A stretch of 38,544 nt of DNA from Octopus bimaculoides (taxonomy: Eukaryota). This document shows positions 1 through 38,544 of this stretch, one piece after another; position 1 is the first letter of the stretch, and the number at the start of each line of letters is the position of its first letter. The DNA lies in contig NC_068995.1 of the NCBI RefSeq assembly GCF_001194135.2, forward strand, positions 23,853,056 to 23,891,599, written 5' to 3'. Made by a program: the position numbers and the translations under genes. The notes under the pieces are model-generated. The model saw only the letters and a list, made by a program, of their open reading frames with translations, ran no database searches and was not told where the DNA came from.

Positions 1-30
1 AGCCGCACTATTGTGCGGCTTTTAGGCTAG
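1..30 (+). mobile_element. Probable Helitron 3' terminus (hairpin + CTAG)
   Basis: Perfect 8-bp stem AGCCGCAC/GTGCGGCT (1-20) with a 4-nt loop, CTAG ending 10 nt later (27-30), then T. This matches the canonical Helitron 3' end. The body lies outside the window. Confidence 0.5.
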
Positions 31-217
31 TTCCTGTGGAGAGCTCTTCATTGGGCTTTCAGCCCATAATGACGCTTCATGCATTGAGTACATATTAAAT
101 TTTATTAAAGTTGACCAATATTTTTCAAGCAATGAATCATTTTCGTCAAAAGCTTCATGATAAACGGCGTTTTTTGTCTTCCCATTCGTGGGTTAGAACA
201 GTTTTTTCTAACCTCTT

Positions 218-221
<4 letters not shown>

Positions 222-258
<37 letters not shown>
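222..258. repeat. (CT)n microsatellite
   Basis: Directly visible dinucleotide run. Confidence 0.95.
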
Positions 259-263
<5 letters not shown>

Positions 264-690
264 CCTTTCTCTCTTTCAGTTGATAGTTTTCAACCATCAC
301 CAAGACCAGTACCATTATCATCGCCATCACAACTGCCATACATACACACACACACACCATTCAGACTTCTCACGTATCAACACTTTTGACTTCGCCGCCT
401 TACCCTCCACCACCACCACTGTCTTTCACATCCCTTATCATCACCGTCATGCTTGACCGCCTCAGCTACCACTTCACCACCACCATCATCACCGTCGCAT
501 CCGCCTCTATCACAACTACAGCTCATACTATTACTATCACCTCATCTCAACTGTCAATCAACTACCACCCTCACCTTCTCTATGCCTATTACTCTCACCC
601 CAGCAAGATGAGTAGAAGTGTCATTGAATTGAGAGAGAGAGGGGGTGGGCACAGCGTGACACACTGACCCACAGAAATTCGTTTTGGAAT

Positions 691-1960
691 TTATTATTAT
701 TATTATTATTCAGTAGTTTTATTTTATAACGTGCTTTCACTTCACTACCGAGCGCAGCTCTGTGCGCCTTGGGTATGTGCTGTGGTTTGCTGTGGTGCTC
801 TTATGGTTACTGTCTTGAAAGTGTTTTGCGTAGGATGTGTGCAGTGCCCAGTAGTGCAATTTTCTGTATGTTATATATATTTGTAAGTCCTGGTGTTTTT
901 GTTATGTATTTGTCTGAATATTTTTTTATTATACCTAAACCACCTNNNNNNNNNNNNNNNNNNNNNNNNNNNNNNNNNNNNNNNNNNNNNNNNNNNNNNN
1001 NNNNNNNNNNNNNNNNNNNNNNNNNNNNNNNNNNNNNNNNNNNNNNNNNNNNNNNNNNNNNNNNNNNNNNNNNNNNNNNNNNNNNNNNNNNNNNNNNNNN
1101 NNNNNNNNNNNNNNNNNNNNNNNNNNNNNNNNNNNNNNNNNNNNNNNNNNNNNNNNNNNNNNNNNNNNNNNNNNNNNNNNNNNNNNNNNNNNNNNNNNNN
1201 NNNNNNNNNNNNNNNNNNNNNNNNNNNNNNNNNNNNNNNNNNNNNNNNNNNNNNNNNNNNNNNNNNNNNNNNNNNNNNNNNNNNNNNNNNNNNNNNNNNN
1301 NNNNNNNNNNNNNNNNNNNNNNNNNNNNNNNNNNNNNNNNNNNNNNNNNNNNNNNNNNNNNNNNNNNNNNNNNNNNNNNNNNNNNNNNNNNNNNNNNNNN
1401 NNNNNNNNNNNNNNNNNNNNNNNNNNNNNNNNNNNTTTGAGTCCTGAGCTTCTCAACCATTGCTAGGATTTTTCTCTGTTTATTTCTTTTGCATTTAGTT
1501 TAGCCCAGTATTTACCATGTAGGGGCTTTTCTTGCCATCGTTTTATCATGGTCCGTTGCTGTTCTAGTTTTAGTTTGGATTTCATTTGCTTTATAGCTTT
1601 TGTTGTTTCTTGTTCTTCGTCTTCGTATTTGTTAGGTAGTGTGATTTCTTGTTTGTATTTGTCAGCTTCCTTAAATACTGAAAACAGTTTTTTGTTTTGC
1701 TCGTGTTTTGTGGCCATTTGTATTAGTTTTCCTTGCTTCTGGAGTAGGTATTTTTGCAGTCCTATGGTGGTTATTTTATAATAGTTTTCTACCTGTATAA
1801 GATCCCTGCCACCTTCTGTAAGTTGTATATATAGCCTTTCTATGTCAGATTTTGGGTGGTGCATCCTATATCCTGTCATTATTTTTCTTGTTTTCCTGTC
1901 TATTTTAGATAGTTCGTTTAGTGTAATCATCACAATTTCGGCCCCAAACACTATATTATT
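691..1960 (-). mobile_element. 5'-truncated R4/Dong-type non-LTR retrotransposon (RLE class) with (TAA)n tail
   Basis: Minus-strand peptides ELSKIDRKTRKIMT...PKSDIERLY...GGRDL...RWQEKPLHGKYW...WLRSSGLK and C-terminal GGLG...IQKIALLGTAHILRKTL. Short 3' UTR, then (TAA)n at 691-710. The middle is in an N gap; the 5' boundary is approximate. Confidence 0.8.
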
Positions 1961-2523
1961 GTTTTCAATGGTCCATTGCCCATTAGAGTTGCGAGGGTAC
2001 AATGGAGGTCGTGTAAAACTCGATTAAAGGCGAGGAAAGTGTCAGTATGCCACGAGAAATTGAGAACGGGGCGATAAGAAATAGGGAGAAGAAAAAGGAT
2101 TACCCAACGACATGCACAATGGAATATGAACAGTACTGCATGAAGAAACGCCGACCAAAGTGTAGTGTCTGTTCGCCTTCAGTAAACCTAGAGGTGACAA
2201 CAAGGGGTCAGTCACTGTGGCATCAAAGGGAGGAAGAAGTCGATTAAGGTGAAAGCGATGAGACAGGTGCTATTTGCGGTTGTCAGAGAAGATAGAGATT
2301 GTGGCAGAGTAAGGAAGAAGAATGTGGTTGAATAACAAGGCAAGCAGCTCAGAAGCCTGTGAAGGACAAAGATGGAAAGGAAAATGGAGGTTATGTACGG
2401 AGAGTGCACGAAAAGAGGAGGAGAAATATATAGGTAGACGAATAGATAGAGAGACACACAGTTAGATAAAAAGGGAAAAATGTCGTACATTACAAACAAA
2501 TATAATAAATTGAAGTCAATGTG

Positions 2524-2555
<32 letters not shown>

Positions 2556-2641
2556 NNNNNNNNNNNNNNNNNNNNNNNNNNNNNNNNNNNNNNNNNNNNN
2601 NNNNNNNNNNNNNNNNNNNNNNNNNNNNNNNTATATACATA

Positions 2642-3324
2642 TATAAATGAAACATTCAGACACTGAAATATGAAGTTAGATGTCACTACTGTTCATATCA
2701 TCTGTGGATAAATTCAAAAATTGATGATATCACCAGTAGTGGCATGGGTGCAACGCAGTTATAACAGCTTTAAACAGCTATGAATTATAAATTTGCACGA
2801 AGCGTAATGATATTTAATGAGCATCTACCTGCTAGAAATAAGAGCTAAGTCTTAAATTAATCCACCGTAGCGCACCAATATAACAGAGAAAAACAGTATT
2901 CGAGGAAAACAGAAAGATTTAAAACATTTAACAGCACAAATAAAAATATTATGCAATTAGGGATATCCGCAAACCAGGTTTCGGCATTTGGGTATTTAAC
3001 TCTGAGCCTTGTCAGTGTGGACTACCAGTTTAAATCAGTGACTGTTCATGTTAGTATCTGACTGTGCAACTGGTTTTGTTTTGCGCCAAAAACAGAGCAC
3101 ACGGTGCATAAAAAATTTATAAATGAAACATTCAAACACTGAGATTTGAAGTTAGATGTCACTACTGTTCATATCATCTCTGGATAAATTCTAAATTTGA
3201 TGATATCACCAGTAGTGGCATGGGTGGAACGCAGTTATAATAGCTTTAAACAGCTATGAATTATAAATTTGCACGAAGCGTAATGATGCTTAATGAGCAG
3301 ATGCTAGAAATAAGAGCTAAGTCT
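2642..3324 (+). repeat. ~205-bp direct duplication (2642-2852 and 3118-3324)
   Basis: Two copies of TATAAATGAAACATTCA...GAAATAAGAGCTAAGTCT, roughly 90-93% identical by eye, separated by a ~265-bp spacer. Confidence 0.9.
2966..3021 (-). ncRNA. Degenerate minimal hammerhead ribozyme relic
   Basis: Minus strand reads TCCACA-CTGACAA-GGC-(20 nt)-GCC-GAAAC-CTG-GTT-TGCGGA. Stem I, stem II and a near-palindromic stem III are present, but core G8 is lost. Confidence 0.45.
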
Positions 3325-3581
3325 GTCAAGGTAGAAAATGCTAAAATAATTTTATAAAGAACATTTCAGTAGCCGTTTCGGTCATTGAGGTTTATTCAAT
3401 TGTATGTATGGAAAAGAATTTAATTTTGGAAAAATTAAATTTTGGAAAAGTTAAATGAAAAGTTTTTAAAGACAACATTTGCATAGTATTCAAATACAAG
3501 GGGTATTTTCCTTGTTTCTGCCTGTCTCTGTCCCTCTTGTTTACTCTTGTGGGTTGGAGGTCGCTGTGAATTCTTGGCACG

Positions 3582-3704
3582 GAAGAAGAAGAAGAAGAAG
3601 AAGAAGAAGAAGAAGAAGAAGAAGAAGAAGAAGAAGAAGAAGAAGAAGAAGAAGAAGAAGAAGAAGAAGAAGAAGAAGAAGAAGAAGAAGAAGAAGAAGA
3701 AGAA
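3582..3704. repeat. (GAA)~41 trinucleotide repeat
   Basis: Uninterrupted GAA run. It explains the poly-R/K/L ORFs in the track. Confidence 0.97.
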
Positions 3705-3864
3705 TGCTATGATAGTAGTAGGATGTTAAATGGTCAAGTGCCCTGAAAGTGACTTGTTGTGGATGGTAGTAGTGACTGAATTCTTGAGACATCTCTTTTG
3801 AATGTATCAATTTTATTATTTGCGTGTGTGTTATTCTAATGCCGTGGTGGATATGTCGTTTGTT

Positions 3865-4030
3865 GTAGATGCGTTCAAAAGGTGTCTGTATTTTGTAATA
3901 AAGAGAGTCTATTTACTAATTCGTCGGCTACAGGTTGTATCGTCCCTGAATTGGTAGAGGGGAAAAAATTCTGAAGCTTGGATTTTTGTTATTAGTGCAA
4001 ATGTCGGTGTGTTGGCTGAATGCTATTTTT
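3865..4030 (-). pseudogene. Penelope-like GIY-YIG endonuclease C-terminal relic
   Basis: With one frameshift the minus strand reads AFSQHTDICTNNKNPSFRIF/PLYQFRDDTTCSRRISK*TLFITKYRHLLN, resembling the PLE EN end (S..H...R..E..FI.....LN). Confidence 0.5.
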
Positions 4031-4044
4031 CTGTTTTGGGGAAT

Positions 4045-4245
4045 TTTGATAAAGACTAATTTCTATATATCTCATGCCTAGGTTAGCAAAAGAGGGGGCC
4101 ATTCTCATACCCATCGCAGTCTCCGATTTTGTCGATAGAAGTTGCTTTTGAAGACGAAGTAGTTATACTCCAAGATGAATTTTAGCTTTTTTGTCACGAA
4201 TGCTTTTTTGATGCTATGTGGGAGTTCGTTGACGTAATTCTCTAG
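4045..4245 (-). pseudogene. Penelope-like RT fragment, inverted relative to 4352-4550
   Basis: The reverse complement aligns to 4352-4550 (KFILEYNYFVF...MGMRMAPSFANL...IEISLY), about 80% by eye. Confidence 0.8.
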
Positions 4246-4258
4246 ACTTCCTGAAATA

Positions 4259-4675
4259 ATGAACAAAAACACCTTACTGCTATCATTTTATGTAGTCAAT
4301 CTCTATTCCAATATGCCCTACAACCTAGGAATATATGCAATTCAATTCTGGTTAGAGAATTATGCCATCGAACTCCCACATCGCATCAAAAGTGTATTCG
4401 TGATAGAAGAGCTAAAATTCATTTTGGAGAATAACTACTTCGTCTTCACAGACAACTTCTATCGACAAAAATCGCGGAGTGGCATAGGTATGAGAATGGC
4501 CCCTTCCTTTGCTAACCTAATCATGGGATATCTAGAAATTAGTCTTTATCGTAGGGTTCTAGAAAAACACGGCAGCCCATTCTCCCTCTACATAGAAAAT
4601 AACTGGAAGAGATACCTGGATGACTGTTTCATTCCTTGGCATGAAAGTATAGAGAGACTTAAAAAATTTCAATAA
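4259..4675 (+). pseudogene. Penelope-like RT core fragment
   Basis: FYVVNLYSNMP...LKFILENNYFVF...GIGMRMAPSFANLIMGYLE...WKRYLDDCFIPW match PLE RT motifs, including YLDD. Confidence 0.85.
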
Positions 4676-4689
4676 CAGCGCATGACCTT

Positions 4690-5058
4690 ACAGGTGGGAC
4701 CCAGTTAAAATTTTCTTCAGGTTAAGTAGCCCATCCCTGAATAAAGTTTAAGGATGATGAACGAAACACTCATATTTCCAGAGGTGAATTATTCAAGCCC
4801 AAAAGAATTCTTCTCAACACATGGCTATGATGCTCCCCAATTATTTCTGCTCGTGATCAGAGATGCACATATTGCCAGTCAGAAAAGAAAATGCTCAACT
4901 GGTTAAGGTCAAACAATTGACAAGCAAATATGTGGTACTGAGCAGAATATTTGCTGTAGCCCATCTTTTATACCAAGACAAAACTATGTACATGATAACA
5001 TTTCCAATTATTTAAGGTCAGAAGCCATGCGAGCCACTGCATGGTACTGCATCAGAGC

Positions 5059-5060
<2 letters not shown>
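4690..5060 (+). repeat. Probable interspersed repeat ending in a (TTA)n tail
   Basis: Non-coding segment running directly into a TTA tract, like a retroposon 3' end. It resembles a cephalopod repeat from memory only; this was not verified. Confidence 0.35.
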
Positions 5061-5113
<53 letters not shown>

Positions 5114-5171
5114 GTTGTTGTTGTTGTTGCTGTTGTTGTTGTTGTCGTTGTCGTTGTTGTTGTTGTTGTTG

Positions 5172-5214
<43 letters not shown>

Positions 5215-5215
5215 C
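5061..5215. repeat. Compound (TTA)n-(TTG)n-(TTA)n microsatellite
   Basis: Directly visible. Confidence 0.95.
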
Positions 5216-6986
5216 ATTTGTGATTTGAAATTCCGCCGAAGCCCATACATCACAATAAACAATACATTAGTAATCGTCTGTCNNNNNNNNNNNNNNNNNN
5301 NNNNNNNNNNNNNNNNNNNNNNNNNNNNNNNNNNNNNNNNNNNNNNNNNNNNNNNNNNNNNNNNNNNNNNNNNNNNNNNNNNNNNNNNNNNNNNNNNNNN
5401 NNNNNNNNNNNNNNNNNNNNNNNNNNNNNNNNNNNNNNNNNNNNNNNNNNNNNNNNNNNNNNNNNNNNNNNNNNNNNNNNNNNNNNNNNNNNNNNNNNNN
5501 NNNNNNNNNNNNNNNNNNNNNNNNNNNNNNNNNNNNNNNNNNNNNNNNNNNNNNNNNNNNNNNNNNNNNNNNNNNNNNNNNNNNNNNNNNNNNNNNNNNN
5601 NNNNNNNNNNNNNNNNNNNNNNNNNNNNNNNNNNNNNNNNNNNNNNNNNNNNNNNNNNNNNNNNNNNNNNNNNNNNNNNNNNNNNNNNNNNNNNNNNNNN
5701 NNNNNNNNNNNNNNNNNNNNNNNNNNNNNNNNNNNNNNNNNNNNNNNNNNNNNNNNNNNNNNNNNNNNNNNNNNNNNNNNNNNNNNNNNNNNNNNNNNNN
5801 NNNNNNNNNNNNNNNNNNNNNNNNNNNNNNNNNNNNNNNNNNNNNNNNNNNNNNNNNNNNNNNNNNNNNNNNNNNNNNNNNNNNNNNNNNNNNNNNNNNN
5901 NNNNNNNNNNNNNNNNNNNNNNNNNNNNNNNNNNNNNNNNNNNNNNNNNNNNNNNNNNNNNNNNNNNNNNNNNNNNNNNNNNNNNNNNNNNNNNNNNNNN
6001 NNNNNNNNNNNNNNNNNNNNNNNNNNNNNNNNNNNNNNNNNNNNNNNNNNNNNNNNNNNNNNNNNNNNNNNNNNNNNNNNATATATATATATATATATAC
6101 ATACACAGAAATGTGCATAAATGCTACATACGTTCGTATCTCACATTCTCTTAGCCAGGAATAAAATCCCTGATAAAATTTTAAGTAATCCTTGATAACA
6201 CATTGTTCTTTTCTTCCCCTCCTGATGTGTTCCTATTACTCTGATCTTTGATCTATTATATTGGCGTGGACGACTTCTGATCAGATATAGCATTCAACTT
6301 GTTATTAAATCTATTGATTTCAAAGAGTAGAAATTGGAATTTCGCTGTTAATGCCATTCCAAAGAACACGATTGTTGTATGTGAACTAAAATACATAGCA
6401 ACTGATTTTGCAGTACCGTTTCCGCCTATTGTAATATGCTTGTCGATGGAGCCATTAATATCAATTTTTGTCTGAATCCTTTTATCCATTTCATGTCTTA
6501 CACTCTAAAACTTTTCTGTTTTAGAACAAGTGAACAAAGACCATCTAGAAAGCAATTTCAGCGTCAGATATACACAGCAATCCGCAGATATATTATCCTC
6601 AACGAAAATAACGAATTCGAAGTCTATCTTATGAGATCATTGATGGAAGAGAAAATTATTTCGATAATATTAAATTATACTGCCGGATAGTGATGTATAG
6701 CAGATATTAGGGTTCGATGGGACATTGGGAGTAATTTGAAATCAGAGAGTTTTACAAATGTCATTTTGGTTTGACGTGCGTACAGCTCAAAGGAAATTGA
6801 AGCACTGGTATATAGGAGGGATCTATGACATAAATCAAAGTTACGTAGCGGTTACCTGCATTAGCAGTAAGTCGATCTAACTTTCCTAATAGGGTAATAT
6901 GGTCATCATATTCTTCACTGATATGACTCCTTAAAAATACTTTACTGTGTTGCATCTAAAGTATGTGCATATATAACATATGTAAT

Positions 6987-7079
<93 letters not shown>

Positions 7080-7179
7080 CATTCTAGTATATACATGTAT
7101 GTATTATACATATATACAAGCATACTGTTGTGGAGACATTGTCGTTTATATATATAGAGAGAGAGAGAGAGAAAGAAAG

Positions 7180-7369
7180 AGATATATTAAATATAGAGAT
7201 ATACTATTGACAATCCAATAATTTATTTATATTACAATATTATATTAAATACTATGAATATATTATAATATAATATAACATATCTTATATAATTTTATGT
7301 TATGTCATATTATATTCATAGTATGGATTATTGGATTGTCAATAGTATATCTCTATATTTAATTTATCT
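7180..7369. repeat. AT-rich foldback / MITE-like inverted repeat
   Basis: 7180-7222 is the reverse complement of 7327-7369 with 1 mismatch in 43 bp. An inner pair ATACTATGAATAT/ATATTCATAGTAT is also present. Confidence 0.75.
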
Positions 7370-7510
7370 TTATAATTGAATTATACTAAAAATTTATATG
7401 GTATCCAACTGATGTACCAGTGAATTGGATGTTTAACACACCCCTTTGAAGGATTTCTATTCCTCAGTTTATATATATAGATAACTATATTATGTACATA
7501 TATGTCTATC

Positions 7511-8634
7511 CAGGGGTTGGACAAAGTAATGGAAACACCTAGCATCATAGCATCATAATTTTGAAATATCTATAAAACCGTCAAAAGCTTGTTTATTTTA
7601 ATGTTTTTTTTAAAATTATTATTAGTGTTGCTTAATAGGTTTTGCTAAATTTGCTGGGGTTTTTTTTCAGATATCATCAGAAAAAGGTAATAAAAATTCA
7701 TTAAAATTTGTCGGACTTTCAAAGAGGTCAAATTGTTTGTGCTCGTATGGCAGGAGCTAGCGTAACCAAAACAGCCGAAATGCTTGGTGTATCAAGAAGT
7801 ACTGTCTCGAAAGTAATGATAGCCTTTGAGAAAGAGGGAAAAACTTCCTTGTCGAAACAAAACTCAGGAAGAAAACCAAAACTTTCAGATACACACCGTG
7901 AATTGTTAGAAAAGATCACAAAAGTACAGCTCGCAAAATTACTACCTCGCTTAATGACCACCTCGAGAACCCAGTTTCTATAAAAACTATTAGCCGGGAG
8001 CTGTACAAAGCCGGATTTCACGGGAGGGCTGCAATCAGAAAACCACTACCTTCAATAACAAACGTTGCAAAGCGTTTAGAGAGGAGTAAAAACCTACAGA
8101 ATTGGTCCCTAGAACAGTGGAATAATGTTATTTTCTCGGACGAGTAATACTTTACCGTATTTCCGACCACCGGCCGAGTATATGTGTGGAGACAGCCAAA
8201 AGAAGCATTTGACCCAGACTGCCTTCTTCCTATGTGATGATCTGGGGGTGGAGCTATATCTTGGAAATCCGCCGGCCCAACGGTTTTCCTTTATGGCAGA
8301 ATCAATAGTCAAGTCTATTTAAGCATTTTATCTGATCAAATTCACACAGCTAAATTTTTACTGAATGGCACGAGGAACATTCTAGTGAAGTTGATCATTT
8401 TATTTGGCCACCACAGTCCCTAGATCTCAATGTTATTGAATTTTTATGGTGCATTTTAGAAAAACAAATAAGGAGTCGATATCCTCCACCATCATCACTA
8501 CAAGAAGTGGAGACTATTTTAGCTGAAGAATGGACAAAAATTCCTTTGGAAACAATTCAAAATATGTACGTGTCAATACCTCATAGAATTCAAGCTTTAA
8601 TTACTGCCAAAGGCGGTCCTTCTCCATATTAACA
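7511..8634 (+). mobile_element. Decayed Tc1-like transposon, copy 1 (left TIR present)
   Basis: Left TIR CAGGGGTTGGACAAAGTAATGGAAACACC. Transposase remnants SDFQRGQIV..RMAGAS...GRKPKLS, FSDE, WPPQSLDLNVIE, AKGGPSPY*. Frameshifts and deletions throughout; the 3' end runs into a gap. Confidence 0.92.
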
Positions 8635-9074
8635 NNNNNNNNNNNNNNNNNNNNNNNNNNNNNNNNNNNNNNNNNNNNNNNNNNNNNNNNNNNNNNNNNN
8701 NNNNNNNNNNNNNNNNNNNNNNNNNNNNNNNNNNNNNNNNNNNNNNNNNNNNNNNNNNNNNNNNNNNNNNNNNNNNNNNNNNNNNNNNNNNNNNNNNNNN
8801 NNNNNNNNNNNNNNNNNNNNNNNNNNNNNNNNNNNNNNNNNNNNNNNNNNNNNNNNNNNNNNNNNNNNNNNNNNNNNNNNNNNNNNNNNNNNNNNNNNNN
8901 NNNNNNNNNNNNNNNNNNNNNNNNNNNNNNNNNNNNNNNNNNNNNNNNNNNNNNNNNNNNNNNNNNNNNNNNNNNNNNNNNNNNNNNNNNNNNNNNNNNN
9001 NNNNNNNNNNNNNNNNNNNNNNNNNNNNNNNNNNNNNNNNNNNNNNNNNNNNNNNNNNNNNNNNNNNNNNNNNN

Positions 9075-9870
9075 CGCACAGAACTGATCTCGAAATATCT
9101 CGACCGTGTCCTCGCCCCCATCCTAGTGGCTTCTCACACATCTACGACACTAACCATGCTCTTCGTCTTTTCACTCATCTACGACACTAACCATGCTCTT
9201 CGTCTTTTCACTCATCTACGACACTAACCATGCTCTTCGTCTTTTCAACACTTTCTCCTTCCGTCCTGGCCCCTCTAAACTTCTCTTTCCTCTTGATATC
9301 AACAGTCTATATACGGTGATCCCACACCATGAAAGACTTCTTGCTCTCAAACACTTCCTAGAACTTCGACCCAACCACAAACCTGACACGTCCACACTTC
9401 TTCATCTGACCGAACTTGTTCTCTCTATGAACTAGTTCTCGTTCGCGGGGGAGTTTTACGAACATGACTCGGGAGTGGCTATGGGAGCGAGAGTGGGCCC
9501 CAACTATGCGAACCTGTTCGTTGACTAAGCTGAGTCCCAAATATTTTCAAGATTCACTGGTCCCATTCCCGAACTATACGGTCATTATATTGATGACCGT
9601 ATCGGTGCGAAGTCGCTCTCCTGCGAACATCTAGATTCCTTCCTCTCTTTTCACAATCCTTCCAGCCTGCCCTCGAATTCTCCTGCACCATTTCCGTCAT
9701 TTCCGTCGCCTTTCTCGGCATTTCGATCAACATACACAACTCCACTCTCACTACCTCCATCCACTACAAACATACCGACTCACACTCATACCTCATCTTC
9801 TCCTCCTCCCACCCTGTACTTCCAATTCCTCCGTCTGCGCAGGCTATGCAGTAAAAACCATAACTTTGAG
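9075..9870 (+). pseudogene. Penelope-like RT fragment (another lineage), decayed
   Basis: TELISKYLD, LDINSLYTVIPH, GVAMGARVGPNYANLFV, YIDD, HYKHTDSHSY and FLRLRRLCS motifs, with stops and frameshifts. Confidence 0.85.
9139..9247 (+). repeat. 37-bp tandem triplication inside the PLE RT relic
   Basis: CATCTACGACACTAACCATGCTCTTCGTCTTTTCA(CT) starts at 9139, 9176 and 9213. Confidence 0.95.
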
Positions 9871-10635
9871 ACTCTTTATGCTCTTTATGTCCTTCTCTGT
9901 ACATCAGTCAAACGGGACGCTGCTTGGCTGAACGGTTCGCGGAGCACATGCGAAACATTAGAGTCGGCAATGACACCCCGGTCTCACGCCATTTTTGCTC
10001 TACCGGTCATTCATTACATCAGTCTGTTCGGATTGTCTTTGCATAGGGGCTATTCGGACTCCCGCCTTCTCTCTTAGCTCCTTTGTGCCACATGGGCTCA
10101 ACTCCCCTCCCCTCTTCATCAGACTCCCCTCATCTCCTCCTTTCATCTGACACCTACTTCCCCTCCTACCCATCTCTTCTCTCCTCTCTTACTCTGACAC
10201 CTGCTTCCTCTCTTCACTCCTACCGTTCTCCCCTTCATTGATATACACTCCATCCACNNNNNNNNNNNNNNNNNNNNNNNNNNNNNNNNNNNNNNNNNNN
10301 NNNNNNNNNNNNNNNNNNNNNNNNNNNNNNNNNNNNNNNNNNNNNNNNNNNNNNNNNNNNNNNNNNNNNNNNNNNNNNNNNNNNNNNNNNNNNNNNNNNN
10401 NNNNNNNNNNNNNNNNNNNNNNNNNNNNNNNNNNNNNNNNNNNNNNNNNNNNNNNNNNNNNNNNNNNNNNNNNNNNNNNNNNNNNNNNNNNNNNNNNNNN
10501 NNNNNAATTGAATTTAAAATGCCTTAAACGTTTTACCTTTTACTTGTTTCATCCGCAGACACGGTTTCGTACGTGTTAAATCATCAAAAATATCTTCCTT
10601 CCTTAATTGCATAGATTAAATATTATATAGATATA

Positions 10636-10794
10636 GGTGGAGGCGTGGTTGTTGTGGTAAGAAGATTGCTTCCCAACCACATGGCATCGGATTCGGTCCC
10701 ACTGCGTGGCATATTTGACAAGTGTCTTTTTCTATAGCCTCGGGCCGAGCATATCCTTATGCCTGGATTTGGTAGACGGAAATTGAAAGCTTGT

Positions 10795-10831
<37 letters not shown>
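10636..10831 (+). mobile_element. tRNA-derived SINE, 5' half, with internal (TA)n
   Basis: tRNA-like head (GTGGTAAGAAG...GGATTCGGTCCC) followed by the body AAGTGTC...TATAGCCTCGGGCCGA...GGATTTGGTAGACGGAAA, which I recognise as the common octopus SINE, then a TA run. Confidence 0.7.
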
Positions 10832-10833
<2 letters not shown>

Positions 10834-10834
10834 A

Positions 10835-11635
10835 CAAGGTAGTATCAGAAAGTCCCGGACTTGTTATGTTCAATAAATAATAACTTATTTACCTAAATTT
10901 TATTTCCTTTGAAATAGTGACTTTGCGCAGCTACACACTGGTCTCAGCATTCAACACACTCTTGGAATCCAGCTTGGAAATTGTTTTCCATAAGCAAGTC
11001 GAGGACTTTCTGTAACTCGCTCTGGATTTCGACAACGGTGTTAAAACGGTGACCTTTGAGCTACATTTCCCTTTTGGGGGAGAGATGGCATTTCACAGGT
11101 GCTACATCTGGCAAATAGGGTGCGGAAGCGATACCATGTTGCTTTTAGCGAGAAACTCACAGGTGGGGAGAGCTTGGTGACAGGGTGCATTGTCGTCACG
11201 AAGAATCCAATTTCTCACGCACCCCAGATCTGGTTTTCTCTCTCGAATGTCATTCCTTCCAACGCTTCAAAACATCGCAGTAGAACTCTCGATTGACAGT
11301 CTGGCGCTAAGGGACGAATTCTCGATGCACAATACCACATTTCCGGGGGTGATGCTCGTGGCAGGTCTTCGATATTGCTCATTGTCTTCCAAGGATGTTT
11401 TCCCACTTTTAGATCGCCCGCTTCACACGAAACATTACGTGTGACCTATTGCTGAAGCATATTCAGTGTCTTTGTAGCAAACGTCCCAAGTGTAACGCAA
11501 AATTTCACGTTGGCTCTCTGCTACTCTCTACCATGACATCGCAGACTTCAGTATACACATGATACCAACACGCCGTGTGCTGCCATCTGCTGGGATGCTA
11601 CAGATCTATTCCGTGAAAGTTTTGATGCCATCTCG
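10835..11635 (-). mobile_element. Internally deleted mariner with both TIRs
   Basis: TA + CAAGGTAGTATCAGAAAGTCCCGGACT at 10835. The reverse complement of 11606-11635 is CGAGATGGCATCAAAACTTTCACGGAATAG. Minus-strand remnants: QRANVKFCV, KSGKTSLED, GIVHREFVP..TVNREFYCDVL, DDNAPCH, YLPDVAP, YFKGNKI*. Confidence 0.88.
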
Positions 11636-12197
11636 TTTAAGGACGGCATAATGACTACTATGAAGTCATTTGGAATGGATCCAGAAGACATAGAAACCTT
11701 TGCTTCGGAGCGAGTTGGATGGCGAACAAAAGTGTGGAGCGGAGTGAAAGCGTTTGAAGAGGCCAGGATAACGCATGTAAGACTCAAAAGAGACCTACGG
11801 AATAATGTAACTATCGAGAAGGTGAATGACAATGACCTTTTTGTGTGCACAGTTTGTGACACACCATGCCTTTCTTTTGCTGGGTTCAAATCTCATTTAC
11901 GAAACCATGGAAAACGAACCTCCACCAACTATTATCCATACATGTCTGTGCACAGCTTTGAATGCAGTGTATGCCAGAAGGTTTGCAAATCTAACGGAGA
12001 CCTCAAAAGACATTGTAAGAGCCACAAAGATCAGAACTTTTCTGTAGCTCTTGGTTGTCCAAATCGGATGTGAAATCTATGTGGATGTCTTTTCAGAACA
12101 TTTTCTTGTTTAAAAAGCCACATCAGATGTCATGATGGTGCTATGATGTAGGTACAGGAGGTGGTCAAACTTTGCATAAGGAGTAGATAACCACCAT
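11634..12197 (+). mobile_element. 5'-truncated RTE-clade LINE 3' end encoding three C2H2 zinc fingers
   Basis: FKD...MKSFGMDPEDIETFASERVGWRTKVWSGVKAFEEAR...KRDLR is the typical RTE post-RT C-terminus. It is followed by C-x2-C-x12-H-x3-H motifs; the frame continues past TGA (12071-73) to TAG at 12151. Confidence 0.8.
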
Positions 12198-12434
12198 ATA
12201 TATATATATATACATATAGCATTATATGTTTCTATTTGTCTGTGTTAGTTCCCTACCACCGCTCAACAACCGATATTGGTGTGTTTACGTCCACAGTAAT
12301 GTAGCGGTATAGCGAAGTACCAGGCTTTAAAAAATGAGTACTGGTGTCGATTCATGCGACTAAAAATTCTTCAAGGCGGTGCCCGATAATGGCTGCTGTC
12401 TAATGACTGAAATAAATAAACTGTAAAAGAAAAG
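12198..12434 (+). mobile_element. tRNA-derived SINE, 3' half
   Basis: TA run, then TGTCTGTGTT...ACAACCGATATTGGTGTGTTTACGTCC...GGCGGTGCCC...AATGACTGAAA, which I recognise as the 3' part of the same SINE family as 10636-10831. Confidence 0.65.
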
Positions 12435-12874
12435 ACAAAACATATATTTCGTTCATATATAAAACGTAACAGATTATTTCCAATGTCAACAAAATTGTAA
12501 AGAGGTAGAATGTGACACGTCACAACCAATAGCAACAGCAATCAGAAAGTGCTGAACTCTACATGCCATCATGTCACAGACAATCACGCATATCCAACAA
12601 TATCAGGAGAGTATACAAACAGAGAAGGCATTATAAATTGAATATTTTATCAGTTAGTATGTGAATACTATAAAAGCTGAATGTTTTATCGCAGAAAATT
12701 AAATTATTGAAGCGTTGTTATGAATGTTAGGGTTCCAGCAAATTTGTGTCGTCTATTATCTTTAGCTCAGATCTTTGCAGTTACGTTTTACACGCACTTG
12801 CGCACATACAGACACGCACATGAATATATTTGTGAAACAACACACACACGCTTTTGGGCAAATGCTACTACGTG

Positions 12875-12878
<4 letters not shown>

Positions 12879-12913
<35 letters not shown>
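12879..12913. repeat. (GATA)n microsatellite
   Basis: Directly visible; another (GATA)n tract lies at ~14800-14853. Confidence 0.95.
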
Positions 12914-12914
<1 letters not shown>

Positions 12915-13536
12915 AAGCCATTTTCTGACTTACTAAAACAAAAAATGTAAGCATAACAACTATACCACTACGTTGCATCTAAATACGTCAGTTTATATTT
13001 TTCCCACAGATGGTGACTCATGCACACTCATAAGTACAGAGAAACACACACAGAGGTGTGCACACACACACACACACATGCGAGCACACACATATATTGT
13101 ATTTATGTTTATAAACGAAAATGAGCAAGGAAAATAACTGAGTTAATACCTGTGGCATAGAGATAACGATGAAGGGATATCAAATAACATACAAGATAAA
13201 TTCTTCATTTATTTGTAATAGCTTACCTTCACGAACAGGGTAAATAAACACGTAATGGCAAAACTATGATTAATTCCAAATGAGAGAAGATACTCCAAAG
13301 AAAACAGAGTTCACCGAAAGTGACGCTTTGAATACCTCCACCTACATCTTCACCCCACATCCCAACCCCACCCTCACATCCCCACAACACACCACTCTAC
13401 ACACACCTTGAACTGACCACTCTGTAGTACCCACACCACACACCATTACTGCAGACCCACCCACCATCATTTGTATGTATGTATGTATGCATGCATGTAT
13501 ATATACATATATATATACATATATATATATATATAA

Positions 13537-14331
13537 TGGGTCATCCCACGAATAATGCAGTTTTTTCAATTGTATGAACTAAAGTCGGAGGGGATGGGAT
13601 AAACTACCTATATCAATTTGCTATAAAAGCAGGTAGTAATTTCACTTTGTACTTATTCTTAGTGCAAATTTTGAATAGCCCAATTTGATTTTAACAGTTT
13701 TTCAAAGCTATAACGGAAGTAACAAAGGAGCATATTGGGCATATTTTCCTTTCGGAGTTCAATAAAGGCAACAACGCAACAGAAAGTGCGAGGAATATTA
13801 AGGCAGTATATGGGGACCGGACAATAACCGTTAGCCAGTGTCAAAGGTGGTTTCAGAAATTCCGAGCCTGAAACTAGAGCCTAGAACACGAGCCTCAGGA
13901 TCTGTAGAACTCGATCATAACTGTTGAGGAACTAGCAGAGAAGCTTGGATTTGGTCATTCAACCAGTCATTTAAGTCAGCACTAGAAGAAAAACGACCTT
14001 CTTTGGTTCCATGACGAAAGGTATTCTTCCATCAGGATAATGCTCGGCCATATACAGCGAGGATGACATTCCAAAGGCTAGAACAATTTGAATGGGAAAC
14101 GTTGAACCCATCCACCCAATTCGCCGGACATTGCCCCATCTGATTATCATTTATTCTGCAGTCTTCAAATTCATTTGGACGGAAAAAATATGAATTTTGT
14201 AGACGAGGTCAAAGAGTACTGGTGGAATATTTTTTGTTACGGACGGGAGAATTTTGAAAGAAGGGCATTGCAAGCTGCCAGATAGATGGAAGAGCCTTGT
14301 AAAAAATAAAGGAGAGTATATTTTAAATTAA
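13537..14331 (+). mobile_element. Decayed, internally deleted mariner
   Basis: (M)EVTKEHIGHIFLSEFNKGNNATESARNI.AVYGDRT...QCQRWFQKFR, then DNARPYTARMTFQRLEQFEWE, DIAPSDYHLF.SLQ, GEYILN*. A putative left TIR starts near 13537; the right TIR was not found before the gap. Confidence 0.88.
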
Positions 14332-14421
14332 AAGAGAACTTTGTTTATCTTAATTATCTTAATTAAAAATAAGGAAAATGACGAATTTGAACATTGGAAT
14401 TTCAAGTTTCTNNNNNNNNNN

Positions 14422-14452
<31 letters not shown>

Positions 14453-14479
14453 CATATGCAATACATATGCATATATACC

Positions 14480-14512
<33 letters not shown>

Positions 14513-14798
14513 AAGGTAGTTGCTCTGACTGACATTTCATTGTGTTATTTGCCTAGTGTTCCTTTGAGCATGCGCCGTAAGGAACGCATTCGCACTCAAG
14601 CACTTTTGTATTGGTCTGATGTCTTTTCGGTTTTGACTTATCATGTACACTACGCAAAGCGAGAGAAATCTCAGGCGCCAAATACTCCGTATTTTCTTGT
14701 TTCTCTTTTTTCAGAACCTGAATAACTCTGACAGAATATATTTACTTATACACCCAGCCACACAACATGTACCCAGTGAAAAATATATGCATATAGGT

Positions 14799-14831
<33 letters not shown>

Positions 14832-15451
14832 GAGATAGATAGATAGATAGATACATGTATGTGTACATAAATGAATTTGTATTTGTGTGCGCGTACGTAT
14901 ACAAACAAATATATGCTTCTCCCTCTCTCTCTCTGTATAAATGCGTATATATTTATATATATATATATATATATATATNNNNNNNNNNNNNNNNNNNNNN
15001 NNNNNNNNNNNNNNNNNNNNNNNNNNNNNNNNNNNNNNNNNNNNNNNNNNNNNNNNNNNNNNNNNNNNNNNNNNNNNNNNNNNNNNNNNNNNNNNNNNNN
15101 NNNNNNNNNNNNNNNNNNNNNNNNNNNNNNNNNNNNNNNNNNNNNNNNNNNNNNNNNNNNNNNNNNNNNNNNNNNNNNNNNNNNNNNNNNNNNNNNNNNN
15201 NNNNNNNNNNNNNNNNNNNNNNNNNNNNNNNNNNNNNNNNNNNNNNNNNNNNNNNNNNNNNNNNNNNNNNNNNNNNNNNNNNNNNNNNNNNNNNNNNNNN
15301 NNNNNNNNNNNNNNNNNNNNNNNNNNNNNNNNNNNNNNNNNNNNNNNNNNNNNNNNNNNNNNNNNNNNNNNNNNNNNNNNNNNNNNNNNNNNNNNNNNNN
15401 NNNNNNNNNNNNNNNNNNNNNNNNNNNNNNNNNNNNNNNNNNNNNNNNNNN

Positions 15452-15484
<33 letters not shown>

Positions 15485-15944
15485 TGTATAGCTGTGAAAG
15501 AGAGAAACCTGCAGAGGGAGACACCACATACATATACATATAAGTGTTGTGTGATTTAATCATACATATTGGTAACTGTATTGCAGCTGAATCCAACAAA
15601 AACTCATTTTGTTTATCTTTAGTTATCTAAAGGTAGAAAACGATAATTTCAACACCATTCATGCGACACACAATTTGATATTACAAACAGTATATATCAG
15701 ATTTATTATTAGATTACTTTTACTTTTCAGTTTTACAAATAATATTAAAATATTAAAATAAAATATTTCATATAAACATTTTCTTTCTTTACATTTCCGA
15801 TGTTTAAAAAATACATCGAATGAAGAAAGAAAAAATAAAGTTTGAAATTTTCCATTTTCACATCATAAAATATATATTTTTATTTCACAATTTAAGCTCT
15901 ATCTTACAATTGACAAATATATCCAATATATGTATGTGTACATA

Positions 15945-15980
15945 CTTACATAAATACATGTATGTATATATGTATGTATG

Positions 15981-16014
<34 letters not shown>

Positions 16015-16025
16015 TGTATGTATGT
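15945..16025. repeat. (TATG)n microsatellite
   Basis: Directly visible. Confidence 0.9.
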
Positions 16026-16322
16026 AGGCGATCATAGCTATTGTTCATATTTTTATGGATGGTTATATATTTCATAGTAAATACGATTATTGGGCAAATA
16101 TAGGAACCTCTGCAATATGATATATGTTTATTTTTATCTTTAAACTCGTAAGCTTTTGGTAATGAGATTTACAGAGCAAAAATAAACAATGCCAGTTTAA
16201 TATATTGAAATATTTGTACTTTCCCAAAAGCAGTATTACAACTTATACATACATACATACTTACATGTATATGCATATGTATGTACGTGTGTAGATATGT
16301 GTATACATTTGTGTGTGTATTA

Positions 16323-16377
<55 letters not shown>

Positions 16378-17275
16378 TATATATGTAGTTCGGTTTTATA
16401 TTACTATTTTTTTTAAACTGTTTTCAGAAGTTCTTCAACTTTTGCGTTCACAATAGACGAAAAAAGCAGCTCAGATGAAAATATTTAATTATAAACCAGT
16501 CTGGTAGGATACATTTAATATAAAACCAAAAGTTAAAATCGATTTATTTATATTCATTCAATTCGACATATTACATCAATCAGCTGAATTTGATGTAATT
16601 TCTTAAATAATCTGTCAAAGTAGTCAGTTGCTTAGACAGTATTTTCTTGTCTCTACCATTTCATCTATTTATTTCATTGGTGCTACCTTCGATATATTTT
16701 CTGGAATATTTCTAATACCTTTTTCAATCTAAAATATGTCCTACTTATCCAGTTTAAATATATTGCTGATAATGTTTTGATAGCAATTGAACTATCTTAG
16801 ATTTTTCTTCCAAATAACTATTTCTTCTGTATAACTGCTTGCTGTCGAATCTTCATTTGTTCCAAAATACAAGACATTCCATTTGCATAATCTCAGAAAC
16901 GTGGATCATAAAGATTATTGATGAATACCTTCTTCAGATTTCAAAATTACACTTTGTCTAGTTGCGATCGAGTATGACGAATTCATACGCTCGTATTAAT
17001 AAAATTCTAAGAATCTACATCTATGGGGCCATTACGCAACATTGCTAACATATCAATTCGTTAATAGTTGCAATCTGTAAAATGAATTAAAAGGAAATTA
17101 CGACTCTGATAAATTCCATGCGTACGTAAGCTACAGAAATATAAAATGCCCTGTTTATAATCTGATCTGTTGGGTACATGGTGTTTCATTTCTTTCAGTA
17201 GCTGTAAATTTGTTGCCTAACATTTATATATATGGTGGGCGGAGGATGTAATAGCGGGGAATGCGTGTGTATCTA

Positions 17276-18547
17276 TAAAGTTGCATTCCGGAAGTTTTCA
17301 GATTTTTTCAGGAGAGATTAATTTTAAAGAAGTAAAAAAAAAAAAACGAAATTCCCTTATCTACTTCAAATTAGTATCCTCTGACTTCAAAGCGCTTGTA
17401 TCGATCCAGCCACTTCGTGGAGGGCCCATTGAAGTCCTTCAAGTTAAGGTGCCCAGGACACTTGAAACAGACCTCTTCATCTTCATCTTCAAAACGTTTG
17501 CTCCAGAGGTTCTCTTTCAGCTAAAAGAACAACCAAAACACAGGGAGCGAGATGTGGACAGTAGGGAGAGTGAAGGAGAGATTTTATGCTTATCTCGGTC
17601 AAGTACTTAATTACCAGAATAGAATTGTGGACTGTTTCATTGTGCTTGTGCAGGTGCCAACGACCCGAGTGGAAGAGCTCTGGCCTTTTGCAAGGACGCA
17701 TCTTCCTGAACTCCCTCAAAATTTCCCAGAAAGTATTCTTTGCTGACGGTCTTCCCAATGGATGTAGATGTTGCCTATGCTGTGGAAAAAGCGGTTAATC
17801 ATGTGCTTCCCGGTGGACTTACTTTACCTGGACTTCTTGTGTCTGGGGGAGCCAGGATGTTCCCATTGGGAATTCTGCCTCTTGCTCTCTGGCAAATAAC
17901 AGTAGATTCAGATTTCATCACAGGTCACGAAAGGCTCAAATTCCCTTCAATTGGAGGTAATATACTCAATCATCTCCCTTCAGTTATGAATACATCTTGC
18001 CTTCTGCATGCCACTGAACAACTCGGGAACAAATGTTGCTCACATTTTACGCCTGTTAATATCTTCATGAATAATTCTGTGTACAACTGACACACCAACT
18101 CCAAACTGAATTATTATTGTATTTACAGAGACATGAGGGTCTTCATCTAGAAAATTATGAATTTTCTCAAATAACTACGATAATCTGACGTCGCATTCCC
18201 GCCCATAATTTCCAAGTCCCATAATTTCTCTTCCCCTGTCTACTGAGCTTGAACTTCCTGTGACAGGGCCAAACGGATGCTTGGCTCATGCAAGTTAATC
18301 CATAAATAACCTGGATCATTTCATAAGTTTTTGTAACGGTTTTGCTCAGTTTGGCACAAAACTTTATTGCATAGCGAGCTTCCAGGCAGTCATGTCTCGG
18401 ATTCACTCTGCTAGTAAGACAGCTGTGACAGGTAATATTTAATAGGGATGGCACTGTTCAATGTACTGTTACAGTCGCCTTGTTCAATCTCGAATAAATA
18501 TTACAATAATCTAGGACAGTTACAACTACCTCTCCTAAAAAGACTGG
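17276..18547 (-). mobile_element. Near full-length decayed mariner (DD34D spacing)
   Basis: Minus-strand remnants: EARYAIKFCAKL, VHRIIHED, QWEHPGSP, EILREFRK..CKRPELFHSGRWHLH, HSPYCPHLAPC (34 residues between the decayed D positions). Decayed right TIR at 17276; only the inner part of the left TIR (AAAAAGACTGG, 18537-18547) remains. Confidence 0.88.
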
Positions 18548-19053
18548 TTCTCCATCATGCATATGAGGTGGCAAGATCGCATTCCTGGCGCAGTTACCGA
18601 GGAAGCCCTCGTTAGATCATCGAAGCGGCGCTGGGCGAGTTATGTGTGCAGGATGGAGGGCGGCAGGCTCCCAAAAGCAGTTTTCTACGCTGAACTGCAT
18701 CAGGCCAGGAGTGGTGATGGCTAAAGTTTATGATACAGGGATGTGCTGAAGAGATATATGAAGAAGTCAGGCATCTCCCCAATAACATGGGAGAAGAAGG
18801 CCGCGCGGCGCGATGAATGACGTCGATTGGTAAAGATCGTGGCTCCAGCCATTAAGGAGAAAAGGACAGAGAGAATACTAAAGAGCACCTGAGAGGTGTC
18901 TCTTTTCTATTGCCTCCTTCACCGGATGCAGATACAATGGCTACTGCAGATCAAGAGTAGGCCCTGCGGCCCACATGCGAGCCTGAGAGAGGTGATTATC
19001 AAACAAGAACAGTCAACGTCGACTTACGATAATGGACAGCCGATGATGACGAT
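18548..19053 (+). mobile_element. 5'-truncated RTE-clade LINE 3' end, with one degenerate zinc-finger motif and a (GAT)n-like tail
   Basis: SIMHMRWQDRIP...RRWASYVCRMEGGRLPKAVFYAEL...YRDVLKRYMKKSGISPITWEKKAARR, terminal C..(C)x12H motif, ending in GATGATGACGAT. Confidence 0.85.
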
Positions 19054-19057
19054 ATAT

Positions 19058-19113
<56 letters not shown>

Positions 19114-19216
19114 NNNNNNNNNNNNNNNNNNNNNNNNNNNNATATATATATATATATATATACACATGAACACACACATTCACATATATATATATACATG
19201 TGTGTGTGTATGTATT

Positions 19217-19287
<71 letters not shown>

Positions 19288-19297
19288 NNNNNNNNNN

Positions 19298-19367
<70 letters not shown>

Positions 19368-19370
19368 TAG
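19054..19370. repeat. (CA)n/(TA)n compound microsatellite with small gaps
   Basis: Directly visible. Confidence 0.95.
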
Positions 19371-21028
19371 GTGTGTGAATGTATATGTATATAGACAGAT
19401 AGTGATATAAGTAAATACATGGTTGTGTATGTGTCCATCTTTTTTATGTGTTATGTTTATATGTAAGAAAGCATGCATTTCTTTACCCGATACAAAGGTA
19501 ACAAGGAATTATTTGACTGTGATTAACAAACAGCCAGTTACTCGTAAAACATACGATCAAAGACATTTCAGTCTAAGCCTCTCGTCTTTTATTCTGAAAA
19601 CTTGCATTATCTAATCAACTCTTCTTGCGAAAGAAGGTAGGACGTGAGTTGAGTGAAATTTAGTTGTTATTTCTAGCAGGTCGAGTGACTGCGCAATGGC
19701 TCCCTTGTTGGTCCGATATTGTTATCGTAATGTTTGCTTTTAATGATATCCTTTACTTGTTAACATTAATCTATACTAATTGGATTTCTCGTCTAGTGTT
19801 GTTTGTTCTCGTGTCTCTTGCACTCATCATCACTGTTTATTTGTTTTGAACTTTCACATAAGTCATCTTCAGCCATCACATTGATAAACATTATGTTCAA
19901 ATAACAAATATTTATTTCACAATTCATCTTTATAATATCATTTATCACTATTTTCATTATGTTAACCATTATACCTAAAACTGGTCACTTTTGATCATTT
20001 TCCTTTCCTTGTAATTGTAGATGTTGCAGTCATTCATTCTGCAGCAAATAGTTTTGATGAAACATAAACGCGTGAGGTTTTGATCTGTATAGTGTAGAGC
20101 AGTTTCATAACACTGCCGTGTAGTTTGATATAATCGTTTGGTTGTACTAAAGGGTAGAATTTAATGTTGTAGTGTAGTGGACATAGTAAGTAATGTTTTG
20201 TATTAAGAGTTTAAATTTCTCATGCGGTGTGGTTTAATTCAGTATCTTTGTTCATTATATTAGAGTGGTGTTTACGCTTGAAGTCTCCAACTTTCATGTG
20301 TGTGTCCGCGCACCTACGGGTGTGTATGAATGTGAGTATGTATACGTGTCTAGTTATTACATAGGAAATGTAACTATATAAAATATATTAACTGTTTTGT
20401 TACTTTCGCAGAATTATTTTGTCAGATTTATAACCATTAAGATATTTCTTGAATAAAAAAATATCTCAACATTCATATTTGTATGTTCAAAGTATGTTTC
20501 ATTTACTTAATTATGTTTTCGTCTTCAGATACTCTAATCTTACATATATAAATCTGTTTACGATAGAGAGTAACTAAGGAAATATGACGCTAATACCGCT
20601 TAATTTTATAATTATTTCAACTACCAATTATTTTAGAAATTTAGATATAGATGTTCTTACTGAAAATAACAATAACCAAAAGAAAATATTTACAAGAAAA
20701 CAATCTTTTTGATGTTCTGTATTACAGTTATAACCATGCCTTTTAGATGTAGTCCTATCGTTCTCTCTTAAGCATATGAACATGTACTTAGGTAATTAAT
20801 TTATAGTTTAATTATTAGTTCACGGATATCATAACAAGAATTAAGCTCTATAAACCATCAGACAAACATCACAGCTCATACGACAAATTGCTCACCTCTG
20901 AACATGTGGCCTATGGAGCATTCCACACTCAGCGAGTGTACTGACCAAACAGACACATTTCTCTCTTGCCCTCCTAATACTATGGAAAAGGAGTATTTCA
21001 CCCAAAATATCAGGACTAATTATTTTAG

Positions 21029-21042
21029 GTAACATTTCAATA
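21029..21042 (+). repeat. Target-site duplication, left copy (GTAACATTTCAATA)
   Basis: An identical 14-mer occurs at 24203-24216. The two copies abut the ends of the PLE. Confidence 0.92.
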
Positions 21043-21097
21043 CATTATTTACATTATTTACATTCGACGGATATTTGTCCTCATCTTGTTTGTTGTT

Positions 21098-21143
21098 AAC
21101 ACAACGTTTCGGCTGATATACCCTCCAGCCTTCGTCAGGTGTC
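21098..21143 (-). ncRNA. Minimal type I hammerhead ribozyme (inverted copy)
   Basis: Minus strand: GACAC-CTGACGA-A-GGCTG-GAGGGTATAT-CAGCC-GAAAC-GTT-GTGTT. Confidence 0.85.
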
Positions 21144-21237
21144 TTGGGGAAATTTCGAACCTGGGTTCTCATTCCTAACGATGTTACTATTATTATATTA
21201 TTATTATTATTATTATTATTACTATTATTATTAATCA

Positions 21238-21305
21238 GGTCGCTGAATCGAACTCGGAACCTTGGGGTTAGTAGCCCGCGCTCTTAACCACTACGCCATA
21301 TGCCC
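21238..21305 (-). promoter_or_regulatory. tRNA-derived Pol III A/B-box head (inverted copy; 5-nt deletion after the B box)
   Basis: Reverse complement of 23909-23981, lacking 5 nt. Confidence 0.7.
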
Positions 21306-22139
21306 GTGGGCAATTATGGGGTGAATTTTAAGGCTTATAAATCTGTTATTTTTCTATCCATCCTCAATACCGGTTCCCATATGCTATTCATATCTGAACT
21401 CGGTCTACTTAGGAGGTTGCTGTGTCCTANNNNNNNNNNNNNNNNNNNNNNNNNNNNNNNNNNNNNNNNNNNNNNNNNNNNNNNNNNNNNNNNNNNNNNN
21501 NNNNNNNNNNNNNNNNNNNNNNNNNNNNNNNNNNNNNNNNNNNNNNNNNNNNNNNNNNNNNNNNNNNNNNNNNNNNNNNNNNNNNNNNNNNNNNNNNNNN
21601 NNNNNNNNNNNNNNNNNNNNNNNNNNNNNNNNNNNNNNNNNNNNNNNNNNNNNNNNNNNNNNNNNNNNNNNNNNNNNNNNNNNNNNNNNNNNNNNNNNNN
21701 NNNNNNNNNNNNNNNNNNNNNNNNNNNNNNNNNNNNNNNNNNNNNNNNNNNNNNNNNNNNNNNNNNNNNNNNNNNNNNNNNNNNNNNNNNNNNNNNNNNN
21801 NNNNNNNNNNNNNNNNNNNNNNNNNNNNNNNNNNNNNNNNNNNNNNNNNNNNNNNNNNNNNNNNNNNNNNNNNNNNNNNNNNNNNNNNNNNNNNNNNNNN
21901 NNNNNNNNNNNNNNNNNNNNNNNNNNNNNNNNNNNNNNNNNNNNNNNNNNNNNNNNNNNNNNNNNNNNNNNNNNNNNNNNNNNNNNNNNNNNNNNNNNNN
22001 NNNNNNNNNNNNNNNNNNNNNNNNNNNNNNNNNNNNNNNNNNNNNNNNNNNTCTTCATAATTGGAGTAGATAGTATGTTCTTGGAGTAGTTGTTTCTTAA
22101 TAGATTGTTACTGAGCTTGATCATTTCCTCGTGGTGGGT

Positions 22140-23879
22140 ATCAGAAAGAGAATCCAACAAGATCTAGGAAAATCGTACGTGAAAGAATTTGAAACGGTGA
22201 AGACACGCCAGATTAAGAAGTTTATGAAACTCAAAGGTCGGAGAATGAAGACTGAAGTCCATCACCCACCTGTGAAAGCAGTGATTAATGTAAGTAGCCG
22301 ACGACTGGAAGACTCCGAAGAAGCCGTACTAAACAAAGGTCTCAACTTTGCGACAACCATCAAGCGCATTCCATACTTGGACATAATAGCCCCTATTGAA
22401 GGGATAGCGGTAAAGTTACCGAAAGCTCAGGGAGTTGAACTAAGGTGGAAGGTGAGACAGGTACTGGAGAAAGCGAAACATCCCAAACCAAACATCACTA
22501 AGGAAGAAAAGTTCGCTATCAAAAGGCTACAAGGAGACAATTCCATCATAGTTCTCCCAGCGGACAAGGGAAATGCTACAGTGGTGATGAACAAGTCTGA
22601 CTACTCCGAAAAGAACAAGGATCACTTCACACCAATGAAGTACAGACAGCTGACTCAACACTACAGTAAACTACCACACATGTATGGTCTCCCTAAAATT
22701 CACAAGGAAGGTATTCCACTAAGACCTATAGTGAGCTGTAGAGGTTCAGCATGTCATCCATTGAGCCGCTTCTTGGTGGATATAATCAGTCCATTAGCAG
22801 GAAAGTCAACATCATACGTGAAGAATTCCACCCACTTCACAGAATGGATCAAGGATACCCCCATTGAATCCAACCAGATGGTGAGCCTAGATGTGATAAG
22901 TCTATTCACCAAAGTCCCAACTGGTGAAGCACTATCGGTGATTCAAGAAAAACTAGTGACAGACACCCATCTAAAAGAATGCACTAGTATNNNNNNNNNN
23001 NNNNNNNNNNNNNNNNNNNNNNNNNNNNNNNNNNNNNNNNNNNNNNNNNNNNNNNNNNNNNNNNNNNNNNNNNNNNNNNNNNNNNNNNNNNNNNNNNNNN
23101 NNNNNNNNNNNNNNNNNNNNNNNNNNNNNNNNNNNNNNNNNNNNNNNNNNNNNNNNNNNNNNNNNNNNNNNNNNNNNNNNNNNNNNNNNNNNNNNNNNNN
23201 NNNNNNNNNNNNNNNNNNNNNNNNNNNNNNNNNNNNNNNNNNNNNNNNNNNNNNNNNNNNNNNNNNNNNNNNNNNNNNNNNNNNNNNNNNNNNNNNNNNN
23301 NNNNNNNNNNNNNNNNNNNNNNNNNNNNNNNNNNNNNNNNNNNNNNNNNNNNNNNNNNNNNNNNNNNNNNNNNNNNNNNNNNNNNNNNNNNNNNNNNNNN
23401 NNNNNNNNNNNNNNNNNNNNNNNNNNNNNNNNNNNNNNNNGATATGCGGCCCATATGACATCAGGGCAGTATTCAAGAGCAATACAACACTTCGCAAATA
23501 TCTCCTTCGGGTAAAACCACCAACAGAAGAGAATATGACCAAAAACTGCGTGTACTCCATCCCATGCAGCTGTGGTAGATTATACAAAGGCGGAACATCT
23601 CACCCCCTCAAAATAAGGGTAGAAGAACATCGCAAAGCTGTGACACGAGGAGATATTGATAAATCGGGTATAGCTGATCATGTATGGAAAAATAGAAACC
23701 ACCTCCCCCTGTGGGATGAAGTTAAAATAATAGATAGGGAACAACACTGGAAAATACGAAAACTAAAAGAAGCAGCACATATGCTAGGACACAACAACCT
23801 CCTAAGTAGACCGAGTGCAGATACGAATAGCATATGGGAACCGGTATTGAGGATGGATAGAAAAATGACAGATTTATAA
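22140..23879 (+). CDS. PLE reverse transcriptase + GIY-YIG endonuclease ORF (5'-truncated, core RT in an N gap)
   Basis: LNKGLNFA, PADKGNATVVMN, YGLPKIHKEGIPLRPIVS, SYVKNSTHF, SLDVISLFTKVP. After the gap: CVYSIPCSCGRLYKGGT..LKIRVEEH, SGIADHVW, RKLKEAAH. Stop TAA at 23877-79. No true start codon, because the 5' end is the inversion junction. Confidence 0.9.
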   Translation: MRKRIQQDLGKSYVKEFETVKTRQIKKFMKLKGRRMKTEVHHPPVKAVINVSSRRLEDSEEAVLNKGLNFATTIKRIPYLDIIAPIEGIAVKLPKAQGVELRWKVRQVLEKAKHPKPNITKEEKFAIKRLQGDNSIIVLPADKGNATVVMNKSDYSEKNKDHFTPMKYRQLTQHYSKLPHMYGLPKIHKEGIPLRPIVSCRGSACHPLSRFLVDIISPLAGKSTSYVKNSTHFTEWIKDTPIESNQMVSLDVISLFTKVPTGEALSVIQEKLVTDTHLKECTSXXXXXXXXXXXXXXXXXXXXXXXXXXXXXXXXXXXXXXXXXXXXXXXXXXXXXXXXXXXXXXXXXXXXXXXXXXXXXXXXXXXXXXXXXXXXXXXXXXXXXXXXXXXXXXXXXXXXXXXXXXXXXXXXXXXXXXXXXXXXXXXXXXXXXXXICGPYDIRAVFKSNTTLRKYLLRVKPPTEENMTKNCVYSIPCSCGRLYKGGTSHPLKIRVEEHRKAVTRGDIDKSGIADHVWKNRNHLPLWDEVKIIDREQHWKIRKLKEAAHMLGHNNLLSRPSADTNSIWEPVLRMDRKMTDL

Positions 23880-23908
23880 GCCTTAAAATTCACCCCATAA
23901 TTGCCCAC

Positions 23909-23981
23909 GGGCATATGGCGTAGTGGTTAAGAGCGCGGGCTACTAACCCCAAGGTTCCGAGTTCGATTCACGGCAGCGACC
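23909..23981 (+). promoter_or_regulatory. tRNA-derived Pol III promoter head in the PLE 3' UTR
   Basis: A box TGGCGTAGTGG (23916-26) and B-box-like GAGTTCGATTC (23959-69) at tRNA spacing, with residual anticodon (GGG-CTACTAA-CCC) and T-arm (CCGAG/CACGG) stems. The acceptor stem does not pair. Confidence 0.75.
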
Positions 23982-24069
23982 TGATTAATAATAATAGTAA
24001 TAATAATAATAATAATATAATAATAGTAACATCGTTAGGAATGAGAACCCAGGTTCGAAATTTCCCCAA

Positions 24070-24115
24070 GACACCTGATGAAGGCTGGAGGGTATAACAG
24101 CCGAAACGTTGTGTT
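24070..24115 (+). ncRNA. Minimal type I hammerhead ribozyme
   Basis: GACAC-CTGATGA-A-GGCTG-GAGGGTATAA-CAGCC-GAAAC-GTT-GTGTT. Intact CUGANGA/GAAA core, 5-bp stems I and II, palindromic AACGTT stem III. Predicted cleavage after GUU at 24110. Confidence 0.87.
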
Positions 24116-24202
24116 AACAACAAACAAGATGAGGACAAATATCCGTCGAATGTAAATAATGTAAATAATGTAAATAATTCCTCATCTCTTAAATATAGAA
24201 CT

Positions 24203-24216
24203 GTAACATTTCAATA
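24203..24216 (+). repeat. Target-site duplication, right copy (GTAACATTTCAATA)
   Basis: Identical to 21029-21042. Confidence 0.92.
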
Positions 24217-24349
24217 GCTTTGTTATTGTTATTATAGAACTCTACTATGCAGCTTCCCTTATTTAAGGTGCTGTGCTGCAAACGAGGACTAGCGAGCTCG
24301 CATGGGAAGTGTATATTCTCACGAGAATGTATAGTGATTTAATGAACCT

Positions 24350-24800
24350 ATGTAGGCATATAACGGCATTAGGAAGTTCTATTACATGTGCATCCATGAA
24401 CTTCACTTTGATGATGACTCTGCTCAAGTGGCATATTTACACATATTTACAAGAAAATATCCAGAGAGTTTCGTATCATTTTAAATGATATGACCATCAT
24501 AGTCAGCCTCTAAGTGTGGTGAAAAAGGTTGCGATTTCTGAAAAAAAATCTGGAGGTGAATGATCACCGATACATCAGCTATGATCACTTTTTAAGACTC
24601 AGATGGTCAACTGTACAATCAACGAGACAGACAAATCTGTCAATAAAATGCAAAGTTTACCGAGAAATAGTACTACCCTGCTTTGTATTCTTCAACTACA
24701 TTCATACTGTATCATTGTCATACCAAAAATACCGAGGAGCTTCCGGTTTCTTCAGCTACGTTTCTACAAAGCGTTCAGTCTATCCTAATTGAATGGTCTT
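24350..24800 (+). pseudogene. Old RTE-type RT relic
   Basis: IHELHFDDDSAQVAY (cf. ELLFADD.ALVAH) and LSIKCKVYREIVLP (cf. TKCKVYRAIVLP), heavily decayed. Confidence 0.5.
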
Positions 24801-27800
24801 AATGCTAGGTGGGACACGTGATATTTATAAAGGACACTAAAATACCCAAAACTGGGATCTACGGTGAGATGAAATGTGAAAAGTTAGTAATCGCACGACA
24901 TTGCACTCAACCAGGTGACGTGATATAAAACTGTATGGCAGAAGAGACTAACTGAGTGCAAATAATGGCGGAAGAATATTAAGAATGGAGAAAATGTTGC
25001 TCAGTTGAATTGTATGAACAATAAAAATAAAAGAGAATTAGTTCTATAGCAAGACCCATTACACCTAATCTTTCAACAATATTTAGTAGTCACACAAAAG
25101 AACAAAGCACTGTCGATGAAGTTTTTTCTTTACATTTGAAACTAAAAAAAAAAAAACTTTGCTACACCGTCAACTTCTGTTATAGTGCTATTAAAGGTCA
25201 ATTAATTATTTTTCTGTCTAGGAAGAGAATAGAAACTTACAGCTAATTATAATATACTGGAATAATTTGCATAACAAGATAAGTGTTTGAAATATGTGTT
25301 TATTTCTTCTTAACAGCACCAAAACACTGCATTTCTTATTCACAGATATCTAAATGAAATTTTAAGTTTTTAGTAAATAAACTAAGTTCAACTAAATACT
25401 GCATGCGTTGTTTCTATTACGTATATGTATGAATACTTATAAAGTATTATATATAGATATAAATACAAATATACATCATCGTATATACATATAAACAAAC
25501 TTACGCTTGTGCATACATAAAGACGTACAGTCTTGTATAAACATACACATATACATACATATGTAATGAAGAAAATATAATCAGATGCCAAACTGTTTTG
25601 AAATGTTCCAAGCATTTTACCATATACATACTTGTAACAGAAATCTATACTGACTGTTGAATTCGACAAGATGCTGATATTTATCTCGTGGTGCTGATAC
25701 GTTGCTAGTGAATAACTGTGAAAATGAGAAGTGATACGCTGTCTGTTAAGATAAATAGAAATAAAATATAACAATAAAGTAGCATTTCAAAATTTGGTAA
25801 CACAACAACAAATGCTGTTTCTGTTGTCAGAATAACAATGGAAAGAGTTTCATTATTTACATTTAGTGTGGCGGAATATGATTACTTTCTTTAAATTAAA
25901 ATTTCTCTGCGATGATTTACCGAGCTTATTATCGCTTCGTATCCTACACCTTGGCTTTTAATCATCTACCATGCTGGAACAAAAATAGATGATTTGTGTT
26001 TGTGCTTATGCACGTGTGCGTGCGTGTTGGCGTATGTATAAGTGTGTGTCAGTCTATGTACATGAATGCATGTGTATGCCTTTGTGTGCATATGTTTGTG
26101 TCAGTGAGTGAGGTGACTGAATTTCTATGTATATGCTTTTGTGAAATAAAGTGTGACTGTATTAGTGCGAGTTGAAACATGTAAGTATGTATGTATGTAT
26201 GTATGTATGTATGTATGTTAGCGGGTCATATTTGTATGTGTATCTGTATATTATGATTCCCCTAAGAAATTTGAGTAAATAAACACAACGTTGAACGCAA
26301 ACAATAAAATGTATGACTACTAGCGATACGTAAGCATTATGTAACAGTGACGTCATCTGCATTCGGTAGACTGTATATTATTGAGTAGATATTTTGTAAT
26401 GTATCGTTTATAAATATTTCGTTACATGAATATATTCATTGTTTTCTTAAGCTGCATGAAATATGTCATTATACACGAAATCTGACTCTATGAAATCTTC
26501 ATAATATTTTGTTAATCAGGTATTTTATGACTAACCTGGATTGTAAACTCATAATCTTACATATGTGACGCATAGAAGATACATTTTTGGCAATATTCAC
26601 ATCGTTGTCATTTTTAACGATAATTACACAAAATTTTTCCCTTTGAAATGTCTATCCAAAAATTCGAGACTCACCTATTTTCTCATCAGTCTCTGAATTT
26701 TTTTGTGTAGGAATATCTTCCCTGAGTCAGAATTTGATGATTAATATGTTTTACTCACTTTGTTTTGTCAGTTGTCATCTAAATGATAAAATGCGAAACC
26801 TGAAGTGTGCCTAGATTATAAACTTCACCTTTCTCATGCTTCTTTATGAGGTAATATTTCTCAGCATTTTTATGGCAGCTTCGAATCGATGTTAGGATTG
26901 CTACAGCCTTCAGTGGATCAATATTCCTCTGAAATTCCAAATCTTGGTAGCAGTATTGATACTGAAGATAATGTATGGACTCATTTTTTTGTTTGTGAAC
27001 AGCAAATAATTTTGAACTTCCTAACTCTATTTTGCTCGGAACACCACTATGCAGTTTATGAAACTCATGTAGTTCGACAAATTGAGAATATTCCTTTCTT
27101 TCCATTTGCTCATTGATACTTTATTAGAGTCGAAATAGTTTTAACGAAATTAATTTAACCAGTCTGGACATACAATATTTAAACAAGCAACAGATGCAAT
27201 AGTTTTCTCCCAACTTAAGGTTTTTATCAATGGCAGCATTTAGCTACTTCGATTAAATGCAACGTAATTTTTAAAAAATATAAATAACTTCTACCAGTAT
27301 CCGTAGATTTCTTTCTGATTTCAGTCTAAACAGGAGCTTTCCTCCAGCTGTTGTGAATGAATATTTTTCTTTAAGTATGGAATATATGTATTAAGGTTGG
27401 CATCTCGCCTTCCATTAGATATCTTCAAAGAATATGATGCAATAGGTTGTGGGAAATATGTTACTTTTATTTTCATAATGTTTCGTTTTCCGATACATAT
27501 GTGGGTTGAGTGAAAACGTTTGGCTAGGAACAGTATGTTGATGAAGTCGTTCTTTTTGTTTTTTGTTTTATTTTTCTGATATAGACTAAGCATCTTGAGT
27601 TTACTTTAAACGTTTATTAATTTGTCCAAAACCCACCCACCAACAGTGGTGATTAAAGTCACTGTCGAGTTTTTACAAATTTCTCAAACTGTAGCTAGTA
27701 TGGCATTCACATATTTTTCACCTTACACCTTGTGACATAATCTAAATTTCTGATTCTACAGTGTGTACTGTTCAATTTCTTCACACAATTCCAGACAAGC

Positions 27801-27963
27801 CAACAGTCTCATACACACCTGGTTATATTTCCACAAACAATAACACCTTGCTTGAACGAGCAATGGAGATTGCTTATACATATAAAATTTAGTTATCATG
27901 TGACGCTATTAATCCGATATGGCATAGGCCACAAGCAGCTAAAAGTAATATCCATATACCAAT

Positions 27964-27967
<4 letters not shown>

Positions 27968-28022
<55 letters not shown>
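27968..28022. repeat. (CT)n microsatellite running into a gap
   Basis: Directly visible. Confidence 0.95.
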
Positions 28023-28266
28023 NNNNNNNNNNNNNNNNNNNNNNNNNNNNNNNNNNNNNNNNNNNNNNNNNNNNNNNNNNNNNNNNNNNNNNNNNNNNNN
28101 NNNNNNNNNNNNNNNNNNNNNNNNNNNNNNNNNNNNNNNNNNNNNNNNNNNNNNNNNNNNNNNNNNNNNNNNNNNNNNNNNNNNNNNNNNNNNNNNNNNN
28201 NNNNNNNNNNNNNNNNNNNNNNNNNNNNNNNNNNNNNNNNNNNNNNNNNNNNNNNNNNNNNNNNNN

Positions 28267-28307
<41 letters not shown>

Positions 28308-28838
28308 CATGTATATATAATTACTACTAACTTTTATTTTCATCAATGTAAATACACGCGCGCGCACATGCACGCACGCATACGTACATACACACAGACA
28401 CGTGTTTGTGTACGTTCGATTGTGGCCCCCTGCTTATTGAACTTTGTTACAACTGTTAAGTTTTGATTTCTTTTTGTGTGAATATTTTAATGCTATTTTG
28501 CTTCAACCTACTAACCTGTCTATCCAGACACTGTCTGGCTGGCTGGCAGTCCGTCTATCAAATTGGCTGAACATTGAAGACTAAGCAAAGTCTAGTAATG
28601 GCCTTAAGAGAGACATTTACACGGAACACTAACGAGCAAGATTAAACACTAAATAAACTAAACTGTTATTATTAACTTTGACATATAACCTGATTGTAGT
28701 AGAAACTGTTGTGACTTGCGTTGTTAGTGCGGTGGTGATATTATTGCCGTTAGTGAGACGGTAGTGTGTGCTGTGTAGGGTATAAAACAAATGGTGTTCC
28801 GTAATTTAGTAATTCTGCAGGCAGTGTGATCACAGTTT

Positions 28839-28899
<61 letters not shown>

Positions 28900-29152
28900 T
28901 AGTAGTAGTAGTAGTGGTGGTATCGGCAACATTAGAAGTAGTAGTAGTAGTAGCAGCAGCAGCAGTAATAGTAGTATAGTATCGGTAGCAGCAGCAGTAT
29001 CAGTAGTAGTAGTTGTTGTAGTTGTCGTTGTTGTAGTAGTTGCCGCATTAGTAGTACAGCAGCAGCAGCAGTGATGCTTCAGTTCAGCTTACTATTGAAT
29101 CAACATTTGTGGTAACAGTTATGGTGATGATGATGATCATGATGATGATGAC
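28839..29152. repeat. Compound (AGT)n/(AGC)n/(TTG)n/(GAT)n low-complexity tract
   Basis: Directly visible; it produces the spurious poly-S/V/L ORFs. Confidence 0.9.
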
Positions 29153-30112
29153 GAAATGGAGCTGAATGAGAAGCAGTAAATGGGACGGGTGGGGGTGGGG
29201 ATGAGGTTATGTAGGGTGTTGCTCTTTTCAATAATGTTGGTCGGATTCTTTGATTTAGCATTGTTATTGTTGTAAATGATATTGCTGACGATGTACGTGG
29301 ATGTCATCACAGACACTAACTATCAAGGCTAGCTGCTTCATGGCATTCGCTTTGATGTTTCCATGTTGAGAGTTCAAATTCTGTCAAGTGTGAATTCCGC
29401 CCCCCCCCCCACTCTTTCTCAATAAAAACAAGTGCTAATAATTCGTAGGCGTTTGTTCAGTCATTTGTCGCTGTAAACGTAAAACAGTTTTATTGTTGTC
29501 CCGAAGAATATAACAGTAACGCTGTAGACGTTCCGGTTTCAATATCGAGTAAGGAATGCTGTTTAAAGAGGCCTGGTCGCTATTGCTTCTTACTTGGTAA
29601 TTTTTGAGAAATCATAACTATCACATGTTTTACATATTTAAACTGTAATTGAAACTTTCCCTGCATAGNNNNNNNNNNNNNNNNNNNNNNNNNNNNNNNN
29701 NNNNNNNNNNNNNNNNNNNNNNNNNNNNNNNNNNNNNNNNNNNNNNNNNNNNNNNNNNNNNNNNNNNNNNNNNNNNNNNNNNNNNNNNNNNNNNNNNNNN
29801 NNNNNNNNNNNNNNNNNNNNNNNNNNNNNNNNNNNNNNNNNNNNNNNNNNNNNNNNNNNNNNNNNNNNNNNNNNNNNNNNNNNNNNNNNNNNNNNNNNNN
29901 NNNNNNNNNNNNNNNNNNNNNNNNNNNNNNNNNNNNNNNNNNNNNNNNNNNNNNNNNNNNNNNNNNNNNNNNNNNNNNNNNNNNNNNNNNNNNNNNNNNN
30001 NNNNNNNNNNNNNNNNNNNNNNNNNNNNNNNNNNNNNNNNNNNNNNNNNNNNNNNNNNNNNNNNNNNNNNNNNNNNNNNNNNNNNNNNNNNNNNNNATAT
30101 ATATATATATAC

Positions 30113-30161
<49 letters not shown>

Positions 30162-30679
30162 CACCAGAGTAAGCATATGAATGCGAAACAAGGTGGGAAA
30201 ATAGTACTCGAGTACCGGAGGTAGAGTAATGTGTTTTATTAATAAAGCTGCAAAAACATCACAAAATCTGTTACTCAGAGTTTCACATTTCCGTTCGTCG
30301 GACAGTTTGGGTCTAGAATGGAACAAAATAAGGTTATATGCATGAATATACATATTTGAAAATGGTTTTGTTTCATTGGTCTTTTCAAGTAACGGTCTTT
30401 ACAGTAACCGGTTACATGAAATTACAATTACGGTTTAAAATCAAATTATTACAAAAATCGAAGAGAACCTTATATCAAAAAATAGATTTAGTAGAAGTAA
30501 AAAAGACTTGTATACGCAGGGTAAATAATTAATGGTAAAAATATAATAAATTTAAATAAATCAAAAGATATATCCGTTTAAAATAAAGACATTTAAAAAG
30601 AAGTAGTCATGAAATAAATACACATTTAGTAATATACCAAAACCCTATATATACATATATACACTAAACATACATCTTC

Positions 30680-30960
30680 TTTACATTCATTTGTGTTTGT
30701 TTTTTCTTCAATGTTTTTGTGCAATGACGAGAATAAAAGGTTGAATCTTGTTTGCAGATTGGGACCAAAGAATAACTCAGCTGGAGACTTGCCTGTATTT
30801 TCAGTTGGGGGTTGTGTGAGAGGCAAAAGTAAACGATCCGGTTTAGTCTAAAGGTTTCCGGTACTTTGCTGTTTTGATCTATTCTTTACTGTCTGAACAG
30901 CTCGTTCTGCTAGGACGTTTGAAGACGTACCCCATTCTTTCGCAAAAATGTGTGGAAAAC
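30680..30960 (-). pseudogene. Ty3/Gypsy integrase relic
   Basis: Minus strand FLRKNGVRLQTS.../LAERAVQTVKN...TGKSPAELFFGPNLQTRFNLL matches the integrase C-terminal core, including the catalytic-E helix. It ends where Tc1 copy 2 begins. Confidence 0.75.
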
Positions 30961-30967
30961 CCCACTT

Positions 30968-32109
30968 GGTAATTAAAATTCAATAAAATCACAGATTTAT
31001 CGGACTTTCAAAGAGGACAAGTTGTTGGTGCTCTTAAGGTAGATGCTAGCGTAACCAAAACAGCCGAAANNNNNNNNNNCAAAGAGGACAAGTTGTTGGT
31101 GCTCTTAAGGTAGATGCTAGCGTAACCAAAACAGCCGAAATGTTTGGTGTATCAAGAAGTACTGTCTCGAAAGTAATTACAGCCTTTAAGAAATAGGGAA
31201 AATTCTTCATCGAAACAAAACTCCGGAAGAAAACCCAAATTTTCATATAAGGACTGTCAGACTTTTACGCGAATTGTTAGAAAGGATCACAAAAGTAAAG
31301 CTCCCAGAATTACTGCAGAACTTGATGACCACTTTGAGAACCCAAATTCCAAAGAAACCTGTTCGCCAGAAACTGCACAAAGCCAGATTTCACGGGAGGG
31401 CCGCAATCAGAAAACCACTACTTTCAAAAACAAACGTTACAAAGCATTTAGAGTGGAGTAAAAACCTACAGAATTGGTCCCTAGAGTAGTGGGAGAATGG
31501 TATTTTCTCCGACGAAACATCCTTTACCTTCTTTCCGACCACCGGCCGAGTATACGTGTAGAGACAGCCAAAAGAAGCATTTGACTCAGACTGCCTTTTT
31601 CCAACTGTTACACATGGAGGGGGATCTGTGATGATCTAGGGATCTATATCTTGGAAATCCGCCGGCCCAATGGTTTCCCTTGATGGCAGAATTAATAGCC
31701 AAGACTACTTAAGCGTTTTATCTAATCAAATTCATCCTATGGTTGCAAAACTGTTTCCGGAGGGAAACGCAATATTTCAGGATGATAATGCACCAATTCA
31801 CACATCTAAAATTGTTACTGAATGGCACGATGAACATTCTAGTGAAGTTGAACATCTTATCTGGCCACTACAGTCACCAGTTCTCAATATTATTGAACAT
31901 TTACGGTACAATAAAAAAAAAAAAGTAAGGAGTCGATATCCACCACCATCATCACTACAAGAACTGGAGACTGTTTTAGCTGAAGAATGGCTAAAAATTC
32001 TTTTGGAAACAATTCAAACTTTGCACGAGTCCATACCACCTAGTATTCAAACTGTAATTACTCCCAAAGACGGTCCTACACCATATTAAAATAAATTTTC
32101 CAGCCCCTG
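30968..32109 (+). mobile_element. Decayed Tc1-like transposon, copy 2 (DD36E; outer right TIR + TA)
   Basis: Same family as 7511-8634. FSDE ... QDDNAPIH ... SPVLNIIE ... KDGPTPY*. Ends ...TTCCAGCCCCTG|TA (reverse complement of CAGGGGCTGGAA). No left TIR. Confidence 0.92.
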
Positions 32110-32319
32110 TAGTTCTTAAATTTGACAGAAACAGGGAGGCTAATTCGCTCGTGTAAAGGTAACACACTAAGTCGCGTTAACAAAGGGATGTGGATTCGTG
32201 TCCCACCCGGATAGGAAAGCCTTCTGTTTTTCTGTCGACGACTTATATGCCCTTTTATTAGACTATTTTCCTTAGTCATTGAACTGTGATCGTCATAAGC
32301 CTTAATCTTGTATAATTAC

Positions 32320-32354
<35 letters not shown>

Positions 32355-33065
32355 NNNNNNNNNNNNNNNNNNNNNNNNNNNNNNNNNNNNNNNNNNNNNN
32401 NNNNNNNNNNNNNNNNNNNNNNNNNNNNNNNNNNNNNNNNNNNNNNNNNNNNNNNNNNNNNNNNNNNNNNNNNNNNNNNNNNNNNNNNNNNNNNNNNNNN
32501 NNNNNNNNNNNNNNNNNNNNNNNNNNNNNNNNNNNNNNNNNNNNNNNNNNNNNNNNNNNNNNNNNNNNNNNNNNNNNNNNNNNNNNNNNNNNNNNNNNNN
32601 NNNNNNNNNNNNNNNNNNNNNNNNNNNNNNNNNNNNNNNNNNNNNNNNNNNNNNNNNNNNNNNNNNNNNNNNNNNNNNNNNNNNNNNNNNNNNNNNNNNN
32701 NNNNNNNNNNNNNNNNNNNNNNNNNNNNNNNNNNNNNNNNGAACAAAATAATTTGTTTCAGATAGTATAAGCATTGCAAAGGGAATATTCCAGGGAAGTA
32801 GCTTTTCTGTACTTCTTTTGGAGCGCTAGGTTTTGTCAGTAAATGTTTAAGGAGAATCTGGATAAACTGGGATTTTCAGAAAGGGAAATCGACCGGCTAA
32901 TTCGGATATTGCAAGTGTAATCTGTGAGTGGAATATTCAAAACTTCTCTCAAGTTCCAAATGTGAATTTCTCTATGTTAACTACATCCCAAAGATGGAGC
33001 CTTGTCTCCTTGTTAGAAATTGCCTCCCTCCTCAGTGGAAGATTTATAATAATTAAAAAATAGAA

Positions 33066-33074
33066 GCGACACAC

Positions 33075-33141
<67 letters not shown>

Positions 33142-33184
33142 CAAACATACATACATACATTCATACATACATACATACATACAT
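33066..33184. repeat. (CA)n-(CATA)n microsatellite
   Basis: Directly visible. Confidence 0.95.
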
Positions 33185-34944
33185 AATGTCTGCAACAGCA
33201 ATGTCATTCATTGATTGTTCCCTTAAACATGAGCAACATAAATGTGGGTTTTTACTTCCACTAGAGAGCGACCCTTTTTGGCACCGATGTGACAAGGATG
33301 GCAACATTTTTAGCAAGCCTTCAGAGAGCTTAACACAAGCTGATACTTGCCTTCATTTTATCATGGCATTTTCATTAAAGTTTTTGACAATTATGGTCAA
33401 AAATAGTATCAAAATCAAGTGATTCCTGGACCTGAAGCTACCAAAAGTGAGGAAATGCGTTGCACAGGGCCAAAACCACTCTCTGAATAACGTATGCATC
33501 TGCCCGTAGGTGTTACATCAAAGTTTTCCTTCTCCCAGAGAGATATCTAAACAAAGACTGTTGATCCATCGCTCCCGATATCTGATTCTTCACACCCGCT
33601 ACTTGGCCCTTCGATCCCGGTACTTGGTTTGATACAGGGAGTCAAACAAGGATCATATGTCTTACCGGCTTGGTTTTGTAAGGTGAACTGCGATATGGCA
33701 TGGGATTACTGTATATATATTTCCTTTGTGAGTGTAATACACGGACAAAACAGCTAGAGGCGCAGAGACGATGAGACTGCTGTTGCAGATTATCAATTCA
33801 GGCAGATGTTTGGATGAAATGGAATAAAAATTAGGGAGGTGTGCCAGTGGCATTACCAAAAGGTGAATCGTTTGTTTATCATGTTGAAGGAGGCGTGTGA
33901 AGCATAAAAGAAAGTGGTTTGTTTACATCAATGTGAGAAGAGTGTTCAGGGACCAAGAGGTGATCACTGCAGTAACGGAACGATCTGATCACCGTGAAGA
34001 AGTTCGTGAACATGGTTTCTTAAGCAGCGTTCTGTTCCACTTCCATGAATTGCATGGCAGTTCCTTTTGCCTGTTGCTTTTGCTGCTGCTTTGTTGGTGT
34101 TGCTGTTTTACCTCAGTTTAAACTTCATCAAAGAGGCCACTGAGGAAATGCATTCTTAAAACATCCAAACAATTTTAGGTCTGTATGTGATGATATACAC
34201 AATAATTATTGAAAGAGAATAGTCACTCTGTGGACAGAGACAATCTATCTTCAGAGAGCTAAGAATCGTGTCAGAGTGTTTCTACTTTTCTGAAAGACAA
34301 ATGCAAAATCAATAAAAACCTATTGTGCAATCACTTTGCTTACTTACATTAAGAAGTTAAACTGTATTTTTATTGATGATGCGTATCTTCTACAACGTTT
34401 CAAATCGCGTGAATGCATTTGTGTGTGAGTGTGCTTCTGTGTGTTTGTGTTTGTGTATGCTCATGTGAAATCGTTATTATTTTTATTACTAGATTGTGTG
34501 TAATAAAGACGGTTGGGCAAAACACAAACTGATTCCAGCATTTAATTATATCTGTTTACACCTGAGTTCTAATTAAGCTGACTTCGATACAATTAAGATC
34601 TGTTAATATGAGGGGGTAAGTTGATTTACTATGTAATTCTTCTAAAATATTGTGGTGCTGGGCAAATTGACAATTTAGTGCGAAAGAAGACGGCAAAATA
34701 AGATTTTAGGATTTCAGAACGTTCTTTTGAATTCGTATTTCAAATTCAGCATCGGACACATTTTCTATTTTACCAGTCCAATAGCGAACGAGAGTTGAGA
34801 GACACACAAAGATTAATTTTTGCAATCTAAAACTATTCTGACTTTTTCTTTTACAGTATTAGCTATAATGCTAACAAATACCATTATATACATAAGTACA
34901 CTACTTTATATATGTATATTCAGCTTCAAGCTTCAATAGATTTA

Positions 34945-35891
34945 CGAGGTCCGATCAATAAGTATCCGGAATGTTGACATAGTAATGAAGCGGAGGCACG
35001 CAAAGTAAGATCACTTAGCAACAGTTTGACCTTGACCTCTGTTGTGCATGTGCACAAAGTTTTAACGTTCTAGCCAGCTTCCGCTATTTACAGCAGTGCT
35101 TCGAAGTAACGTGTGTAACGTGTGATCGTCGCATTGACCATAGCAGAGAAAATTGTCGTTGCGACACCTGCTCAGAGGCCTACACAAGGTTGCAGAAAAT
35201 GTATGATATGGAGTGTATGAGCCGCACACAAGTGTATGAGTGGTTCAGATGTTTCCAAGATGGCCGAAAATATGTCGATAGTGACGAACGTTCTGAGAGC
35301 CATGCAACCAGTAGAACTGAGAAAAACATCGCAGATGTGCGTGCAGCTGTGAGGGGAAATAGTTGAATCACCACCTGTGAGTAATCAGAGGATGTGCAGA
35401 CTAGTTACGGTTCAGTTCAGTCCCTTATCACTGAAGATTTGAGTATGAGACGTTTCTCTGCCAAGTATGTGCCAAATCTGTTTTCAGCTGACCAACAGGA
35501 CACTCGGGCTTTAGTTGCACCAAACTTCCTTGATTTTGTCGAGAACGATGTAAACGTCGAGAACGATGTAAACGTCGAGAACGATGTAAACGTCGAGAAC
35601 GATGAAAACGTTTTGAAAACTTTGCGTAGAGCTCTGAGAAGGTATCGCCAAGCTTTGACAAAATTTGATGCAGATTCTCTGCTCAACTTTTTCTATCATG
35701 ATCAATGCATTGAACACACGCTACACAAGGTACGTCCAAGCACTGCTCTATACAGCGAAAGTGAGCTAGAATGTTAAAACTTAGTACGCATGCACAGCAG
35801 AGTTCACGGTCAATCTGTACCAAGTGGCTTTACTCTGTGCTTTAGCTTCGTTATTATGGCAACAGTACGAATACTTATTGATCAGACCACG
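34945..35891 (+). mobile_element. Non-autonomous mariner made of two inverted 5' ends, with TA TSD on both sides
   Basis: TA|CGAGGTCCGATCAATAAGTATCCG... and ...CGAATACTTATTGATCAGACCACG|TA. The + strand encodes the transposase N-terminal half (MSRTQVYEWFRCFQDGR...EDLSMRRFSAKYVP...ENDENVLKT). The - strand of 35620-35891 again encodes the N-terminus (MIEKVEQRICIKFCQ). Confidence 0.88.
35538..35609 (+). repeat. 18-bp tandem x4 (GTCGAGAACGATGTAAAC), in frame (VENDVN)
   Basis: Copies at 35538, 35556, 35574 and 35592; the last ends GAAAAC. Confidence 0.95.
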
Positions 35892-36491
35892 TATATATAG
35901 GAAAAAGAACACTGAGTGGTGTAAGACAACCGTGAAAGAAATTATCAAAAAATATCTTTATCCTACTACACACACACTCTCCACCTGAATAGACTTACCG
36001 CAAATTACTTAACAAGAGATCAAAATACCTCCAAGTGCCTACCACTCCCAACTTCTCACAAATTATAGTTGCCTCTAACAAATCGGTTTTTATCCACGTT
36101 TCACAATTGTATTTATATATGTTCATATACTTTTACACAGCTATATACGTGGGTCTGTTTTTCTCAAAGTAGAGTATATCTTGGGGTATATGTGCCCATG
36201 TATCATTTTGCTTAGTGTAAGTTAACTTTGTAATTATATCCAGCTGAATTTGTATTTATATGTGTATGACAGAGTTTCTAACTGTATATACGATATGTAC
36301 ATACATCTGTATGCATGTAAATATATACTTACACAAGCTCGTACGTACATGCACACAGGCGCTCAGATACACAAATAGATGCCAACAAAAAAATATCAAG
36401 TTGGAAAAAAAAGCTAAAATGGAAGGAGGGATGGATAAAATAAAATAAAATTACTTGCTTACCAAAGAGAAACAAATTAAAAGGGAGATGT

Positions 36492-36781
36492 TGTTGTGAA
36501 AATGGTATGCCCCTTCCCACGTGACAAAGGGGTATGAGTGGCCACTATAAAGTGAGCTAGTCGGTAGTTGTAGGATGTCAGTAGTAACAGTCGTTGTGCG
36601 AGTTCTCAGTTGGAATTAGTGTAAGTTACGTGATATATACGAGTTCGAGTTGCCGTCAAGATAGAAGTTTCAAAGTCATTGTCTTGCAGAGCTATCAGCA
36701 ATAGCACAATAGACCCCTGGCAACAGGGGTATTACAGCGCCGACAAAAACATACAAGTGAATGAAGATCCACATTATAACA
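36492..36781 (+). mobile_element. Possible solo LTR
   Basis: Begins TGTTGT and ends ATAACA (imperfect short TIR), 290 bp, with a TATAAA near the 5' part. No TSD was found. Confidence 0.25.
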
Positions 36782-38544
36782 ATATATATATATATATGAT
36801 CAAACCCCACGCATCAATTTCCAAGTAAGTTTTATTTTAATAATTCAGATGCGTACTCTACACTCTCTATTCTCCCTTCGCTTATTCTTCTTTCTTTCGG
36901 TTTTTCTACTCCTCCCCTTCACCGTTCTCTTTCTCTCCCTCTCTCTCCCTTACTCTTCCTCCTTGACTCTCTCGTTGCTCGCACGTCACTAGCAGCTATC
37001 GTTCTTTTTTCCTCTTGGCTTACAAGAGATAAGACCTACTTTTGCCTGTCTATTGTCACAACTCCTTTCTCTAGCGTTCACCACTTCACCTCGTTATGGC
37101 TTAACAGCCCTCACCGTTTGTTTTTACTGTTTTGCTCTTACTGTTTTCTTTTTGTTACCAATCTAACCCTCTGCAAAAATCCCAAATTTTATTTAATTTG
37201 CTTTGAGGGAAGGACTGCTTTAATGAAGTCGTGTTTTGTCCTAACTTTCAAAACGTGGAGTAGATAAAACAGGGGACAACTGAAGAAGGGATAGTTCATT
37301 ATGTTGCCTGTCTCGTTTCTCTATTTGTTTCTTTCGTTGTCCCCAAAAGTTCGTTTTCCATGTTTTTGTGTTTTATATTCTCGTTTTTCATTTTGTTCAC
37401 GTCTTTTGACGTCCTGTACCCATATACACATGACTTTCTCTTATTACTTCTCTTATTACTTCTTAGATTACCCGCCCCACCGATATGACTCCCTTTATTT
37501 TATTTTTTTTAATTTTTTTTTTTTAAATTTTATTTTAAGTTTTATTTTTATTTTAAGTTTATTCTTACTTTTTTTACATGAATATCTGTGTATGTCTTTT
37601 TATTGTTCTTAGCCACCAACTTAACACTACACACTGAATCGTGGCAAGGTATGGAAGGTTTTCGGAGGACCGGAGAGATTATGTCTGGGTGGAGAATTAT
37701 ACGAGGTATAGTACTATACAGAATACCGAAAGGATCTTCACCTCTTACANNNNNNNNNNNNNNNNNNNNNNNNNNNNNNNNNNNNNNNNNNNNNNNNNNN
37801 NNNNNNNNNNNNNNNNNNNNNNNNNNNNNNNNNNNNNNNNNNNNNNNNNNNNNNNNNNNNNNNNNNNNNNNNNNNNNNNNNNNNNNNNNNNNNNNNNNNN
37901 NNNNNNNNNNNNNNNNNNNNNNNNNNNNNNNNNNNNNNNNNNNNNNNNNNNNNNNNNNNNNNNNNNNNNNNNNNNNNNNNNNNNNNNNNNNNNNNNNNNN
38001 NNNNNNNNNNNNNNNNNNNNNNNNNNNNNNNNNNNNNNNNNNNNNNNNNNNNNNNNNNNNNNNNNNNNNNNNNNNNNNNNNNNNNNNNNNNNNNNNNNNN
38101 NNNNNNNNNNNNNNNNNNNNNNNNNNNNNNNNNNNNNNNNNNNNNNNNNNNNNNNNNNNNNNNNNNNNNNNNNNGTATAGTGATGAGTATGTGATCATGA
38201 ATTAAAATATATAATGAGATTAAAGTTGGTTATGTGCTCATATTTAGATGTGTTTTGTATTTTTCGATGAACAAATTTTCTTTATGTTAAAGGTTTTGCA
38301 GATGTTTTCCTGGGGCTAAAAAAAAAAACCAGTAACAACGTCTTTTACAGGTCTGTCACATTCTGATGGCATATAAACTGTTACTGTATATCTCTCGCTC
38401 AGAGATTTAAAAAATCTGTTTTTCGCTATACGAGATTAGCGATTTGTGTGTCGCTTAAAAAAATATAGAGTATTTGTAAGAGGACTGAGAACGGAAAACA
38501 TACAGAAACCTAGGTCTGTGAGTATCACGTTCGACTACATTTTG

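What the first reader, a model, noticed from the sequence alone, without database searches (positions are those of the whole stretch)
23909..24202. Penelope terminal repeat carrying a tRNA-derived Pol III head, (TAA)n and a hammerhead: a built-in SINE/retrozyme-like module
Seen: 30 nt after the PLE stop codon there is a tRNA-like A box/B box head (23909-23981), then (TAA)n, an intact hammerhead (24070-24115), a (GTAAATAAT)3 repeat and the TSD-defined 3' end (24202). This ~295-nt AT-rich unit contains no TTTT Pol III terminator. Established: PLE pseudo-LTRs often carry minimal hammerheads, and the Schistosoma Sm-alpha repeat combines a tRNA-type Pol III promoter with a hammerhead. Inference: here the Pol III-hammerhead cassette is part of an autonomous RT/GIY-YIG element and was copied with it into both arms. 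It could give a short self-cleaving, possibly circularising RNA mobilised by the PLE RT, i.e. a PLE-dependent SINE caught attached to its partner. In a tandem PLE the Pol III head could also drive the downstream copy. I do not know of a description of this arrangement in a PLE.
Basis: partly seen in the sequence, partly recalled or inferred. Interest (0 to 1): 0.9.

Follow-up and report, generated by a model that had tools for sequence, protein, structure and literature searches.

The report
tRNA-derived promoter block inside Penelope retrotransposon tail
The 3' end of an octopus Penelope-like retrotransposon carries an inherited tRNA-derived block that still has RNA polymerase III promoter boxes, just upstream of a small hammerhead ribozyme; I found no description of this combination inside a protein-coding element, and its function is untested.

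Summary
After the stop codon (23877-23879) come a tRNA-derived head (23909-23981; perfect A box, 9/11 B box), (TAA)15, a minimal type-I hammerhead (24070-24115), a 9-nt repeat, and the 3' end at 24202. A 14-bp TSD flanks the insertion (21029-21042 / 24203-24216).

The two arms belong to one insertion: an inverted 5'-truncated copy plus a forward copy, the classic Penelope layout with a 30-nt "tail". They are therefore not independent evidence.

Independent evidence comes from elsewhere. Every copy with an intact stop-to-module junction has the head at the same place. This holds in O. vulgaris, O. sinensis, an octopus-like metagenome scrap, and five copies of a diverged sister lineage (about 67% EN identity) in an unidentified animal.

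Between lineages the leader, A-box half, B-box half and hammerhead are conserved. The anticodon region and spacer are not, and the cloverleaf is not kept as RNA structure. That fits a DNA-level promoter constraint.

SINE behaviour is not shown. In 171 kb I found at most one ambiguous stand-alone copy. The missing TTTT is not significant, and no tandem copies were seen.

Verdict: the anatomy is confirmed and is probably an undescribed variant. The Pol III/SINE mechanism is plausible but untested.

The parts
21029..21042 (.). Left target-site duplication, GTAACATTTCAATA
   Evidence: Identical 14-mer at 24203-24216, read.
21043..22143 (-). Inverted 5'-truncated copy of the PLE, running across the N gap 21430-22051. 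Its 3' module is 21043-21339, with A+B boxes at 21245-21298 and the hammerhead core at 21104-21138.
   Evidence: 95.8% identical to 23800-24172. 22052-22143 matches an internal ORF piece of O. sinensis L010 in reverse orientation. Motif hits. It lacks the last ~30 nt (the 'tail').
22143..23879 (+). Forward 5'-truncated PLE ORF (RT then C-terminal GIY-YIG), stop at 23877-23879. Contains the N gap 22991-23440 and a 90-nt in-frame deletion at 22611/22612.
   Evidence: ORF. Homologues carry RVT_1, and one is named a GIY-YIG endonuclease. Colinear with O. sinensis L010-L012. Deletion seen.
23880..23908 (+). Conserved spacer/leader upstream of the head (TTAAAATTCAC...AATTGCCCAC). Its last bases form the small hairpin GCCC-AC-GGGC with the first four bases of the head.
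   Evidence: 66% identical to the sister lineage, P=0.01 against shuffles. The hairpin covaries: GTCC-AGCA-GGAC in ERZ copies.
23909..23981 (+). tRNA-derived head: A box 23916-23926, B box 23960-23970. The D arm and T arm are recognisable; there is no acceptor stem.
   Evidence: The cloverleaf is not conserved as RNA. The A-box and B-box halves are conserved between lineages.
23986..24029 (+). (TAA)15 microsatellite, specific to the octopus lineage
   Evidence: TRF. The sister lineage has about 60 nt of unrelated sequence here.
24052..24059 (+). Second B-box-like motif, GGTTCGAA, just upstream of the hammerhead
   Evidence: Conserved as AGTTCGAA in the sister lineage. Role unknown.
24070..24115 (+). 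Minimal type-I hammerhead ribozyme with predicted cleavage after 24110. Helix III is replaced by the palindrome ACGU (dimer type).
   Evidence: Core invariant in 9 of 10 copies (one G-to-A change in the GAAA of the L012 copy). Helix II is 88% paired, with a U-A to C-G swap between lineages.
24116..24170 (+). 3'-terminal region up to the first 3' end, where the left arm stops. Includes the start of the 9-nt repeat 24149-24178.
   Evidence: Homologous GACA..TCCG block in the sister lineage.
24171..24202 (+). The 'tail': about 30 nt present only on the right arm
   Evidence: The same tail sequence ends O. vulgaris and O. sinensis copies. It matches the 30-40 bp PLE tail described in PMC8557442 and PMC11167929.
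24203..24216 (.). Right target-site duplication, GTAACATTTCAATA

Best explanation
The region is the 3' UTR and terminal module of a Penelope-like retrotransposon (PLE) lineage.

Shown: a tRNA-derived block has been part of this module since before the octopus lineage and a sister lineage diverged. Copies are inherited with the RT/GIY-YIG ORF upstream and with the minimal hammerhead and the reverse-transcription entry region downstream.

Inferred: the block is kept because it acts at the DNA level as a type-2 (A box/B box) RNA polymerase III promoter or TFIIIC site inside the element's terminal module. Transcripts starting a few bases upstream of 23909 would run through the spacer, the hammerhead and the 3' end, because the module holds no T4 terminator. 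They would therefore carry the site where the PLE enzyme starts reverse transcription. This would be a short, non-coding, retrotransposable transcription unit built into an autonomous element.

Inferred: the hammerhead, which needs two copies to form helix III, would trim multimeric or read-through RNAs, as proposed for other PLEs.

The window copy itself is dead. It is 5'-truncated, carries an internal deletion, and is paired with an inverted partial copy from the same insertion.
For: Anatomy and chance levels:
- Sequence and motif hits.
- Single insertion with a 14-bp TSD, an inverted 5'-truncated copy and a one-sided 30-nt tail, as described for PLEs: with PMC8557442 and PMC11167929.

The head lies at the same position after the stop codon in independent copies:
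- O. vulgaris L001 4058-4648.
- O. sinensis L010.
- Scrap L004.
- ERZ21867824 L002, L003, L007, L008, L009.
- The whole module is homologous across the two lineages.

Conservation between lineages:
- Above shuffles: leader 0.66 (P=0.01), A-box half 0.68 (P=0.007), B-box half 0.64 (P=0.003), hammerhead 0.79 (P<0.003).
- Not above shuffles: anticodon/variable region, spacer, pre-hammerhead region and 3' end.

RNA structure:
- The cloverleaf is not maintained: acceptor stem 30% paired, T stem 52% paired, no covariation above shuffles. The constraint therefore looks like sequence motifs rather than a tRNA fold.
- The hammerhead shows a compensatory pair in helix II.

Other points:
- One head-to-head pair of short copies, both ending about 7 nt upstream of tRNA position +1 (L001 6062-6079). 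This is what a head-initiated RNA template would give.
- Sense-strand T4 runs are depleted over the element.
Against: - There are no expression data of any kind.
- The B box is 9/11 in the window. Many sampled copies carry lesions in the boxes: a 5-nt deletion in the left arm, a B-box deletion in O. vulgaris, and point changes in L007 and L010.
- At most one ambiguous stand-alone copy was found in 171 kb. Its junction lies on a palindrome that could equally cause snap-back.
- Full-length copies start about 2 kb upstream of the head, so the main retrotransposition template is the long RNA, not a head-initiated one.
- Hammerhead cleavage at 24110 would separate the head from the RT entry region.
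- The absence of TTTT in the module is not significant.
- Codon-aware nulls remove the significance of the T4 depletion within the ORF.
- The conservation tests use short segments and only two lineages.
Confidence: 0.45

Rival explanations
1. Inherited relic without present function. A tRNA or a SINE head was captured once into the 3' UTR of an ancestral PLE, by template switching or insertion. It has simply been carried along, and the boxes look conserved because they are the slowest-decaying part of a short segment.
For: - The acceptor stem is gone and the cloverleaf is not maintained.
- Individual copies tolerate deletions in the head.
- Deletion derivatives without the head exist (L012).
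- No stand-alone amplification is seen.
- The head is only about 65-68% like generic tRNAs or the local SINE head.
Against: - Between lineages whose EN proteins are only about 67% identical, the adjoining spacer has become unalignable. The leader, A-box half and B-box half remain at 64-68% identity, above shuffles.
- A neutral passenger should have decayed like the spacer.
- The copies with lesions are old, dead copies.
Confidence: 0.3
2. RNA-level role. The tRNA-like segment of the long PLE transcript folds as a tRNA mimic and serves as an RNase P/RNase Z processing site, an export or stability signal, or a recognition element for the PLE reverse transcriptase.
For: - D arm (89% paired) and T arm are recognisable.
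- A small hairpin at the 5' edge of the head covaries between lineages.
- tRNA mimics do process other long RNAs (established knowledge, for example MALAT1 mascRNA).
Against: - The acceptor stem is only 30% paired and the T stem 52%.
- No covariation is seen above shuffles.
- The acceptor/T minihelix that RNase P and RNase Z need is absent in both lineages.
- In the one PLE studied in vitro, the RT-binding region lies elsewhere, in the first 172 nt of the ORF (PMC11167929).
Confidence: 0.1
3. Independent insertion of a separate tRNA-derived SINE into this particular PLE copy, later duplicated into both arms.
For: The head is followed by (TAA)n, which could pass for a SINE tail.
Against: - There is no TSD around head+(TAA)n.
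- The head has the same position and the same flanks in copies at other loci in three octopus sources.
- It is also present in a diverged lineage that has no (TAA)n.
- The abundant octopus SINE has a different body and tail.
Confidence: 0.02

Closest known systems
[quoted passage not shown] 2017)
   Same: RT + GIY-YIG element. The hammerhead lies in the terminal module, helix III is missing and a palindrome stands in its place, so cleavage is expected as a dimer. The insertion has an inverted 5'-truncated partner copy and a one-sided 30-40 nt tail.
   Different: A tRNA-derived block with A and B boxes lies between the stop codon and the hammerhead. None of the PLE papers I searched mentions tRNA or Pol III in this context.
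Sm-alpha / Sj-alpha SINE-like elements of schistosomes (Ferbeyre et al. 1998, as summarised in PMC6765202)
   Same: A promoter followed by a hammerhead in one short unit. [quoted passage not shown]
   Different: - Sm-alpha is a non-coding, tandemly repeated element with a canonical hammerhead.
- Here the cassette is the 3' end of a protein-coding PLE.
- Here the hammerhead is the minimal type.
- No tandem arrays were seen.
- The original paper was not available to me.
Animal non-LTR retrozymes (Cervera & de la Pena 2020, PMC7229834; Li et al. 2026 preprint 10.64898/2026.07.22.740005)
   Same: Short hammerhead-bearing non-autonomous units, thought to derive from PLE pseudo-LTRs and to be mobilised by PLEs.
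   Different: - Retrozymes are tandem units with classical type-I hammerheads and are expressed as circular RNAs.
- No conserved promoter motif has been reported for them.
- Here there is a candidate promoter, but no tandem units and no RNA data.
Cassandra, Helenus and Ajax ('TRIMp3'; Kojima 2024, PMC10886601)
   Same: A small-RNA-gene-derived Pol III promoter (5S or tRNA) embedded in the terminal repeats of a retrotransposon and conserved as promoter boxes.
   Different: - Those are non-autonomous LTR elements with a PBS and PPT.
- Kojima argues that their autonomous partners must use Pol II.
- Here the block sits in an autonomous element of a different class.
tRNA-derived SINEs that share a 3' tail with a partner LINE
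   Same: A tRNA-type head plus the 3' end that the partner's reverse transcriptase recognises.
   Different: - Here head and tail are physically part of the partner.
- Stand-alone copies were not demonstrated.
- The abundant octopus tRNA-SINE does not share this tail.

Membership tests
Penelope-like element (EN+) | Reverse transcriptase domain | tested here: met
   Homologues of the N-terminal part carry PF00078 RVT_1 and PF28514. RVT_1 is weak on the O. sinensis ORF (E=0.0014). Pfam found nothing on the window fragments themselves.
Penelope-like element (EN+) | C-terminal GIY-YIG endonuclease after the RT | tested here: inconclusive
   The motif VYSIPCSCGRLYKGGT...RVEEH, read directly from the ORF, fits the PLE GIY-YIG pattern as I know it. 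One 62% homologue is named a GIY-YIG endonuclease by JGI. There is no Pfam hit and no PDB hit.
Penelope-like element (EN+) | Complex insertion: inverted 5'-truncated copy next to a forward copy, a 30-40 bp tail at one end, and a TSD | tested here: met
   The same layout is seen in L001, L002, L003, L007, L009 and L012. Literature description.
Penelope-like element (EN+) | Hammerhead motif in the terminal module | tested here: met
Hammerhead ribozyme, minimal type I (PLE type) | Catalytic core CUGANGA...GAAA with helices I and II and a cleavable H17 | tested here: met
   The core is invariant in 9 of 10 copies. Helix II is 88% paired with one compensatory pair. Helix I has 3-5 bp. There is one extra A between A9 and G10.1.
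Hammerhead ribozyme, minimal type I (PLE type) | Self-cleavage | not testable with these tools
   Needs in vitro transcription of monomer and dimer constructs.
tRNA gene | Cloverleaf with acceptor stem, scoring above detection thresholds | tested here: not met
   ARAGORN finds 0. Rfam gives 14.3 bits against a gathering score of 29. The acceptor stem is 30% paired.
tRNA-derived SINE (SINE2) | Internal type-2 Pol III promoter (A and B boxes at tRNA spacing) | tested here: met
   A box 11/11, B box 9/11, 34 nt apart. The pattern gives 2 hits against 0.00 expected. It also matches in L002, L003, L004 and L009. This is sequence evidence only; activity was not tested.
tRNA-derived SINE (SINE2) | Short non-coding copies that start at the head, have their own TSDs and are amplified | tested here: not met
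   A profile search of 171 kb found one ambiguous head-to-head pair (L001 5827-6146). All other hits are PLE-linked or random 5' truncations. The sample is small and centred on PLE loci, so a whole-genome census is still needed.
Sm-alpha type element / non-LTR retrozyme | Tandem units, canonical type-I hammerhead with helix III, circular RNA products | tested here: not met
   No tandem units were seen in any locus. The hammerhead lacks helix III. Circular RNA is not testable here.

The most novel reading that the evidence does not exclude
The whole ~2.35-kb element, not only a short unit, is transcribed by RNA polymerase III. The tRNA-type boxes of an upstream (tandem or pseudo-LTR) copy would start transcription. 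The sense strand has been purged of T4 terminators, and the hammerhead removes the leader. This would be a Pol III counterpart of R2 elements, which ride on Pol I transcripts and free themselves with an HDV-like ribozyme.

For: T4+ runs on the sense strand sum to 9 observed against about 38 expected over 11 copies. A4+ runs are as expected. A mariner-like element, flanking DNA and a head-less PLE show no such depletion.

Against: codon-aware nulls make the ORF part non-significant, and none of the sampled copies is in direct tandem.
Probability: 0.08. Interest if true: 0.85.

Novelty: new variant of a known kind. Interest (0 to 1): 0.55.

Why it matters
Penelope-like elements are the least understood class of retrotransposons. 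How they are transcribed, and what their hammerheads are for, remain open questions.

Hammerhead-bearing SINE-like repeats (Sm-alpha) and animal retrozymes are suspected to be PLE parasites or derivatives, but no physical link has been shown.

An autonomous PLE lineage that carries a conserved Pol III-type promoter block next to its hammerhead would supply that link. It would also give a concrete, testable model for how such short elements arise: by loss of the ORF from a unit that already contains promoter, ribozyme and RT entry site.

If the block has no function, the finding is only a curiosity of one TE lineage.

Tried and rejected
- Rfam at gathering threshold found nothing. At the E-value threshold it found only a weak tRNA hit in the window and none in the sister lineage.
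- ARAGORN at relaxed thresholds is unreliable below 90%: 8-25% of shuffles are called.
- Two JGI metagenome scans, one with the protein and one with the hammerhead DNA pattern, returned nothing.
- 'No TTTT in the module' is not significant.
- Whole-ORF T4 depletion was tested with codon-permutation and synonymous-resampling nulls and is not significant there.
- I tested whether the abundant octopus tRNA-SINE is a derivative of the module. Its head is 68% similar, about as much as generic tRNAs, and its body and tail are unrelated.
- Isotype of the source tRNA: alignment to tRNA sequences recalled from memory is ambiguous. Arg and Thr score best for octopus, Leu and Ser for the sister lineage. 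I make no assignment.
- RNAcofold of two hammerhead copies gave an uninformative full duplex.
- Pfam and PDB sequence searches on the window's EN fragment were negative.
- The host of ENA ERZ21867824 / GCA_052426985.1 could not be identified.
- Ferbeyre 1998 is not held in the library.
- The extra 67-91 nt in O. sinensis copies at window 22611/22612 looked like a possible retained intron. It is coding sequence that the window copy has lost.
- The bacterial-type promoter/terminator scan is irrelevant here.

Full report
**1. What is in the window**

The window is a gap-ridden, microsatellite-rich draft of an octopus genome. The best named protein matches are O. vulgaris and O. sinensis, at 83-86% identity.

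The region 21029-24216 is one insertion of a Penelope-like element (PLE).
- A 14-bp target-site duplication, GTAACATTTCAATA, lies at 21029-21042 and 24203-24216.
- Inside it, 21043 to about 22143 is an inverted 5'-truncated copy that runs across an N gap. The stretch 22052-22143 matches an internal ORF piece of an O. sinensis copy in reverse orientation.
- From 22143 to 24202 is a forward copy that is also 5'-truncated.
- The two 3' modules are 95.8% identical.
- The right arm extends about 30 nt further than the left.

This layout is what is described for PLEs: an inverted 5'-truncated copy next to a forward copy, with a 30-40 bp "tail" at one end only (PMC8557442). The tail is explained by two internal reverse-transcription start sites (PMC11167929).

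The two arms are therefore one event. The fact that both carry the module says nothing about the family as a whole.

The forward ORF also lacks 30 codons that other copies have. This copy is dead.

**2. The observation**

The head, 23909-23981:
- The A box (TGGCGTAGTGG, 23916-23926) is a perfect match to the consensus.
- The B box (AGTTCGATTCA, 23960-23970) matches 9/11, at tRNA spacing from the A box.
- The combined pattern hits only the two arms, with 0.00 expected by chance.
- Rfam's tRNA model aligns the D arm, a shortened anticodon arm and the T arm, but scores only 14.3 bits.
- ARAGORN calls nothing at default settings. At 90% threshold it makes a call that 0 of 1000 shuffles reach.
- There is no acceptor stem.
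- The head is therefore tRNA-derived, not a tRNA gene.

Repeats: TRF gives (TAA)15 at 23986-24029 and a 9-nt repeat at 24149-24178.

The hammerhead, 24070-24115:
- Helix I is GACAC/GUGUU and the core is CUGAUGA with one extra A.
- Helix II is GGCUG/CAGCC, followed by GAAA.
- The palindrome ACGU stands where helix III should be, and cleavage is predicted after U24110.
- The pattern has 0.00 chance expectation.
- This is the minimal PLE-type hammerhead, which is thought to act as a dimer.
- It explains why no Rfam hammerhead model matches.

The absence of TTTT in the 295-nt unit is true, but 43-52% of shuffles also lack it.

**3. Is the head part of the element?**

I collected related copies through the encoded proteins.

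Octopus lineage:
- O. vulgaris L001 4058-4648, at another locus and 84.7% identical, has the same stop codon, 30-nt spacer, head, TAA repeat, hammerhead and 3' end.
- O. sinensis L010 is a roughly full-length 2.35-kb copy with the head after the stop.
- The metagenome scrap L004 also has the head.

Sister lineage:
- It comes from an unidentified animal (ENA ERZ21867824). EN-domain identity is about 67% at the protein level, and the DNA is 74.5% identical over the EN-coding part of the ORF.
- It carries a homologous head in all five copies sampled: L002, L003, L007, L008 and L009.
- The whole module aligns between the two lineages: leader, head, a GTTCGAA motif, hammerhead and the 3' end.
- The octopus (TAA)n is replaced there by about 60 nt of unrelated sequence.

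Other points:
- There is no TSD around the head.
- Two O. sinensis copies lack the head. Both are internal-deletion derivatives: in one the ORF end is joined to the last 22 nt of the tail, and in the other a partial ORF is joined to (TAA)n, the hammerhead and the 3' end.
- A more distant PLE from a JGI sample shows no head or hammerhead in the 290 nt after its stop. The feature is therefore lineage-specific.

**4. What kind of constraint?**

Comparing octopus with the sister lineage segment by segment against shuffles:

| Segment | Identity | P |
|---|---|---|
| Leader | 0.66 | 0.01 |
| A-box half | 0.68 | 0.007 |
| B-box half | 0.64 | 0.003 |
| Hammerhead | 0.79 | <0.003 |

The anticodon/variable region, the spacer, the pre-hammerhead stretch and the 3' end are not above shuffles.

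Counting the cloverleaf pairs over nine heads:
- The acceptor stem is 30% paired and the T stem 52% paired.
- No covariation exceeds shuffled controls.
- Only the D stem, which overlaps the A box, is kept (89%).

The hammerhead behaves differently. It has an invariant core, and helix II is 88% paired with a U-A to C-G swap between lineages.

Sequence motifs are thus kept without the RNA fold. That is what a DNA-level promoter constraint predicts, and it argues against a tRNA-mimic processing signal. The segments are short and there are only two lineages, so this is suggestive rather than proof.

**5. Is it a SINE?**

- A profile of the module searched against all 171 kb in hand finds the PLE-linked copies, randomly 5'-truncated inverted fragments, and one exception.
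- The exception is L001 5827-6146. It is a head-to-head pair of short copies that both end about 7 nt upstream of tRNA position +1.
- That is where a Pol III start would lie. However, the junction sits on the palindrome TGCCCACGGGCA, which could also cause snap-back.
- The abundant octopus tRNA-SINE (for example window 10600-10830) has a head 68% similar to the PLE head. That is no more than generic tRNAs show. Its body and (TA)n tail are unrelated.
- No direct tandem copy was seen, so the idea that the head drives a downstream copy has no example here.
- Cleavage at 24110 would also cut the head away from the reverse-transcription entry region at about 24170-24202.

**6. Mechanism**

Best-supported reading: a tRNA-derived block was captured long ago into the 3' UTR of this PLE lineage. 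It is retained as a type-2 Pol III promoter or TFIIIC site. From it a short non-coding RNA could be made that carries the hammerhead and the RT entry site.

Its inheritance and box conservation are shown. Promoter activity, the transcript and its mobilisation are inferred.

Rivals:
- A functionless relic. The decay of the neighbouring spacer argues against this.
- An RNA-level tRNA mimic. The missing acceptor stem argues against this.
- A private SINE insertion. This is refuted by the related copies.

**7. Comparison with what is known**

- PLE hammerheads, the tail and inverted copies are textbook PLE features.
- A Pol III promoter plus a hammerhead is known from the non-coding Sm-alpha elements.
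- tRNA- or 5S-derived promoters in terminal repeats are known from non-autonomous LTR elements. Kojima 2024 argues that the autonomous partners of those elements must use Pol II.
- The PLE, retrozyme and octopus repeat papers I could search do not mention a tRNA-derived block in a PLE.
- Repbase and Dfam were not available, so prior annotation there cannot be excluded.
- I rate this a new variant of a known kind.

**8. Side observation**

T4+ runs are about four-fold depleted on the sense strand over the whole body of head-bearing copies: 9 observed against about 38 expected. A4+ runs are as expected. A mariner-like element, flanking DNA and the head-less PLE are not depleted.

Codon-aware nulls make the ORF part non-significant.

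This leaves open a low-probability but striking reading: that the whole element is Pol III-transcribable.

Noticed in passing
window 22143-24202; L003 1330-4108; L009 4950-6875; L010 10060-12409: Runs of four or more T are about four-fold depleted on the sense strand of head-bearing PLE copies: 9 observed against about 38 expected over 11 copies. A4+ runs are as expected. A mariner-like element, flanking DNA and a head-less PLE (L006) are not depleted. Codon-aware nulls make the ORF part non-significant.
   Followed up: partly
window 23904-23912; L003 about 3799-3810: A small hairpin sits at the 5' edge of the head: GCCC-AC-GGGC in octopus and GTCC-AGCA-GGAC in the sister lineage. The second pair swaps C-G for U-A. 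Its role is unknown.
   Followed up: partly
L001 5801-6300 (O. vulgaris): A head-to-head pair of short module copies, with the junction exactly on the palindrome TGCCCACGGGCA, about 7 nt upstream of tRNA +1. This is either a retrotransposed head-initiated RNA or a snap-back artefact. It is the only candidate stand-alone copy.
   Followed up: partly
window 22611/22612: The window ORF lacks 90 nt (30 codons) that are present in O. sinensis and sister-lineage copies. This is an in-frame deletion, not an intron.
   Followed up: yes
window 22052-22143: This stretch, just after the N gap, is an inverted piece of the internal ORF. The inverted partner copy is therefore about 1.1 kb long, and the forward copy is 5'-truncated at 22143.
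   Followed up: yes
window 24052-24059; L003 about 3980-3990: A second B-box-like motif (GGTTCGAA / AGTTCGAA) lies just upstream of the hammerhead and is conserved in both lineages. The sister lineage has a third (GAGTTCGAC).
   Followed up: no
L012 9411-9657 and 9972-10916 (O. sinensis): Two deletion derivatives. In one, the ORF end is joined directly to the last 22 nt of the tail at an ATTC microhomology. In the other, a partial ORF is joined to (TAA)n, the hammerhead and the 3' end. Both lack the head.
   Followed up: partly
window 10600-10830 (+); L010 9395-9600 (-); several in L011 and L012: An abundant octopus tRNA-derived SINE, with a head, a conserved body (..GGCAAGTGTCTTCTACTATAGCC..GGTAGACGGAAACTGAAAGA..) and a (TA)n tail. 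It is unrelated to the PLE 3' end.
   Followed up: partly
L001 722-777 (-) and about 1140-1213: An inverted pair of a different minimal hammerhead (CUGAUGA-U-GGGA...UCCC-UGAAAC-AGCU), about 330 nt apart. It is probably the ends of another PLE-related element.
   Followed up: no
window 7700-8640 and 30995-32090: Two copies, about 86% identical, of a Tc1/mariner-like element.
   Followed up: no
L009 about 6875-6945; L007 8139-8240 (-); L011 14577 and 17239: Other tRNA-like pieces near PLE copies:
- A reversed tRNA-like fragment breaks the L009 module.
- L007 holds a poly(A)-tailed tRNA-SINE whose D-arm region resembles the sister-lineage PLE head.
- ARAGORN makes two tRNA-Met(cat) calls in L011.
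   Followed up: no
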